From Candidatus Jorgensenbacteria bacterium GW2011_GWB1_50_10 (lineage in GTDB: Bacteria > Patescibacteriota > Minisyncoccia > UBA6257 > GWB1-50-10), in the NCBI GenBank assembly GCA_001004105.1, contig LCQK01000002.1, positions 347 to 64,346 of the forward strand: a DNA stretch of 64,000 nucleotides, written 5' to 3'. The first letter of the stretch is position 1, and every line of letters begins with the position of its first letter. A program made the position numbers and the translations under genes. Under the pieces are notes generated by a model. It made no database searches. It saw only the letters and a list, made by a program, of their open reading frames with translations, and was not told the DNA's origin. This document shows, piece by piece, positions 1-64,000 of the stretch.

Positions 1-68
1 ACGCAAGCGCGCATAGTATAGTAATTAGTAATTGGTAATCAGTAATTAGTCAAGTATAATTATGATTT

Positions 69-680
69 ATGGAGTTTAAATTATTTCTCTATGTCATCAT
101 CGTTCTTTCGGCGGTTTTCCATGAATACGCCCACGCCCTCACGGCTTATAAATTGGGAGATACGACGGCTAAAGACGCCGGTCGGCTTACCCTGAACCCC
201 CTGGTGCATTTGGATTTAGTGGGAACGGTGGTTGTGCCGCTCCTTCTGCTTTTTGCCTCCGGTATTTTTATCGGTTGGGCCAAGCCCGTCCCTTACAATC
301 CCGCAAATCTTCGCGACAAGCGCTACGGGTCTTTGAAGGTCGGAGCAGCGGGCCCGGGCGCGAACTTACTTATCGCCCTGATTTTGGGTCTTGTTTTGCG
401 TTTCTTGCCCCAAATTTTTCCCGGCGCCGAAGTTCTTTTTACGGCGACTTTGGGCGTTATTGTTTACATCAATATTTTTTTGGCGCTTTTTAATCTTTTG
501 CCTTTTCCGCCGCTTGACGGGAGTAAGATTTTCGCCGACGCATTTCCTAACGTCTTCCAAAAACTAGTTAACCTCGGATTTTGGGGATTCTTTTTGGCAC
601 TCCTTGCGGCTTTTTGGATACTGCCCGCCATCGCCAATATTATTTTTTCCCTTATCACTGGCAGGGGTTTTGCCTTTTAA
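69..680 (+). CDS. Site-2 protease family (M50-like) zinc metalloprotease, membrane protein
   Basis: HEYAH (HExxH) motif inside a TM helix, a downstream LDGS/LDG motif and several hydrophobic helices. Confidence 0.65.
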   Translation: MEFKLFLYVIIVLSAVFHEYAHALTAYKLGDTTAKDAGRLTLNPLVHLDLVGTVVVPLLLLFASGIFIGWAKPVPYNPANLRDKRYGSLKVGAAGPGANLLIALILGLVLRFLPQIFPGAEVLFTATLGVIVYINIFLALFNLLPFPPLDGSKIFADAFPNVFQKLVNLGFWGFFLALLAAFWILPAIANIIFSLITGRGFAF

Positions 681-725
681 AAAGCTTGACACTCGCAAAG
701 CAAAGGCCTTAACCTGAAAGCTGCC

Positions 726-1142
726 ATGCCAACGATTCAGCAACTGATTAAGAAAGGCAGGAAAAGGACGGTTCAAAAAACCAAGTCGCCGGCTTTTAGT
801 TTTTATTTCAATTACCAGAAAAACCGCCCGGTTGGTTCGCCTTCGCCCTTCAAGCGCGGCGTTTGTCTCAAGGTGTTTACCACCACCCCCAAAAAACCGA
901 ACTCGGCCCTGCGGAAAGTGGCGCGCGTCCGGCTCACCAACGGCATGGAAGTGACCGCATATATTCCCGGCGAAGGCCACAATCTTCAGGAACACTCGGT
1001 GGTTTTGCTCCGCGGCGGGAGAGTGAAGGATTTGCCGGGCGTCCGCTATCACATCGTCCGGGGCATTCTTGACGCCTCCGGCGTGGAAGCGAGAAAACAG
1101 CAGCGCTCCAAATACGGCGCGAAGCGCCCGAAAGCTAAGTGA
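726..1142 (+). CDS. rpsL: 30S ribosomal protein S12
   Basis: N-terminal [12 protein letters not shown] and conserved S12 core; first gene of the str operon order. Confidence 0.95.
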
Positions 1143-1155
1143 TGTCTAAATAGAA

Positions 1156-1635
1156 ATGAGAAAGAGAGGATATTATAAAAAAAGAGAGCGTCCGGTGGAC
1201 GCCGAATACAACCGCGTTGATGTTGGCCGTTTCATTAATTATTTGATGACGGGCGGCAGAAAACCCGCGGCCGAGAAAGCTTTCTACGGTGCGCTTAAGG
1301 CCATCGGAAAAACTTCAAAAGAAGAGCCGATTAAGGTTTTTGAAAAAGCGATGGAGAATGCCTCGCCGCTTGTTGAAGTGCGGTCGCGGCGGGTGGGCGG
1401 CGCGAACTACCAGATCCCGCAGGAAATCGCGCCGGACCGGCAATTCTTTTTGGCCACTCACTGGATAATTAATGCTGCCCGCAGCCGCAAGGGTAAGCCC
1501 ATTGCCGAGAAATTGGCCGAGGAATTTTTGGCCGCCGCCAAAAACGAAGGCGCTGCCATCAAGAAAAAACAGGACACGCACCGCATGGCCGAGGCGAACC
1601 GCGCCTTCGCGAGTTTCTTGAGGAAGAAAAGATAA
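1156..1635 (+). CDS. rpsG: 30S ribosomal protein S7
   Basis: S7-like sequence in the position following rpsL. Confidence 0.93.
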
Positions 1636-1645
1636 AAAATCTTAT

Positions 1646-3751
1646 ATGCCAAGACAGTATCCCATTGAAAAAGTCCGTGATATCGGAATAATCGCCCACA
1701 TTGATGCCGGGAAGACCACCGTTTCGGAACGGGTACTTTTCTACACCGGCGTCTCCCACAAAATCGGCGAGGTGCACGAGGGTGACACGGTGATGGACTG
1801 GATGGAACAGGAGCGGGAGCGCGGCATCACTATCACTTCGGCCGCGACCACCTGTTTTTGGACGCCGACTTACCGGGAGGGTGACAAGAATTTCGAGCAC
1901 CGCATCAACTTGATTGACACGCCCGGCCACATCGATTTCACCGTTGAAGTGAAGCGCAGTTTGCGCGTTTTGGACGGCGCGGTCGTGGTTTTTGATGGAG
2001 TCGCGGGCGTTGAGCCGCAATCGGAAACGAACTGGCACTACGCCGACGAATACAAGGTGCCGCGCTTATGTTTCATCAATAAACTTGACCGGACGGGCGC
2101 GAGTTTTGACAATAGTTACAGATCAATTTTGGAGCGGCTCACTCCCAACGCCGTTCTTCTTCAGATTCCCATCGGTCTGGAAAACCATTTTGAAGGCGTG
2201 ATTGATCTTTTGACGCGCCACGCCTTCCGCTTTGAAGGCGATAAAGGTGAGAAGACGGTTGGCGGCGAGGTTCCCGACAATCTTAAGGATGAAGTTGAAA
2301 AACAAAGGCATCATCTCATTGAAAAAATCGTCGAGCACGATGACGGAGCGATGCATGAATATCTGGGAGGCGGGGAGCCGGCTTTGGATAAATTAAAAGC
2401 GGTTTTACGCAAGGCGACGATCGGAAACGCTCTGGTGCCGGTGCTCTGCGGTTCGGCCCTGAAAAACAAGGGCGTCCAACTTGTGCTCGATGCGGTGGTG
2501 GACTATCTGCCCTCGCCCGCCGATCTGCCGCCGGTCAAAGGCATTAATCCCGAAACTCACGGTGAGGAGGAAAGGAAACCGAGTGACAATGAACCGCTCT
2601 CCGCACTCGCTTTTAAAATCGCCTCCGACCCTTTTGTGGGAACGCTCACTTTTTTCCGCGTTTACTCCGGTATCATGAAGCGCGGTAGCTATATTTTGAA
2701 TTCAACCAAAGGGGGACAGGAGCGAATCGGGAGAATTCTCCGGATGCACGCCAATCACCGGGAAGAAGCGGAGGAAATTTACGCGGGCGATTTGGGAGCG
2801 CTCGTGGGCCTCAAGGATACGACAACGGGCGATACATTAACTGACCCGGAGCATCCGGTTGTTTTGGAGCAAATCACTTTCCCCGAACCGGTTATCTCCG
2901 TTAGGATTGAGCCCAAGACCAAAGTTGACCAGGAAAGAATGGGCATCGCTCTCCGCCGTTTGGCGGAAGAAGACCCAACTTTCCGGCTTCGCGGAGACAT
3001 CGAAACGGGCGAGACTATCATCTCCGGTATGGGCGAACTGCATTTGGAAATTATCGTTGACCGGATGAAGCGGGAATTCAAAGTGGAAGCGAACGTCGGC
3101 CGGCCCCAGGTTGCTTACAAGGAAACCGTGAAGGGCACGGCGGAGGCCGAGGGCAAATATATTCGGCAGTCGGGCGGCCGGGGCCAGTACGGTCACGTCT
3201 GGCTTCGCTTAGAACCGATGGAACGAGGGCAGGGCTTTGAGTTCGTCGATGCCATCAAAGGCGGCATCATTCCCCAGGAATTCATCCCGGCCGCCGAAAA
3301 AGGCGTTCACGAAGCGGTGGATAAAGGCGTGCTCGCCGGTTACCCGGTCGTGGACGTGAAGGTCACCCTCTACGACGGTTCTTATCACGAAGTGGACTCC
3401 TCGGAAATCGCTTTCAAAATCGCCTCCGCCATGGCTTTTCAAGAGGCGGCCAGGCGCGCCAAAACAGTTCTTCTTGAACCGATAATGAAAGTGCAGGTCA
3501 TCGTCCCGCCAGATTTTTTGGGCGACGTGACCGGGGATTTGAGTTCCAAGCGAGGTAAGATAAAAGCCATGGGCGAGCGGGGAACGGTCCGCACCATCGA
3601 CGCGCTTGTCCCGCTCTCGGAAATGTTCGGCTATTCGACGACCTTGCGGAGTATGACCGAAGGCCGCGGCTCTTTCACGATGGAGTTTTCTCATTACGAA
3701 GAAGTGCCGGCCTCCGTCGCAACGGCAATAATTGAAGGGAAAAAGAAATAA
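1646..3751 (+). CDS. fusA: Elongation factor G
   Basis: GTPase G1 motif AHIDAGKTT, 701 aa, str-operon position. Confidence 0.95.
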
Positions 3752-3757
3752 GGTGTG

Positions 3758-3827
3758 CCCAGTACAATTACGCCGCCACTTCATGTCTTTTGCGCTCAAA
3801 GAGCGCCAGCGGTGTAGTTGTACTGGG
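3758..3827. repeat. Intergenic hairpin element, family A, copy 1: 19-bp stem (with G-U wobbles) enclosing a ~32-nt loop that carries a sub-hairpin GCGCTCAAAGAGCGC
   Basis: 5' arm CCCAGTACAATTACGCCGC at 3758-3776 pairs with GCGGTGTAGTTGTACTGGG at 3809-3827; both mismatches are G-U compatible. Paralogous to the element at 10304-10444. Confidence 0.6.
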
Positions 3828-3844
3828 TGTGGAAAAAGGCGGCT

Positions 3845-3880
3845 ATTGACAAGCGATACTCACTAGTTAATAATTGCCTT
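3845..3880 (+). promoter_or_regulatory. Candidate sigma70-like promoter for tuf (TTGACA, 17-nt spacer, AATAAT)
   Basis: TTGACA at 3846 followed 17 nt later by AATAAT, about 45 nt upstream of the tuf ATG. Confidence 0.35.
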
Positions 3881-3923
3881 TGCTCGCCTAAAAAGGCAGG
3901 TCGAATAAACATTTTTCATAGAT

Positions 3924-5123
3924 ATGGCAGAAAAAGAAAAATTTCAGCGAACTAAGCCCCACGTTAACGTGGGCACCATCGGTCACGTGGACCACGGCAA
4001 GACCACTCTTACCGCGGCAATTACCCACGTGCTCTTCATGAAAGGTCTTACCAAGAAAGAGGAAGGCGTTGACCAGATCGACAACGCGCCCGAGGAAAAG
4101 GCGCGGGGCATCACCATCGCCTTACACCACTCCGAGTACGAGTCAGAGAAGCGCCACTATGCGCACATTGATGCGCCGGGCCACGCCGATTACATCAAGA
4201 ACATGATTACCGGCGCCGCTCAAATGGATGGCGCGGTTCTCGTCGTTTCCGCGGCTGACGGTCCGATGCCGCAGACCCGGGAGCACATTTTGCTTGCCCG
4301 CCAGGTCGGCGTGCCGGCGATCGTCGTTTTCTTGAACAAAGTGGACATGGTTGACGACAAGGAACTCGTTGACTTAGTGGAATCGGAGGTCCGCGAGCTT
4401 TTGAAGAAGTACGAATTTCCCGGCGATGAAATCCCGGTCATCCGCGGCTCGGCCTTGAAGGCCTTGGAAGCGAAATCGGCCGATGACGAAGCGGCCAAAC
4501 CAATCTTGGATTTGGTGAAAGCTTTGGACGATCACATTCCGGAGCCGGTTCGGGAAACCGATAAACCGTTCCTTATGCCCGTTGAAGATATTTTCTCCAT
4601 TGAGGGCCGCGGCACGGTGGTTACCGGCCGGGCCGAGCGGGGTATTCTTAAAGTGAACGAAGAAGTGGAAATCGTTGGCTTAAAGCCGACGCAGAAGACC
4701 GTCGTGACCGGCGTTGAAATGTTCCAGAAGATTTTGGACGAAGCGCGGGCCGGCGACAACGTCGGTATCCTCCTTCGCGGCCTTAAAAAAGAAGACGTGG
4801 AGCGCGGCCAGGTGATTGCAAAGCCCGGCAGCGTCACGCCACACACTGAATTCGATTGCGAGGTCTACGTCCTCTCTAAAGAGGAAGGCGGCCGGCACAC
4901 GCCGTTCTTTAAGGGTTACAAGCCACAGTTCTATATAAGGACCACGGACGTGACGGGAGAAGTCATTTTGCCCGAAGGAATTGAAATGGTGATGCCGGGC
5001 GACACGATTAAAATTTCCGTTAAGCTCATCTCGCCGGTCGCGCTTGAAGAGAAACAGCGGTTCGCCATCCGCGAGGGCGGCAAGACAGTTGGCGCCGGCG
5101 TCGTCACGAAAATTAATAAATAA
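3924..5123 (+). CDS. tuf: Elongation factor Tu
   Basis: [18 protein letters not shown] and NKVD GTPase motifs; 399 aa. Confidence 0.96.
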
Positions 5124-5158
5124 GTCCTATCAGTCCCACCGGACCTATCAGAGAATGT

Positions 5159-5491
5159 ATGCCGAAAGCATCTGAGCAAGTTCAAAAAGAGAAATTAAGA
5201 TTGCGCATCAGAGCGTACGACGCCAAACTCATTGATTCGTCCTCAAGGCAAATCATTGAGGCTATCCGGCGTCAGGGCGGGGAAGTTGTTGGTCCCATTC
5301 CCTTACCGACCGAGATTCGGCGCTACACCGTGAACCGCTCCACTTTCGTGCACAAGAAATCCCGGGAGCAGTTCGAAATGAGGGTGCACAAGCGCCTGAT
5401 AGATATATTGAATCCCGGTCAAAAAATCATCGAATCTTTGACGGACCTGAACCTCCCCGGCGGAGTTGACGTGGAAATCAAAACTGGTTAG
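5159..5491 (+). CDS. rpsJ: 30S ribosomal protein S10
   Basis: S10 sequence (IRIRAYD...VHKKSREQFE); ends with a TAG stop. Confidence 0.95.
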   Translation: MPKASEQVQKEKLRLRIRAYDAKLIDSSSRQIIEAIRRQGGEVVGPIPLPTEIRRYTVNRSTFVHKKSREQFEMRVHKRLIDILNPGQKIIESLTDLNLPGGVDVEIKTG

Positions 5492-5533
5492 GATATTAGG
5501 GCTTTAGGCGATATTACAAACATATCAAAACAA

Positions 5534-5560
5534 TCCGCCTCGGGCGGGTTGTTTTGTTAA
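5534..5560 (+). terminator. Hairpin CCGCC-TCGG-GCGGG followed by a U-rich run, between rpsJ and rplC (possible attenuator)
   Basis: GC stem with a tetraloop followed by TTGTTTTGTT, directly upstream of the rplC start. Confidence 0.35.
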
Positions 5561-5567
5561 GGCGCTT

Positions 5568-6014
5568 ATGGAAAAAATCAAAGCCCAGAAAATCAACATG
5601 ACCCAGATTTGGAGAGGCGACCGGGCGGAGGCCGTCACGGTTCTTAAAGTTGTGGGCGGCGGTGATTCTTTTTTTTCCGAGATGAAACCGGGTGATAAGA
5701 TCATTGTAAGCGGCAAGAGCAAGGGTCGGGGATTCCAAGGCGTCGTGAAGCGCCACGGTTTCCACGGCGGTCCCAAAAGCCACGGCCAGAAAGACCGGCT
5801 CCGGGCGCCGGGTTCGATCGGCGCGACCGCGCCGCAGCGGGTCATTAAAGGCAAAAAAATGGCCGGTCACATGGGGCTCACGAAAGTGACCCTGAAAAAC
5901 ATGGAGGTGGCGGAAATTCGACCGGAGGAAAAAGTCCTAATGGTGAAAGGCGCGGTACCGGGTATGAAAGGCGCTTTCGTCGTAATTCAAGAAAATTTTA
6001 AAAATGATGATTGA
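5568..6014 (+). CDS. rplC: 50S ribosomal protein L3 (short form, 148 aa)
   Basis: L3 C-terminal core (GKGFQGVVKRHGF...KMAGHMG). No in-frame alternative start is available upstream; an in-frame stop lies at 5505. Confidence 0.88.
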   Translation: MEKIKAQKINMTQIWRGDRAEAVTVLKVVGGGDSFFSEMKPGDKIIVSGKSKGRGFQGVVKRHGFHGGPKSHGQKDRLRAPGSIGATAPQRVIKGKKMAGHMGLTKVTLKNMEVAEIRPEEKVLMVKGAVPGMKGAFVVIQENFKNDD

Positions 6015-6639
6015 AATTTACAACATTGAAAACAAAAAGACAGGCAAGATGGATTTACCCGAGGAAATTTTTCAGGCGCCTTGGCGGCCGGCTTTGGTTC
6101 ATCAAGTGATAACGGCGATTCTCTCAAACCGCCGCCGTCCGTTTGCACACGTGAAAGGCAGAGGCGAAGTGAGAGGCGGCGGCAAAAAACCGTGGCCGCA
6201 GAAGGGCACCGGCCAGGCCCGCCACGGTTCCATTCGTTCGCCTATCTGGAGAGGCGGCGGCGTCACTCACGGACCCTTGAAAGAGCGGACTTACGAAAAA
6301 AAGATAAACAAGGAAATGAAAAAGCAGGCGCTTTTTTCCGTTCTTTCCAAGAAGCTTTCCGACCAGGAACTGAAAATCGTGGACGAAATCAATTTGAAGG
6401 AAGCAAAGACGAAAATCTTAAACGGAATCCTCGGCAAATTTTTCGGCCAGAAGCGGAGCGTTCTCATCGTGCCCAAAACCGGCAACCGCGCTGTCCATCT
6501 TGCCGGCCGGAACATTCCGAAAACCACCGTCGGCAATCCGAACGCCTTGAACGTCTATGACTGCCTGGTCCACAAATACGTCGTTTTTGAGAAAGATGCG
6601 GTCGCCGATTTCGCCGGAACGTTTAAAAAAACAAAATGA
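6004..6639 (+). CDS. rplD: 50S ribosomal protein L4
   Basis: L4-like sequence in the S10-operon position. Confidence 0.9.
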   Translation: MMIEIYNIENKKTGKMDLPEEIFQAPWRPALVHQVITAILSNRRRPFAHVKGRGEVRGGGKKPWPQKGTGQARHGSIRSPIWRGGGVTHGPLKERTYEKKINKEMKKQALFSVLSKKLSDQELKIVDEINLKEAKTKILNGILGKFFGQKRSVLIVPKTGNRAVHLAGRNIPKTTVGNPNALNVYDCLVHKYVVFEKDAVADFAGTFKKTK

Positions 6640-7004
6640 GCATTCTTAATTTCAAAAAATCCCCGCCGAAGGCGGATCCGTCTCAGGCGGAGAAAAAGAA
6701 AGTTGAAGCGCCGGTTGGCGCCCACGGGCCGGCTAATTTCGGTTTGATAAGAAAGGCGTGGCTTAGCGAAAAGGCGGGCGACCTGGGTAAGTTCAACCAA
6801 TACGTCTTCCTGGTTCAAAATTCAGCCAACAAAAAGGAAGTGGAACGCGAAGTGGGCCGCCGTTACGGCGTGAAGGTCAAGGGCGTAAACATAATCCGTG
6901 AGCCGGGCAAAACCAAAAGAGTTGGTAACGTCGCCGGCCGCACTTCGGGCTTTAAAAAAGCAATAGTAACCCTGAAGGATGGAGAAAAACTGGAAATAAG
7001 CTAA
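6636..7004 (+). CDS. rplW: 50S ribosomal protein L23 (with N-terminal basic extension)
   Basis: L23 core YVFLV...KKEVEREV...VKV. Confidence 0.88.
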   Translation: MSILNFKKSPPKADPSQAEKKKVEAPVGAHGPANFGLIRKAWLSEKAGDLGKFNQYVFLVQNSANKKEVEREVGRRYGVKVKGVNIIREPGKTKRVGNVAGRTSGFKKAIVTLKDGEKLEIS

Positions 7005-7008
7005 ATAC

Positions 7009-7830
7009 ATGAAATCCTATAAACCGACAACCCCATCAAGGAGATTCATTACCGTGCCCGATTACCGGAGCTTGGCGAAGACCGGTCCTTTAAAATCCCT
7101 GACGCGCGCGGTTTTGAAAAAGGCGGGCCGGAATTCCAGTGGCCGCATCACCATGCGCCACCAGGGCGGCGGCGTTAAATCCATCTACCGCTTGGTGGAT
7201 TTCAAGGAAAATAAGGTGAACGTTCCGGGCCGGGTGGAAGCGATTGAATATGACCCGTACCGCACCGCTTTCATCGCCCGCGTCATCTACAAAGACGGCG
7301 AGCGGCGTTATATTCTTGCCTCGGACGGTCTCAAGGTGGGCACCACCATCGTCAATTCCGAAGACGCTCCTTTTGAAGTCGGCAACCGGACGAGCTTGAA
7401 GCGGATTCCGGTCGGCACTTTTGTCCATAACGTGGAAATCCTGCCAGGCAAAGGCGGCCAGCTGGGACGGGCCGCTGGTTCTTCCATTCAGATTCTCGCG
7501 AATGAAGAGGGCTACACCCACTTGAAGATGTCTTCCGGAGAGGTGAGGAAAGTGCCGTGGGGCGCTTTGGCCTCCATCGGTCAGGTTTCCAATCCGGAGC
7601 ACAATTTAATAGTTGTGGGCAACGCTGGCCGTTCCCGAAAAATGGGAATCAGGCCGACCGTTCGGGCCTCGGTCATGAACCCCCGCGACCACAAGTACGG
7701 CGGCGGCGAAGGCCGGACCCAGCGCGGCACGCGGCGACCCAAGGATAAATGGGGCAATATCACCGGCGGTCGCAAGACCCGCAAGAAAAAGAAGTGGTCT
7801 AACAAAATGATTTTGAAGCGGAGAAAATAA
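7009..7830 (+). CDS. rplB: 50S ribosomal protein L2
   Basis: L2 conserved core; 273 aa. Confidence 0.95.
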
Positions 7831-7834
7831 ATCT

Positions 7835-8161
7835 ATGTCGCGAAGCACTAAAAAAGGACCGTACGTCGACCCGAAACTCTTGAAAAAAATCGGGAAACTG
7901 GGGCCCGGCGCCAAGGAGGTTATTAAAACCTGGTCGCGCGATTCGGAAATTTCCCCCGAGATGGTCGGCTTCACTTTCGGCGTCCATAACGGCAAGAATT
8001 TCATTGAAGTAAAGGTGAGTGAGGACATGGTCGGCCACCGCCTCGGCGAATTTTCGCCGACCCGGCGTTTCACCAGGCACGGCGGCAAGATTCAGAAAGA
8101 GCTGGAGCTCCAGGCCAAGACGGCGACGCCGCCGCCTGCCCCCGCACCCGGCGCCAAATAA
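7835..8161 (+). CDS. rpsS: 30S ribosomal protein S19 (C-terminal Pro/Ala extension)
   Basis: [18 protein letters not shown] is the S19 signature. Confidence 0.93.
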
Positions 8162-8170
8162 TTTTAAACC

Positions 8171-8689
8171 ATGAAAGAAACCGTGACGGCAAAACTTAAA
8201 TACTTGAAAATCGCACCCCGCAAAACGAGATTTGTGGCGGATTTGGTGCGTGGTCTTCCGGTCGGGGCGGCGGAGGCCGAACTTCTCGGCAATCCCCGCC
8301 GGCCGGCCGTTGCGATTTTGAAACTTATCCGCTCGGCGGTTTCGAACGCCAAAAAGGCGACGCTCGCACCCGAGAAGCTCTACGTCAAGGAAATCAAAGT
8401 TGACCAGGGGCCGCGCCTCAAGCGTTTCATGCCGCGGGCTTTCGGCCGCTCCAATTTAATTGAGAAGAAAATGAGCCACGTCACCTTGGTTCTGGGCGTT
8501 GCCGAGAAACCTTTTGCCGAAAGATTTGTCATAGCTCCGAAACCCAAAAAAGAAAAGAAGGAGAAGAAAACAAAGGAACCGAAAGCAATAAAAGGCAAGG
8601 AAGAATTCGAAGAGAAAAAGGCCGCCGCTCCGAAGCCGAAAGCTCAACCGGGATTCTTCCGGAGAATTTTCCGCCGCAAGGCAGTATGA
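8171..8689 (+). CDS. rplV: 50S ribosomal protein L22 (with a K/E-rich C-terminal extension)
   Basis: L22 core at the N-terminus; low-complexity KEKKEKK tail. Confidence 0.88.
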   Translation: MKETVTAKLKYLKIAPRKTRFVADLVRGLPVGAAEAELLGNPRRPAVAILKLIRSAVSNAKKATLAPEKLYVKEIKVDQGPRLKRFMPRAFGRSNLIEKKMSHVTLVLGVAEKPFAERFVIAPKPKKEKKEKKTKEPKAIKGKEEFEEKKAAAPKPKAQPGFFRRIFRRKAV

Positions 8690-8720
8690 GATTTAAATAT
8701 TTAAACATTTAAGTATTCCT

Positions 8721-9413
8721 ATGGCCCAAAAGACAAAACCAGATTCGTTAAGATTAGGAATCAATAAACCGTGGTCCAGCCAGTGGTTTTTCAGGCGTAG
8801 CCGACGGTTTTTCCTGGAAGAAGACGAAATCATCCGGAAGCTGACGAGGGGAAAAATCCTCGCCTCCGGAGTGGCCGGCATTGACATAGAACGGGTGGGG
8901 GATGCCGTTCGAATCTCCATCCGGGCGGCGAGACCGGGGCTCATTATCGGCCGCGGCGGCAAGGGCATCGAGGAGCTGAAGAATCTGCTTCTCAAAGAAA
9001 TGAAAAATCTCCGTCGCAAGAACAAAATCGGTGGAAGTTTCTCCCTGAATTTGAACGTGGAGGAACTGAAGCGGATGGAAATCTCCGCCCCGGTCACGGC
9101 TCAGCAAATCGCTTTTGACATCGAAAGACGGCTCCCTTACCGCACTGCCATGAGACAGCAGATGGAAGGCCTGAAGCAGAATAAAGGTATTAAAGGCGGA
9201 AAAATAAAGATTGCCGGCCGGTTGAACGGCGCCGAAATCTCAAGGAGCGATTGGCTCGCTTTCGGCCGGATGCCTCTCCAGACGCTCCGGGCAAACATTG
9301 ACTACGGCGAAGCGACGGCTTACACCACCTACGGTACGGTGGGCATCAAGGTCTGGCTTTACAAAGGCGATATATTCGACAGCAAAGAGCAAAGCGCAAA
9401 TAGCAAATTGTAA
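8721..9413 (+). CDS. rpsC: 30S ribosomal protein S3
   Basis: KH-domain and S3 C-terminal conserved blocks. Confidence 0.94.
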   Translation: MAQKTKPDSLRLGINKPWSSQWFFRRSRRFFLEEDEIIRKLTRGKILASGVAGIDIERVGDAVRISIRAARPGLIIGRGGKGIEELKNLLLKEMKNLRRKNKIGGSFSLNLNVEELKRMEISAPVTAQQIAFDIERRLPYRTAMRQQMEGLKQNKGIKGGKIKIAGRLNGAEISRSDWLAFGRMPLQTLRANIDYGEATAYTTYGTVGIKVWLYKGDIFDSKEQSANSKL

Positions 9414-9449
9414 CGATTTGCGCTAAGCTATTAGCCATTTGCTAAAAAT

Positions 9450-9863
9450 ATGCTTCAACCCAAGAAACAAAAACACCGCAAAGTGCAAAAAGGACGCTCT
9501 CGCGGGCGCTTGAAGGAGACGCGCGGGGTTAATCTGGCTTTCGGCCAATTCGGGCTTCAGGCCCGTTCGGCCGCCTGGGTGACTTCCGCCCAAATTGAGG
9601 CCGCCCGCAAGGCCATCACTCACTCCTTAAAAAGGGAGGGCAAGCTCTGGATTCGGATTTTTCCCGATAAGCCGGTGACCAGTTTGCCGCCGGAGGTGAC
9701 TTTGGGCGGCGGCAAGGGCGACGTGAGCCATTATGTCGTGCCGGTTCGGCCCGGCCGGATGCTTTTTGAAGTTGACGGCGTGCCCAAGAAAGCCGCGACT
9801 GAAGCTCTGAGAATCGCCGGTCACAAACTGCCGGTTTTGACGAAAATCGTCGTCAAACGTTAA
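9450..9863 (+). CDS. rplP: 50S ribosomal protein L16
   Basis: MLQPKK...RGRLKE is the L16 signature. Confidence 0.94.
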   Translation: MLQPKKQKHRKVQKGRSRGRLKETRGVNLAFGQFGLQARSAAWVTSAQIEAARKAITHSLKREGKLWIRIFPDKPVTSLPPEVTLGGGKGDVSHYVVPVRPGRMLFEVDGVPKKAATEALRIAGHKLPVLTKIVVKR

Positions 9864-9867
9864 AACC

Positions 9868-10074
9868 ATGAAAAGAAAAGAACTGGAAAATTTCAAAACC
9901 AAGCCCCTACCCGAAGTCGACAAGGAAGTGAGACTTCACGAAGAGCGCTTGATGAATCTCAAAAAAGACTTGGTTTTGGGTAAGGTGAAAAACATCAGGG
10001 AAATCAGGCAAATTAAGAAAAGTCTGGCCCAGCTTTTAACCATCAAACGGTCAAGGGCGAATACCGACAAATAA
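9868..10074 (+). CDS. rpmC: 50S ribosomal protein L29
   Basis: Size, position and coiled-coil character. Confidence 0.8.
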
Positions 10075-10075
10075 C

Positions 10076-10303
10076 ATGAGGAAACTTCAAGGGACGGTTG
10101 TCTCCGACAAAATGAATAAGACAAGAGTGGTGGCGGTGGAGCGCCTTAAAAAGCACCCCCGCTACGGCAAGTATTTCAAGGTGACTCGGCGGTTTAAAGC
10201 TCACGACGAAAAAAACGAATATAAAACCGGGGACAAGGTTGTCATCCAAGAAACAAGGCCGATTAGTCGCGAGAAGCGCTGGGTTATCGTCGAAAAAATA
10301 TGA
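10076..10303 (+). CDS. rpsQ: 30S ribosomal protein S17
   Basis: S17 OB-fold sequence ([11 protein letters not shown]...). Confidence 0.9.
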
Positions 10304-10444
10304 CCCGGTACAATTACACCGCTTGCGCTAAAGGCGCACGTCATCAAAAATTAAAAATCAAAACTATGCTGCATACTCACCAAAGGTCAATGCGTATCAA
10401 ACCTACTCTGTCATTCAAGAGAATGGCGGTGTAATTGTACCGGG
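10304..10444. repeat. Intergenic hairpin element, family A, copy 2: perfect 19-bp stem (CCCGGTACAATTACACCGC / GCGGTGTAATTGTACCGGG) enclosing a 103-nt loop; fills the whole rpsQ-rplN gap
   Basis: The 5' arm begins at the first base after the rpsQ TGA stop. The 3' arm ends at the base before the rplN ATG. The loop begins TTGCGCTAAAGGCGCA, which resembles the copy-1 sub-hairpin. Confidence 0.65.
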
Positions 10445-10810
10445 ATGATACAAGAGCGAAGCATATTAAAAGTGGCCGACAACAGCGGAGCAAAACTCGT
10501 CCGCTGCTTCCGGATTTTGGGCGGTTCCAAGCGCCGTTACGCACAGATTGGCGATGTCATCGTGGTTTCCGTCCAGACGGCCGAGCCGCGGAAAGCGGTG
10601 AAGAAAAAGGATGTGGTGCGCGCGCTCGTTGTAAGGCAGAGGGCACCCATCCGCCGTTCGGACGGCACCCGTCTCCGCTTTGACGACAACGCCGTGGTCC
10701 TCGTTGATAAAAAGGAACCGAAAGCGACCCGAATTTTCGGGCCTATTCCCAGAGAAATCAAGGAAAAGGGCTACGACACCATTGCTTCCCTTGCGGAAGA
10801 ACTCGTCTAA
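10445..10810 (+). CDS. rplN: 50S ribosomal protein L14
   Basis: MIQ..ILKVADNSGAK is the L14 signature. Confidence 0.95.
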   Translation: MIQERSILKVADNSGAKLVRCFRILGGSKRRYAQIGDVIVVSVQTAEPRKAVKKKDVVRALVVRQRAPIRRSDGTRLRFDDNAVVLVDKKEPKATRIFGPIPREIKEKGYDTIASLAEELV

Positions 10811-10816
10811 AAATCC

Positions 10817-11122
10817 ATGAAAATCAAGAAAGGCGACAACGTAAAAATCATGAAAGGCAAGGACCGGGGGAAAACCGGCAAGGTTATTAAAGTTGACGAG
10901 GAAAAAGGCCGCCTCACGGTGGAAGGCGTAAATCTTTTCAAAAAGCACGTCCGGCCGAAGCGCCAGGGTGAAAAAGGCGAAGTCGTCTCCGTCGCGAGGC
11001 CGCTTGCCGTCTCGAATGTGATGCTCGTTTGTTCTTCCTGCGGCAAGGCCTCCCGGGTTGGATTTAGGATTGATAAGGAAATAAAAGAGCGATACTGCAA
11101 AAAGTGCAAAAGCGCAATTTAA
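10817..11122 (+). CDS. rplX: 50S ribosomal protein L24 with a C-terminal CxxC...CxxC zinc-ribbon-like extension
   Basis: KOW core MKIKKGD.V.I..GKDRGK; C-terminal CSSCGK...CKKCK. Confidence 0.88.
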   Translation: MKIKKGDNVKIMKGKDRGKTGKVIKVDEEKGRLTVEGVNLFKKHVRPKRQGEKGEVVSVARPLAVSNVMLVCSSCGKASRVGFRIDKEIKERYCKKCKSAI

Positions 11123-11125
11123 ACC

Positions 11126-11611
11126 ATGAAAAGCATAAGAGAACATATCAAAAAAATGGTGGTGAACGTCGGCTTGGGCAAGTTTCGGAACCTTTCCAGT
11201 TTCGAGGATAAGGTTTTGCCCGAGGTTGTAAAAGAAATCGCCCTCATTACCGGCCAGAAGCCTTCTTATCGGCCGGCTAAAAAATCCATCGCCGGTTTCA
11301 AGACGAGGCAAGGCGACACCATTGGTTTGCAGGTGACACTCCGGGGTAAGCGGATGGAGGATTTCTTTGCGCGGCTTATTAATTTCGTTCTGCCCCGCGT
11401 AAAAGACTTCCGGGGATTGGATGTGAGGAATGTCGACCACGACGGCAACTTGAACATTGGTTTTAAGGACCAATTCGTTTTTCCGGAGATAGTTCCCGAA
11501 AAGGCATCGGTCAATTTCGGCCTGCAGGTGACGTTTGTTACGGATTTGAAGAACCGCGAAAAAGCGATTGATTTCTACCGGAGGGTTTTGGTACCCTTAA
11601 AAAACAAATAA
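11126..11611 (+). CDS. rplE: 50S ribosomal protein L5
   Basis: L5 conserved blocks. Confidence 0.94.
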
Positions 11612-11621
11612 ATCAAAATTC

Positions 11622-11807
11622 ATGGCTAAAACTTCCGTAAGGGCCAGAGCCCGCAAAAAACCCAAATTCTCAAGCCGCACCGTGCGGCGCTGTTTCCGCT
11701 GCGGCCGGAGGCGGAGCTACATGCGCGATTTCAACATGTGCCGAATCTGTTTTCGGGAAATGGCCGGCCGCGGAGAAATTCCCGGCGTGAAAAAAGCTAG
11801 CTGGTAA
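11622..11807 (+). CDS. rpsZ: 30S ribosomal protein S14 type Z (zinc-binding)
   Basis: 61 aa with CxxC...CxxC (CFRCGR...CRIC). Confidence 0.9.
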
Positions 11808-11817
11808 TAGAACTTAT

Positions 11818-12189
11818 ATGTACATAAATTTACTGATTAGAATCAAAAACGCGAAGATGGCTGGTTTGGAAACGGTCAAGGCTCCTTACACCAAAAACGA
11901 CGAAGCGGTTGCCCTGCTTCTCAAGCGTTTCGGATTTATCAAAGACATCGAGATTAAGGGGCGGTCTTTCAAAAAAGTAATGGAAATCGATTTGGAGGAA
12001 GCAAGACCGCTTGAAGGTCTGAAATTCTTGAGCCGGCCCTCGCTCCGGCGTTACGGCAAATGCCGCGATTTCCGGAGGGTTAAAAGCGGCCGTGGACTCC
12101 TTATCGTTTCCACGCCCAAAGGAATTTTGACCGGCGAGGACGCCAAAAAAGCCAAAGTCGGCGGCGAACTGCTTTTTGAAATCTGGTAA
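11818..12189 (+). CDS. rpsH: 30S ribosomal protein S8
   Basis: S8-like sequence and position. Confidence 0.9.
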   Translation: MYINLLIRIKNAKMAGLETVKAPYTKNDEAVALLLKRFGFIKDIEIKGRSFKKVMEIDLEEARPLEGLKFLSRPSLRRYGKCRDFRRVKSGRGLLIVSTPKGILTGEDAKKAKVGGELLFEIW

Positions 12190-12194
12190 AAATC

Positions 12195-12752
12195 ATGTCT
12201 AAAATCGGCAAGCAAAAAATTGTCATTCCGGAGGGCGTTGAAGTCGCGGTAGGCGACGATTTCGTCATTTTAAAGAAAGACAAGAACGAATTGAAAGTAA
12301 TCCGGCTTCCGGGAGTGGTGATTTCCTACGATGCCGCGAAAAAGGAACTCGTTTTTTCGCTCGTGAACGTCACCAAGCAGACTAAGAGTAATTGGGGCAC
12401 GGAGCGGTCGCTCGTTTGGAACGCCGTCCAGGGTCTCACGAAAGGATTCGAAAAAACTTTGGTTTTGGAAGGGGTGGGCTACCGCATCACTAAAACCGGC
12501 GAAGATCTGGAGATGAACCTTGGTTTTTCGCATCCCGTCCGCTACAAGGCGTGCCCTGGCATCCAGTTTGAGGTCATCAAGAACACGACCTTGAAAATCC
12601 GGGGCGTGAATAAGGAAGTAGTGGGGCAGGTTGCCGCCGAAATCCGGGCTCTCAAAAAACCCGAGCCCTACAAGGGCAAGGGTTTCCACTATGAGGGCGA
12701 GGTCATCCGCCGCAAGGCCGGCAAGAAAGCGGTTGCTACAAGCGGCGCCTAA
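12195..12752 (+). CDS. rplF: 50S ribosomal protein L6
   Basis: L6 two-domain sequence. Confidence 0.93.
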
Positions 12753-12763
12753 CAAAAATTAAT

Positions 12764-13129
12764 ATGACGGGAAATAAATCTTTAAACAAATTAAGAACAA
12801 GGCGGGGGAGAAGAGTACGGTTCAAGGTAAGAGGCGTTTCTCTGCGGCCCCGGCTTTCGGTTTTCCGGGCGAACCGCCACATTTACGCCCAAATCATAGA
12901 TGACTTAAAACAAAAGACGCTCGTTTCCGCCTCCTCCCTGGAACTTATGAAAAAATCCAAGACAAAAATCCCGAAAACCAAAATCGCCGGGGTAGTGGGC
13001 GAACTTCTTGCGGAGAAAGCCAAGGTCATGAAAATCAAAGCGGTTGTTTTCGACCGCGGCGCTTACCGCTATCACGGTCGGGTAAAGGCGCTCGCCGAGG
13101 CGGCGCGGCAGAAAGGTCTGGAGTTTTAA
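12764..13129 (+). CDS. rplR: 50S ribosomal protein L18
   Basis: L18-like sequence and position. Confidence 0.88.
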
Positions 13130-13133
13130 ATTT

Positions 13134-13655
13134 ATGAACCAGAATTTCAACAGATTCGGCCGGGGACCGCGGCGGCCGCGGGAAGTCAGCGAATTCAAGG
13201 AAAAAACGCTGGAAATCCGGCGGGTGACGCGGGTCATGGCCGGCGGCAAGCGTTTCAGCTTCCGGGCTTCCGTAGTTTTGGGCGACCTGAAAGGCCGGGT
13301 CGGTTTCGGCGTGGCCAAGGGCTTGGACGTCGCCTCCGCCATTTCGAAGGCCAAGCTCAAGGCGAAGAAAAATATGATTAGAATCCCCTTGAAGGACAAC
13401 CGGACTCTCTACTACGACGTGGAAGCCAAATACGGCGCGGCGGTGGTGCGCCTGAAGCCCGCGAGGTTGAACCACGGCCTTATCGCCGGAGGCGCCGCGA
13501 GGCCGGTCTTGGAACTGGCGGGCGTGAAAGACGTCTCCGCCAAAATCATGGGCCGGACGACCAATAAAATCTCGAACGCAAGGGCGACGCTCGAAGCCCT
13601 GAAGAAAATCAAGGTCCCAGAAAAAAAGCAAGAAAATGCAACTCCACAATCTTAG
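13134..13655 (+). CDS. rpsE: 30S ribosomal protein S5
   Basis: S5 dsRBD and C-terminal domain. Confidence 0.94.
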   Translation: MNQNFNRFGRGPRRPREVSEFKEKTLEIRRVTRVMAGGKRFSFRASVVLGDLKGRVGFGVAKGLDVASAISKAKLKAKKNMIRIPLKDNRTLYYDVEAKYGAAVVRLKPARLNHGLIAGGAARPVLELAGVKDVSAKIMGRTTNKISNARATLEALKKIKVPEKKQENATPQS

Positions 13656-14052
13656 AAATCCCTTAAAAAGGAAAATCAAAAGAGTTGGGCGGGGCGGCAA
13701 GCGCGGCACTACTTCCGGCCGCGGCCAGAAGGGCCAGAAGGCGCGAGCCGGCCACCGCATTCGGCCGGCCGAACGCGACCTCTTATTGCGGTTGCCGAAA
13801 TTAAGAGGTGTGAAGAACAAGCCCAGAACTGCGCCTTCCCGCGTGATTAACGTGGGCGTTCTGGCGCGCCATGCCGAGGGCGGTGCTGTGAATCCCGACG
13901 TTCTTTTGAAAAAGAATTTCATCAAGGATAAAAGAGAAAGGGTCAAAATCTTAGGCGGCGGCGAATTGAAAAGCGCCTTGAGCGTTTCCGGAATCAGGGT
14001 TTCTGCTTCCGCCAGGGCCAAGATCGAAAAAGCCGGCGGCAGTGTAAAATAG
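13636..14052 (+). CDS. rplO: 50S ribosomal protein L15 (overlaps rpsE by 20 nt; no rpmD between them)
   Basis: L15 Gly/Arg-rich N-terminus GRGGKRGTTSGRGQKGQ. Confidence 0.9.
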   Translation: MQLHNLRNPLKRKIKRVGRGGKRGTTSGRGQKGQKARAGHRIRPAERDLLLRLPKLRGVKNKPRTAPSRVINVGVLARHAEGGAVNPDVLLKKNFIKDKRERVKILGGGELKSALSVSGIRVSASARAKIEKAGGSVK

Positions 14053-14056
14053 GGTT

Positions 14057-15328
14057 ATGGATAAAATCCTTCAGATTTGGCGGATTCCGGATTTGCGGAA
14101 AAAAATCCTGATGGTTTTGCTCTGGCTTTTGGTTTTCCGGGTTTTGGCGGCCATTCCCATTCCGGGAATTGACGCCTTTCGTCTCAACGAATTTTTCTCC
14201 TCCAACCAGCTCTTCGGCTTTTTGAACATTTTCTCCGGCGGCGGCCTTTCCAATTTGTCGGTCGTGATGCTGGGCGTCGGTCCCTACATTACGGCGGTCA
14301 TCATCATGCAACTCCTCACTATTGTTTTTCCCCAGCTCAAAAAGGCCTACTACGAAGAGGGGGCCGAGGGCCGGGCCAAATTCAACCGCTACTCGCGGTG
14401 GCTCACTCTGCCGCTTGCCGCCTTGCAGTCCTACGGATTTTTGAATCTTCTGGCTTCCCGAGAGGTCCTGCCGGCGCTCACCACCACCGGACTTTTAACC
14501 AACGTCGCCATGATTACGGCCGGGAGCATATTCCTCATGTGGATCGGCGAAATCATTTCGGAATATAAAATCGGCAACGGCGTCTCGCTCCTCATCTTTG
14601 CCGGCATTGTAAGCAGCCTGCCGCAATTCATCGTTTCGAGCGTCCTTACGTATACGCCCTCCGTGTTGCCGACCTACATTGCTTTTTTGATTTTGAGCGT
14701 GGTCGTGATTGCCGCCGTCGTCTTCGTAAACGAAGGCGAGCGGAAAATTCCCGTCTCTTACGCCAAACAAGTCCGCGGCAACCGCCTTTACGGGGGCGTG
14801 GCGACTTATCTGCCGCTCAAGGTGAACCAGGCGGGCGTGATTCCCATCATTTTTGCGATTTCCATCCTGCTTTTCCCGCAGTTCATCGCCCAGGCCGCTT
14901 CCATTTTCTCGCCGGAATTGTCGCTCAAATTGAACGAAATCGTGGTTAATATTTTCAACAATCTGGTGATTTACAGCGTGATTTACTTCCTCTTGGTCGT
15001 GGTTTTCACTTATTTTTATACCGCCATCACCTTTGACCCGAAGGAGATTTCCAAAAACTTGCAGCGTTCCGGCGGCTTCATTCCGGGCATCCGGCCGGGG
15101 GAAGCGACGGCGGAAGCCATCAGCCAAGTGGTGAGAAAGACCACGATTTTCGGAGCTTTTTTCCTCGGGTTTATCGCTATTCTGCCGAACCTCACCCAGC
15201 TTGTGACGGGAATCCAGACCTTGACCATCGGGGGCACGGCGCTCCTCATTGTCGTTGCCGTTGCGCTTGAAGTGATGAAGCAGATTGAATCGCAACTGAC
15301 GGTGCGCGAATACGAGGGGATTTTGTAA
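14057..15328 (+). CDS. secY: Preprotein translocase subunit SecY
   Basis: 10-TM protein with conserved SecY blocks; follows rplO. Confidence 0.95.
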   Translation: MDKILQIWRIPDLRKKILMVLLWLLVFRVLAAIPIPGIDAFRLNEFFSSNQLFGFLNIFSGGGLSNLSVVMLGVGPYITAVIIMQLLTIVFPQLKKAYYEEGAEGRAKFNRYSRWLTLPLAALQSYGFLNLLASREVLPALTTTGLLTNVAMITAGSIFLMWIGEIISEYKIGNGVSLLIFAGIVSSLPQFIVSSVLTYTPSVLPTYIAFLILSVVVIAAVVFVNEGERKIPVSYAKQVRGNRLYGGVATYLPLKVNQAGVIPIIFAISILLFPQFIAQAASIFSPELSLKLNEIVVNIFNNLVIYSVIYFLLVVVFTYFYTAITFDPKEISKNLQRSGGFIPGIRPGEATAEAISQVVRKTTIFGAFFLGFIAILPNLTQLVTGIQTLTIGGTALLIVVAVALEVMKQIESQLTVREYEGIL

Positions 15329-15522
15329 ACCTTTTCTTCCCCACGCCAGACGGCTTCGGCTCGGGCGATTTCGTCCCGCTTCGGCGGGACTCAACCCTTC
15401 GCTCGCTTTAGATTCGGTGATATGATGCGTCATATCACCGAATAGCTCGCTCATCCACGACTGCGGTCGGGACTCCGCCGAAGAGTTGAGGGGTAAGTCT
15501 GGCTTTGGGGAAGAAAAGGTTT
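15325..15522. repeat. Composite ~200-nt palindromic element. Its 22-bp terminal inverted repeats are derived from the 26-nt family-B motif. It contains a perfect GTCCCGC-TTCG-GCGGGAC hairpin and a central 13-bp-stem hairpin (TTCGGTGATATGA-TGCG-TCATATCACCGAA).
   Basis: 5' arm AAACCTTTTCTTCCCCACGCCAGAC at 15327-15351 overlaps the secY stop. Its reverse complement lies at 15497-15522. Confidence 0.6.
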
Positions 15523-15552
15523 TTAGCTTGTGTAATTTGGATAAAAAACGCC

Positions 15553-15590
15553 CCGCGACGAACTGTGTCGCGGGGGTGTTGCTTGTTCGG
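15553..15590 (-). terminator. Hairpin CCCCGCGAC-N7-GTCGCGGGG with a T-run on the - strand; likely terminator of the - strand ORF 15595..15858
   Basis: 9-bp GC stem. The reverse-complement flank is CGTTTTTTATCC. Confidence 0.45.
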
Positions 15591-15594
15591 TGCG

Positions 15595-15858
15595 TCAGAG
15601 AGCTACCGCTAAGCCGCCCTCCACTCGGATGGGGCCGAAGCCGTTGATCGCCCGTAGCCAGGTCTTGTCATCATTGACTCGGACCCACAACCACGGAAGC
15701 ACCGTTGGGGTGTAGCGCCACCAGCGTTGGCCGCAAGGGCACGTGAAGAAATTCATTTCGTCGTGTGCGAATGGGTCTTGGTCTTCGTCCGGGTGTACGA
15801 AAGGCCAACGGGAGCTGCTTGCTTCAACTTCTTGGCACCGGCAGTTAGTATTGGGCAT
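15595..15858 (-). CDS. Small Cys/Trp-rich hypothetical protein (CxC...CPC) inserted between secY and adk
   Basis: 87-aa ORF with an AAGGAG Shine-Dalgarno sequence 7 nt upstream, its own terminator, and GC-rich composition. Confidence 0.4.
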   Translation of the reverse strand: MPNTNCRCQEVEASSSRWPFVHPDEDQDPFAHDEMNFFTCPCGQRWWRYTPTVLPWLWVRVNDDKTWLRAINGFGPIRVEGGLAVAL

Positions 15859-15936
15859 CAGTGCTCCTTTTGGTGTGTGGTCAAAATCTATTGGTCAACT
15901 TGAAACACAATATTATAATTCAGTTTTTTAGTCAAT

Positions 15937-16659
15937 TTGAAGCATTCTAAGTTAATAATTGCTACAATAAACTTAATGTCTAAACAAGCAGTTGTAATTT
16001 ATGGCCCTCCGGGTTCTGGCAAGGGGACGCAGGCGGAACTCCTGGAGAGCAAATACAGTTTCATTCATTTTGACACCGGCAAGTATATTGAGTCGCTGGT
16101 TCATGACCCGGAACTCCGGAAAAATTCGCTTATTAAGCGAGAGAAAAAATTGTTTGATAGTGGAACACTTAACACGCCGGCTTGGGTGCTTAGCATCGTA
16201 AAAGATGCGACGATTAAAATCGCCCGCGCGGGCTACAGCATAATTTTCAGCGGTTCGCCGAGAACGCTTTTTGAAGCGTTGGGCGACAGGAGCCACGGCG
16301 GGCTTTTGGCGGCGCTCATTAATCTTTTTGGTCGTAGAAACATCACTATTCTCAAGCTCTCTGTCCGGCCGCAAACTTCCATCAAAAGGAATTCCAGCCG
16401 GCTTGTTTGCTCCGTTTGCGGCTTGCCGATTCTTGCGGCCTCCAAGATTAAAAATTGCGCTTTGTGCGGCGCACCCGCCCGGAAAAGGATTTTTGACAAT
16501 CCGAAGCTCATTAAAGTGCGGTTGAAGCAATACGAAGACCGCACCTTGCCGATTATTCAGAAAGCGAAAAAATTGGGTTTGAAAGTCGTGCAGATAAACG
16601 GCGAGCCCGCACCTTACAAAGTCCACGCGAGTGTTATCAGAGCTTTGAAATTAAAGTGA
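15937..16659 (+). CDS. adk: Adenylate kinase (long form with a Cys4 lid)
   Basis: P-loop GPPGSGKGTQ; lid CSVCG...CALCG; conserved position after secY. Confidence 0.85.
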   Translation: MKHSKLIIATINLMSKQAVVIYGPPGSGKGTQAELLESKYSFIHFDTGKYIESLVHDPELRKNSLIKREKKLFDSGTLNTPAWVLSIVKDATIKIARAGYSIIFSGSPRTLFEALGDRSHGGLLAALINLFGRRNITILKLSVRPQTSIKRNSSRLVCSVCGLPILAASKIKNCALCGAPARKRIFDNPKLIKVRLKQYEDRTLPIIQKAKKLGLKVVQINGEPAPYKVHASVIRALKLK

Positions 16660-17423
16660 AGATCAGATTAAAGAACGAAAAAGACCTGCAAGCTTTGAGG
16701 CAGTCGGGGCTCATTCTCGCCTCTGTTTTGGAACTTTTGAAAGACACGGCCAGAGTCGGCGTGAAGTTGTCGCATTTGGATGAGCTCGCGCGCCGTCTTA
16801 TTGAAGAGGCGGGCGGCAAGCCCGCGTTTCTTGGTTACCGGCCGGAGGGGGCTCTAAAGCCCTACCCTGCCTCTATTTGCACATCCGTAAACGAAACACT
16901 GGTGCATGGTTTGCCTACGAACTATATTTTGAAATCTGGCGATGTTTTGAAGCTTGATGCGGGCGTAAATTACAAGGGATATTTCACCGATGCGGCGATT
17001 ACCGTCCCGATGGGCGAGGTTTCCAGTGAGGCGAAAAAGCTCATTCAGACGACTAAAGAAGCCCTGGAAAAAGGTATTGAGGCCTGTGTGCCTGGTAACC
17101 GCTCTGGCGATATCGGCCACGCTATAGAGAGTGTTGTTAAGAAACATGGGTTCGCGGTCATTCAAAATCTCACCGGTCACGGCGTGGGTTTTGCGCTCCA
17201 CGAGGAGCCGGACATTTACAACTTCGGCGAGAAGGGGAAGGGAATAGTTTTGGAGCCGGGGATGGTGCTCGCAATTGAGCCGATGGTGGCCGTGAAATCT
17301 TCGCGGGTGTTGCAAAAAGAAGACGACAGTTTTGTGACCGAAAAAGGCGACTTATCCGCCCACTTTGAGCATACGGTGGCGATAACCGAGAAAGGACCGG
17401 AAATCCTTACTCGGTTGGTTTAA
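16656..17423 (+). CDS. map: Methionine aminopeptidase type I
   Basis: Pita-bread fold metal ligands (D..D..H..E..E pattern); 255 aa. Confidence 0.93.
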   Translation: MKIRLKNEKDLQALRQSGLILASVLELLKDTARVGVKLSHLDELARRLIEEAGGKPAFLGYRPEGALKPYPASICTSVNETLVHGLPTNYILKSGDVLKLDAGVNYKGYFTDAAITVPMGEVSSEAKKLIQTTKEALEKGIEACVPGNRSGDIGHAIESVVKKHGFAVIQNLTGHGVGFALHEEPDIYNFGEKGKGIVLEPGMVLAIEPMVAVKSSRVLQKEDDSFVTEKGDLSAHFEHTVAITEKGPEILTRLV

Positions 17424-17472
17424 TTTCCGGTTTTTTATCAGGAAGCAAGTAGGAAGCAAAGCGATAAATTAT

Positions 17473-17496
17473 GTCAGTATGACATGTCATACTGAC
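17473..17496. promoter_or_regulatory. Perfect 24-nt palindrome GTCAGTATGACATGTCATACTGAC, 2 nt from the 3' end of the TrpR-like gene
   Basis: Perfect dyad, seen directly in the sequence. Confidence 0.5.
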
Positions 17497-17498
17497 TA

Positions 17499-17951
17499 TC
17501 ACAACGAAGGGTGCAGGTAGACTTTCCCGTACTTGGTGCGTCGGTATCTTCGATAGGGTTTCTTTTTGGAAGGGTGGCGGCTCCATACTTTCTTTTTCCG
17601 CTCTGTTTTACCTCGTTCCCGGTAGCTCTTGTAATTCCTTTCTTTGATAGCTTTTCTTATGCTATTTATGGTTTGCCGGGAAATTAGGAGTCCTCTTGAG
17701 ATTTGCTGCGGCCTCTTCCCTGAATTTACAAATTCTGCCACCGCGGCGCGCATGACTATATTGCGGCGCTCATTGGCGGTGACGAGTGTTTCCAAAAATT
17801 TTCCGGATTTGGTTATTCTGTCCCAGCAAGCTTTCTCCCAATCTTTACGTGAAGAATATTCACTTCTCGGCGGCAATAAGAACGAACCCGCGCCCATATT
17901 GTTGATTTTAGCCATAAACAAGTTAAGTTTAACATATTTAATGTATGACAT
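17499..17951 (-). CDS. TrpR/YerC/YecD-like helix-turn-helix protein
   Basis: The block ANERRNIVMRAAVAEFV..GKRPQQISRGLLISRQTINSIRKAI fits the TrpR-like HTH pattern. The start codon is the centre of a palindrome. Confidence 0.5.
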   Translation of the reverse strand: MSYIKYVKLNLFMAKINNMGAGSFLLPPRSEYSSRKDWEKACWDRITKSGKFLETLVTANERRNIVMRAAVAEFVNSGKRPQQISRGLLISRQTINSIRKAIKERNYKSYRERGKTERKKKVWSRHPSKKKPYRRYRRTKYGKVYLHPSL

Positions 17952-17958
17952 GTCATAC
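17943..17958. promoter_or_regulatory. Perfect 16-nt palindrome GTATGACATGTCATAC overlapping the start codon of the TrpR-like gene
   Basis: Same core as the 17473-17496 palindrome. Confidence 0.5.
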
Positions 17959-18087
17959 TACCACTCTGTCTACTGTGAGGGGTTATTGATTTTTGGTCGG
18001 GGATAAACTATAACGATTTTAGTCCATTCCACCGTCGCTGATACGGGATTCGTCCTGTGGCGACACTACCAAGAGAGGAGCCTGACA

Positions 18088-18702
18088 ATGGATTCGTCCA
18101 ACAGGGTTCAGCTTTTAACCGAGGGTTTGCAAGTCAACCCCGGCGACCTATCGCCCGAAGAGCGGGTTAGAGTCATGAGGTACTGGATTAACGGGGGACG
18201 CACCTATTTCCAGTATCTTCCCACATTTCGTCCTCTCCGCGATAGGATAGGTTCTTCACAGGAGTCTGACCGGACAAGAAGGCCGGTCGGTGACAACGTC
18301 GTCAATCTTGAGTTTAAAGAAAATGCTTGGGGTGGCGGCGTTGATAGTCGTCTCAGAGTTGCCGACATCAAGCGTCTTCAGTACTCACTAGACGGTAACA
18401 TCGAACTCAGGACGACTATCCTTCTCAGTGAGCGGGGTCTTTTCTTACTCGAGCAGATGAGGTTGGAACTCACACGAGTAGATGGCTTTATACATGAAAC
18501 CCTTCGTGGCTACACAGGGCGCTTGCTCTGTGACGCCGACGTTGTCCAGCACGAGAGCACGAGCTCGTTCTTCGAGGAGACTCTCCGCATCATCGTGGAG
18601 AGCATGCGGCGTGCGGGTCAGGATAAAGTCGACTGGGGTAAGGTGTTGCTGTACAGAGCGGACCAGATGCAAGAGCGACTCGGCACAGCAGTGAGGTGGT
18701 AA
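18088..18702 (+). CDS. Hypothetical protein (GC-rich, strong GAGAGGAG Shine-Dalgarno sequence)
   Basis: 204-aa ORF preceded by a strong SD; no recognisable motif. Confidence 0.45.
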   Translation: MDSSNRVQLLTEGLQVNPGDLSPEERVRVMRYWINGGRTYFQYLPTFRPLRDRIGSSQESDRTRRPVGDNVVNLEFKENAWGGGVDSRLRVADIKRLQYSLDGNIELRTTILLSERGLFLLEQMRLELTRVDGFIHETLRGYTGRLLCDADVVQHESTSSFFEETLRIIVESMRRAGQDKVDWGKVLLYRADQMQERLGTAVRW

Positions 18703-18716
18703 GCGTAGGTAGCGAC

Positions 18717-18760
18717 GGGGCTCGGGAGAGCAAAACTCCCGGGCCCTGTTTGTTTTTATA
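18717..18760 (+). terminator. Rho-independent terminator (CGGGAG-N7-CTCCCG followed by a T-run)
   Basis: Stem-loop followed by GTTTGTTTTT. Confidence 0.5.
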
Positions 18761-18796
18761 ATTCCTCGGGCCGGCGTTTTGGGTTTTGTTTTCTCC

Positions 18797-18824
18797 ATTC
18801 GCCAATTCGCGCGAATTGGCGAAT
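18797..18824. repeat. Perfect 28-nt palindrome ATTCGCCAATTCGC|GCGAATTGGCGAAT
   Basis: Seen directly. Its core TTCGCGCGAA is shared with the palindrome at 42696-42731. Confidence 0.5.
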
Positions 18825-19241
18825 AGTCGCTTTTACCGTTCCGGGAACTTTCCGGGATGGGGTTGGTGGGGGGTTATTAAGCAGTTGGATTTTTGGTTTT
18901 ATTTCTAATATAAATAGATTGACGGTCGTCGGTTAAGTCCGACCTCTGGGTTATGGGTAGCTTGGAATCTGCCCGTTATCAACGAGACCGCCTTCTGCCC
19001 CCATTACCCCGGTTGCGGGGTTATAATCCGAGGAAATCTCCGTCCAAAGGAAAACAAAGGGGAATCGGAGCTCTCAATCGGCCAAGCGATAGAGGGGTAG
19101 CCTAACGCCTTGGTCCAGAAAATCGGACCAAGGCGTTGCTCATTTTCATTTCATCGGGCCGGCGTTTTGGGTTTTTAAAATGCGAACAGCCCCGAAAATT
19201 TCTCGGGGCCGTTTGGCGCAGTAACTGCTCCGTCGCGGGGT

Positions 19242-19532
19242 TCAAAAGAGCAGTTCTTTTACTAGTTGGTCGTTCTGGGCGACCATGATTTTGTTACCTT
19301 GGGCGCGCTCGTCGAGCAGGTGCTCGTAGATGCGAAGGGCGTTGCGTACTAATTCGGCGAAAGTGATGGCATCAGATTTTGCCTTGACGTCTTTCAAGCG
19401 CTTGTAGGTTTCATTTGAAAACTGGAACTGCAACCGATGCCCCGCCGACCGTCCTTTTCGAGCCCTTTTCATTATTAGCTCCCGTGATTTGTGTGCCAAA
19501 TCCAGCGTGCCACAGGTTCTTTTAAGAGTCAA
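19242..19532 (-). CDS. Ribbon-helix-helix (CopG/Arc-like) DNA-binding protein
   Basis: Block HRLQFQFSNETYKRLKDVKAKSDAITFAELVRNALRIY resembles an RHH fold; the start is probably the internal Met. Confidence 0.4.
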   Translation of the reverse strand: MTLKRTCGTLDLAHKSRELIMKRARKGRSAGHRLQFQFSNETYKRLKDVKAKSDAITFAELVRNALRIYEHLLDERAQGNKIMVAQNDQLVKELLF

Positions 19533-19578
19533 ATAAATGAACCTTCAACACTAGAAATTTTATAAATTTCCATACTAA

Positions 19579-19812
19579 CTAAGAAGTGGTCTCAATTTTA
19601 ATAAAATCTATTTTATATTGACGTTCTTTAGATGGGTCAAGATGAATTCCTGAATAAGTCCATCCTGGAATATCAGCAACAAAGCTAGTAACTTCTTTAC
19701 AATCAAATGTCGCGACAATAAAATCATCCTTTGGGTTAGGAAAAATAATATTAGTACAACCCATTTTCTCTAAAGCCTCTTTAATTTTCATTAAGATATC
19801 GTTTTTATCCAT
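19579..19812 (-). CDS. Hypothetical small protein (AT-rich island)
   Basis: 77-aa ORF immediately downstream of the ClpP-like gene; about 33% GC. Confidence 0.4.
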   Translation of the reverse strand: MDKNDILMKIKEALEKMGCTNIIFPNPKDDFIVATFDCKEVTSFVADIPGWTYSGIHLDPSKERQYKIDFIKIETTS

Positions 19813-19817
19813 ATTTT

Positions 19818-20363
19818 TTAGTTAATAATTACTATATCTTCTCTTAATACTCCTTTCGGTGGTATTTCTAGATGATTGATGGCTTGCACAATCCCACATT
19901 GAAGTGCTTGTTGTGCAGTAATACTTGTTCCGGTTTTCATCATGTTTTGAACTTTTTGAAGATCTAAACTGCAATTCTCGGAAATAAAATAAGCTATACG
20001 AGTACTCTCTGTTTTTACTGCTAAAAGTTGTTCATTAAGTCCCTTCTCGTCAAATATACCTTGTGTTGTCGCTCCATGCATATAGAATTTTGCATAAGAT
20101 TCTGCCGTTCTCTCTTTTGCGGAAAGATATATCACATTCGCAATAGAATCAATATTATTAGTAGCATGGATAGAAATGGGAATTTTGCAATTTTGAATAA
20201 CAGAAGCTAACGTGAATCCTTCCTGCGTACTCCCTCCTAATGAAGAAAACAATAAAATAATTTTTTTAGCACCTTGTTGAGTAGCGTTATTAACTGCGTT
20301 TAGCAATCTATTACCAAAACCCTGTTCAATTATCCCAGCGAAAACGATATAATAATCCATCAC
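19818..20363 (-). CDS. ClpP/crotonase-fold serine-protease-like protein (S14/S49 class)
   Basis: Aligns by eye to ClpP: LLFSSLGGS against the ClpP SPGGS block, a TNNIDS Ser position, and a FYMHGA His position. AT-rich. Confidence 0.55.
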   Translation of the reverse strand: MMDYYIVFAGIIEQGFGNRLLNAVNNATQQGAKKIILLFSSLGGSTQEGFTLASVIQNCKIPISIHATNNIDSIANVIYLSAKERTAESYAKFYMHGATTQGIFDEKGLNEQLLAVKTESTRIAYFISENCSLDLQKVQNMMKTGTSITAQQALQCGIVQAINHLEIPPKGVLREDIVIIN

Positions 20364-20409
20364 GGTTAAATTATATGTATAAATTTATTTTAAAGATACC
20401 CAACCTTCT

Positions 20410-20787
20410 TCAACTCTTAACAGCAATCATACTTATCTCAACCCGGGCGCCGAGGGGGAGTTCCTTGACGCAAACCGTTTCGCGGGCGGGGAATGGCTCC
20501 GACATATAGCTTCCGTACACTTCATTCACCTCGCCGTAAAGAGATATATCGGTTACGTAAATCGTAGTTTTGACCACATCCTTAAATGACACCCTAGCCG
20601 CCTCAAGAATCGCTTGCAAATTTTTCATTGCTTGGTGAGTTTGTTCTTCAATGCTCCCCTCAAGTGGTTTCCCCTCCGGCGTTAAGTGTACCTGTCCTGA
20701 AGTAAAAACCATATTGCCGTCTACAACCGCCTGCGAGAAAGGACCAGTTGCTTTTGGGGCTTTTGGAGTTTCAATTTTTTTCTTCAT
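20410..20787 (-). CDS. ridA: RidA/YjgF family reactive-intermediate deaminase
   Basis: 125 aa with conserved YjgF blocks (GPFSQAV..G...F.SGQ). Confidence 0.85.
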   Translation of the reverse strand: MKKKIETPKAPKATGPFSQAVVDGNMVFTSGQVHLTPEGKPLEGSIEEQTHQAMKNLQAILEAARVSFKDVVKTTIYVTDISLYGEVNEVYGSYMSEPFPARETVCVKELPLGARVEISMIAVKS

Positions 20788-20798
20788 TGAGAAATTTT

Positions 20799-21236
20799 TT
20801 AAAAGACTTTGCTGCTGATTTCAATTTTCACTCCCTTGATATAATTTTCTATTGATTTATGAACCCCTAATTTCATAGCTTCCTCCGGTGATTTCCAAAA
20901 GAATTCCTTAAGTTCTCTATCATCCAGTTTTACATCATCCGTCAGCGCTTCGCAGAGAACATGGAAATATACGAGGTGGGCTTTTCTATGAAAAGCGGGG
21001 TCATTAATCAGTTCTCCAATATTCACGCAATAGAGGGGCTTAAGTTTCAGTCCTGTTTCTTCTTCACCCTCTCTTTTTGCGGCCTCTAAAATTGTTTCGC
21101 CGAGCTCCACATGTCCTCCGGGGAGAAGATATTTCTCACCCCATTTGTGTGATTTTATGAGTAGAACTTTTTTCTCTCTATTCACAATAAGTGCAGAAGC
21201 AACCACCTCAGCATAATTGTAATTTTTAGGTGTCAT
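20799..21236 (-). CDS. NUDIX hydrolase
   Basis: Nudix box GGHVELGETILEAAKREGEEETG. The start is trimmed to the internal Met to avoid overlap with the upstream gene. Confidence 0.8.
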   Translation of the reverse strand: MTPKNYNYAEVVASALIVNREKKVLLIKSHKWGEKYLLPGGHVELGETILEAAKREGEEETGLKLKPLYCVNIGELINDPAFHRKAHLVYFHVLCEALTDDVKLDDRELKEFFWKSPEEAMKLGVHKSIENYIKGVKIEISSKVF

Positions 21237-21260
21237 GTTTAGAGATATTAGATTGATTAT

Positions 21261-21286
21261 ATAAACCTTTTCTTTTCTAAGCCAGA
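21261..21286 (+). repeat. 26-nt family-B motif ATAAACCTTTTCTTTTCTAAGCCAGA
   Basis: Identical to the copy at 58570-58595. About 25 nt upstream (on the - strand) of the NUDIX start. Confidence 0.6.
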
Positions 21287-21304
21287 TTTTGAAATAGTGG
21301 GGGA

Positions 21305-22093
21305 TTATCTTCTGATAATAAAATAAAACCCCGGGTATACCATTCCATGGAGACCCTTCTGCGGCTCTTTGCTCTCCAATTGGTTGTTGATTTCCCAATC
21401 ATGAGTCATCGCGTAATGCAAACCGACAAGACCATCCTCGGCCGGAGGATTTTCGCAATAATAACCGTCAACTTGGTCGGAAAGAAGCGTAACCTTGGCT
21501 CCAAAACCGAGTGATAGTTCCTTACCGTTTATAAATTTGTAGCCGCGCTTTTCAATTTCTTGCCACATAGCTTCGGGTATCTTTTTGATTGGGTCGCCGT
21601 ACGGGTAAGTAATGATCTTATTTCCGTTTGCTGAAAGATTCAGCGTTGGCCGTTTTCCGGATTCTTGGTGCTCCTTGCCGATAAATTTGTGAGTCCAGTC
21701 CATTGCCGGGTAGTGGTCAAAGGTGTATAGAGGCAGGCCGTCTTTCTGAATGCTAATAATTAGGCTGTAAATCGGCTCACGGGCGGCATAGCGATACGTC
21801 CCGTCAATTGGGTCTACTGTCAGTAAAAATTCCCCTTCCGGGTCAAATTTGTCCACCAAATCTGTTTTTTCTTCGGCAATCAGACGGCATTGAATAAGCT
21901 CCGTTTTGCTGATGGCGGACAATACCGCTTCTTGAACTGCAAAGTCCGCTTCGGTAACCACGTCAACCTCATCGATTCCCGTACTCTTCTTTTTCTTAGG
22001 AGATATTTCCCGCTGCATCTTCACGGCAATTTTACCCGCCTCAATAAAGGCGGGTTCTAATTTCTTAATCGTTTCTAGATAACTCTCAATCAT
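21305..22093 (-). CDS. Inositol monophosphatase family protein (SuhB/CysQ-like)
   Basis: DPIDGT motif; 262 aa. Confidence 0.82.
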   Translation of the reverse strand: MIESYLETIKKLEPAFIEAGKIAVKMQREISPKKKKSTGIDEVDVVTEADFAVQEAVLSAISKTELIQCRLIAEEKTDLVDKFDPEGEFLLTVDPIDGTYRYAAREPIYSLIISIQKDGLPLYTFDHYPAMDWTHKFIGKEHQESGKRPTLNLSANGNKIITYPYGDPIKKIPEAMWQEIEKRGYKFINGKELSLGFGAKVTLLSDQVDGYYCENPPAEDGLVGLHYAMTHDWEINNQLESKEPQKGLHGMVYPGFYFIIRR

Positions 22094-22102
22094 TTTTCAA
22101 TT

Positions 22103-22128
22103 ATAAACTTTTTCTTTCCTAAGCCAGA
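22103..22128 (+). repeat. 26-nt family-B motif variant ATAAACTTTTTCTTTCCTAAGCCAGA
   Basis: 2 substitutions relative to the 21261 copy. 10 nt upstream (on the - strand) of the IMPase-family start. Confidence 0.6.
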
Positions 22129-22233
22129 CACAATTTAAAACTATTGACAAATAACGTAATTTTTGATTCTATTTAAGACAGTTATTTCTGCAGCCGTGCA
22201 AGGCGGCCCCGGCCTCGGGCAGAGGCGAATTTT

Positions 22234-22815
22234 TTGGCAACCAGCCGAGAAAGGCAGGTTCGTATGAAGTACGGGGAACTTACGCTGGGCCAGGTGGAGG
22301 CGATGGTGAATAAGGTCGGCGGCATGGATGGCGTGAAGCGTCTCCTTGCGGGTGAACTTGCGGTCGGCCCGAAGTGGGAAGTTGAGAGCGTCTTCCGCAT
22401 CGACTGCTGGGGTGATCAAACAGCGAGCGAACTCGTCCGGCTCGGCCAATACGACCGGGTAAATGATTTCGTGACGGACGAGCGATTTCCGCTCGTAAGG
22501 CACGACCCCGAGGAGCGCGTGGTTGAGCTCATTAAACTCGCCAACAAATCGACCTCAGAAGAAGTGCTCCGTGAGTTGGAGGTACGCGGTCTTGCCCGGC
22601 CCACAGCCGAAGACGCTCTCTACTTCGGGAGGAAGTATCTTAGAGAGCAACAGAAGCGCCCAATCGTCTTCCTACATGAGCCGGTGCTTGTCCCGGGTGG
22701 TGACCGCGTCGTTCTCGTCCTGGGCGGGTACGCTTCGAGGCGGAATTTGGACCTGCTCTGGTTTGGATATCGGTGGGATCGGTTCTACGCCTTCGCTGGT
22801 GTCCACAAGAAGTAG
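22234..22815 (+). CDS. Hypothetical protein
   Basis: 193-aa ORF, GC-rich, no recognisable domain. Confidence 0.4.
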   Translation: MATSRERQVRMKYGELTLGQVEAMVNKVGGMDGVKRLLAGELAVGPKWEVESVFRIDCWGDQTASELVRLGQYDRVNDFVTDERFPLVRHDPEERVVELIKLANKSTSEEVLRELEVRGLARPTAEDALYFGRKYLREQQKRPIVFLHEPVLVPGGDRVVLVLGGYASRRNLDLLWFGYRWDRFYAFAGVHKK

Positions 22816-22882
22816 AAGATCATCTAGTTCTTGGCAGTCAACGGCTGCGTGAGCAATCACGCAGCCGTTTCTCATTTTTCTA

Positions 22883-24889
22883 CTATCTGGGTTTTTGCCA
22901 GCTTGCGTAGTCGCAGTCGGGGTAGCGGGTGCAGCCGTAGAAAAAGCGGCCCTTGCGGGTGCGGCGGCGGATGACCTCGCCCTCGCCGCATTTCGGGCAT
23001 TTCATTCTTATGCCGTTCTCGTCTTTTAGCCCCACATTTTTCACGAGCGACTTCGCGTTTTTGCATTCAGGGAAACCGGAGCAGGCGAGGAAGCGGCCAA
23101 AACGTCCCGTTTTAATCACCATCGGTTTGCCGCATTTCTCGCAAACTTCCTCGGTTTTCTCTTCCTTCACTAAATCGCTTTTGGAAACTTCCTCATATTT
23201 TTCGCCCAAGTGTTTGGCGAACGGTTCGTAAAAATTCCTGATTACCTTTTGCCACTTTTCTTTGCCTTCGGCGATTTTGTCCAAATCCTCCTCCATTTTG
23301 GCGGTAAAGCCGATATCCACGACAACCGGAAAATGCTCGCGGAGGACTTTGTTCACGAGTTCGCCGAGTTCGGTCGGCTGGAGCCGCCGCCCTTCGTTCT
23401 TTTCCACGTAGTTGCGCGTCTGAATCACGGAGATGGTCGGCGCGTAGGTGGACGGCCGGCCGATGCCCTCGGCCTCCAGCCGCTTGATCAAGCTCGCTTC
23501 GTTGAAGCGGGCCGGCGGTTCGGTGAAGTGCTGAGCGGGATTAACTTTTTCCACCTCTAAATTCTCACCCTCGGAAACTTCCGGCAGTTCTTTTTCTTCA
23601 AATTTCTGCGGCCAAACCTTGAGGAAGCCGTCAAAGCGGAGAACGTTACCATTAGCTGATAGCTGATAGCTGATAGGTGATAGAGAACTCTTGGCGGCAA
23701 TTTCAATGTGGGTGGAATCAAAGCTTGCTTCGGGCATCTGGGAGGCGATGAAACGGCGCCAGATAAGTTCGTAAAGTTTCTTTTCCCCTGCTTCTTCTAA
23801 TTCTATTTTCTCCGGCGTAATTAGTGGATTTGTCGGCCGAACCGCTTCGTGGGCTTCCTGGGCGAGCCGGGATTTGCCTTTGAAGATACGCGGCGAGGAG
23901 AGGAGATATTTTTCGCCGAATTCGTTTCCGATTGTTTTTGCGGCGGCTTCAAGCGACTCGCGGGAGAGATTCACCGAATCCGTCCTCATATAGGTAATGT
24001 GGCCGTTTTCGTAGAGCCGCTGGGCGAACATCATCGTCTGCCTCACGCTCATCCGTAGGCGTTGGGATGCCGCCTGCTGGAGAGTGCTCGTGGTGAAGGG
24101 CGGGAGGGGGTATTTGTGCGTTTCCTTGCTCTCCACGCTCGTCACGCGGCAATCGGACGATTCCAAGTCCTTGGCAATTCTCTTCGCGTCCTTTTCGTTT
24201 TTTAGCCCTAGCTTATCCAGAACCTCGCCGTCAACTTTCGCGAGCGACACTTCAAATTCTTTTTTACCAGATTTTAAAAGAACATCAATTGACCAGTATT
24301 CCTCGGGCTTGAAAGCGCGGATTTCCTCTTCGCGTTCGGCGATGAGGCGCAAAGCGACGGATTGCACCCGGCCGGCGGAGAGCCCGCGGGCGATTTTTTT
24401 CCACAAAAAAGGCGAGAGCTGGTAGCCGACCAGGCGGTCCAAAATCCTTCTCGCCTGCTGGGCATCCACCATGTGCATGTCTATGCCGCGCGGGTTTTTG
24501 AGGGCATCTTCAATGGCCCGCTCGGTGATTTCGTGAAAAACAATCCGCTCCACCTGCGGTAATTTTGAATTTTGAATTTTGAATTTTGAATTTTCCAAGC
24601 CCAGGGCCTCTGCCAGGTGCCAGGCAATTGCTTCGCCCTCGCGGTCTTCATCGGTCGCGAGAATGATTTTGTCGGATTTGGCCGCCAGTTTTTTCAGGGC
24701 CGTGATGGTCTTCCGAGATTTCACGGGAACTATGTAGTGCGGCTCGAAATCTTTATCCACGTCGACACCGAGCTTGGATTTCGGCAAGTCGCGGACGTGG
24801 CCGTAAGAGGACTCTATTTTATATTTGTCGCCAAGAAATTTGCCGATTGTTTTGGCTTTGGTCGGTGATTCAACGATTACGAGGTTCAT
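22883..24889 (-). CDS. topA: DNA topoisomerase I
   Basis: Toprim N-terminus MNLVIVESPTKAKTI; C-terminal Cys4 zinc ribbons. Confidence 0.95.
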   Translation of the reverse strand: MNLVIVESPTKAKTIGKFLGDKYKIESSYGHVRDLPKSKLGVDVDKDFEPHYIVPVKSRKTITALKKLAAKSDKIILATDEDREGEAIAWHLAEALGLENSKFKIQNSKLPQVERIVFHEITERAIEDALKNPRGIDMHMVDAQQARRILDRLVGYQLSPFLWKKIARGLSAGRVQSVALRLIAEREEEIRAFKPEEYWSIDVLLKSGKKEFEVSLAKVDGEVLDKLGLKNEKDAKRIAKDLESSDCRVTSVESKETHKYPLPPFTTSTLQQAASQRLRMSVRQTMMFAQRLYENGHITYMRTDSVNLSRESLEAAAKTIGNEFGEKYLLSSPRIFKGKSRLAQEAHEAVRPTNPLITPEKIELEEAGEKKLYELIWRRFIASQMPEASFDSTHIEIAAKSSLSPISYQLSANGNVLRFDGFLKVWPQKFEEKELPEVSEGENLEVEKVNPAQHFTEPPARFNEASLIKRLEAEGIGRPSTYAPTISVIQTRNYVEKNEGRRLQPTELGELVNKVLREHFPVVVDIGFTAKMEEDLDKIAEGKEKWQKVIRNFYEPFAKHLGEKYEEVSKSDLVKEEKTEEVCEKCGKPMVIKTGRFGRFLACSGFPECKNAKSLVKNVGLKDENGIRMKCPKCGEGEVIRRRTRKGRFFYGCTRYPDCDYASWQKPR
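23654..23681. repeat. Heptanucleotide tandem repeat (AGCTGAT x3 + AGGTGAT) inside topA
   Basis: Seen directly. Confidence 0.7.
24561..24598. repeat. Heptanucleotide tandem repeat (AATTTTG x5.4) inside topA (encodes ENSKFKIQNSK)
   Basis: Seen directly. Confidence 0.8.
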
Positions 24890-25767
24890 TGGTGTATTCT
24901 GAATTTTCCGTTGCTTTCCTCAATAAATCCATCGAGGGTCAGGAACGTTAATTTTTGTGTCACAACGTTTGGGTCAAGTTTAGTGATTTCGACGAGCTTG
25001 TCAACGTGAAGCGGTTCGGCGGAGTTTTTAATCGTTTCCAAAATCAAAAGCGATGCTTCGTCCTGCGCCGCTTTTTTTGTTTCGTTTTTGGCGGCTAAGT
25101 TGTAGGGCGCGAGCGTTTCGGCTAAATCTTCCAAGACATCTTTAGCGGAAGTGACGATTCTTGCGCCGTTCCGCAAGAGCATATGCGAACCCTCGTAGTT
25201 TTGGTGGCCAGCCCGACCGGGCACGACGAATACTTCGCGGCCCTGGTCCAAAGCGTGTTTGGCCGTGACGAGTGCGCCAGAGTCAATCGGCGCTTCAAGG
25301 ACGATAACCGCAAGCGATAGGCCGCTTACGATTCTGTTTCTTTCCAAAAATTGATGGGGCATTGGCGGCGTGCCGGGGAGATACTCGGATAAAATGCCGC
25401 CGTTTTGATTCAGGATTTTCTGAGCCAGATTGTAGTGGGAATGGGGATAAACTATATCCACGCCGTTGCCGAGCACGGCGAAAGTCCGTCCGCCCGCGGC
25501 GAGCGCCCCTTCGTGGGCGGCCGCATCAATCCCGAGCGCCAGACCGCTTACAATCGTAATGCCCGCCTGGGCGAGGTCGTAGCTAATGGTTTTGGCAACA
25601 GCGAGGCCGTCGTTCGTGGCTTTGCGGGTGCCGACAATAGCGATGAGCGGTTCGTTCTGCGGTAAATGCCCTAAATAGTAAAGTTCCTGCGGCGCACCCT
25701 TAACTTCTTTCAAAAGGGTCGGATAAATTTTATCGGCGAGGGATATTTTCTTAATTGGTAAGGGCAT
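24886..25767 (-). CDS. dprA: DNA processing protein DprA (Smf)
   Basis: Rossmann-like block GLALGIDAAAHEGAL...GNGVD. 4-nt overlap with topA, which is the classic dprA-topA pairing. Confidence 0.9.
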   Translation of the reverse strand: MPLPIKKISLADKIYPTLLKEVKGAPQELYYLGHLPQNEPLIAIVGTRKATNDGLAVAKTISYDLAQAGITIVSGLALGIDAAAHEGALAAGGRTFAVLGNGVDIVYPHSHYNLAQKILNQNGGILSEYLPGTPPMPHQFLERNRIVSGLSLAVIVLEAPIDSGALVTAKHALDQGREVFVVPGRAGHQNYEGSHMLLRNGARIVTSAKDVLEDLAETLAPYNLAAKNETKKAAQDEASLLILETIKNSAEPLHVDKLVEITKLDPNVVTQKLTFLTLDGFIEESNGKFRIHQ

Positions 25768-25805
25768 TAAAATTATGATAAAGTTTTAATGTTTATAAGC
25801 AAACG

Positions 25806-26159
25806 ATGCTGGGGATTATTGGTAAAATTTATTCAGAAAGAAAAGTGATGTTCGTTTTGCTCGCCGCCGCCATGGCACTTATGGCTTTTTCCCTGGTTTT
25901 GGTCCTTTTGAACGTCAATGAACTAAGCGCGCCGCTCATTCTTCACTTTGACAAACTGAAAGGCATTGATTTTTTGGGCGAGAAAAGCGACGTCTGGGGA
26001 ATTTGGGCTGGCGGGTTTGCGCTTCTGGTTTTGAATTCGCTCCTCGCTAGCGTCTTTTTCCACCGGGAGCGGGTGCTCGCTTACGTTTTTGCCGGCGTAA
26101 ATCTCTTGTTTGCGGTTCTGGTGCTAGTCGCCTTGGGCGTTATTTTTTCCGTCAACTGA
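25806..26159 (+). CDS. Hypothetical membrane protein (4 TM)
   Basis: Hydrophobic 117-aa ORF. Confidence 0.45.
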   Translation: MLGIIGKIYSERKVMFVLLAAAMALMAFSLVLVLLNVNELSAPLILHFDKLKGIDFLGEKSDVWGIWAGGFALLVLNSLLASVFFHRERVLAYVFAGVNLLFAVLVLVALGVIFSVN

Positions 26160-26160
26160 C

Positions 26161-27201
26161 ATGGATAATCTGCTTATCATAGCCGTATTTGTCCTTGCTG
26201 CCGCCGTAGCAGCGCTCTTATGGTTTATTTTCAAGCGTGGTGGCGCCGGCGGCGACAATCAGTCGATGCTAATGCTTCAGCAGCAATTAAATAACCTCAA
26301 CCGCACTATTGATTCCAAAATCGGCGAATCAACGAAAGCGATGCAGCGGCAGTTCGGCGAGAGCGCGAAAATCATCCGCGACGTGACGGAGCGCCTGACG
26401 CGGCTCGATGAAACGAACAAACAGGTGGTGAATTTCGCCGACCAGCTGAAATCCCTGCAGGATATCCTGAAAAATCCGAAACAGCGCGGGGTTTTGGGAG
26501 AGTATTATCTGGAGACGGTTTTGAAAAACGTGATGCCGCCGGGCACTTACCAGATGCAGTACGAGTTCAAGGACGGCACAATCGTGGATGCGGTGGTTTT
26601 CGTCAAAGAAAAAATCATTCCAATTGATTCCAAGTTCAGCTTGGAAAATTACAATCGTCTCATTGCTACTCGCGATGACGCCGAGAAAAAGCGGTTGGAA
26701 GAGGCGTTTCGGAGCGATTTGAAAACCAGGATTGACGAGACTTCAAAATACATCAAGCCGGGGGAGAACACGATGGATTTCGCTTTCATGTTCATTCCGG
26801 CCGAGGCCGTTTATTACGATTTACTCATCAACAAAGTCGGTTCGGTTGAGGCGCGGGATTTGATTGAATACGCCATAGTGGATAAAAAAGTGATTGTGGT
26901 CTCGCCGACCTCGTTTCTCGCGTATCTTCAAACCGTGCTTCAGGGTTTGAAAGCGCTCCAGATTGAAGAGTCGGCTAAGGAAATCAGAAAAAGAGTGGAA
27001 GAGTTGGGCCGGCACTTGGGCAGTTACGAAACCTACATGAAGAAATTGGGGACGCACTTGGGCACCACGGTTAATATGTATAACAGCGCTTCCAAAGAAC
27101 TCGGCAAAATTGACAAGGACGTTTTGCGCATCAGCGGTCGGGCCGCCGGTATTGAACCAATAAGCATTGATGGACCGAGAAGCGCAGACGAAACGGAATA
27201 A
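26161..27201 (+). CDS. rmuC: DNA recombination protein RmuC
   Basis: N-terminal TM, coiled coil, and the conserved RmuC C-terminal block DFAFMFIPAEAVY. Confidence 0.82.
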   Translation: MDNLLIIAVFVLAAAVAALLWFIFKRGGAGGDNQSMLMLQQQLNNLNRTIDSKIGESTKAMQRQFGESAKIIRDVTERLTRLDETNKQVVNFADQLKSLQDILKNPKQRGVLGEYYLETVLKNVMPPGTYQMQYEFKDGTIVDAVVFVKEKIIPIDSKFSLENYNRLIATRDDAEKKRLEEAFRSDLKTRIDETSKYIKPGENTMDFAFMFIPAEAVYYDLLINKVGSVEARDLIEYAIVDKKVIVVSPTSFLAYLQTVLQGLKALQIEESAKEIRKRVEELGRHLGSYETYMKKLGTHLGTTVNMYNSASKELGKIDKDVLRISGRAAGIEPISIDGPRSADETE

Positions 27202-27922
27202 GTTGCTGGAAAAGAAATGGCGGAAGTTTTTGCGCCTCCGGCCGGTTTTTTCGTTCATTCCTTTTCTGGATTTCGTGATTGTTTCGGGTTCTTTAGCCAC
27301 CGGTAACGTTCACGAGAATTCGGATTTTGACGTAATTGTGGGCGCGCGAAAAGGTAAGATTTTCACGGTGCGGGCTTTCTGCGTTTTCGTTTTCGGGATT
27401 TTAGGCCTGCGGCGGCGGGGGATAGACCACAAAGCAGCGTCCAGCGATAAAGTTTGTTTCAATCACTTCGTGACACCGAAGGCCTATCGGCTTTCGCCGC
27501 CCTACAACGATTACTGGGTGAAGCTTTACCAGAATCTCGTGCCGGTTTATGGCAGAGAAAAGGCGGTAAGGGATTTTTTCCGGGCTAACGATTGGGCACT
27601 GCCTGCCGGCAGGCAGGGGCCACGCGAGACAATTTTCAGCGAAAAGTACTGGCAGAGCACAAACCCCAATCCTGCAGGTGGTATACATATGTATACCACC
27701 TGGATTTTAAAGACTTTCTTTGAGTTTGTTTTGCAGGGCTGGATCTTGGGCCGGGTTTTTGAAAAGTTCGTGAAAATCATAGAGCTCCATTACATCAAAA
27801 AGGGAATCAAGAACGGCGCTTTGGGTTTCAAGCCGCGCGTCCGCTACGGCGACGACGAATTGGAATTTCACCCCGACACCGCCCGGATTGAGGAGATGCT
27901 CAAAGAGGACTTGCGTTTTTAG
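27167..27922 (+). CDS. Nucleotidyltransferase-domain protein (Pol-beta-like NTase fold)
   Basis: Motif GSLATG(N5)SDFDVIV followed by a downstream acidic residue; 35-nt overlap with rmuC. Confidence 0.55.
   Translation: MMDREAQTKRNKLLEKKWRKFLRLRPVFSFIPFLDFVIVSGSLATGNVHENSDFDVIVGARKGKIFTVRAFCVFVFGILGLRRRGIDHKAASSDKVCFNHFVTPKAYRLSPPYNDYWVKLYQNLVPVYGREKAVRDFFRANDWALPAGRQGPRETIFSEKYWQSTNPNPAGGIHMYTTWILKTFFEFVLQGWILGRVFEKFVKIIELHYIKKGIKNGALGFKPRVRYGDDELEFHPDTARIEEMLKEDLRF
27674..27701. repeat. Perfect 28-nt palindrome CAGGTGGTATACAT|ATGTATACCACCTG (family C) inside the NTase CDS
   Basis: Core GGTGGTATACATATGTATACCACC is identical to the copy at 40495-40518. Confidence 0.7.
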
Positions 27923-28000
27923 GAATGCCGTGATACAATGCTATTGGTGATGTGTTAATTCCCTTGGCGATCACATCGACAAAGGAATTACCCCAATTCC

Positions 28001-28035
28001 ACAAGCCGCCGCAAGGCGGCTTGTGGTTTTTGCTT
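28001..28035 (+). terminator. Rho-independent terminator CCACAAGCCGCC-GCAA-GGCGGCTTGTGG followed by TTTTT
   Basis: 12-bp stem followed by a T-run. Confidence 0.6.
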
Positions 28036-28082
28036 TTAAAAAGCCCTTATTTTATGCTTATTTTGAGGTGATTGGACTGCTT

Positions 28083-28148
28083 GAGCGGCCGCGGATTCGA
28101 GCACTCACCAAGTAATAAAAAAATTGGAGGTCACCGCCGCGGTCGCTC
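28083..28148 (+). promoter_or_regulatory. secA leader stem: GAGCGGCCGCGG (28083-28094) pairs with CCGCGGTCGCTC (28137-28148), enclosing GGAGG and abutting the secA ATG
   Basis: 12-bp stem with one G-U pair; the Shine-Dalgarno sequence at 28118-28122 lies inside the loop. Confidence 0.4.
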
Positions 28149-30668
28149 ATGCGGTCTAATTTTTTGGGATTTTTATTCAAGGACCCGACAAGCCGGCTGA
28201 AGGATGCCGTCCGGCTTATTAACGCCGAAGAGCCGAAAGTGGAAAAATTGAGCGACGAGGAACTGAAATCGGCTTCTTTGGATTTGAGGAAAAAAATATC
28301 TACTGGAGATTCAATAGAGAATAGCGGAGATACAATGGATAATCTTCTGCCGCAGGCATTTGCCTTGGTGCGGGAGGCGAGCCGCCGGACGCTTCGCCAG
28401 CGCCACTTTGACGTCCAGCTTATGGGAGGCATCGTGCTCCACGAAGGGAAAATCGCCGAGATGATGACCGGCGAGGGTAAGACGCTTGTGGCAACATTGC
28501 CGGTGTATCTGAACGCCATATCCGGCAAGGGCGTGCACGTTGTGACGGTGAATGACTATCTGGCCAAGCGCGACACCGTTTGGATGGGGCAGATTTACCA
28601 CGCCTTGGGACTCAAGATTTCCTGCATCGTTCACGACACCGCTTACCAGTACGACCCGGAATTTGAGGGCACCGAATTGGACAAGGAGCGCGATGCGGTC
28701 GCGAGCTTCAAAGTTTTGGAAAAATTCCTGCGGCCGATAAGCCGGCGGGAAGCCTACCAAGCGGACATCACTTACGGCACGAACCACGAGTTCGGTTTTG
28801 ACTATCTGCGGGACAATCTAGTTTTGCGCCTCGCCGACAAAGTTCAAAAGGAACACAACTACGCGATTATCGACGAGGTGGACAGCATTTTGATAGACGA
28901 GGCGCGGACGCCGCTTATAATTTCGGCGCCCGACGTTGAGTCAAGCGGCTATTACCGGACGTTCGCGAAACTCGTTGAACGTTTGAATCAGGAAGACGAC
29001 TATGTCGTTGACGAAAAATTGAGAGTCGTAAACATCACCGATGCGGGTCTCGATAAGGTTGAAAAAATTCTCTCCATTCAAAACATCTTCGGGCCGGAGA
29101 ATGTGCGGCTGGTCCATTTTTTGCAGGAGAGCTTGCGGGCCAAGGCGCTTTTCAAGCGCGACAAGGATTATGTCGTCAAAAACGGCGAGGTGATAATTGT
29201 TGACGAGTTCACCGGCCGGATGCTTTTGGGAAGGCGCTATTCGGGCGGTTTGCATCAGGCGATTGAAGCGAAGGAGGGCGTCTCCGTGCAGGAAGAGAAC
29301 CGCACTTACGCCCAGATTACGATTCAAAATTATTTCCGGCTCTACAAGAAAATCGCCGGCATGACCGGTACCGCTTCCACGAGTGCCGAAGAATTCCACA
29401 AGGTTTACAATCTGGATGCGGTGACGGTTCCGACGAATAAACCGCTCGTTCGGCAGGATTTGTCGGATGCCGTTTATAAGGATAAAGACGGGAAATTCAA
29501 AGCGGTCGCGGAAGAAGTGAAGCGCCGGCACCTGCGTGGCCAGCCCGTGCTTTTGGGCACCGCTTCCATTAGCCACAACGAGTTGCTCTCGGAGTATTTG
29601 AAGCGCGTGGGCGTTCCGCACGAGGTTTTGAACGCCAAGAACAACGAGCGGGAAGGCGAGATTATCGCCCAGGGCGGCCGGGCCGGAGCGGTCACGGTCG
29701 CGACCAACATCGCCGGCCGGGGCGTGGACATTGTTTTAGGCGGTAATCCGCCCAATCCCGAAGAAGCGCAAAAAGTTAAGGAACTTGGCGGTTTGCACGT
29801 CGTCGGTACCGAACGGCATGAAGCGAGGAGAATTGACAACCAGCTTCGTGGCCGGAGCGGCCGGCAAGGCGACCCCGGCTCCACGCAATTCTTTTTGTCG
29901 CTGGAGGACGACCTGCTCCGCATTTTCGGCGGCGACAGAATCAAAAGTTTGATGGAAACTTTGAATTTCCCGGAAGACATGCCCATTGAGTCAAAAATGG
30001 TTTCCCGGTCGGTGAACCAAGCCCAGGCCCGCGTTGAGGGCGCGAACTTGGACATCCGGCGGCATCTTTTGGATTTTGATGACGTATTGAACAAACAGCG
30101 AATCGCCGTTTACGGGAAACGGGCGAAAATTCTGGAGGCGGGGGAGAAAGGCGAAATCCGGCCGTTCCTCATTGAAACGCTCGCGCACTTCGTGGATATC
30201 GCTGAGGAAGGGTTTAAAAAAGGAATAGAAGCGGGCGCGTTAAAGCGGGAAGACGAAGGGAAAATTGCCGAGTTGAGGCAAAAACTCAACACGATCCCTG
30301 AAAAAATTGAACCGGAGCGGGCGCAGGCGGTTGGTCAGCACATGACGCGGATTTTGGACAGTTTGTGGATTGGGCATTTGGAAAACCTGGAGGCGTTGCG
30401 GGACTCCGTTAATATCCGCGCTTACGGCCAGCACGAGCCATTGGTGGAATACCGGCGCGAGGCGCACAAGCTCTACACCGAGCTTAATCTCAATTTTGAG
30501 TCGCTTACGTTCAACACAATCTTTCAGTTTTTTGAAGGGGCCGCGAATAGATTTAAAATGGAAGCTAGACCGCAAGTGGCCAAGCCAGCCGACGTCAAAA
30601 AAATCGGCCGCAACGATCCCTGCTGGTGCGGTTCAGGCAAAAAGTTCAAAAAGTGCCATGGGGTGTGA
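28149..30668 (+). CDS. secA: Preprotein translocase ATPase SecA
   Basis: DEAD-like motor motifs and a C-terminal CWCGSGKKFKKCHG zinc finger. Confidence 0.95.
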   Translation: MRSNFLGFLFKDPTSRLKDAVRLINAEEPKVEKLSDEELKSASLDLRKKISTGDSIENSGDTMDNLLPQAFALVREASRRTLRQRHFDVQLMGGIVLHEGKIAEMMTGEGKTLVATLPVYLNAISGKGVHVVTVNDYLAKRDTVWMGQIYHALGLKISCIVHDTAYQYDPEFEGTELDKERDAVASFKVLEKFLRPISRREAYQADITYGTNHEFGFDYLRDNLVLRLADKVQKEHNYAIIDEVDSILIDEARTPLIISAPDVESSGYYRTFAKLVERLNQEDDYVVDEKLRVVNITDAGLDKVEKILSIQNIFGPENVRLVHFLQESLRAKALFKRDKDYVVKNGEVIIVDEFTGRMLLGRRYSGGLHQAIEAKEGVSVQEENRTYAQITIQNYFRLYKKIAGMTGTASTSAEEFHKVYNLDAVTVPTNKPLVRQDLSDAVYKDKDGKFKAVAEEVKRRHLRGQPVLLGTASISHNELLSEYLKRVGVPHEVLNAKNNEREGEIIAQGGRAGAVTVATNIAGRGVDIVLGGNPPNPEEAQKVKELGGLHVVGTERHEARRIDNQLRGRSGRQGDPGSTQFFLSLEDDLLRIFGGDRIKSLMETLNFPEDMPIESKMVSRSVNQAQARVEGANLDIRRHLLDFDDVLNKQRIAVYGKRAKILEAGEKGEIRPFLIETLAHFVDIAEEGFKKGIEAGALKREDEGKIAELRQKLNTIPEKIEPERAQAVGQHMTRILDSLWIGHLENLEALRDSVNIRAYGQHEPLVEYRREAHKLYTELNLNFESLTFNTIFQFFEGAANRFKMEARPQVAKPADVKKIGRNDPCWCGSGKKFKKCHGV

Positions 30669-30687
30669 GGATAGGAAAAATGTGAAT

Positions 30688-31431
30688 ATGGCTATAAAAT
30701 TGGATTTCAAAATAGAAGACGATTACTTGATAGTTCACACGCTATCAAATATGGGAAAGGGTAAATTTTCTTCAACGAAGTGTCAGAAAGATATTGTGGC
30801 ATTTCAGAATTACGCGTGGGGAAAATGCAAACCATGCTATAACTTACTTATTGGAAGGTTTCAAACAACAAAGATAGTGAAGGGGGGATTACAAAAAACA
30901 GCAGAACAATTGCCGAAATTCTTAAATGAATTAAAGAGGAGTGAGCAGTACAAAAAAATTCGTCAGCAGACAGAGGAATATTTTAGATTCTGTAAAAATC
31001 AATGGAATGGTAACTATCTTGTTGCAAGTAAAATAATAGAGGAATTGATGGGATTGAAATTGAATAAAAAAATTGCGGTATACATTACTCATCCCGGTTT
31101 GAAAAATGGAAGGTATGTAGGAAATAACACAATCGAGTGGGGGCACAATGAAGATTGGCCGAATTATGCAACTATATACTTATGGCACGAAATTCTTCAT
31201 TCATATATCGGATATTCAGAAAAAGGGCATGCGGTAATTGAATTGATAACGGATGAAGAATTGCGGACTCAATTAAACAGTGGTAAATACCCGCCATTTG
31301 TGGGACACAAGTATCTAAAATCGATTAAAAATAGATTATTGCCTCAATGGAGAAAATATCTTAATTCCGAAGAAAGAAACATTAGGAAATTTATAAAAGA
31401 AATTCCGCATGGGATAGTGAATAAAGCGTAA
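30688..31431 (+). CDS. Hypothetical protein with an HExxH motif (WHEILHSY...E); AT-rich
   Basis: The listed ORF 30370..31431 has a 5' part in an alternative frame over secA. The credible start is ATG 30688. About 35% GC. Confidence 0.45.
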   Translation: MAIKLDFKIEDDYLIVHTLSNMGKGKFSSTKCQKDIVAFQNYAWGKCKPCYNLLIGRFQTTKIVKGGLQKTAEQLPKFLNELKRSEQYKKIRQQTEEYFRFCKNQWNGNYLVASKIIEELMGLKLNKKIAVYITHPGLKNGRYVGNNTIEWGHNEDWPNYATIYLWHEILHSYIGYSEKGHAVIELITDEELRTQLNSGKYPPFVGHKYLKSIKNRLLPQWRKYLNSEERNIRKFIKEIPHGIVNKA

Positions 31432-31465
31432 AAGCGTCATAGGAAATAAGATATCCACAGCGCTA

Positions 31466-31495
31466 TTGACAACAAGTTTATCTAAAGATAAACTT
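31466..31495 (+). promoter_or_regulatory. TTGACA -35 element plus a perfect 22-nt palindrome AAGTTTATCT-AA-AGATAAACTT upstream of the Phd-like antitoxin
   Basis: Palindrome at 31474-31495, immediately upstream of the 31502 start. Confidence 0.5.
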
Positions 31496-31501
31496 TAAAA
31501 T

Positions 31502-31741
31502 ATGAAAAATAATATTGTCGGTCTGAAAGAGCTCCGAGAAAATATAGAGAACTACATCGCCCAGGTTAAAAAGGGCAAATCCTTTATTGTAGTGCGCCGC
31601 TCAAAACCGGTGCTTAAAGTTTCTTCCCCTGACGACGAGGGGCTTTGGGAAACCGTTGCTGATTTCACTAAGATAAACAAAAACGGAGTCGCCGCCAGAG
31701 ATGTCTTAAAAGAACTCCGCAAACTGAATGCCCGCTCTTAG
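31502..31741 (+). CDS. Phd/YefM-family type II antitoxin
   Basis: Pattern GLKELRENIENYI....GKSFIVVRRSKPV matches the Phd/YefM N-terminus; followed by an overlapping toxin-like ORF. Confidence 0.6.
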   Translation: MKNNIVGLKELRENIENYIAQVKKGKSFIVVRRSKPVLKVSSPDDEGLWETVADFTKINKNGVAARDVLKELRKLNARS

Positions 31742-31967
31742 AAAACTTCTTTCTAAATTTGACAAGGCGGAAAGAAAAATAATAGAAGCTTTGATTGAGA
31801 AAGTTATTTCTTTGAACTGGCGCGGTTTAGACGTTAAAAAGCTTAAGGGGTATCAAAACATTTTTCGCGTTCGCAAAGGCAAAATCAGGATTATTTTTTC
31901 CAGAAACGGCAAAAATATTTCTATCCTGTCCGTTGAACGTCGGCGAGAAGATACTTATAGGTTGTAA
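31728..31967 (+). CDS. RelE/ParE-family type II toxin
   Basis: Block KKLKG....FRVRKGKIRIIFS..G..I.IL.V.RR...Y; 14-nt overlap with the antitoxin. Confidence 0.6.
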   Translation: MPALRKLLSKFDKAERKIIEALIEKVISLNWRGLDVKKLKGYQNIFRVRKGKIRIIFSRNGKNISILSVERRREDTYRL

Positions 31968-31974
31968 AAGCGCC

Positions 31975-32688
31975 ATGGGACTAGCTGAGCTGGTTGGGTC
32001 TCGTGAGGATAAGAATATGGAAAAGAAAAGTATAAAACAAATATACGATGAATATGATATATCCCCGGCCCTACAGACGCATATGTATCGAGTCGCGGCG
32101 GTAGGTTCCATAATTTGCCGAAATTTTCAGGAGACAATGGAAACCGCCGAAATTATATCGGCTTGCCTGCTGCATGATATGGGCAACATAATAAAATTTA
32201 ATTTTGATGTTTTGCCGGAGCTAGTTGAGCCGCAAGGCAAAGATTACTGGTTGGGCATTCAGAAAAACTTTAAAGATCGGTATGGAGAAGATGAACATGA
32301 GGCCACATACGCGATTGCGAAAGAAATAGGTGTCACGGATAGAGTGTGTGATATAGTTCGGTCAATAGGATTTAGAAAGGCATGCGAGAGATATAAGAAC
32401 GACGATCTTGCCGAGAAAATTTGTACATACGCGGATGAAAGAACAGGGCCATTTGGCGTTTTATCTTTAAAAGGTAGAATCAGGGAGGGTCATAAGCGTT
32501 TCTTGGCATCCGGACGAAAACCAACCGGTGACGAAAGAACGTTTCAGACGCTTGTATCCTGTCTTGAGGGCATCGAAAAACAAATATTCAGCCATTTAGC
32601 TATCAAACCGGCGGATATCAACGACGGTTCGGTAAATTTAGAAATCGAAAATCTCAAAGAATTTGGCATCATTATAAAGTCCGCATGA
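31975..32688 (+). CDS. HD-domain phosphohydrolase
   Basis: LLHDMG HD motif. The start is set at the first Met after the toxin stop; the alternative start is 32017. Confidence 0.6.
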   Translation: MGLAELVGSREDKNMEKKSIKQIYDEYDISPALQTHMYRVAAVGSIICRNFQETMETAEIISACLLHDMGNIIKFNFDVLPELVEPQGKDYWLGIQKNFKDRYGEDEHEATYAIAKEIGVTDRVCDIVRSIGFRKACERYKNDDLAEKICTYADERTGPFGVLSLKGRIREGHKRFLASGRKPTGDERTFQTLVSCLEGIEKQIFSHLAIKPADINDGSVNLEIENLKEFGIIIKSA

Positions 32689-32733
32689 TATTAAGAAATG
32701 CGGGAGTGGGTATGAAATGCCATAGAAAATGCA

Positions 32734-33087
32734 ATGATTAAAAAGTGGCAAAATATTACCAGCAAGATTGAGCCGTGGTGGACGCTGGTTGGGGCGCCTG
32801 TTATACAAGAATTCATTTTCCGGTTTGTTCCGTATCAGATTTATGTTGCCTACGGCGGATTCTATACAGTTGGTATAGTAAGCTCTATCTTATTTGCCGC
32901 AATTCATTGGTATTTTGGGAGATGGTTTGTGTTGTACGCGTTAGTGGGGGGATTTATTGCCTGGTTTGTAATGGTAAGCTACGGGCTTTTATGGGCAGTG
33001 ATTCTTCACGTCGTTGCGAATGTCGTACTTTTGAGATTAGGGGTGTTACAGAAAGTTAAAGAAAAATCTCCGCAGAAAGGGAAGTAA
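32734..33087 (+). CDS. CPBP (CAAX protease/Abi) family intramembrane protein
   Basis: Conserved His blocks AAIHWY and ILHVVAN in TM helices. Confidence 0.55.
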   Translation: MIKKWQNITSKIEPWWTLVGAPVIQEFIFRFVPYQIYVAYGGFYTVGIVSSILFAAIHWYFGRWFVLYALVGGFIAWFVMVSYGLLWAVILHVVANVVLLRLGVLQKVKEKSPQKGK

Positions 33088-33102
33088 TTAAGCAAAAACG
33101 CC

Positions 33103-33375
33103 ATGGAAAATAATTTAGAGCAACGAATTCAAAAAATTGAGGAGAGGAATAGAGCAGTGGAAGCCGATAAGGGTTGGGAGACGAGCTGGACAAGGCGGGT
33201 TTTACTGACAATATTTACTTATTTAGCTATTGCTGTTTATCTCTGGGCGATAAGAATATCGTAGCCATGGCTGAATGCCATCGTGCCGGCGGTGGCTTTT
33301 ATGATTTCAACCTTAACAATGCCGTGGTTTAAGAAGGTTTGGCTGAAGTATGTTCGGCGGCAGAAGGAGATATAA
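33103..33375 (+). pseudogene. Small 2-TM protein ORF interrupted by an in-frame TAG at 33262-33264 (53-aa ORF plus a 36-codon in-frame continuation)
   Basis: MENNLEQRIQKIEERN...LAIAVYLWAIRIS-TAG-PWLNAIVPAVAFMISTLTMPWFKK...; the second hydrophobic helix continues in the same frame. Confidence 0.3.
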
Positions 33376-33439
33376 AATACAAACTTAGCTTGAATTGCCG
33401 GGCTCCATATTTTAGACTTGGGATGTCGGCTTTATTGAT

Positions 33440-33685
33440 ATGATTTCCAAAGAGGACAAGGCCAGTTCGGCGCATTCCAAGGGTTTTATCCGCCCCTTAG
33501 CTCTCGCTTGGGAGCTTGGTTACACCATCGCTATTCCGATTGTTGTTATGGCTTTGGGCGGGAGATTTCTGGATAGGTATTTCGGCACGGGTCCGATTTT
33601 ACTGCTCGTCGGCATCTTCGTTTCCGTTCTGCTTACGAGTTTCCTGGTTTACCGGAAAACGAAGAAAGTTTTGTCTCAATTTTAG
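33440..33685 (+). CDS. AtpZ/AtpI-like small membrane protein preceding the ATP synthase operon
   Basis: 81 aa, 2 TM, located directly upstream of atpB. Confidence 0.45.
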   Translation: MISKEDKASSAHSKGFIRPLALAWELGYTIAIPIVVMALGGRFLDRYFGTGPILLLVGIFVSVLLTSFLVYRKTKKVLSQF

Positions 33686-33737
33686 TATGCGAATAGCCTT
33701 AACGAATAGACACATGCGAATAAATTATGAATAAAAT

Positions 33738-34475
33738 ATGATTGAAGGTGTTCACATATCCCTGTCGGCCGAGAAAATACTGGATGTTTTCGGGTTTCCG
33801 CTCACCAACACCCTTTTAACGTCCTTTCTGGTCGTCATCTCATTAATGGTCGGTGCATACGTCTTGGGCAGAAAGATAAAGGCCATACCGGCCGGGATTC
33901 AAAATGCCGCGGAGTTCGTAATCGACGGCCTGCTTGGCTTTATGACGACCATCGCCGGCGACCGGAAAACGGCCGAAAAGTTTTTTCCGATCGTCGCCAC
34001 GATTTTTATTTTCGTCTTGTTCGCCAATTGGGCCGGCATTATCCCCGGCGTGGGGAGCATCGGTTTTTATGAAGATGGGAAAACTTTTGTGCCGTTTTTC
34101 CGGTCGGTCAATTCCGACCTGAACATGACGCTCGCCCTTGCCTTGATTGCCGTCACTTTAAGTCATTTTTTCGGCGTGGCCGGCCTCGGCGCCTTCAAGC
34201 ACGCCGGCAAGTTTTTCAACTTCAAAAACCCCATCGGCTTTTTCGTCGGCATCCTTGAATTTGTGAGCGAATTTGCTAAGATTATCTCGTTCTCTTTCCG
34301 GTTGTTCGGGAACGTTTTTGCCGGCGAGGTGCTGCTCGTAATCATCACGTTTCTCGTGCCAGTCATCGCCCCGGTGCCGTTCTACGGATTGGAGATTTTC
34401 GTGGGTTTCATTCAAGCGTTGATTTTTGCGGTGTTAACCATGATGTTTCTGGTGGTCGCAACGAAGCATCACTAA
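33738..34475 (+). CDS. atpB: ATP synthase F0 subunit a
   Basis: Conserved block R..GN..AGE. Confidence 0.94.
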   Translation: MIEGVHISLSAEKILDVFGFPLTNTLLTSFLVVISLMVGAYVLGRKIKAIPAGIQNAAEFVIDGLLGFMTTIAGDRKTAEKFFPIVATIFIFVLFANWAGIIPGVGSIGFYEDGKTFVPFFRSVNSDLNMTLALALIAVTLSHFFGVAGLGAFKHAGKFFNFKNPIGFFVGILEFVSEFAKIISFSFRLFGNVFAGEVLLVIITFLVPVIAPVPFYGLEIFVGFIQALIFAVLTMMFLVVATKHH

Positions 34476-34489
34476 ACAAATAAAAATAA

Positions 34490-34729
<240 letters not shown>

Positions 34730-34744
34730 AAGACGGAATGTCTA

Positions 34745-35251
34745 ATGTCGGAGCTATTCCACAATCTCGGCATAGATTGGAAGGTTCTCCTCGCACAGAT
34801 TGTTAATTTTGCGATTCTTCTTTTCGTCCTCAAGAAATTCGCCTACAAGCCCATTTTGAAGGTTTTAAACGATAGGCGGAAAAAGATAGAGGAAGCCATC
34901 GAGCGTTCGAAGGGCGTGGATGAAAAGATGGCTGAAATTGAGGCATTGAAAGAAAAGATTTTAGTTGAGGCAAGGCGGGAGTCGAGCGAGATTATAAAAA
35001 AAGCGGAGGAAGCCGCCGATAAGATTCAAGAGGACGCTTTAAAAGAGGCCTACGGCAAATCCGAAAAATTCATGGCCGAGTCCCTCAAAAAAGTCCAGGC
35101 CGAGCGCGAGAAAATATTCCAAGAGGTGAAAAACGAAACCGCGGGCCTTGTCTATGCGGCGGTTGAAAGAACAATCGGCGACTTGGCCGACGAGAAACTT
35201 AAGGCGAAAATGGTTGAGGATGCATTAAAATTTGTTATTTCAAAAAGATGA
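34745..35251 (+). CDS. atpF: ATP synthase F0 subunit b
   Basis: N-terminal TM plus a long charged helix. Confidence 0.88.
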   Translation: MSELFHNLGIDWKVLLAQIVNFAILLFVLKKFAYKPILKVLNDRRKKIEEAIERSKGVDEKMAEIEALKEKILVEARRESSEIIKKAEEAADKIQEDALKEAYGKSEKFMAESLKKVQAEREKIFQEVKNETAGLVYAAVERTIGDLADEKLKAKMVEDALKFVISKR

Positions 35252-35625
35252 CAAGGTATTCTTCAAAACAATACGCCCGCGCTTTATACGAGTTGGCCGC
35301 GGAATCTCCCAAAAAGATGCCCCTCATTCTCAAGGGTTTTGCGAACACGCTTCTTAAAAACAACGATTTGTCCAAAAGCGAGGAAATCATGAAGGAGTTT
35401 GAAAAAATTTACTACGAAGAGAGCGGAATACGGCGGGTTGAAGTGAGCGCCGCCGATGAAGGGGTTGGGAAATCTTTAAACCAAAAAATCAAGGGGGATA
35501 GCGTTTTCAAAAAAGACCTGGGGCTGATCGGCGGCGTCAAAATCAAAATCGGCGATGAAATGGTTGATAACACTCTTCACGGCAGACTTCGCCGTCTAAA
35601 AGAATCATTAATGCCCAATGGATAA
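35248..35625 (+). CDS. atpH: ATP synthase subunit delta (short)
   Basis: Position between atpF and atpA; OSCP-like sequence. Confidence 0.7.
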
Positions 35626-37153
35626 AGACAAGATTTTACAGGATTTAAAAAAGGATATTCTGGGAGTGAAGCGGGAACTTCGGGTGGAAAACGTCGGAGA
35701 GGTTTTTAAAGTTGGCGATGGCGTTGCGGAAATCAGGGGTTTATCGAACGTGATGTACTCGGAAATACTGGAGTTTGAAGCCGGCGACAAGAAAGTCCGG
35801 GGTTTGGCCTTGAATCTCCTTGAGGATTCCGTGAGCGCGATCGTGCTGGGTGATGCAACACTCATTAAAGAAGGTCAGGTTGTGAAATCAACCAACAAGC
35901 TGCTTTCCATTCCGGTCTCCGAGGGCCTTTTGGGGCGCGTGATAAATCCTTTGGGTGAACCCTTGGACGGCGGGCCGGCGATTAATTTTGAAAAAGCAAA
36001 GAACTATCCCATTGAGAAAATCGCCCCCGGCGTGATTACCAGGGAATCAGTGAACACGCCGATTCATACCGGCGTCAAAGCCATTGACGCCCTGATTCCC
36101 ATCGGCCGGGGCCAGCGGGAGCTCATTATCGGCGACCGGCAAATCGGGAAGACGGCACTTGTCGTTGACACCATCATCAATCAGGGAAAAGACGTTCGCC
36201 ACAAAACTCCCGTCTGCATTTATGTGGCGGTCGGCCAGAAGGAGTCAAAAGTTGCGAAACTCGTCCAGGATTTGAAAAAAGCGGGCGCCATGGATTACTC
36301 CATTGTGGTTTTGACCGGCGCTTCCTCGGGCGTGGCTTTGCAGTTTTTGGCCCCCTACGCCGGGTGCGCCATCGGCGAGTATTTCATGGACCAGGGAAAA
36401 GACGCGCTGGTAATCTACGATGATTTGACAAAGCACGCTTGGGCCTACCGGGAAATTTCCCTGCTTCTCAAACGTCCGCCGGGAAGAGAAGCTTACCCGG
36501 GCGATATTTTTTATCTTCATTCAAGACTTTTGGAGCGGGCGGCGAAAATGAGCAAAGCGCACGGCGGCGGCTCGCTTACGGCCCTACCCATAATAGAAAC
36601 CCAGCTCGCCGATATTTCGGCCTATATTCCCACCAACGTCATTTCGATCACCGACGGCCAGATTTATCTTGAGCCGGAACTTTTTTATCAGGGAGTGCGG
36701 CCGGCCTTGAACGTCGGCCTCTCGGTTTCCCGCGTTGGTTCGGCGGCGCAGACCAAGGCGATGAAGAAAGTCGCCGGCCGGTTAAGACTGGAACTGGCCC
36801 AGTATCGCGAACTGGCCGCTTTCGTTCAATTCGGCCAGGATTTGGACGAGGCCACCAAGCGTCAGATAGAACGGGGACGGCGGCTTACCGAGCTCTTGAA
36901 ACAGCCGCAATATCAGCCGATGCCTTTCGAGAACCAGGTCGCTTCGCTATATGCTGCCGTGAACGGTTTCTTGGACGGCGTAGCGGTGGAGGAAATTCGG
37001 GATTTTGAAAAGGGGTTCCTGAAATTCCTGCATGAGCGGCACAGCGGCATTTTGGACAAAATCCGGGAGACGGCCGACCTTGCGGACGGTCTTGAAGAAA
37101 AATTGAAATCCGCGGCGGAAGATTTCAGCCGGAATTATTTCGGAAAAATCTAA
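35618..37153 (+). CDS. atpA: ATP synthase F1 alpha
   Basis: Walker A motif GDRQIGKT; 511 aa. Confidence 0.96.
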
Positions 37154-37170
37154 ACTATATACATAAAAAT

Positions 37171-39472
<2,302 letters not shown>

Positions 39473-39476
39473 AGGC

Positions 39477-39722
39477 ATGAAAGTTTTCATCTACTCTTTG
39501 AAGAAGACAATTTATGAAGGCGAGGCCGACGTACTGTCCTTGCCCACCGCGGACGGGGAAATCAGCGTTCTAGAGAACCATGTCCCGCTCATCACCTCAA
39601 TAGCCAATGGAAAGATAAGAATAAGAAAGGGCAGCGGTTTTGACGAGACAAGCAGCGTTTATGAGGTCGGCGGCGGGTTTGCCGAGGTTAATCCCAAAGA
39701 AACAATCCTGCTTATTGATTGA
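39477..39722 (+). CDS. atpC: ATP synthase F1 epsilon (beta-sandwich domain only)
   Basis: 81 aa; N-terminal domain conserved. Confidence 0.82.
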   Translation: MKVFIYSLKKTIYEGEADVLSLPTADGEISVLENHVPLITSIANGKIRIRKGSGFDETSSVYEVGGGFAEVNPKETILLID

Positions 39723-39735
39723 TTTTGAAGGGAGT

Positions 39736-40224
39736 ATGGAAAATCAGAAGCTCCACGAAGTAGTGATCACCGCCATTATCGTGAAAGACGGTAAATATTT
39801 GATTACCCAGCGCTCCATGCAGGAGAAACGTTTCCCCGGCATGTGGACGGTGCCGGGCGGGAAGCTGGAAACGGACGACTACGTCCATCTGCCTAAAGAA
39901 ACCGAACATTATTGGTATAACGTGCTTGAGAAAGTATTGAGAAAAGAGGTTCGCGACGAAGTCGGATTGGAAATCAAGAACATTGAATACGTGACGAGTC
40001 TGGCGAGAGTTCACGAAGACAAAAATCCTTCGCTCGTAATCTCATGTATGGCCGATTACGAGTCAAGGGAAGTTGTTTTACAAGAAGGAGAAACGGATAG
40101 TTTCGCCTGGGTGAGCTTGGACGAAGCTAAAAATTATAAACTCATTGACGGAATTTATGATGAATTGGTGATGGTGGAAAATAAAAGAAAAGGCGTAAAA
40201 TCGGAGTGGCAGAGGTTTAAATAA
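39736..40224 (+). CDS. NUDIX hydrolase
   Basis: Nudix box GGKLE...LRKEVRDEVG. The internal ATG is taken as the start; the listed ORF begins inside atpC. Confidence 0.72.
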   Translation: MENQKLHEVVITAIIVKDGKYLITQRSMQEKRFPGMWTVPGGKLETDDYVHLPKETEHYWYNVLEKVLRKEVRDEVGLEIKNIEYVTSLARVHEDKNPSLVISCMADYESREVVLQEGETDSFAWVSLDEAKNYKLIDGIYDELVMVENKRKGVKSEWQRFK

Positions 40225-40226
40225 TC

Positions 40227-40451
40227 ATGGAACAGATCAAATTAGGCAAATACGAGCATTTCAAAGGAGATATAGTTGAGGTTTTTGGCAATGCGTTTCA
40301 CAGTGAAACTCTGGAGGGGTTTGTCATATACAAACACACCACCGGCAAGTGCGCCGGAGAACCTTATTATTGGGTCCGGCCGCTCAAAATGTTCACGGAA
40401 GAAGTGGAAGTAAACGGCCAAAAATTACCGCGGTTCCGTTACATCGGTTAA
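40227..40451 (+). CDS. DUF1653-like small protein
   Basis: Pattern YEHFKG..Y.V...A.HSET.E..V.Y.......WVRP...F. Confidence 0.5.
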   Translation: MEQIKLGKYEHFKGDIVEVFGNAFHSETLEGFVIYKHTTGKCAGEPYYWVRPLKMFTEEVEVNGQKLPRFRYIG

Positions 40452-40487
40452 TAACTAAAAATTCAGCAACTAAGAATTTAGTGACTA

Positions 40488-40528
40488 AAACCAAGGTGGT
40501 ATACATATGTATACCACCTTGGTTTTTT
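40488..40528 (+). terminator. Family-C palindrome AAACCAAGGTGGTATACA|TATGTATACCACCTTGGTTT followed by TTTTT; rho-independent terminator
   Basis: 18-bp stem followed by a T-run, after the DUF1653 gene. Confidence 0.6.
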
Positions 40529-40601
40529 GATTTTTACTGAAGTTTTTTAGGTTTTTAACCCAGCTTATTGTTACTGCTTTTCGTTTCCAGAGCCTTATTA
40601 G

Positions 40602-40970
40602 CTAGGAGTGCAGGGAACTCCAGCGGCCTCGGCCGTAGGAAGCGGGGTATTTTTGAAATTTATTCCTTTTAGGAAATTTTGAGTAAATTTTCTTTTTATA
40701 ATTGAGTTTTTTCAGGCCGCGCTTGATGAAAATCACGGTTTTTCTCGCGACGTCAGCTTTCTTGCTAGTTTCTCTCAAGCTTTCACCCTGCTTCAGGAAA
40801 TAAAGAGCAGCCAATCTTTTTTCCAAAATGACTTTTTCTTCTTCGGTTAGGAATTTTGAAAGAAAATCCGCCGGGCCGGATTTCTTGGATTTTTCAACCT
40901 CGGCCCAGAAAATTTTCCAAATCTCCTTTCTCAATCCCTCGCTAAAATTTTTCCTATTAGTTCTCGGCAT
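40602..40970 (-). CDS. TrpR/YerC/YecD-like helix-turn-helix protein
   Basis: Block EEEKVILEKRLAALYFLKQGESLRETSKKADVARKTV. The start is set at the internal Met; the listed ORF extends to 41024. Confidence 0.55.
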   Translation of the reverse strand: MPRTNRKNFSEGLRKEIWKIFWAEVEKSKKSGPADFLSKFLTEEEKVILEKRLAALYFLKQGESLRETSKKADVARKTVIFIKRGLKKLNYKKKIYSKFPKRNKFQKYPASYGRGRWSSLHS

Positions 40971-40972
40971 GG

Positions 40973-40996
40973 GTGGTATACTTAAGTATACCACCG
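40973..40996. promoter_or_regulatory. Family-C palindrome variant GGTGGTATACTTAAGTATACCACC, abutting the start of the TrpR-like gene
   Basis: Perfect 24-nt dyad, 2 nt from the ATG. Confidence 0.5.
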
Positions 40997-41148
40997 GGGA
41001 TTGAAATAGGAAGTGGCTGGGCATAAAATTGACAAAGGTATTAATATTTGACTGGGGGCAGACGCTTTACGGCGGTTTTCCCCAAGTATTCGGAGAAAAT
41101 TAAAAAAATACGGCCTCATTGTGATAGAGTTGTGATAAAATTAATACA

Positions 41149-41673
41149 ATGACTCCTGCGCAAAAGCGGATAACGGTGCAAGTTTCCATTGCTTTGGGGA
41201 TTGTGGGCGTTTTGGTTGCAGGTCTCATTTTTTTCGGTTTTAACATCAAAAACCTCACCCAAAAAATCGTGGCGGCAAGGGAAGAGCTTGCGTTGAGAAC
41301 GGTGGCTCTCCAATCGCTTGCAACGTTGCGGGCCGATTACACGAGCAAGGCCGAGGCCTATTTGAACGTTTTGCACAACATCATTCCCCAGAAAGACGAG
41401 CTTATAGACCTTTCCAAAGATTTCCAGACGATTGCTTCGGCATCGGGATTGGAATACGGCTTCACATTTTTGGGGGAGAATCCGCCAGCTGCCGGCGCCC
41501 TGGGTTCGGTGAAGTTCGGCTTGAAACTGGGCGGCACTCTAAATAAGCTTCTGGAGTTCCTGAAAAATATCCAAAATTTCCGTTATCTTGTCCAAGTGGA
41601 GAGCGTTTCTATTTTCCGGGAAGAATCAATGATGAGAATGAACTTGAGCGGCAGTGTTTATTTTAGACAATAA
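41149..41673 (+). CDS. PilO-like type IV pilus assembly protein (tentative)
   Basis: N-terminal TM, coiled coil, then a C-terminal domain with PilO-like spacing. Confidence 0.4.
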   Translation: MTPAQKRITVQVSIALGIVGVLVAGLIFFGFNIKNLTQKIVAAREELALRTVALQSLATLRADYTSKAEAYLNVLHNIIPQKDELIDLSKDFQTIASASGLEYGFTFLGENPPAAGALGSVKFGLKLGGTLNKLLEFLKNIQNFRYLVQVESVSIFREESMMRMNLSGSVYFRQ

Positions 41674-41917
41674 AATGAAAATCAATTTAGGATTTCTTTC
41701 AAAATTAAAGAATAAAAAACCATCCCGCGGCGGCAGTAAGCAATTCACCTTCATCGCCCTCGCTTTCGTGATGCTCGTTGTGGTCGCGCTTTTCGTTATT
41801 TACAGTTTCACCTTTCTTATTTCGGAGTTTAATGACGTTTCCGGACAACAGATTTCGCCGCCGCCGGTGCCACGATTTGACATTCAGGGTTTCGAAAAGC
41901 TAGATTTGACTAAGTAA
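41654..41917 (+). CDS. Hypothetical small membrane protein
   Basis: One TM segment; overlaps the upstream gene's end. Confidence 0.35.
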   Translation: MFILDNKMKINLGFLSKLKNKKPSRGGSKQFTFIALAFVMLVVVALFVIYSFTFLISEFNDVSGQQISPPPVPRFDIQGFEKLDLTK

Positions 41918-41922
41918 TCACC

Positions 41923-41994
41923 GGGTGACTAGTTCAGTGGTAGAACGCTGTCCTGATAAGACAGAGGTCGCAGGTTCGATTCCTGCGTCACCCA
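41923..41994 (+). tRNA. tRNA-Ile (anticodon GAT); no CCA encoded
   Basis: Cloverleaf: acceptor GGGTGAC/GTCACCC, D stem GTTC/GAAC, anticodon stem CTGTC/GACAG with loop CTGATAA, T arm GCAGG-TTCGATT-CCTGC. Confidence 0.85.
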
Positions 41995-42001
41995 CTATTT
42001 T

Positions 42002-42694
42002 ATGGTTTCCGTTATTTACGAGGATGAGAATTTTATTGGTCTTTCAAAACCGGCCGGCGTTTTGGTTCACAAAACCGCAAAAAACGAGCAGGAAGAAACG
42101 GTAGCGGATTGGCTGGTTAACCGTTACCCGGAAGTGAAAAGCGTCGGGGATGCGCCGGGGGTCCGGCCAGGGCTGGTTCACCGATTAGACAAAGAAACTT
42201 CCGGAGTTCTCGTCGTTGCCCGAAACCAAAATAGCTTCAAGTATCTGAAAGGCCTTTTTCAAGAGCACAAAATTATCAAAAAATATGTTGCCCTTGTGCA
42301 CGGCAAACTTGAAGGAAACGGCGTGATTAACGTGCCGATAGGACTGAAACCCGGGACGGTAAAAAGAAGTGTGCGGGCCAAGAACATGAAGATGGTTAAG
42401 GAAGCGGTAACGGAATACAGAGTCCTGAAAAACTTTGAAAAAAGCGGCGAATTTTTCACTTTGGTCGAACTTATTCCTAAAACCGGTCGGACTCACCAAT
42501 TGCGGGTTCATTTGGCGAGCATTTATCATCCGGTTGTGGGGGATATACTTTATGGTCCGAAGAATAATTCCTTGGGCATGAAACGGCAATTTTTACACGC
42601 CAACTCATTAGAATTCGTGAACCAGGAAGGTGCCCGTCTCAGGTTAGAAGCGGGGTTACCCCGGGAACTTGAAGAAACTCTTTCAGCTCTTTAA
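42002..42694 (+). CDS. Pseudouridine synthase, RluA/RluD family
   Basis: HRLDKETSGVLV catalytic-Asp motif. Confidence 0.88.
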   Translation: MVSVIYEDENFIGLSKPAGVLVHKTAKNEQEETVADWLVNRYPEVKSVGDAPGVRPGLVHRLDKETSGVLVVARNQNSFKYLKGLFQEHKIIKKYVALVHGKLEGNGVINVPIGLKPGTVKRSVRAKNMKMVKEAVTEYRVLKNFEKSGEFFTLVELIPKTGRTHQLRVHLASIYHPVVGDILYGPKNNSLGMKRQFLHANSLEFVNQEGARLRLEAGLPRELEETLSAL

Positions 42695-42695
42695 T

Positions 42696-42731
42696 AACTA
42701 TTTTCTTATTCGCGCGAATAAGAAAATAGTT
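42696..42731. repeat. Perfect 36-nt palindrome AACTATTTTCTTATTCGC|GCGAATAAGAAAATAGTT immediately after the rluD stop
   Basis: Seen directly; a T-run follows 10 nt later. Confidence 0.5.
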
Positions 42732-42773
42732 AGAATTTGACTTTTTTATCCAAGAAATTATCATTACTCCATA

Positions 42774-43094
42774 ATGATTCCAACTGAAGTTTTAGAAAAA
42801 ATTAGGCCCGGCGCGCGGGTGAGAGTTTGGGAACGTATTAAAGAAGGGGATAAGGAGCGGCAAAGCGCTTTTGAAGGCATCGTTTTGGCGCGCAAGCATG
42901 GGGATGAGGCGGGCGCGACTTTCACCGTCCGGGCCATTTTGCAGGAAGTGGGCGTTGAGAAAGTTTATCCCGTTCATTCGCCGGTTATCGCGAAAGTGGA
43001 GGTTATTTCCAGCCCGAAAAAAGTAAGCCGCGCCAAGCTTTATTTTTTGAGGAAGCTTTCGCCTAAGAGAGTGGCGGAGAAACTAAAGATTTAG
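42774..43094 (+). CDS. rplS: 50S ribosomal protein L19
   Basis: L19-like sequence. Confidence 0.92.
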   Translation: MIPTEVLEKIRPGARVRVWERIKEGDKERQSAFEGIVLARKHGDEAGATFTVRAILQEVGVEKVYPVHSPVIAKVEVISSPKKVSRAKLYFLRKLSPKRVAEKLKI

Positions 43095-43182
43095 ATTTCA
43101 TTAGATTCCGATCCCCACAGTCTTTTTTATTTCATTATATTTGGTATACGCTATAAACTTGAGGTATGATATAATAAGAAAA

Positions 43183-43848
43183 ATGGGGAAAAGGGGACCG
43201 AAGCCGAAAAGAAAGGTGGAAATCAGATGGTCGCCGGAATTTGCTTATGCCCTCGGGCTTTTGGCTACCGATGGGAATCTTTCTTCGGATGGCCGGCACC
43301 TTGATCTCACTTCTCAAGATAAAGAACAGCTTTTGAATTTTATGAAATGTCTTAGGATCAAGGTGGAAATTGGTTATAAAACTTCCGGGTTGAGCGGAGA
43401 AAGAACAGCCCGGGTTCAGTTCGGAGATGTCAATTTTTATAAATTTTTATTAAACATCGGTTTTTCACCCAACAAGTCGAAAACCATAGGGAGATTGGAT
43501 ATTCCGGATAAGTATTTCTTTGATTTTCTCCGAGGTCATTTTGACGGCGACGGTACTTTTTATTCTTATTGGGATCCGCGCTGGAGGTCGAGTTTTATGT
43601 TTTACACGGTTTTCATTTCGGCCAGCAAAGGTCATATTCAGTGGTTGAGAAAAAAAATTAATGAAACGTTGCCTATAAAGGGGCACATAACCAAGAGTAA
43701 AACCCAATCCACTTATAATCTTAAATACGCTAAAAGAGAATCATTAAAATTACTGAAAAAAGTTTATTATTCTCATAAAGTAATTTGCCTTTCTCGCAAA
43801 CGTTTGAAGATTGAAAAAGCTTTGGCTATAATGGGAGCGAAGCTATAA
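43183..43848 (+). CDS. LAGLIDADG homing endonuclease (double-motif, free-standing)
   Basis: Motifs LGLLATDGNLS and LRGHFDGDGTF; AT-rich; TATAAT about 10 nt upstream. The listed ORF starts at TTG 43141. Confidence 0.75.
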   Translation: MGKRGPKPKRKVEIRWSPEFAYALGLLATDGNLSSDGRHLDLTSQDKEQLLNFMKCLRIKVEIGYKTSGLSGERTARVQFGDVNFYKFLLNIGFSPNKSKTIGRLDIPDKYFFDFLRGHFDGDGTFYSYWDPRWRSSFMFYTVFISASKGHIQWLRKKINETLPIKGHITKSKTQSTYNLKYAKRESLKLLKKVYYSHKVICLSRKRLKIEKALAIMGAKL

Positions 43849-43849
43849 T

Positions 43850-43934
43850 GCCCAGGTGGCGGAACTGGAATACGCGTGCGTTCGAGGGGCGCATGCCGCA
43901 AGGCTTGCGGGTTCAAATCCCGCCCTGGGCACCA
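43850..43934 (+). tRNA. tRNA-Leu, type II with a long variable arm; anticodon most likely GAG; CCA encoded
   Basis: Acceptor GCCCAGG/CCTGGGC; T arm GCGGG-TTCAAAT-CCCGC; 13-nt variable arm; discriminator A. Alignment to canonical tRNA-Leu(GAG) puts GAG at positions 34-36 but gives C at position 33. A reading as Ser-CGA would need a G-G mismatch in the anticodon stem. Confidence 0.7.
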
Positions 43935-44001
43935 GTAAGGAATTTGCAAGCAAGAAACGAATTGGCGGTTTCGTTTGGGGGAAAGAAAAATTTTTAATCA
44001 T

Positions 44002-44451
44002 ATGGAAACAGAAAATACAACTTTCAGTTATGCTGGCTTTTGGAAAAGATTTGCCGCTTTTATCATAGATATGTTTATCGTGTCTATCGGTGGCTTTATT
44101 ATTGGTTTTATATTCGGAGTTCCCTACGATGTTCTCACTGGTAAAGCCGAGTTCGCTGGATTTGCCGAAGATTATATTCTTAGTTTCATTTTGAGTTTTT
44201 TGCTTGTTTGGATTTACCAAGCAGTTATGGAAAGTTCTTCTAAACAAGCGACTCTTGGCAAAATGGCTCTTGGAATAATAGTTACTGATTTGTCTGGCAA
44301 GCGTGTATCTTTCGGAAAGGCATCGGGTCGCTACTTTGGGCAGATACTTTCCGGGTTTATCCTCGGCATAGGATTTCTCATGATTGCTTTTACTGCAAGA
44401 AAACAGGGGCTTCACGATAAAATGGCTGGTTGTCTTGTTGTGAATAAATAA
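44002..44451 (+). CDS. RDD-family membrane protein
   Basis: Blocks FWKRFAAFIIDMFI and ATLGKMALGI...GLHDKMAGCLVV are typical of RDD. Confidence 0.65.
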   Translation: METENTTFSYAGFWKRFAAFIIDMFIVSIGGFIIGFIFGVPYDVLTGKAEFAGFAEDYILSFILSFLLVWIYQAVMESSSKQATLGKMALGIIVTDLSGKRVSFGKASGRYFGQILSGFILGIGFLMIAFTARKQGLHDKMAGCLVVNK

Positions 44452-44831
44452 TGTTTCCATATCGCCGATTTTTATTTCCCCGAGAAGACTATCCGGAAAA
44501 TTGGGACGAATTGAGAAAAGCGGTTTATCGCAGAGACGGATGGCAATGTCAGCAGTGCGGTGCTAGAAATATCCAACTCCACGCCCACCACCAAACTCCG
44601 TTGTCTGCGGGTGGCTCTAACGACATGAGCAACCTGATTACTCTTTGTAAAAATTGTCATATTGATGACCATCCGCACATGTGGTGGGGTAGGTGGAAAG
44701 AAAACAATCCCCAAACCGTTCTCGCACTTCGTATTATTGTTCTCGCCATAGCAATCTCGTTACTTATAATATCTGGCTTTAGTTGGTGGAAAGTTATAAT
44801 TTTAATAATTGTACTTCGACCTTTATTCTGA
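44451..44831 (+). CDS. HNH endonuclease domain protein with a C-terminal transmembrane anchor
   Basis: Block CQQCG...LHAHHQ...NL..LCKNCH, followed by a hydrophobic LALRIIVLAIAISLLIISGFSWWKVIILIIV tail. Confidence 0.65.
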   Translation: MFPYRRFLFPREDYPENWDELRKAVYRRDGWQCQQCGARNIQLHAHHQTPLSAGGSNDMSNLITLCKNCHIDDHPHMWWGRWKENNPQTVLALRIIVLAIAISLLIISGFSWWKVIILIIVLRPLF

Positions 44832-44844
44832 TTTAATATGAATT

Positions 44845-44932
44845 GCCGCCAAAGAAAAACTTGAAATTGTCAGCGGTGCGGCTCTGCCGCCAAAGAAAAA
44901 CTTGAAATTGTCAGCGGTGCGGCTCCGCCGCC
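44845..44932. repeat. 41-nt tandem direct repeat x2.1 (GCCGCCAAAGAAAAACTTGAAATTGTCAGCGGTGCGGCTCY) upstream of gyrB
   Basis: Seen directly; the units differ at one position. Confidence 0.8.
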
Positions 44933-45106
44933 TTTCCGAATTTTCACGGGGGGATTTCCTCGCCGCCGCAGGCGGCGAAATGCGTTCGGACTAATTCAAG
45001 AATACTGCACAAATAGAAAGGCCTCTGGGCCGTTTTTGCTCAGATTTTACGCTTGTTTTTGGCCCTAAATATGGTAAAATTAAAGAGCCCGTAAGAGGGG
45101 CTTTTT

Positions 45107-47029
<1,923 letters not shown>

Positions 47030-47057
47030 CAGCATAATTTTGCAGAATAAGACGACC

Positions 47058-47243
47058 ATGATAGGCAGGATTAAAAACTTTTTTGAGGAGTCCCGGCGCG
47101 AGTTCAAGCGCGTCAATTGGCCGAGCCGCGCTGAAACGACCCGCTACACGATTTTCGTGGTCGTTTTCTCCATTATTTTGGCTGCTTTTCTCGGGTTTTT
47201 GGATTTCGCCTTCTTGAAGGGACTGGAAAATTTGATTTTATAA
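47058..47243 (+). CDS. secE: Preprotein translocase subunit SecE
   Basis: Single-TM protein with a conserved FF.E...E..KV.WP block. The internal Met is taken as the start. Confidence 0.75.
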   Translation: MIGRIKNFFEESRREFKRVNWPSRAETTRYTIFVVVFSIILAAFLGFLDFAFLKGLENLIL

Positions 47244-47244
47244 C

Positions 47245-47781
47245 ATGACCGACAAGAACAGACATTGGTACGCGATTCACACTTACGCCGGCTACGAGGA
47301 CGCCGTCTCCCGCTACTTGAAGCAGCGCATAGAGTCGCTCGCCATGACCGACAAGATTTTCAGCGTCATCGTTCCGAAAGAGGTGAAAATCAAAGTGAAA
47401 AGCGGCAAGCGGCATAAGGTGGAGGAAAAAATCTACCCCGGCTACGTGCTTGTGGATATGATTCTGGACAATGATTCTTGGTACGTGGTGCGCAACACCC
47501 CGCGCGTCACGGGATTTGTGGGGGCGAGCGCCGCCAAACCCACGCCGCTTTCCAAGGAAGAGGTGGACGAACTGATGACACGGATGGGGGAGGCCGAACC
47601 GCGCTTCAAGCTTGACTTGAAGGTGAACGAAACGGTAAAAATCATTGACGGGCCTTTTAAGGAGCATGACGCCAAGATCGCCGAGATCGACGAGGAACGA
47701 GGAAAGGTGAAAGTGCTTGTGCCGATATTCGGCCGCGACACCGTGGTGGAATTAGACACATTACAGGTTCAGAAGATATAA
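47245..47781 (+). CDS. nusG: Transcription termination/antitermination factor NusG
   Basis: NGN and KOW domains (WYAIHTYAGYE). Confidence 0.93.
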   Translation: MTDKNRHWYAIHTYAGYEDAVSRYLKQRIESLAMTDKIFSVIVPKEVKIKVKSGKRHKVEEKIYPGYVLVDMILDNDSWYVVRNTPRVTGFVGASAAKPTPLSKEEVDELMTRMGEAEPRFKLDLKVNETVKIIDGPFKEHDAKIAEIDEERGKVKVLVPIFGRDTVVELDTLQVQKI

Positions 47782-47805
47782 TAAAGGCTGAAAAGAAATA
47801 ATTTT

Positions 47806-48294
47806 ATGGGAAAAGAAAGATACGAACCAATACCAGAAGAAATGCAAAAAGCTGAAAGCTCAATGGAGAGAGTGCAACAAGAACTTTCGAAAATTAGAGA
47901 GAGATATTATGCAGAAAGATTGGAGATAGCTCAGAGAGAGGGTATTCCTCCTGAAGTCTTAGAAGAAACATTTTTGACACTTGATAAGACTCACGATGGA
48001 GGGGAAGACAAAGAATGGCAGTTTATACGCGGAAAAATAAAAAATCTGAGAGTTTCCGGAAGTAGACCAGAAAAAGGATTTACTGTGTATGTTGATATTG
48101 ATGGCAAACAAATGCCGATGAGCGACGCTGGACTTTTTTGGGGAAAATTTGGGGATTTAGCTAAATCTTTTTCTGAAGAACAAGAGCAGGTAGAGGAGGC
48201 ATTGCAAAAAGATTGGGAGACGATAGAAAAAGGGGAGGCGTCACAAGCGGAAGCCGAACAAGCAAAAGAACTTTTGAGAGACATTCTAGACTAG
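47806..48294 (+). CDS. Hypothetical acidic protein inserted between nusG and rplK (AT-rich)
   Basis: 162 aa, Glu-rich, about 38% GC, in a site that is normally contiguous. Confidence 0.45.
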
Positions 48295-48331
48295 TTACGG
48301 GTTTAGCGAAGTCGTAAAAATTTGTATATTA

Positions 48332-48760
48332 GTGAAGCTTATGAAACCAATCAAAACAACAATTAAATTGCAACTGCCAGCCGGAGCGGCCAATCCCGCC
48401 CCGCCCGTGGGCACCGCCCTGGGGCCGCATGGCGTAAACATCGGGCTTTTCTGTCAGCAGTTTAATGAGGCGACCAAAGCAATGGCTGGTGACATCATTC
48501 CGGCGGAGATCACGATTTACGAAGACCGGAGTTTTGACTTCAAACTGAAAACCCCGCCCGCTTCGGCGCTTTTAGAGAAAGCCGCCGGCATCGAAAAGGG
48601 TTCAGCCGAGCCCCACAAGACCAAGGTGGGTAAGGTGACCAGGGCGCAAATCCGCGAAATCGCTGAGAAGAAGATGGTGGATTTGAACGCCAATTCCTTG
48701 GAAGCCGCCGAGAAGATAATTGAAGGAACAGCAAGGCAGATGGGGATTGTGGTAGAGTAA
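48332..48760 (+). CDS. rplK: 50S ribosomal protein L11
   Basis: L11-like sequence. Confidence 0.94.
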
Positions 48761-48768
48761 AGAGTAAT

Positions 48769-49347
48769 ATGGTTCTTTCCGACAAGGACATAAAAAAATA
48801 CATTCAGGAAGGGAAAATAAACATCTCTCCCGCACCCGATTTTGAAAAACAGCTGGGTTCTTGTTCGCTCGACCTCCATCTCGGGGAAATTTTCAAAATT
48901 TTCAAATCCTCCCAGTACCCCTATTTGGATTTGAAGCAGAACGTCAACTTTGAAGGGCTAATGGAAGAAGTTCGGGTGGATAAGGAAGGCGGCGCTTTCG
49001 TTCTCCAGCCCAAAGGTTTCGTGCTCGCCGTCACCAAGGAATCCTTTGAGCTTCCGGACGACATTATGGGCCGACTTGACGGAAGGAGTTCTTTGGGGAG
49101 ATTGGGAGTAGTGGTTCATTCAACAGCCGCGCGTTTTGACCCCGGCTGGAAGGGGAAAGCGGTAATGGAATTGGGCAATCTCGGCATCATGCCGGTGGTT
49201 CTTTATTCCGGTATGAGAATTTGCGCCCTTACTTTTGAGATGCTTTCTTCGCCTTCGGAAGTTCCTTACGGTAAAGGAAAAGACAGCAAGTACCTTTCCC
49301 AAGAAGGACCGCAGGCAACCAAAGTTGACGAGGAATTACGGGGCTAA
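48769..49347 (+). CDS. dcd: dCTP deaminase
   Basis: dUTPase-fold dCTP deaminase sequence. Confidence 0.82.
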   Translation: MVLSDKDIKKYIQEGKINISPAPDFEKQLGSCSLDLHLGEIFKIFKSSQYPYLDLKQNVNFEGLMEEVRVDKEGGAFVLQPKGFVLAVTKESFELPDDIMGRLDGRSSLGRLGVVVHSTAARFDPGWKGKAVMELGNLGIMPVVLYSGMRICALTFEMLSSPSEVPYGKGKDSKYLSQEGPQATKVDEELRG

Positions 49348-50315
49348 AGGCTCGCGTGGAGTTTTTTGTTGTAACCGCCGGCCACCGTCAGTTCGCCTTT
49401 GATGGGCGGATGGGGATCATACCTTTCGAGGGTTACGTGCTCGGGGCGGAAGTCGTCAAGGTTTTTGACGGCGTCCGCAATCTTAATCGTAGGGAAGGTT
49501 TTTGGTTCCCGCGTGAGTTGCTCGCGTGCTTGTTCCAGGTGGTTTTCGTAGATGTGAACGTCGCCGAAGGTATGGGTGAATTCGCCGGGTTCAAGATTTG
49601 TCACTTTCGCGAGGACGTGGAGGAGAAGGGCGTAGCTTGCAATATTAAAAGGAACTCCGAGGAAGATATCGGCGGTTCGCTGATAGAGTTGGAGGCAAAG
49701 CCGGCCGTCTTTGACGTTTAGCTGGTACATGTTGTGGCAGATGGGGAATCGGGACGCCTCTTCCGGACGAGCCATCGCGTAGAGATATTCCGGATTCCAC
49801 GAGTTTACTATCGCGTTGTGACAATCGGGATCTTTTTTGATTTCGCTCACCACCCAGGCGAGCTGGTCAATTTCGCGACCGTCTTTGGCGGGCCAGCGCC
49901 GCCACATTTCGCCGTAGATGCGCGGGAGCTCGCCGTGCACTTTAGCGAAGTCGGCGTCTTTCCCGATGCGGTCAATGAAATCTTCTTTTGTCATATCCTC
50001 CGCTTCCCTTCGTTCAACGAGCTCCCGATAAATTTTATAGGGGTAGTCGTCCCAGATGTGGACACCATTATCAACGAGATATTTAATGTTGGTTCCTCCG
50101 GAATAGAACCAGTAAAGTTCGTGGAGCACGCCTTTCCAATACACTTTTTTCGTCGTAAGGAGCGGGAAACCGTCTTTCATGTCAAAACGGATTTGCCGAC
50201 CGAAGACGCTGTAAGTGGAGACGCCCGTGCCCTTATCAACCTGCTTTATGCCTTTGTCCAGGATTTCTTGGAGAAGGTTCAAATATTGATATTCAGGGTG
50301 TTGGGAATTATTCAT
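49344..50315 (-). CDS. thyA: Thymidylate synthase ThyA
   Basis: Blocks SWNP...PCH-equivalent...DIFLGVPFNIASYALL. The internal Met is chosen as the start; the listed ORF extends to 50408. Confidence 0.85.
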   Translation of the reverse strand: MNNSQHPEYQYLNLLQEILDKGIKQVDKGTGVSTYSVFGRQIRFDMKDGFPLLTTKKVYWKGVLHELYWFYSGGTNIKYLVDNGVHIWDDYPYKIYRELVERREAEDMTKEDFIDRIGKDADFAKVHGELPRIYGEMWRRWPAKDGREIDQLAWVVSEIKKDPDCHNAIVNSWNPEYLYAMARPEEASRFPICHNMYQLNVKDGRLCLQLYQRTADIFLGVPFNIASYALLLHVLAKVTNLEPGEFTHTFGDVHIYENHLEQAREQLTREPKTFPTIKIADAVKNLDDFRPEHVTLERYDPHPPIKGELTVAGGYNKKLHASL

Positions 50316-50327
50316 GTTCCGGATTCT

Positions 50328-50344
50328 GTGATAGTATATCACAC
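50328..50344. promoter_or_regulatory. Inverted repeat TGTGATA-GTA-TATCACA in the divergent thyA / DHFR-like intergenic region
   Basis: Seen directly, between the two divergent starts. Confidence 0.45.
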
Positions 50345-50346
50345 AT

Positions 50347-50840
50347 TGAAAGCGTTCATTATTGCGGCTTTGACCGCCGACGGATTTATCGCCAAGGATG
50401 CCCGCCATCCGGCTTTTTGGACGAGCAAAGAGGACAAGAAATTTTTTGCGGAAATGACGAAGAAGGCGGGGGTGGTTATTATGGGTCGGACGACCTACGA
50501 AACCATCGGGAGGCCGCTCAAGGACAGGTTAAATATTGTTTATTCTCGGCAAGGAGGAAATTATCCCGGCGTTGAAGTGACAGCTGAAGGGCCGGCCGAA
50601 CTCTTTAAAAACTTAGAAGCACGAGGTTACAGCGAAGCTGCAATTATGGGGGGCTCCTCCATTTATACGATGTTTATGGCCTCCGGTATGGTTCAAAAAC
50701 TCTATTTGACGGTGTCCCCGCTCGTCTTCGGACAGGGAGTAAATCTCTTCAGTAAGGCGTTTGAGAAAAAACTTAAGTTGGAATCGGTGGAAAAACTTGG
50801 CGAGGAAACCGTTTTAATGGAGTACAGTATAATAAATTAG
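50347..50840 (+). CDS. Dihydrofolate reductase-like (RibD C-terminal domain family) reductase; TTG start
   Basis: Block IIAALTADGFIA...VVIMGRTTYE..G.PL..R...V.S is the DHFR/RibD_C pattern. The listed ORF 49734..50840 is an artefactual fusion. Confidence 0.55.
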
Positions 50841-50842
50841 CC

Positions 50843-51382
50843 ATGGTATTGGGAATTGAAGAACTTCATAGACTGGTTAAGGAAAATAATCTAGTGGAGG
50901 GACTTTCCAAGCGCGAGCTGGAGAATCCCGAGGGGGCGGGTTTTGACTTGCGGATAGGCGGGCTCTATGAGATGTCCGGGGGCGGCTTTTTGGGCGTGGA
51001 GAAGCGCGAGACGCCGGAGGTGAAGCTAATCGCCGAGTATAAAGAGGGGGAAACAAAAACAGTGGCGCTTCAGCCACACACCTATTACCTTATGAGAACC
51101 GTGGAGAAAGTGAATCTGCCGGAGAGTCTCTTGGCCATCATGACGCCCCGTTCCACCTTGTTCCGTTCGGGAATCTACATTTTTGGAGGCCAGGTCGCTC
51201 CTGGTTACAGCGGCGAGCTCTATTTGGGAATTTACAATTTTAGAGACGCCAAATTTGAAATGGAGATGGGTTCTCGCGTTTTGCACATCATGTTTTTTGA
51301 AGTGAAAGGCAAGGGAAACATGTACAGAGGGCAGTGGCAGGGAGGAAGAGTCGCTACAAACGAAAGAGAAACTCAAGTTTAG
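50843..51382 (+). CDS. dCTP deaminase/dUTPase family protein (second copy)
   Basis: dUTPase-fold sequence; paralogous to 48769..49347. Confidence 0.65.
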   Translation: MVLGIEELHRLVKENNLVEGLSKRELENPEGAGFDLRIGGLYEMSGGGFLGVEKRETPEVKLIAEYKEGETKTVALQPHTYYLMRTVEKVNLPESLLAIMTPRSTLFRSGIYIFGGQVAPGYSGELYLGIYNFRDAKFEMEMGSRVLHIMFFEVKGKGNMYRGQWQGGRVATNERETQV

Positions 51383-51399
51383 ATTTTTGAAATGAAAAC

Positions 51400-51422
51400 A
51401 GGACAGCAACTAATGCTGTCCT
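51400..51422. terminator. Convergent terminator hairpin AGGACAGC-N7-GCTGTCCT
   Basis: Lies between the + gene ending at 51382 and the - gene ending at 51441. Confidence 0.5.
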
Positions 51423-51440
51423 GGCCGACTTTCTGGTCGG

Positions 51441-51974
51441 CTATGCTCGTTGCAACGCCCGTTGCAACGCCCCTTTCTTTTTCAGAGTGAAGAGGCAGCG
51501 GGCCCGGTCCTTGTTTTTCGGCTCCCGCCTTACCCAAACCCAAGCGTCATTCGGGAAAACGAAGGGGCGAGCGTTGCTCCTCTGTAGGAACGCTCCGATG
51601 ACGGCAAGGTGAATCTGGGTTGCCCGCCCTACAGTTTGGTGAATGACTTCGGTGCCGCCGATGACAAACACATCGGTTTTTCCCCTTGCTTCGGCGAGCG
51701 TGATTGCCTCGTCAATGCTCCCAGCAGTGAGGCGGTCGGGAGCTTCGTAATGAGGGTTCCGGGAGAGCACCACCACGGTGCGATTGTTGAACACGCGGCC
51801 GCGGCCATTCCGCAGAGTGGCTTCGTAGGTATTGCGACCCACGATAACGACTTTGTGCCGGGTGAGATTGTAGAGGGGATGCAGGCCAATTGCCATCTCA
51901 GAAGTGCTTTCGCCGTTCCGCCCTCCGATGAAACTGTCCATGGAGGCCGTCACCATCAGGGAAACGTTGACCAT
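51441..51974 (-). CDS. folA: Dihydrofolate reductase
   Basis: Block MVNVSLMVTASMDSFIGG..G.......VIVGRNTYE...L....VVLSR is the canonical DHFR pattern. Confidence 0.78.
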   Translation of the reverse strand: MVNVSLMVTASMDSFIGGRNGESTSEMAIGLHPLYNLTRHKVVIVGRNTYEATLRNGRGRVFNNRTVVVLSRNPHYEAPDRLTAGSIDEAITLAEARGKTDVFVIGGTEVIHQTVGRATQIHLAVIGAFLQRSNARPFVFPNDAWVWVRREPKNKDRARCLFTLKKKGALQRALQRA

Positions 51975-52102
51975 ATCGCAATCTCCTTAAGGAGATAATC
52001 GGTTGTTGTTCTAGTAGAGTGCCGTCCGTATTATCGTTCTCTCAAAGGTCATAGTCAAGGTTTAATTCTCAAAAATAGGCCTTTATTGTAGTATTAAAAC
52101 TA

Positions 52103-53512
52103 ATGTATATCCCGACCATTGGCTTGGAAATTCACGTTGAATTGAAGACAAAAACCAAAATGTTCTGTTCCTGCCCGAATGAGCCGGATGAAAAACACCC
52201 GAACAAAAACGTCTGTCCGATTTGTTTGGGCCATCCTGGCACTTTACCCGTCGCCAACAAGGAAGCGATTCTTTCGGTTATCAAACTGGGTTTGGCTTTG
52301 GGCGGGAAAATTGCCGAGCATTCCCACTTTGACCGGAAAAGCTATTTTTATCCGGATTTGCCCAAAGGCTACCAAATCTCGCAGTATGAGCATCCGCTCG
52401 TGGAAGGCGGCACGTTAAATGATGTCCGTCTCCGACGGATTCACTTGGAAGAAGATACCGGCCGATTGCTTCATGAGGACGACTTATCCCTCGTCGATTT
52501 CAATCGAGCGGGCGTGCCTTTGATGGAGCTTGTGACCGAACCCGACATCAAAAACGCGGAGGAAGCGGTTGCTTTCGCCCGCGAACTGCGTTTGATTCTC
52601 CGTTATCTCGGGATCTCCGACGCCGACATGGAAAAAGGGCATATGCGGATTGAAGCAAACGTAAGCGTGGGCAAAGCCGGCGAGCTAGGAACGAAAGTGG
52701 AGCTCAAAAACATCAATTCCTTCAAGGTGGTTCATGACGCCATTGCTTGTGAGCTTAAAAGGCAGGAGAAACTACTTGAGAGCGGCAAAAAAGTGAGTCA
52801 GGAAACGCGGGGATGGAACAGTGATAAAGGCACAACCGAGAGCCAGCGGAGCAAGGAAGAAGCCCACGACTACCGCTATTTTCCCGAACCGGATTTGCCG
52901 CCCCTGGATTTGCGGGAATTTGACATCAAAACCTTGAAAACGGAGATTCTGGAGCTGCCGGAAGCAAAGCGGCAGAGATTTATCGGGGAGTACGGACTTA
53001 ATAAGGAACAAGTAGAAATACTTATTGAGGACCAAAAAATGTCCGAGATTTTTGAGGAGGCAGTTAGTGAATTAAAATCTAAAGTTTCAAATCCAGATAA
53101 TAATCTTTTATACAATTACATAGTTACCGACCTTCGCGGGACTATAAGCGCTAGAAAAGCGACGTTTGAAGATTTAGTGATAAAACCCGAGCATCTCGCA
53201 CATCTTATTGCAATGATTCAAGAGGGTAAGTTATCCAGCCGTTTGGCCAAAGACATACTCCTCAAAATGTTTGAAACAGGCGAGGACCCGGAGAATTTGA
53301 TGGAGTCAGAAAAAGTTACGCTCATCTCCGCCGAGGCGGAACTGCGAGAAATCGCCAAAGCAATTATAGAAGAAAATCCGAAACCGGCCGAAGATTACAA
53401 GAAAGGAAAAATTCCAGCACTCCAAGCACTGGTTGGGAGAGCGATGGTCAAAACAAGAGGCCAAGCCGACCCCAAAGTTACCGAAAAAATTCTAAAAGAG
53501 CTCTTAAAGTGA
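52103..53512 (+). CDS. gatB: Asp-tRNA(Asn)/Glu-tRNA(Gln) amidotransferase subunit B
   Basis: Block PTIGLEIHVEL.T..K.FC.C; 469 aa. Confidence 0.94.
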   Translation: MYIPTIGLEIHVELKTKTKMFCSCPNEPDEKHPNKNVCPICLGHPGTLPVANKEAILSVIKLGLALGGKIAEHSHFDRKSYFYPDLPKGYQISQYEHPLVEGGTLNDVRLRRIHLEEDTGRLLHEDDLSLVDFNRAGVPLMELVTEPDIKNAEEAVAFARELRLILRYLGISDADMEKGHMRIEANVSVGKAGELGTKVELKNINSFKVVHDAIACELKRQEKLLESGKKVSQETRGWNSDKGTTESQRSKEEAHDYRYFPEPDLPPLDLREFDIKTLKTEILELPEAKRQRFIGEYGLNKEQVEILIEDQKMSEIFEEAVSELKSKVSNPDNNLLYNYIVTDLRGTISARKATFEDLVIKPEHLAHLIAMIQEGKLSSRLAKDILLKMFETGEDPENLMESEKVTLISAEAELREIAKAIIEENPKPAEDYKKGKIPALQALVGRAMVKTRGQADPKVTEKILKELLK

Positions 53513-53517
53513 GCAAC

Positions 53518-53549
53518 TCCATTTATGGACGACCGTCCATAAATGGAGT
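53518..53549. terminator. Bidirectional terminator palindrome CTCCATTTATGGACG-AC-CGTCCATAAATGGAG
   Basis: Lies between convergent gatB and miaA. Confidence 0.55.
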
Positions 53550-53560
53550 ATTTGGAAGAA

Positions 53561-54451
53561 TCAATTCTTTAAGTTCAAAAACTTGTTTACTAATTTTTCA
53601 GCTTTTTCTTTTGAATCCACCCAATGGATATCCGGTTGCATTTTGAACCACGTTATTTGTCTCCGGGCATAGCGGCGGCTGTTTCTTTTTATATCTTCAA
53701 TTGATTTTTCCAGCGTGGTTTCACCGCGGAGATAGGGGAGCAGTTCTTTGTAAGCAATGGAGTTTTGGAGGGCGTAGGCATTTTCGCCGTATTTTTTCAC
53801 CAATTTTTTAACTTCCTGCACCAGTCCTCTTTTGATTTGTTCGTTTACTCTTTTATTTATTCTTTCGTACAATTCTTCACGCGGAACTTTAATGCCGATT
53901 ACAAGCGCGTTAAAAAGCGGTTTGCCTTTTTGCCTTTGCGAAGAGAAGTAATTGCCGGTTTTTAAGATCACCTCCAGGGCTCGGATAATGCGGCGCTTGT
54001 TTTTACTCGCGGTTTTAGCGGCTTCGGGGTCAAGCCGACTCAGTTTTTCTTCCAGTTCTTCGGTCGTCATTTCTTCCAGTTCTTCGCGGAGTTTCTTGTC
54101 GGGTTTCACGGCCGGTATTTTCAGATTTTCTAAAATGGCTTTGATGTAAAGGCCCGTGCCGCCGACCAAAATCGGGAGCTTGCCTCTTTTCAAAATCTCC
54201 CGGATTTTCTTCACGGTTGCCCGCTTGTATTTCACGGCATTCCAAACTTGTTTTGGGGCAGTCGTGTCAATGAGGAATTGTGGATAAGTTTTATCTTTGC
54301 CGGTGCCGATATCCATTCCTCTGTAGATTTGACGGGAATCAGCCGAAATAACCTCCCCCCGGAGTCGTTTGGCGAGGGCAATGGCGAGTGCTGTTTTGCC
54401 TGAGGCGGTCGGGCCCGCGATGGCGATGATTTTAGGTCTTTTGTTTGACAC
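53561..54451 (-). CDS. miaA: tRNA dimethylallyltransferase MiaA
   Basis: P-loop GPTASGKT; 296 aa. Confidence 0.9.
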   Translation of the reverse strand: MSNKRPKIIAIAGPTASGKTALAIALAKRLRGEVISADSRQIYRGMDIGTGKDKTYPQFLIDTTAPKQVWNAVKYKRATVKKIREILKRGKLPILVGGTGLYIKAILENLKIPAVKPDKKLREELEEMTTEELEEKLSRLDPEAAKTASKNKRRIIRALEVILKTGNYFSSQRQKGKPLFNALVIGIKVPREELYERINKRVNEQIKRGLVQEVKKLVKKYGENAYALQNSIAYKELLPYLRGETTLEKSIEDIKRNSRRYARRQITWFKMQPDIHWVDSKEKAEKLVNKFLNLKN

Positions 54452-54506
54452 GGATTTCGCTACACCATATCATTTTAGCGTAGTTCTTTTTAAGAGGAGG
54501 TGGGTT

Positions 54507-54947
54507 ATGACGACCCGCCGGATATACAAGAAGGACTGGCTTCGCTCTTTTGACCGGGGAATTGAGGTCGTTGAGCGCGTCTCGGGCAGAAAAGTGCTCA
54601 ACAAGAAGCTAGCCAGAGAGGTTGCTGACGATTTTCTCCGTGGTAAGGTCGTGGAGGTACCGGAGGCACAAGTCTTCGCAGACTTCACCATGATGCCCCT
54701 CACGATGCAAGGTGTACCAGATAGCTCTCTTCAAATTGCCTTCGGGCGTTGGCCGCTTGAGCTGACAATTCGGAGCAACACAGGAGCTCTGGACATCCGG
54801 GCGTTGGAGAGGGAGTATGAAAGTCGTCGCAGCTCCCATTCCCACATTCGGGTCCGCTTTCGGGAGATAGGCTATGCAGAACTGAAACGTGAGTTCGTAA
54901 GCAGGCTGAAAAAGGAACCTCCCATCGTTGGACTTGACGACAGCTAG
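54507..54947 (+). CDS. Hypothetical protein (GC-rich, AGGAGG Shine-Dalgarno sequence)
   Basis: Internal ATG preceded by AGGAGG; the listed ORF starts inside miaA. Confidence 0.4.
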   Translation: MTTRRIYKKDWLRSFDRGIEVVERVSGRKVLNKKLAREVADDFLRGKVVEVPEAQVFADFTMMPLTMQGVPDSSLQIAFGRWPLELTIRSNTGALDIRALEREYESRRSSHSHIRVRFREIGYAELKREFVSRLKKEPPIVGLDDS

Positions 54948-54984
54948 TAGACCGAGTATCGGAGGGTACTCGGTCTTCGCATTC

Positions 54985-56838
54985 TTACATTCGCCGTTCC
55001 TTTATTTCCTCGGTTATCTTTTTCAAAAAATCCTCAATCGTCATTTTGACGTTTTCTTTTTTGTGCCGCAGGCGAACGCTCAAGTTTTTGTCCTGCATTT
55101 CTTTCTCGCCGACGACGACAACGTAGGGAATTTTTTCCATCTCGGCTTGTCTGATGTTTTTGCCGAGCGTTTCGCTCTCGGAGGCCAAATCCGCCCTCAA
55201 ACCCTTTTCTTTGAAAAGCTCCAGAAGTTTTCTGGCGTAGGCCGCGGATTTGACGCTCACCGGCGCGATTCGGACTTGGACGGGGGAGAGCCACGTCGGG
55301 AAATCGCCGGCGAAATGTTCCAATAAGAAGCCGACCATTCGTTCATGACTGCCGAGCGGGGCTCTATGTATAATAACCGGTCTTTCTTTTTCACCTCTTT
55401 CATTGATAAAAGAGAGATTGAACCGGGTCGGCATAAAGAGGTCGATTTGGATTGTACCGATGGCATATTCTTTGCCGATGACGGACTCAATAATGACATC
55501 TCCTTTTGGTCCGTAGTGCGCCGCGCCGCCCACGTCTTCGCTGTATTTGACGCGGGCTTTTTTTAGACCTGCTCTGGTTAATTTTTCTGCTTTGGCCCAC
55601 ATTTTATCGTCACCGTGATATTTCTTGCGGAGATTTTTAGGGTCTCTTATTCCTAACTTAACTTTGAAATTTTTGATGCCCAATTTTTTGTAGTAGTACC
55701 GGTGCATATCCATAACTCGCGCAAATTCATCAACAACGTCTTTCTCCGCCACGTAAATGTGGGCGTCGTTTTGGCAGAATCCTCGCACCCTAAAAAGACC
55801 GTGGAGAGTGCCTGATCTCTCGTAGCGGTAAAGCTGGCCGTACTCGGTGAGCCGAAGCGGAAGTTCTCTGTAGCTCCGGGTGCGGGATTTATAAATCATG
55901 TGGTGGTGGGGACAGTTCATTGGTTTTAGATAGTATTTTTCATTCTCAATGTTCATTGGTGAATACATATCATCCGTGTAGTAAGGGATGTGGCCGGAGA
56001 TTTTATAAAGATCTTCTTTTGTAATGTGAGGAGTGACGACGCGCTGGTAGCCGGCCGCCGTTTCAACCTCTTTTGCCCAAGCTTCAAGTTCATCGCGAAC
56101 GATAGTGCCCTTGGGCAGCCAAAGAGGAAGACCGGGGCCGACTTCCTCGGCAAAAGTGAAAAGTTCCAGGTCCTGGCCTAATTTGCGGTGGTCGCGTTTT
56201 TTCGCTTCCTCTTCCATTTCGAGATACGCTTCAAGTTCTTTTTTGTTTTTGAAAGCGACGCCATAAATCCGCTGGAGCTGGGGCTTGTTTTCGTCACCGT
56301 GCCAGTAAGCGGCGGCGATTTCGGTAAGTTTGAAAGCGTCCGAATTGATTTCACCGGTATTTTTCACGTGGCCGCCGCGGCAGAGGTCAATAAAACAGGT
56401 TATAGGTTTTAGGTTATAGGTTTTAGGAGGGCAGGTGGAATATACGGTAAGTTGTTTTTTTTCTTCAATAAATTCTTTTATTAAATCAAGTTTAAAAGGT
56501 TGATTTTGGAATAAATTTTTAGCTTCGTCGGCGGTCACCTTTTTGCCGGAGAATACCCACCTTTCTTTAATCGTTTGCCGCATTGTTTTTTCAAATTCCT
56601 TCAAATCCTCGGGCGAGAGAGAGCGGGGGAGGAGAAAATCGTAATAGAAGCCGTTCTCAATGGTCGGGCCGATGCCGAGCTTGGCGTCCGGAAACTTCTT
56701 CAAAACCGCCGCCGCCAAGAGATGCGCAAGCGAGTGTCTAATATTTTCCAAATTGCTTTTAGGCACGATGCTAATAATTATAGAAAAATTGGACTTTTTT
56801 GGTAGGGTATTGACAGATTTTCGTTCATATGTTAGCAT
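54985..56838 (-). CDS. thrS: Threonyl-tRNA synthetase
   Basis: N2 editing domain HSLAHLL; class II core and anticodon-binding domain. The internal Met is taken as the start. Confidence 0.9.
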   Translation of the reverse strand: MLTYERKSVNTLPKKSNFSIIISIVPKSNLENIRHSLAHLLAAAVLKKFPDAKLGIGPTIENGFYYDFLLPRSLSPEDLKEFEKTMRQTIKERWVFSGKKVTADEAKNLFQNQPFKLDLIKEFIEEKKQLTVYSTCPPKTYNLKPITCFIDLCRGGHVKNTGEINSDAFKLTEIAAAYWHGDENKPQLQRIYGVAFKNKKELEAYLEMEEEAKKRDHRKLGQDLELFTFAEEVGPGLPLWLPKGTIVRDELEAWAKEVETAAGYQRVVTPHITKEDLYKISGHIPYYTDDMYSPMNIENEKYYLKPMNCPHHHMIYKSRTRSYRELPLRLTEYGQLYRYERSGTLHGLFRVRGFCQNDAHIYVAEKDVVDEFARVMDMHRYYYKKLGIKNFKVKLGIRDPKNLRKKYHGDDKMWAKAEKLTRAGLKKARVKYSEDVGGAAHYGPKGDVIIESVIGKEYAIGTIQIDLFMPTRFNLSFINERGEKERPVIIHRAPLGSHERMVGFLLEHFAGDFPTWLSPVQVRIAPVSVKSAAYARKLLELFKEKGLRADLASESETLGKNIRQAEMEKIPYVVVVGEKEMQDKNLSVRLRHKKENVKMTIEDFLKKITEEIKERRM

Positions 56839-57058
56839 TCTCGCCAGCAGTATTTCAGCAGTGTAATCGTTGGTTAATTCTTGGTAGTGCCTCCAGTGGG
56901 GGCGAAGTTCCGCTATACTCTTTCTCTTTTTTCTTGTTTCAGTTCGTTCGGAAAGCAGTGTAGTGGCGTTCGGCACAAGGCCGCACGTCGCCCACCACCA
57001 GTTCGTGTGAGTATGGCGCTCGCACGGACTCAACACCCCTTAGGGGAGGAGGCACGCC

Positions 57059-57412
57059 ATGGAGATAGGAACAACTAGAGAGACCAAGGATCAGTTGGTT
57101 TCTCGAGTCAAGCAGGTGCTCGAAAGGTATCTGCTTGGGGATCCGGGACCCACTAGGATCGAGAAAGATCCGATCTGGGGGAGAATCGCCGCCGAGTACA
57201 TCATCAGCAGATCGCTGGTGATTGCTGCGGTCGATCCTCTCGAGCTCGCTCAGCGAGTCGATCCCAAACTCTTCCGGCTCGTCACTGTTCCGGAAGGTTG
57301 GGCGAATCGCGCCGACTGGGCACTCGGGGTATACCTGACATTCGGGAATGGTTCTATGCCCGAAAAGGTCAGTCGTATACTCGAGACGGCGAGTTCGATG
57401 ATTCCCGAATAG
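57059..57412 (+). CDS. Hypothetical protein (GC-rich, GGAGGAGG Shine-Dalgarno sequence)
   Basis: 117-aa ORF with a strong SD. Confidence 0.4.
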   Translation: MEIGTTRETKDQLVSRVKQVLERYLLGDPGPTRIEKDPIWGRIAAEYIISRSLVIAAVDPLELAQRVDPKLFRLVTVPEGWANRADWALGVYLTFGNGSMPEKVSRILETASSMIPE

Positions 57413-57843
57413 GGAACCGGCCGGGGTTCACCACCACCCCCGGAAAGAGGTGGGAGCGAGCCGAAGCTCGCGCGCAAGGCGTCGTGGAAGTTCACGGCGC
57501 TTTTTGTTTTAGTAAGAAGACCCGTTCCATAGGTTTTTCGAGTTGGGATTTGTAGAGTTTATATTAATGCTGTAAAATGCAAATATGTTGAAAGCAATAT
57601 TGAGTGCCTAGGCCGGAGTCGGGGATCCTCATATGGGCACAAAAGTTAGATCAGAGTTTTTCAGCCGGAGTCGGAACCCCTCATTGCTTCTCACATGAAA
57701 AATTGAGAAGGATTCAGTGAATAGAAACCGCTTTAACGGCGGTTTCTGTCACTACAGAACATCTAAATATAGGAGATAATCATTGAGAAATCAGAAGATT
57801 GACGGTACTAGACCGTTTACATTATGCTGATAGCCCTACCGTC

Positions 57844-57867
57844 AACGGCTAGCCGTTAAGGTATAAT
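57844..57867 (+). promoter_or_regulatory. 14-nt palindrome AACGGCTAGCCGTT followed by a TATAAT -10 box, upstream of the HicB-like gene
   Basis: Palindrome at 57844-57857; TATAAT at 57862-57867; GTG start at 57874. Confidence 0.4.
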
Positions 57868-57873
57868 AAAAAT

Positions 57874-58281
57874 GTGAGAATAGATAACAATATCATCCCG
57901 GTAATATTAGTGGTTTATAAGTCAAAGAATGGTTATTGGCATGGTTTTTGCCACCCATACGATGTGTCTTGTAATGCAGAAATTAAAGAAGAGGTTATAA
58001 ACAACCTAGAAGAATTGGTGGAAACCTACGAAAAATCGTTAGAGCGCTATGGGAACCCAATACATCTAATAGAGAAGAAACTTTCTGATAAAGAAGATCA
58101 AGAGAAGTTCAAGAAAATATGGCCGTATGTTTCTAAAAAGATTGCGGAGCATATTAAAACCGCACATAGTCCTATTCGATACTCTCAATATTTATCACGA
58201 GCCAAGAAATTCAGTATTAAATCTGGAGCAGATATAACTTATTCTCACAGAAGTTTATCGTTAACACCCTCACCTCGCTGA
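57874..58281 (+). CDS. HicB-like (UPF0150) antitoxin-like protein; AT-rich
   Basis: N-terminal pattern IPVILVVYKSKNGYWHGFCHPYDVSCNAEIKEEVINNLEE resembles the HicB N-terminus. Confidence 0.3.
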   Translation: MRIDNNIIPVILVVYKSKNGYWHGFCHPYDVSCNAEIKEEVINNLEELVETYEKSLERYGNPIHLIEKKLSDKEDQEKFKKIWPYVSKKIAEHIKTAHSPIRYSQYLSRAKKFSIKSGADITYSHRSLSLTPSPR

Positions 58282-58285
58282 TATT

Positions 58286-58564
58286 GTGGCGGCGCCGACA
58301 GATATTAATTTTGATGATTTCTATGAAGCAGTTAAATCATTAGCTGCACAAAAAGGATTTATTTGTAAACCCTATAAGGGTAAGAAAGCTTCTGCTATAT
58401 GTTTTGAATTTTTCCGAGATGGAGAAAATAAACCGTTTGAGATATTTTGCGTTCATGAAGATAAGAAAAATAGAGTTATATGGTCAGATGATCTCAAAAA
58501 GGCATGTAAAGCGTTAGGAGTAACTAAAAAAGAATTTATTGATTTTACAAAAAATAAAGTTTAA
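58286..58564 (+). CDS. Hypothetical small protein (possibly HicA-like); AT-rich
   Basis: 92 aa, basic, 4-nt gap from the upstream gene. Confidence 0.3.
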   Translation: MAAPTDINFDDFYEAVKSLAAQKGFICKPYKGKKASAICFEFFRDGENKPFEIFCVHEDKKNRVIWSDDLKKACKALGVTKKEFIDFTKNKV

Positions 58565-58569
58565 CTAAT

Positions 58570-58595
58570 ATAAACCTTTTCTTTTCTAAGCCAGA
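58570..58595 (+). repeat. 26-nt family-B motif ATAAACCTTTTCTTTTCTAAGCCAGA (identical to the 21261 copy)
   Basis: Seen directly, 6 nt after the stop of the upstream + gene. Confidence 0.65.
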
Positions 58596-58614
58596 ATTAT
58601 TCTTCCCAACTAAA

Positions 58615-58769
58615 AAATCTGCCCCGCGTGTGTCTCTGACGGCAACTCTCGGAGGCAAAAAAGCTCGGTGTCGCCTGAGGCGACTTTTTCGCCGAGAGCG
58701 TAGCGGTGCGCCTTGCTGCTGGAGCGGGGCGACACCCGGTGGCGGAGGAGATATACGCGGGGCAGATTT
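58615..58769. repeat. Nested inverted-repeat structure: AAATCTGCCCCGCG ... CGCGGGGCAGATTT flanking CTCTCGG...CCGAGAG and GTCGCC-TGAG-GCGAC; the 3' arm overlaps the dnaE stop
   Basis: Seen directly; 14-bp outer arms. Confidence 0.5.
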
Positions 58770-61700
58770 ACAGCTCCTTTACTGCGTTCACGATGACTTT
58801 CGGTTCGTTCCCTTTGAAGGAGAGACGGCCGTCTATCATCACCGCCTTGTTTTCCTGCCAGACATTCGGATTTTTGTTAAGAACATCGGAGAAGACAAGC
58901 ACTTCCGTGGAACCCGTCGCGTCTTCCAAGCTCACGAAAAGCATCGGGTCGCCCCTTTTGGTCAAAATCTTTTGGACGGCGGTAATGACACCGGCCAAAA
59001 GCAGCTGTCCGGAACCGGCGTTATTGGGAGTCGCGCCGGCTATTTTTTTAATCGGCACCGTCTGCTTTTTGATTTTTGAGGCATAGGCGTTGAAAGGGTG
59101 GTCGGTGATATAGAGACCCAGCAGTTCTTTTTCCCAGATAAGCATCATTTTTTTGTCGGTCGGCTCGCCGCCATTTACGAATTTCATGGCGGCGAGTTCC
59201 AGACCGGCGCCGCCGAATAAGGAATTCTGATTGGCGCTTTTCATTTTTTTGGCGGCCTGGTTAAATCTGATAATTTCATCAATATTAGCGAGAGCTCTTG
59301 CTCTGTCCACGCCCAAAGAATCAAAAGCGCCGCATTTTATGAGGGATTCCAGGGATTTTTTGTTCAAATCGCGGTGCTGGATGCGGTTTAAGAATTCGCT
59401 GAAATTTTGGAAGGGGCCGCCGCGGCTCCGTTCGTCGATCACAACCTCAACGATGTTCACGCCCAAATTCTTGATGGCGAGAAGTCCGAAGCGGATATTG
59501 CCTTGGTCCACGGTGAAGTCCTGCAAGCTTAAATTGACGTCCGGCGGCAGAACTTTGATTTTCAGGCGCTTGGCCTCGTTGATGAGGAAATTAACTCTCT
59601 CCACGTCGCTCCCGGAGATATTCAGCAAACTCGTCATGAATTCAACTGGGAAGTTGGCCTTGAGGTAGGCGGTGCGGTAGCTAATTAGTGCGTAGGCGGC
59701 GCCGTGGCTTTTGTTGAAGCCGTATCTCGCGAAAGGCGGGAAGAGTTCCCAGATTTGGTTCGCCGTTTTTTTATCAATGCCGTTTGCGACGAGACCGTTC
59801 AAGAGTTTTTCCTTTTGCTCGTCGAGAAGTTTTTTTATTTTTTTGCCGATTGCTTTACGTAGCGTGTCGGCCTCGGCGAGCGTAAAGCCGGCCAAGTCCC
59901 TTGCAATGCGCATCATCTGTTCCTGATAGATGCCCACGCCGTAGGTTTTTTCCAAAATCGGTTCGAGTCGCGGGTGGATGTAGGTCACTTTTTCCCGGCC
60001 GAATTTTCTTTTGATGTAGAGCGGGATAAGTTCCATCGGTCCCGGCCGGTAGAGGGAAATCATGACGATGATGTCTTCCAACTCCGTCGGTTTCAATTCT
60101 TTTAAGTAGCGGCGCATGCCGGAGGATTCAAGCTGAAAAACGCCGGTCATCTCCGCGCTCTGAAAAAGCTCAAAAGTTTTTTTGTCGTCCAAAAGCAAGT
60201 TGTTGATGTCAATATCAATGCCGTGGAGGTCTTTCACGAGCCGCAAAGTTTTTTCGATGATGGTGAGATTTTTCAAACCCAAGAGGTCAATTTTAAGGAG
60301 CCCCAAGTCCTCAATGCTGTGCATTTCGAACTGGGTGATAATCGCGTCGTCGCCCTGCGGCGCGCGCTGGAGCGGCACGAAATTTACGAGCGGGTAACTG
60401 GAAATCACAATGCCGCAGGCATGGACGGAGGCATGTCTCGCCGTTCCTTCCAGTTTGATAGCCGCCTCCAAAATCTTTTTGGCGTCTTCGTTTTCGTCCA
60501 TCATTTTTTTCAACTCCGGCACGGCCGCAATGGATTGTTTCAAGGGGACATTGAAGGGGATTAGTTTGGCGATTTGGTCGCAGAAGCCGTAGGGAAGCCC
60601 TAGAGCCCGGCCGGCGTCGCGCACCGCGGCTCTTGCCATCATTGTGCCGAAAGTGATGATTTGAGCCACTTTATCGGCGCCGTATTTGTCCTTGATGTAG
60701 GCCAAAACCTCGTCGCGACGGGTGTCGGTGAAGTCAATATCAATATCCGGCACCTGGATGCGGTCGGGGTTCAAAAACCGCTCAAAAAGCAAGTCGTATT
60801 TCAAAGGGTCAACGTCGGTGATGCCTAAAATATAGGAGACGATGCTCCCGGCGGCCGAGCCTCTTCCCGGGCCGACCACGATGCCGTGATTCTTCGCCCA
60901 GTTCACGAAATCCTGGACAATGAGGAAGTAATCGACGAAACCCGTTTTTTCAATGACGTCTATTTCATGAGAGAGCCGTTCCTCGACTTCTTTGGTGGTG
61001 CGTGGGAAGCGGAGAGGCAAACGCTCGGCAATCAGTTTTTTCAAGTAATTCATTGCCGTTTCGCCTTCGGGGAGGGGAAAACTTGGAAGATACGTTTGGT
61101 TCAAGTCAATTTCCAGATTACATTTCTCCGCAATGCGGGCCGTGTTCTCAATCGCTTGAGGCACATGGCGGAAAAGTTCAATCATTTCTTCGGGCGAGCG
61201 GAGAGAGACGTTGTAGTTTTTTAAAGAGAGCCGGTCCTGGTCGTCCAGTTTGGTGTTGGTCTGTACGGCGAGAAGTATCTCGTGGGCGGTTCGGTCATCG
61301 AGCGACACGTAATGAACGTCCTGGGTGGCGACCACGGGAATTTTAAGTTTCTCCGCCATATCGAGAATCAGTTTGTGGATTTCCGGCGCGTGTGGCTGGA
61401 TTTCCAGATAAAAATCTCCTCCGAAGACGGATTGATACCACTTGGCCGCTTCTTCGGCCTCGCTCATTTTGCCCTGGGAGAGAAGGCGGGAAATTTCGCC
61501 GGAGAAGCAGCCCGAAAGGCAGACGAGACCCTCGGCGTGCTTCAAAAGAATTTCCTTATCAATGCGGGGCTTGTAATAAAAACCTTCGAGGTGGGCGGCG
61601 GTCACGAGGCGAACCAAATTTTTCCAACCGGTTTTGTTTTTGGCGAGTAAGATAAGGTGATAGCGTGCCTCGTCTATCTTCGGGCGTTTGTTCAGGCGGC

Positions 61701-61917
61701 CGTTAGGCGCCAAATATGCTTCCACGCCGACGATTGGCTTAATTCCTTCTTTCCTCGCTTTTTTGTAGAACTCAATCGCGCCGTAGAGGTTGCCGTGGTC
61801 GGTTAAGGCAAGCGAATCCATCCCGAGTTCCTTGGTTTTTTTGATGAGGTCGTCGATTTTCGCGAGGCCGTCGAGCAACGAGTAATGGCTGTGGACGTGC
61901 AGATGGACAAATTTCAT
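58768..61917 (-). CDS. dnaE: DNA polymerase III alpha subunit
   Basis: PHP domain HLHVHSHYSLLDG; 1049 aa. Confidence 0.95.
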   Translation of the reverse strand: MKFVHLHVHSHYSLLDGLAKIDDLIKKTKELGMDSLALTDHGNLYGAIEFYKKARKEGIKPIVGVEAYLAPNGRLNKRPKIDEARYHLILLAKNKTGWKNLVRLVTAAHLEGFYYKPRIDKEILLKHAEGLVCLSGCFSGEISRLLSQGKMSEAEEAAKWYQSVFGGDFYLEIQPHAPEIHKLILDMAEKLKIPVVATQDVHYVSLDDRTAHEILLAVQTNTKLDDQDRLSLKNYNVSLRSPEEMIELFRHVPQAIENTARIAEKCNLEIDLNQTYLPSFPLPEGETAMNYLKKLIAERLPLRFPRTTKEVEERLSHEIDVIEKTGFVDYFLIVQDFVNWAKNHGIVVGPGRGSAAGSIVSYILGITDVDPLKYDLLFERFLNPDRIQVPDIDIDFTDTRRDEVLAYIKDKYGADKVAQIITFGTMMARAAVRDAGRALGLPYGFCDQIAKLIPFNVPLKQSIAAVPELKKMMDENEDAKKILEAAIKLEGTARHASVHACGIVISSYPLVNFVPLQRAPQGDDAIITQFEMHSIEDLGLLKIDLLGLKNLTIIEKTLRLVKDLHGIDIDINNLLLDDKKTFELFQSAEMTGVFQLESSGMRRYLKELKPTELEDIIVMISLYRPGPMELIPLYIKRKFGREKVTYIHPRLEPILEKTYGVGIYQEQMMRIARDLAGFTLAEADTLRKAIGKKIKKLLDEQKEKLLNGLVANGIDKKTANQIWELFPPFARYGFNKSHGAAYALISYRTAYLKANFPVEFMTSLLNISGSDVERVNFLINEAKRLKIKVLPPDVNLSLQDFTVDQGNIRFGLLAIKNLGVNIVEVVIDERSRGGPFQNFSEFLNRIQHRDLNKKSLESLIKCGAFDSLGVDRARALANIDEIIRFNQAAKKMKSANQNSLFGGAGLELAAMKFVNGGEPTDKKMMLIWEKELLGLYITDHPFNAYASKIKKQTVPIKKIAGATPNNAGSGQLLLAGVITAVQKILTKRGDPMLFVSLEDATGSTEVLVFSDVLNKNPNVWQENKAVMIDGRLSFKGNEPKVIVNAVKEL

Positions 61918-61950
61918 GTCTTGGTATCAGACTAATTATACTAATAGCAG

Positions 61951-62541
61951 GTGGCAAGAAAAAGATACATCGTAGGCATTGATGAAGTCGGGCGCGGCTC
62001 TCTGGCTGGCTACTTGCTCGTGGCTGCGGTCATAGTTCCTTCAGGAATAAACCTGCGCCGCCGGCATCTTCCGAAAATCAAGGACTCCAAGCGTCTCACG
62101 GCGCTTGCAAGGGGGAAATGGCTTTCTTTCGTAGAAAGGCATCCGGGAATAAAATACACCCTTTTTAAGGCGAGTCCGGGGACCATAGATGGGATTAACG
62201 TAACCCGCGCCGCTAATATAGCCGCAACCGGAGCGGTAAGGAATTTGATGACTAAGAACCCCGCCACTTTTGCCCGCGCCAACGTCTATTTGGATGGCGG
62301 CCTTTATTTGAACCTTAAGAACGTAAAGTTCAGGACCTTGACGAGAGGCGACGAAAAAATCAACGCTATCAAGCTTGCTTCAATCATCGCCAAGGTGAAA
62401 AGGGACAAATATATGACTGAACTCCATAAAAAATATCCCAAATATGCCTTTGACAAACACAAGGGCTATGGAACGAAGAAGCATAAAAGAGCCATTAAAA
62501 AATACGGTCCGACCAAGATACACAGATTGACGTTCATTTAA
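61951..62541 (+). CDS. rnhB: Ribonuclease HII
   Basis: Block GIDEVGRGSLAG; GTG start. Confidence 0.9.
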   Translation: MARKRYIVGIDEVGRGSLAGYLLVAAVIVPSGINLRRRHLPKIKDSKRLTALARGKWLSFVERHPGIKYTLFKASPGTIDGINVTRAANIAATGAVRNLMTKNPATFARANVYLDGGLYLNLKNVKFRTLTRGDEKINAIKLASIIAKVKRDKYMTELHKKYPKYAFDKHKGYGTKKHKRAIKKYGPTKIHRLTFI

Positions 62542-62575
62542 ACTTTCATTATTCTTAATTCATAATTCTAGGAAT

Positions 62576-62752
62576 ATGGGAGGCGTACCAGTAAAACATC
62601 ATTCCAAGTCCAAAGTCGGCCGGCGGCGGTCGCAACTCGCCTTGAAGAGGCGGTTTCTTGCGGTTTGTCCCGACTGCAAGGGGCCAACCATGCCGCACCG
62701 TAGCTGTCCCCAATGCGGAAAATACGCAAAATCGAAATCTGGAAAAAGCTAA
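62576..62752 (+). CDS. rpmF: 50S ribosomal protein L32 (58 aa; below the ORF-track size cutoff)
   Basis: Own translation: MGGVPVKHHSKSKVGRRRSQLAL....CPDCKG...HRSCPQCGKY matches the L32 zinc-ribbon pattern. Confidence 0.8.
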   Translation: MGGVPVKHHSKSKVGRRRSQLALKRRFLAVCPDCKGPTMPHRSCPQCGKYAKSKSGKS

Positions 62753-62775
62753 ACTCACTCGCTCTTTAAAAATCC

Positions 62776-63216
62776 ATGGCCACAAGACACTTAGCGAGAA
62801 CGATTGTTGTCCAATCGCTTTACGAATGGGATTTTTACAATCGGGAAGCCGACCTCATTAAAATCGTGGAGAGGAACATGGCAAGTTTCGGTGCGGGCAT
62901 TGACGAGCCGGATTTTGTCTGGCGGATGGTGAAAGGCGTAATAGAGCATTTGAAAGATATTGATGCGGTCATTGAAAAGGCGGCGCCGGAGTGGCCGCTT
63001 GCGAAAATCGCGATCGTGGACCGGAACGTCCTGCGTCTCGGCCTCTACGAGCTTCTTTACGCCGACCGAAACGAAGTGCCGCCTAAGGTAGCCATCAACG
63101 AAGCGATTGAAATCGCCAAAAATTACAGCGGCCCCAATTCGCCGAAGTTCGTAAACGGCGTCTTGGGCACGGTTTATCGGCAAATGGAAGGCGGGACGGC
63201 GGAAGAGAAAAAATAA
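62776..63216 (+). CDS. nusB: Transcription antitermination factor NusB
   Basis: NusB-like sequence. Confidence 0.88.
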
Positions 63217-63217
63217 A

Positions 63218-63916
63218 ATGTTTTCGGAACTGAAAAAACTGGAAGAGAAAATTGGCGTTGATTTCAAAAACAAAGCGCTTCTTCTTGAAGCTCTCACTCA
63301 CCGTTCCTATTTAAATGAGAATCCCGGAGTAAAAACCGGGAATAACGAGCGTTTGGAATATTTGGGCGACGCAGTTTTGGAACTTGTCGTGACGGAGGAG
63401 CTTTTTCACAAGTTTCCCGAGCGTCAGGAAGGGGAACTCACGCTTCTCCGGGCCGCGCTCGTAAATTACGTGATGTTGGGGCGAATCGCCCGTGAAATCG
63501 GTTTGGAAAAATACGTGCTTTTGTCCCGGGGTGAAGCCAAGGATTTCGGCAAGGCGCGGGAAGTGATTTTGGCAAACGCCATTGAAGCTTTGATTGGCGC
63601 GCTGTATCTCGACAAGGGCTACGATATTGCCGGTAAATTCATTAAGGATAACGTTTTGAATCATTTGGAAGAAGTGATCGCCAACGGCTCTTACCGCGAC
63701 TCCAAAAGCAGCTTGCAGGAAATCATTCAGGAGAAAACGAAGGTTACGCCGACCTACAAAGTTTTGGAAGAACGGGGGCCGGACCACGCCCGAGAGTTCG
63801 TGGTCGGGGTTTTCTTTGGCGGCGAGCTTCAGGCGACCGGCACCGGGAGTTCCAAACAGGAGGCCGAAAATGACGCGGCGGGGGAGGCGCTAAGGGATTT
63901 AAGGCATAAGAAATGA
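63218..63916 (+). CDS. rnc: Ribonuclease III
   Basis: Block ERLEYLGDAVL and a dsRBD. Confidence 0.94.
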   Translation: MFSELKKLEEKIGVDFKNKALLLEALTHRSYLNENPGVKTGNNERLEYLGDAVLELVVTEELFHKFPERQEGELTLLRAALVNYVMLGRIAREIGLEKYVLLSRGEAKDFGKAREVILANAIEALIGALYLDKGYDIAGKFIKDNVLNHLEEVIANGSYRDSKSSLQEIIQEKTKVTPTYKVLEERGPDHAREFVVGVFFGGELQATGTGSSKQEAENDAAGEALRDLRHKK

Positions 63917-64000
63917 ATTTTTTGAAACGTTTGGAGTTGCAGGGATTCAAATCTTTTGCCGGGAAGATGATTTTGGATTTTCCGGCCAAAATCGTGGGCG
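63913..64000 (+). CDS. smc: Chromosome segregation protein SMC, 5' end (partial)
   Basis: MNFLKRLELQGFKSFAG is the typical SMC N-terminus; rnc-smc adjacency is common. Confidence 0.55.
   Translation, partial: MNFLKRLELQGFKSFAGKMILDFPAKIVG

Follow-up and report, generated by a model that had tools for sequence, protein, structure and literature searches.

What kind of unit lies between a tRNA gene and gyrB in an uncultured groundwater bacterium of the Paceibacteria type (CPR), where an RDD-family membrane-protein gene runs into a gene for a membrane-anchored HNH nuclease and is followed by a 41-nt tandem duplication? The stretch of DNA analyzed, from now on referred to as the window, is 64 kb long, and an earlier note on it had read the gene pair as a small defence or competence-like module and the repeat as a regulatory or recombination site. 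All three features could be confirmed at 44002-44932, and the two neighbors named in that note, a tRNA and a homing endonuclease, are present as tRNA-Leu(GAG) and a LAGLIDADG-like ORF. The locus is organized as follows:

43141-43848: LAGLIDADG-like ORF
43850-43934, plus strand: tRNA-Leu(GAG) (ARAGORN)
43935-43973, minus strand: module B' (shortened), what is left of a large serine recombinase gene at the 3' end of its coding sequence, read towards the tRNA (alignment with locus L117)
43974-44001, plus strand: module C (TTTGGGGGAAAGAAAAATTTTTAATCAT), a shared 5' module immediately ahead of the start codon of the cargo (blastn-short match 43978-43999)
44002-44451, plus strand: cargo gene 1, RDD-family three-TM membrane protein, 149 aa (Pfam, hydropathy, homologues)
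44451-44831, plus strand: cargo gene 2, predicted tail-anchored HNH (beta-beta-alpha-Me) nuclease, 126 aa (Pfam, AlphaFold, Foldseek)
44844-44884, plus strand: extra copy of nt 1-41 of the right-end element (duplication), ending ...GGCTCT (TRF; nhmmer model positions 1-48)
44885-45012, plus strand: complete ~126-nt right-end element, right boundary of the island (nhmmer model 1-126, E=2e-43)
45107-47029: gyrB

The RDD stop codon TAA (44449-44451) and the HNH start codon ATG (44451-44453) have one base in common, as the earlier note had described. The two genes form one transcription-unit-like cassette, and the locus is an accessory or mobile region beside a tRNA gene. Our preferred explanation, to which we assign a probability of about 0.68, is that positions 43935-45012 (~1.08 kb) represent a short form, lacking the recombinase, of a family of small integrative islands of Paceibacteria-type (CPR) bacteria, inserted at tRNA-Leu(GAG) and carrying the RDD and HNH genes as cargo.

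A putative island family at tRNA 3' ends

The left boundary of the island, and its candidate integration target, is the 3' end of tRNA-Leu(GAG), ...GGGCACCA. The same precise junction, ...GCACCA|(G/C)NAAGGAAATTGCAAG, recurs at about 14 tRNAs with 11 different anticodons, including the window, and the B' sequence is additionally found after the GCACCA of 14 copies of the right-end element. In the window, module B' (GTAAGGAATTTGCAAG...AAACGAATTGGCGGTTTCG) aligns with the sequence following tRNA-Leu(GAG) in L117, which there forms the end of an intact recombinase gene; a weak tblastn match of recombinase residues 471-499 (E=0.03) was also obtained on the minus strand. This ~40-nt 3'-end remnant is all that the 64-kb window holds of a recombinase gene. 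The complete gene, encoding Resolvase, Recombinase and Zn_ribbon_recom domains, is present in full forms of the island (L092, L095, L117, L147); across all loci it is full-length in about 9 and fragmentary in 46, and cassettes often have such a gene, whole or as remnants, next to them. The enzyme of L095 or L117 is 511 aa long. Two size classes of island can be distinguished, one full (L092, L095, L117) and one short (the window and 10 others).

Module C is located directly upstream of the recombinase ATG in intact islands (L092, L117), and in about 75 cassettes it lies 414-1032 nt upstream of the right-end element. The boundaries of cassettes in other contigs coincide with the start of module C at 43974, where the homology of other RDD cassettes begins, with the RDD/HNH junction at 44448/9 and with the element. 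A consensus scan did not call a promoter in module C, which may nevertheless drive transcription of the cargo. The element itself marks the 3' end of about 75 small cassettes with very diverse cargo: 87 cargo ORFs, collected by module-anchored cassette extraction with antisense ORFs through the conserved non-coding modules treated as spurious, fall into 72 clusters and include an APH kinase, a cyclodipeptide synthase, HIT, ATCase, a Na/Ca exchanger, a methyltransferase, an asparaginase and NUDIX. One cargo can turn up at several sites, and one site can carry several cargoes. RDD-HNH cargo follows tRNA-Leu in the window, tRNA-Phe in L022 and tRNA-Tyr in L023 (the latter also listed as HNH without RDD), and at the rluA-rplS-tRNA-Leu(GAG) site the cargo differs among L117, L119, L064 and L017.

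In this comparative anatomy, full islands measure 2.4-2.7 kb, begin right behind the CCA of a tRNA gene and are built of a large serine recombinase gene read towards the tRNA, module C, one or two cargo ORFs and the ~126-nt element ending in GCACCA. In the short forms, the recombinase gene is cut down to a 3'-end remnant of ~40-130 nt, B', fused to module C at a precise junction, and the two accessory genes of the window would be read from module C. We infer that insertion of the islands at tRNA 3' ends is catalyzed by the recombinase, the element end and B' together forming an attP-like junction, and that short forms are non-autonomous derivatives. The sequence to the right of the island, from window position 45013 onward, starts with AAATAGAAAGGCC, so that in the predicted empty site AAATAGAAAGGCC would follow the tRNA end ...GGGCACCA without a gap; in a circular or tandem junction, the element end ...AATACTGCACCA would be followed by GTAAGGAAATTGCAAG. 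A search for an empty site via the identical L19 protein returned the same population with the island, and nothing else. Since the window contains no recombinase gene and neither an empty site nor a circular junction was observed, mobility is deduced from comparative anatomy only.

Several further observations count against this scheme. The tRNA targets share little sequence outside GCACCA, which is atypical for sequence-specific serine integrases. The element copy of the window has GCACAA at its end in place of GCACCA. A simple attP x attB model fails to account for all arrangements of the A|C and B'|C junctions: these junctions are precise, full islands contain an inverted copy of the element core, and nt 1-28 of the element are identical to recombinase codons ~31-40 and lie inside the recombinase ORF in L092 and L117.

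A broader reading can be offered only tentatively, and we consider it somewhat less probable than not. The RDD-HNH unit may be a cassette of an undescribed capture system of CPR bacteria (Paceibacteria), in which a serine recombinase would insert one- or two-gene units after the CCA of almost any tRNA gene or after the GCACCA of a unit already inserted. Units could then stack into arrays, and cassettes lacking a recombinase would be moved in trans.

The right-end element

Matches to the element were detected by nhmmer at 129 loci, 45 of which contain two or more copies, some of them as direct arrays with ~1 kb spacing. At least 120 metagenome contigs carry the element, and the sequences flanking it are unrelated; these loci were chosen by an exact 20-mer from the element and are thus biased towards one conserved subfamily. 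The ~97-nt core ends in GCACCA in most other copies and in ...CTGCAC(AA) in the window, whose copy therefore terminates in GCACAA (terminal sequence ...AATACTGCACCA). Copies occur in both orientations and also as fragments broken at position 27/28. There are two length classes, 119 and 131 nt, which differ in that a GC hairpin is swapped for a different short hairpin in the second class.

An RNA-level role has to be considered, in which the element would be a structured small RNA or 3'-UTR element whose function is altered by the duplication, and not a DNA-level mobile end. The exchange of one hairpin for another between the length classes would fit such a role, as would the pairing variants CCGAA/TTCGG and CTTGAA/TTCAAG, identified by eye, which are G.U-compatible on the plus strand only, and the intrinsic terminator or tRNA gene that often directly follows the element. 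However, searches of the window and L022 against Rfam 15, in both gathering and E-value modes, returned no family at threshold, the best chance match having E > 0.01 and scores far below gathering. RNAalifold gave a weak consensus (-7.7 kcal/mol) with almost no covariation across 79 distinct copies, and folding z-scores were -0.7, +0.4 and -1.6. The occurrence in both orientations, the fragments broken at 27/28 and the origin of the first 28 nt in recombinase coding sequence also argue against an RNA, which we regard as improbable.

Several other origins of the element were considered and rejected. Conserved block C is absent from viral contigs, and eight matches to block B were attributed to chance as they lack the rest of the element, leaving no case for phage origin. 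The AAAGAAAAACTTGAAA motif was evaluated as a promoter and belongs instead to recombinase coding sequence, with no consistent -10 box at the right spacing. The two termini of the element, 5' TGCCGCCAAAG and 3' AATACTGCACC, do not form inverted repeats and no flanking duplication was seen, excluding a MITE. A genome-wide REP- or MITE-like repeat was likewise discarded, as the 41-nt unit occurs at one locus in the 64-kb window and the element lacks terminal inverted repeats.

The RDD and HNH genes and the 41-nt duplication

The RDD protein matches the full length of the Pfam RDD profile (PF06271; positions 1-137 of 137) with E=1.2e-29 and 103.7 bits (cutoff 24.1). It contains three hydrophobic segments by hydropathy (residues 20-38, 58-76 and 112-130) and, as read from the translation, the conserved Arg/Asp/Asp residues R16 and D23 (FWKR16FAAFIID23) and D138 (GLHD138). 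In its full-length match, three TM segments and R16/D23/D138 it is similar to family members such as Bacillus subtilis YckC and the RDD antiporter of Halobacillus andaensis, which functions as a Na+(Li+,K+)/H+ antiporter (PMC5996927). It differs from many of its homologues, of which 2217 were identified, in being a minimal form of 149 aa without their zinc-ribbon or GYF_2 N-terminal extensions. The gene is under purifying selection (dN/dS 0.05-0.11).

The HNH protein matches Pfam HNH (PF01844) with E=1e-9 and 38.8 bits (cutoff 21.4). Its core, residues ~13-78, contains a Cys4 set of zinc ligands (C33, C36, C66, C69) and the HH...N...H residues H46/H47, N61 and H70 and H74, all nine of which are invariant among 9 homologues. 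The AlphaFold model (pLDDT 81 overall, 88-93 in the core) adopts the beta-beta-alpha-metal fold and was superimposed by Foldseek on the HNH domain of McrA with an rmsd of 1.5-1.7 Å over 60-64 columns (prob 1.00). The C-terminal TM helix proposed earlier is borne out by one strong hydrophobic 19-mer at residues 89-107, accompanied by a short second one, and by modeled helices at 87-108 and 112-122, the former being the TM helix (~87-108). The protein would be tail-anchored in a predicted N-in topology, with its Zn-finger catalytic domain directed towards the cytoplasm, and may act as a membrane-bound DNase. What did not hold up is the claim that this topology is unusual for an HNH nuclease: a TM segment or hydrophobic helix is present in 99 of the 149 best-scoring relatives of the subfamily, in which a membrane anchor is therefore normal.

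McrA, the GVE2 and Gme HNH nicking enzymes and the HNH domains of IscB/Cas9 and ZorE share with the window protein the beta-beta-alpha-Me fold, the Cys4 zinc site and HH...N...H, whereas none of these solved or named relatives was found to carry a membrane anchor. In contrast to these, the window protein is made up of nothing but an HNH core followed by a TM helix or hairpin at the C-terminus. The core is nearest in similarity to IscB and group II intron En domains, yet only the HNH domain aligns, and whole-protein cutoffs were missed for both IscB (58 vs 175 bits) and ZorE of Zorya type II (26.8 vs 600 bits). The cargo protein may belong to a large uncharacterized family of membrane-tethered HNH nucleases; tethering is typical of the subfamily as a whole, an architecture without parallel in the solved or named relatives found.

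Could the two proteins form a dedicated two-component membrane module, serving defence, competence or DNA uptake, or a toxin-immunity pair, with the RDD protein partnering or controlling the nuclease? The one-base overlap, the fact that both genes are under purifying selection and the comparable dS values among copies of the cassette would be expected of such a pair, the PADLOC profile PD-T4-6 carries an RDD domain at its C-terminus, the nuclease resembles ZorE at the domain level and toxin-antitoxin genes surround HNH relatives. Nevertheless, the two genes separate readily. HNH occurs without RDD in L001-4, L005-7, L008-10 and L023, RDD occurs without HNH in L011-20, and their adjacency is confined to copies of one cassette with at least 90% nucleotide identity (L021, L022). 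No RDD ORF was detected near distant HNH relatives in 28 loci, so that co-occurrence across genomes at evolutionary distance, expected of a two-gene system, is not seen. Purifying selection on the HNH gene (dN/dS 0.05-0.19) persists where RDD is absent or deleted. Remote homology searches succeeded at the level of Pfam RDD and HNH domains and the McrA fold and failed at that of defence families, PADLOC and NCBIfam yielding domain-level matches far below curated family cutoffs, on which grounds membership in a defence system was rejected. A dedicated module is accordingly unlikely, and of the earlier proposal the accessory or mobile cassette at a tRNA survives while the defence pairing does not. 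From sequence comparison, the RDD and HNH genes are best described as independently evolving accessory genes, ordinary cargo and not a dedicated two-gene defence device.

An equally doubtful alternative would make the HNH gene a free-standing, homing-type selfish gene that inserted between RDD and the 126-nt element and spreads independently of the island. In its favor, the HNH unit has sharp nucleotide boundaries, at the ATG and ~40 nt beyond the stop codon, in each of four contexts, is either present or absent downstream of RDD and has a core most similar to IscB and group II intron En domains. However, an ~85-aa core with a membrane anchor lacks a DNA-binding specificity domain, there is no target-site evidence, and in HNH-only loci the unit is accompanied by a portion of the island's element, a pattern more readily explained by recombination inside island DNA than by homing.

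The 41-nt repeat upstream of gyrB is real in this assembly, TRF reporting a 41-nt period at 44844-44932 with 2.2 copies and 97% matches, and its unit corresponds to the first third of the ~126-nt element. GCCGCC microhomology flanks the duplication, which lies where other copies of the element have insertions. Three independent assemblies of the same population (L181, L182, L183) align to window positions 42701-45200 without a mismatch, the only difference being one 41-nt gap; they have one copy of the unit, and the two-copy state is restricted to this assembly. Since these assemblies are otherwise identical, the duplication is a strain polymorphism or an assembly artefact and not a regulatory site that is conserved. 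That the repeat has a function, in regulation or in recombination, is very improbable: the 97% identity of the copies and their location 175 nt upstream of gyrB are outweighed by this absence, by the single-copy state in all ~180 other element copies (unrelated insertions at the same position aside) and by a hairpin resembling a terminator and, separate from it, a stretch resembling an extended -10 promoter, both read from the sequence between repeat and gyrB. Of the two roles suggested earlier, the regulatory one falls and "recombination-related" is nearer the truth, because the duplicated unit belongs to a conserved mobile-element end.

Relation to known mobile systems and significance

The island family appears to be undescribed. 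Its closest parallels are the tycheposons of Prochlorococcus, which likewise integrate at tRNA genes with variable cargo and whose integrase-less, degraded remnants likewise pile up beside tRNAs to create hot spots; a minority of them use large serine recombinases (bioRxiv 10.1101/2020.12.28.424599). Unlike tycheposons, the islands described here reside in a CPR bacterium, are far smaller (0.5-2.7 kb with one or two cargo ORFs) and lack a replication module. Their junction lies after the CCA end and not inside the tRNA, their right end is a conserved ~126-nt element and not a partial tRNA copy, and their conserved flanks are fragments of a recombinase gene.

Integron gene cassettes, composed of an ORF and attC, are also short, mostly single-ORF and extremely diverse in cargo, end in a conserved site of ~60-140 nt, sometimes form direct arrays and are read from a shared upstream module. 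However, the islands have neither an IntI tyrosine recombinase nor attI, their recombinase being a large serine recombinase, and their 3' element is conserved in sequence, not in structure alone, and occurs in both orientations, in contrast to the one-orientation attC sites with conserved fold of an integron array. RNAalifold and z-scores did not reveal an attC-type folding signal in the element.

For future work on this locus, neither the RDD-HNH pair nor the repeat should be carried forward as a defence system or gyrB regulator. A recombinase with a very short generic target (GCACCA) would be unusual for a serine integrase and might be of use in genome engineering. The genomes of CPR bacteria are tiny, and to our knowledge little is known about gene exchange among them. 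The compact, recurrent architecture of the islands could explain hot spots of variable genes beside tRNAs in these organisms. If the broader reading is true, the cassette-capture system would be a serine-recombinase counterpart of integrons and would represent a main route by which organisms with minimal genomes exchange accessory genes.

RDD and HNH genes as independent units

The RDD-family ORF, the HNH ORF with its stop/start overlap and the 41-nt repeat were all found as the earlier note described them (Pfam, Tandem Repeats Finder). The region is preceded by rluA, rplS, a LAGLIDADG-like ORF and a tRNA-Leu(GAG) gene and followed by gyrB; the order in between is as follows.

43850-43934: tRNA-Leu(GAG), ARAGORN call
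43935-43973: B' remnant (3' end of a recombinase gene), directly after the tRNA gene
43974-44001: module C (shared 5' module), between the B' remnant and RDD
44002-44451: RDD-family ORF (Pfam RDD, E=1.2e-29)
44451-44831: HNH ORF, 126 aa (Pfam HNH, E=1e-9)
44844-44932: 41-nt unit, 2.2 copies, 97% identical (Tandem Repeats Finder)
44885-45012: the one complete copy of a conserved element, preceded by an additional copy of its nt 1-41
From 45013: flank to gyrB

The HNH ATG and the RDD stop codon overlap by one base (TAATG). Hydropathy analysis gives three TM segments for RDD and, for HNH, a strong C-terminal segment (residues 89-107) with another, shorter hydrophobic stretch after it. In the AlphaFold model of the HNH protein (mean pLDDT 81; 88-93 in the HNH core), a beta-beta-alpha core precedes helices 75-85, 87-108 and 112-122. 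Superposed on the HNH domain of McrA, the modelled core deviates by 1.5-1.7 A. Because an N-terminal signal sequence is absent and the N-terminal domain forms a Cys4 zinc site, we infer an N-in, tail-anchored protein with its nuclease in the cytoplasm.

Close HNH homologues are rare: a word-indexed search returned 11 proteins, including five from Parcubacteria (70-94% identity) and one from an ANME-1 archaeon, and the hydrophobic tail is present in all seven closest. A profile search of 1.84 billion representatives gave 4,740 relatives at E<=1e-10; among the best 149 of these (P0132-P0280), 99 have one or more strongly hydrophobic 19-mers, located before or after the HNH domain. The earlier note had called the topology unusual; given this proportion, membrane tethering is the norm in the subfamily and no oddity. 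In the 99 tethered proteins the hydrophobic helices number 1-7 and lie on the N- or the C-terminal side of the nuclease. The subfamily signature is YPxNWDxxRxxVxxRDxxxCxxCG...HAHHxxPLSxGGxN...NLxTLCxxCHxxxHPHM, and many of the best-scoring relatives come from archaeal or Chloroflexota-like sources; no characterised member was found among them. A membrane-bound form is absent among the solved or named HNH relatives found: unlike the window protein, none of the IscB HNH, the group II intron En domain, McrA, the GVE2 and Gme nicking enzymes, ZorE and Cap5 is membrane-bound. Membership in a named HNH family was rejected, all family-level scores lying far below curated cutoffs.

RDD and HNH are not conserved as a pair. 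Each gene is found alone, and they adjoin only in two near-identical cassette copies, L021 (93% nt identity) and L022 (90%), whose identity to the window is limited to the cassette. HNH alone lies between proline dehydrogenase and NYN genes in L001 (76% identity), between ParE-like and HigB-like toxin genes in L005-7 (88%), close to a HicA/B pair in ANME-1 and, in one further case, among unknown genes. HNH-less RDD relatives (75-95% identity) follow IF2-RbfA-NrnA (L020) or HicAB (L011-13), precede recG (L014-16), or follow a toxin-antitoxin pair at a syntenic rluA-rplS-tRNA-Leu locus (L017). In all single-gene loci nucleotide homology ends exactly at the RDD/HNH junction, 44448/44449. The same cassette recurs in L023/L065 with an internal deletion in RDD, HNH is reduced to its last 55 nt in L149, and an RDD ORF is absent from all 28 genome loci in which more distant HNH relatives are encoded. 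Despite this, both genes are functional, since dN/dS is low for RDD (0.05-0.11) and for HNH (0.05-0.19, loci without RDD included).

A family of small islands at tRNA genes

A metagenome scan with a 20-mer from the 41-nt unit returned at least 120 contigs, in all of which it is part of an element of ~126 nt with unrelated flanks (consensus TGCCGCCAAAGAAAAACTTGAAATTGTCAGCGGTGCGGCTCCGCCGCC...GTTCGGACTAATTCAAGAATACTGCACCA; two main length classes, 119 and 131 nt). Coordinates of L061-L180 are given in element-forward orientation. The element profile matches in 129 loci, more than once in 45 of them; copies form direct arrays spaced about 1 kb apart, and an inverted partial copy (model positions 27-126) very often lies about 0.8-1 kb upstream. 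In a divergent subfamily (L086, L093, L096, L099, L179) the 3' half differs (...GGCGGCGAAAGTYCGAGCTATYTCAAGCGTAGMCCRC), and in L093 a pair of them is spaced 900 nt apart. A role as RNA lacks support for the element: Rfam has no match, the alifold consensus is weak and folding z-scores are unremarkable.

In about 75 cases module C (ATTTTGGGGGAAGAAAATTTTTTAATC) directly precedes the first start codon of a cassette, at a distance of 414-1032 nt 5' of the element. The 87 ORFs between C and the element fall into 72 sequence clusters, including an APH-type kinase, cyclodipeptide synthase, HIT, aspartate carbamoyltransferase, Na/Ca exchanger, TIM-barrel enzyme, methyltransferase, asparaginase and NUDIX; many are small membrane or secreted proteins. 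RDD-HNH is one cargo among many.

About nine loci encode a large serine recombinase (510-550 aa; Resolvase + Recombinase + Zn_ribbon_recom) between the tRNA gene and the cassette, oriented towards the tRNA, and fragments of it occur in 46 loci. Each conserved non-coding module is a piece of this gene or its surroundings. C is the sequence immediately 5' of the recombinase ATG; the gene's final ~40 codons, reverse-complemented, give B', and A is the stretch just before these. Codons ~31-40 (YAAKEKLEIV) are identical to element nt 1-28. Two precise junctions precede C, A/C in 38 cases and B'/C in at least 25. In many loci the recombinase gene also lacks the same large internal stretch (aa ~55-450), and these recurrent junctions and the common deletion together suggest possible secondary recombination sites. 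A palindrome lies in the recombinase gene between two N-terminal fragments that recur in flanks.

Full islands with the recombinase measure ~2.4-2.7 kb (L092, L095, L117); in them the element core recurs in inverted orientation between the upstream module of the recombinase (C') and the C of the cargo. Module B, the 3'-end sequence of the recombinase gene, occurs as inverted copies on both sides of this gene in L092 (3461-5345), L117 (8392-10161), L095 and L147. Short islands (0.5-1.8 kb; the one in the window and ten others) have the B' remnant alone before the cargo. The same B' sequence lies 3' of the terminal ...GCACCA of about 14 tRNA genes, which represent 11 anticodons, and of 14 element copies. 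The recombinase would insert units at tRNA 3' ends, and the contiguous element-end/B' sequence in arrays could represent an attP-like or tandem junction. Among the loci compared, neither excision nor circles nor empty sites were seen.

Window positions 43935-45012 are best read as a short island lacking the recombinase, in the order tRNA-Leu, B' remnant, C, RDD, HNH-TM, element (nt 1-41 duplicated) and flank to gyrB. At this LAGLIDADG-tRNA-Leu(GAG) position L117 contains a full island, and L119, L064 and L017 have other cargo at the rluA-rplS-tRNA-Leu site. RDD-HNH cargo itself follows tRNA-Leu in the window, tRNA-Phe in L022 and tRNA-Tyr in L023. Finding one cargo at several targets, and several cargoes at one target, is the signature of a mobile unit. 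Searching via the identical L19 protein yielded only the island-bearing L181-L183 and no island-free tRNA-Leu site.

Insertions recur at the conserved housekeeping locus rluA-rplS-tRNA-Leu(GAG) (window 42002-43934; L117, L119, L064, L017, L173, L082), a hot spot where at least six genomes have an island or cassette with differing cargo directly after the tRNA. In L117 this cargo is cyclodipeptide-synthase-like (10165-10920; Pfam CDPS, E=1.4e-13), an unexpected secondary-metabolism gene for a CPR genome, on a mobile cassette.

The 41-nt duplication and neighbouring features

The 41-nt unit is the first third of the element. It lies directly 3' of RDD in L017 and L011, which have no HNH, and its first 17-27 nt lie 3' of HNH in HNH-only loci. 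Element position 41 is the site of unrelated insertions in L022, L068, L105, L116 and L170. L181, L182 and L183, three independent assemblies of the same population, match window 42701-45200 with 0 mismatches and a single 41-nt gap, each having one copy of the unit. The duplication, which the earlier note had considered a possible regulatory or recombination site, is therefore no conserved feature; it is a strain-level polymorphism or an assembly chimera. GCCGCC borders the duplicated segment on both sides, consistent with slippage. The final base of the unit is T in the window's first copy and C in the second and in the single-copy assemblies; the T allele occurs in single copy elsewhere (L149, L094).

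Several further features were observed nearby. The free-standing LAGLIDADG endonuclease-like ORF (43141-43848, likely start ATG 43183; PHROG 4645, E=5e-31) ends 1 nt before tRNA-Leu(GAG), and two sigma-70-like promoter matches for this tRNA (43804-43849) lie inside the 3' end of the ORF. A 60% identical homologue has the same position in L117 (7624-8274), and more distant ones adjoin the 126-nt element in L067, L138, L146 and L102. Read by eye, the island-gyrB gap (45013-45106) contains a short hairpin plus T-run (AAAGGCCTCTGGGCCGTTTTTGC) as well as a promoter-like sequence of the extended -10 type (TTGTTT-N16-TGGTAAAAT), neither listed by the consensus scanner. Two small overlapping ORFs upstream of tRNA-Ile (41149-41917), each with a single N-terminal TM helix, resemble pilus-assembly (PilO-like) proteins by eye only. 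Across the whole window, tRNA-Ile was the sole Rfam match at gathering threshold; the long-arm tRNA-Leu(GAG) (43850-43934), called by ARAGORN, was missed.

Cargo function and relation to known islands

RDD proteins are widespread three-TM proteins. One has been reported as a Na+(Li+,K+)/H+ antiporter (PMC5996927). At domain level, RDD (44002-44448) also matches the PADLOC profile for PD-T4-6 over its C-terminal 140 positions (E=2.6e-13), indicating that RDD domains also occur fused to phage-defence proteins. HNH-TM is most likely a metal-dependent DNase or nickase that is active and anchored on the cytoplasmic side of the membrane, since its catalytic and zinc ligands are invariant and both core (dN/dS 0.04-0.17) and TM tail (0.1-0.6) are under purifying selection. 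That it acts as an accessory protein in addiction or against incoming DNA is a tentative and rather unlikely extension, raised because toxin-antitoxin genes are frequently nearby and the gene resides in mobile islands. The suggestion of a dedicated defence or competence-like module does not hold, as the pair is not co-conserved and its genes are accessory island cargo. As flagged, the locus is ordinary: it consists of accessory cargo and a duplication that is not conserved.

Among known systems, tRNA-associated integrative islands come closest, above all the Prochlorococcus tycheposons; integron cassettes are analogous in layout. Window-type islands differ in their minute size, junction after the CCA end, very short common target, serine recombinase, sequence-conserved 126-nt end and cassette flanks made of reused recombinase-gene fragments. 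Among the papers searched, none combined Patescibacteria with 'large serine recombinase', and a broader literature search found nothing on such elements in CPR bacteria. The island family exposed by this locus merits a dedicated survey.
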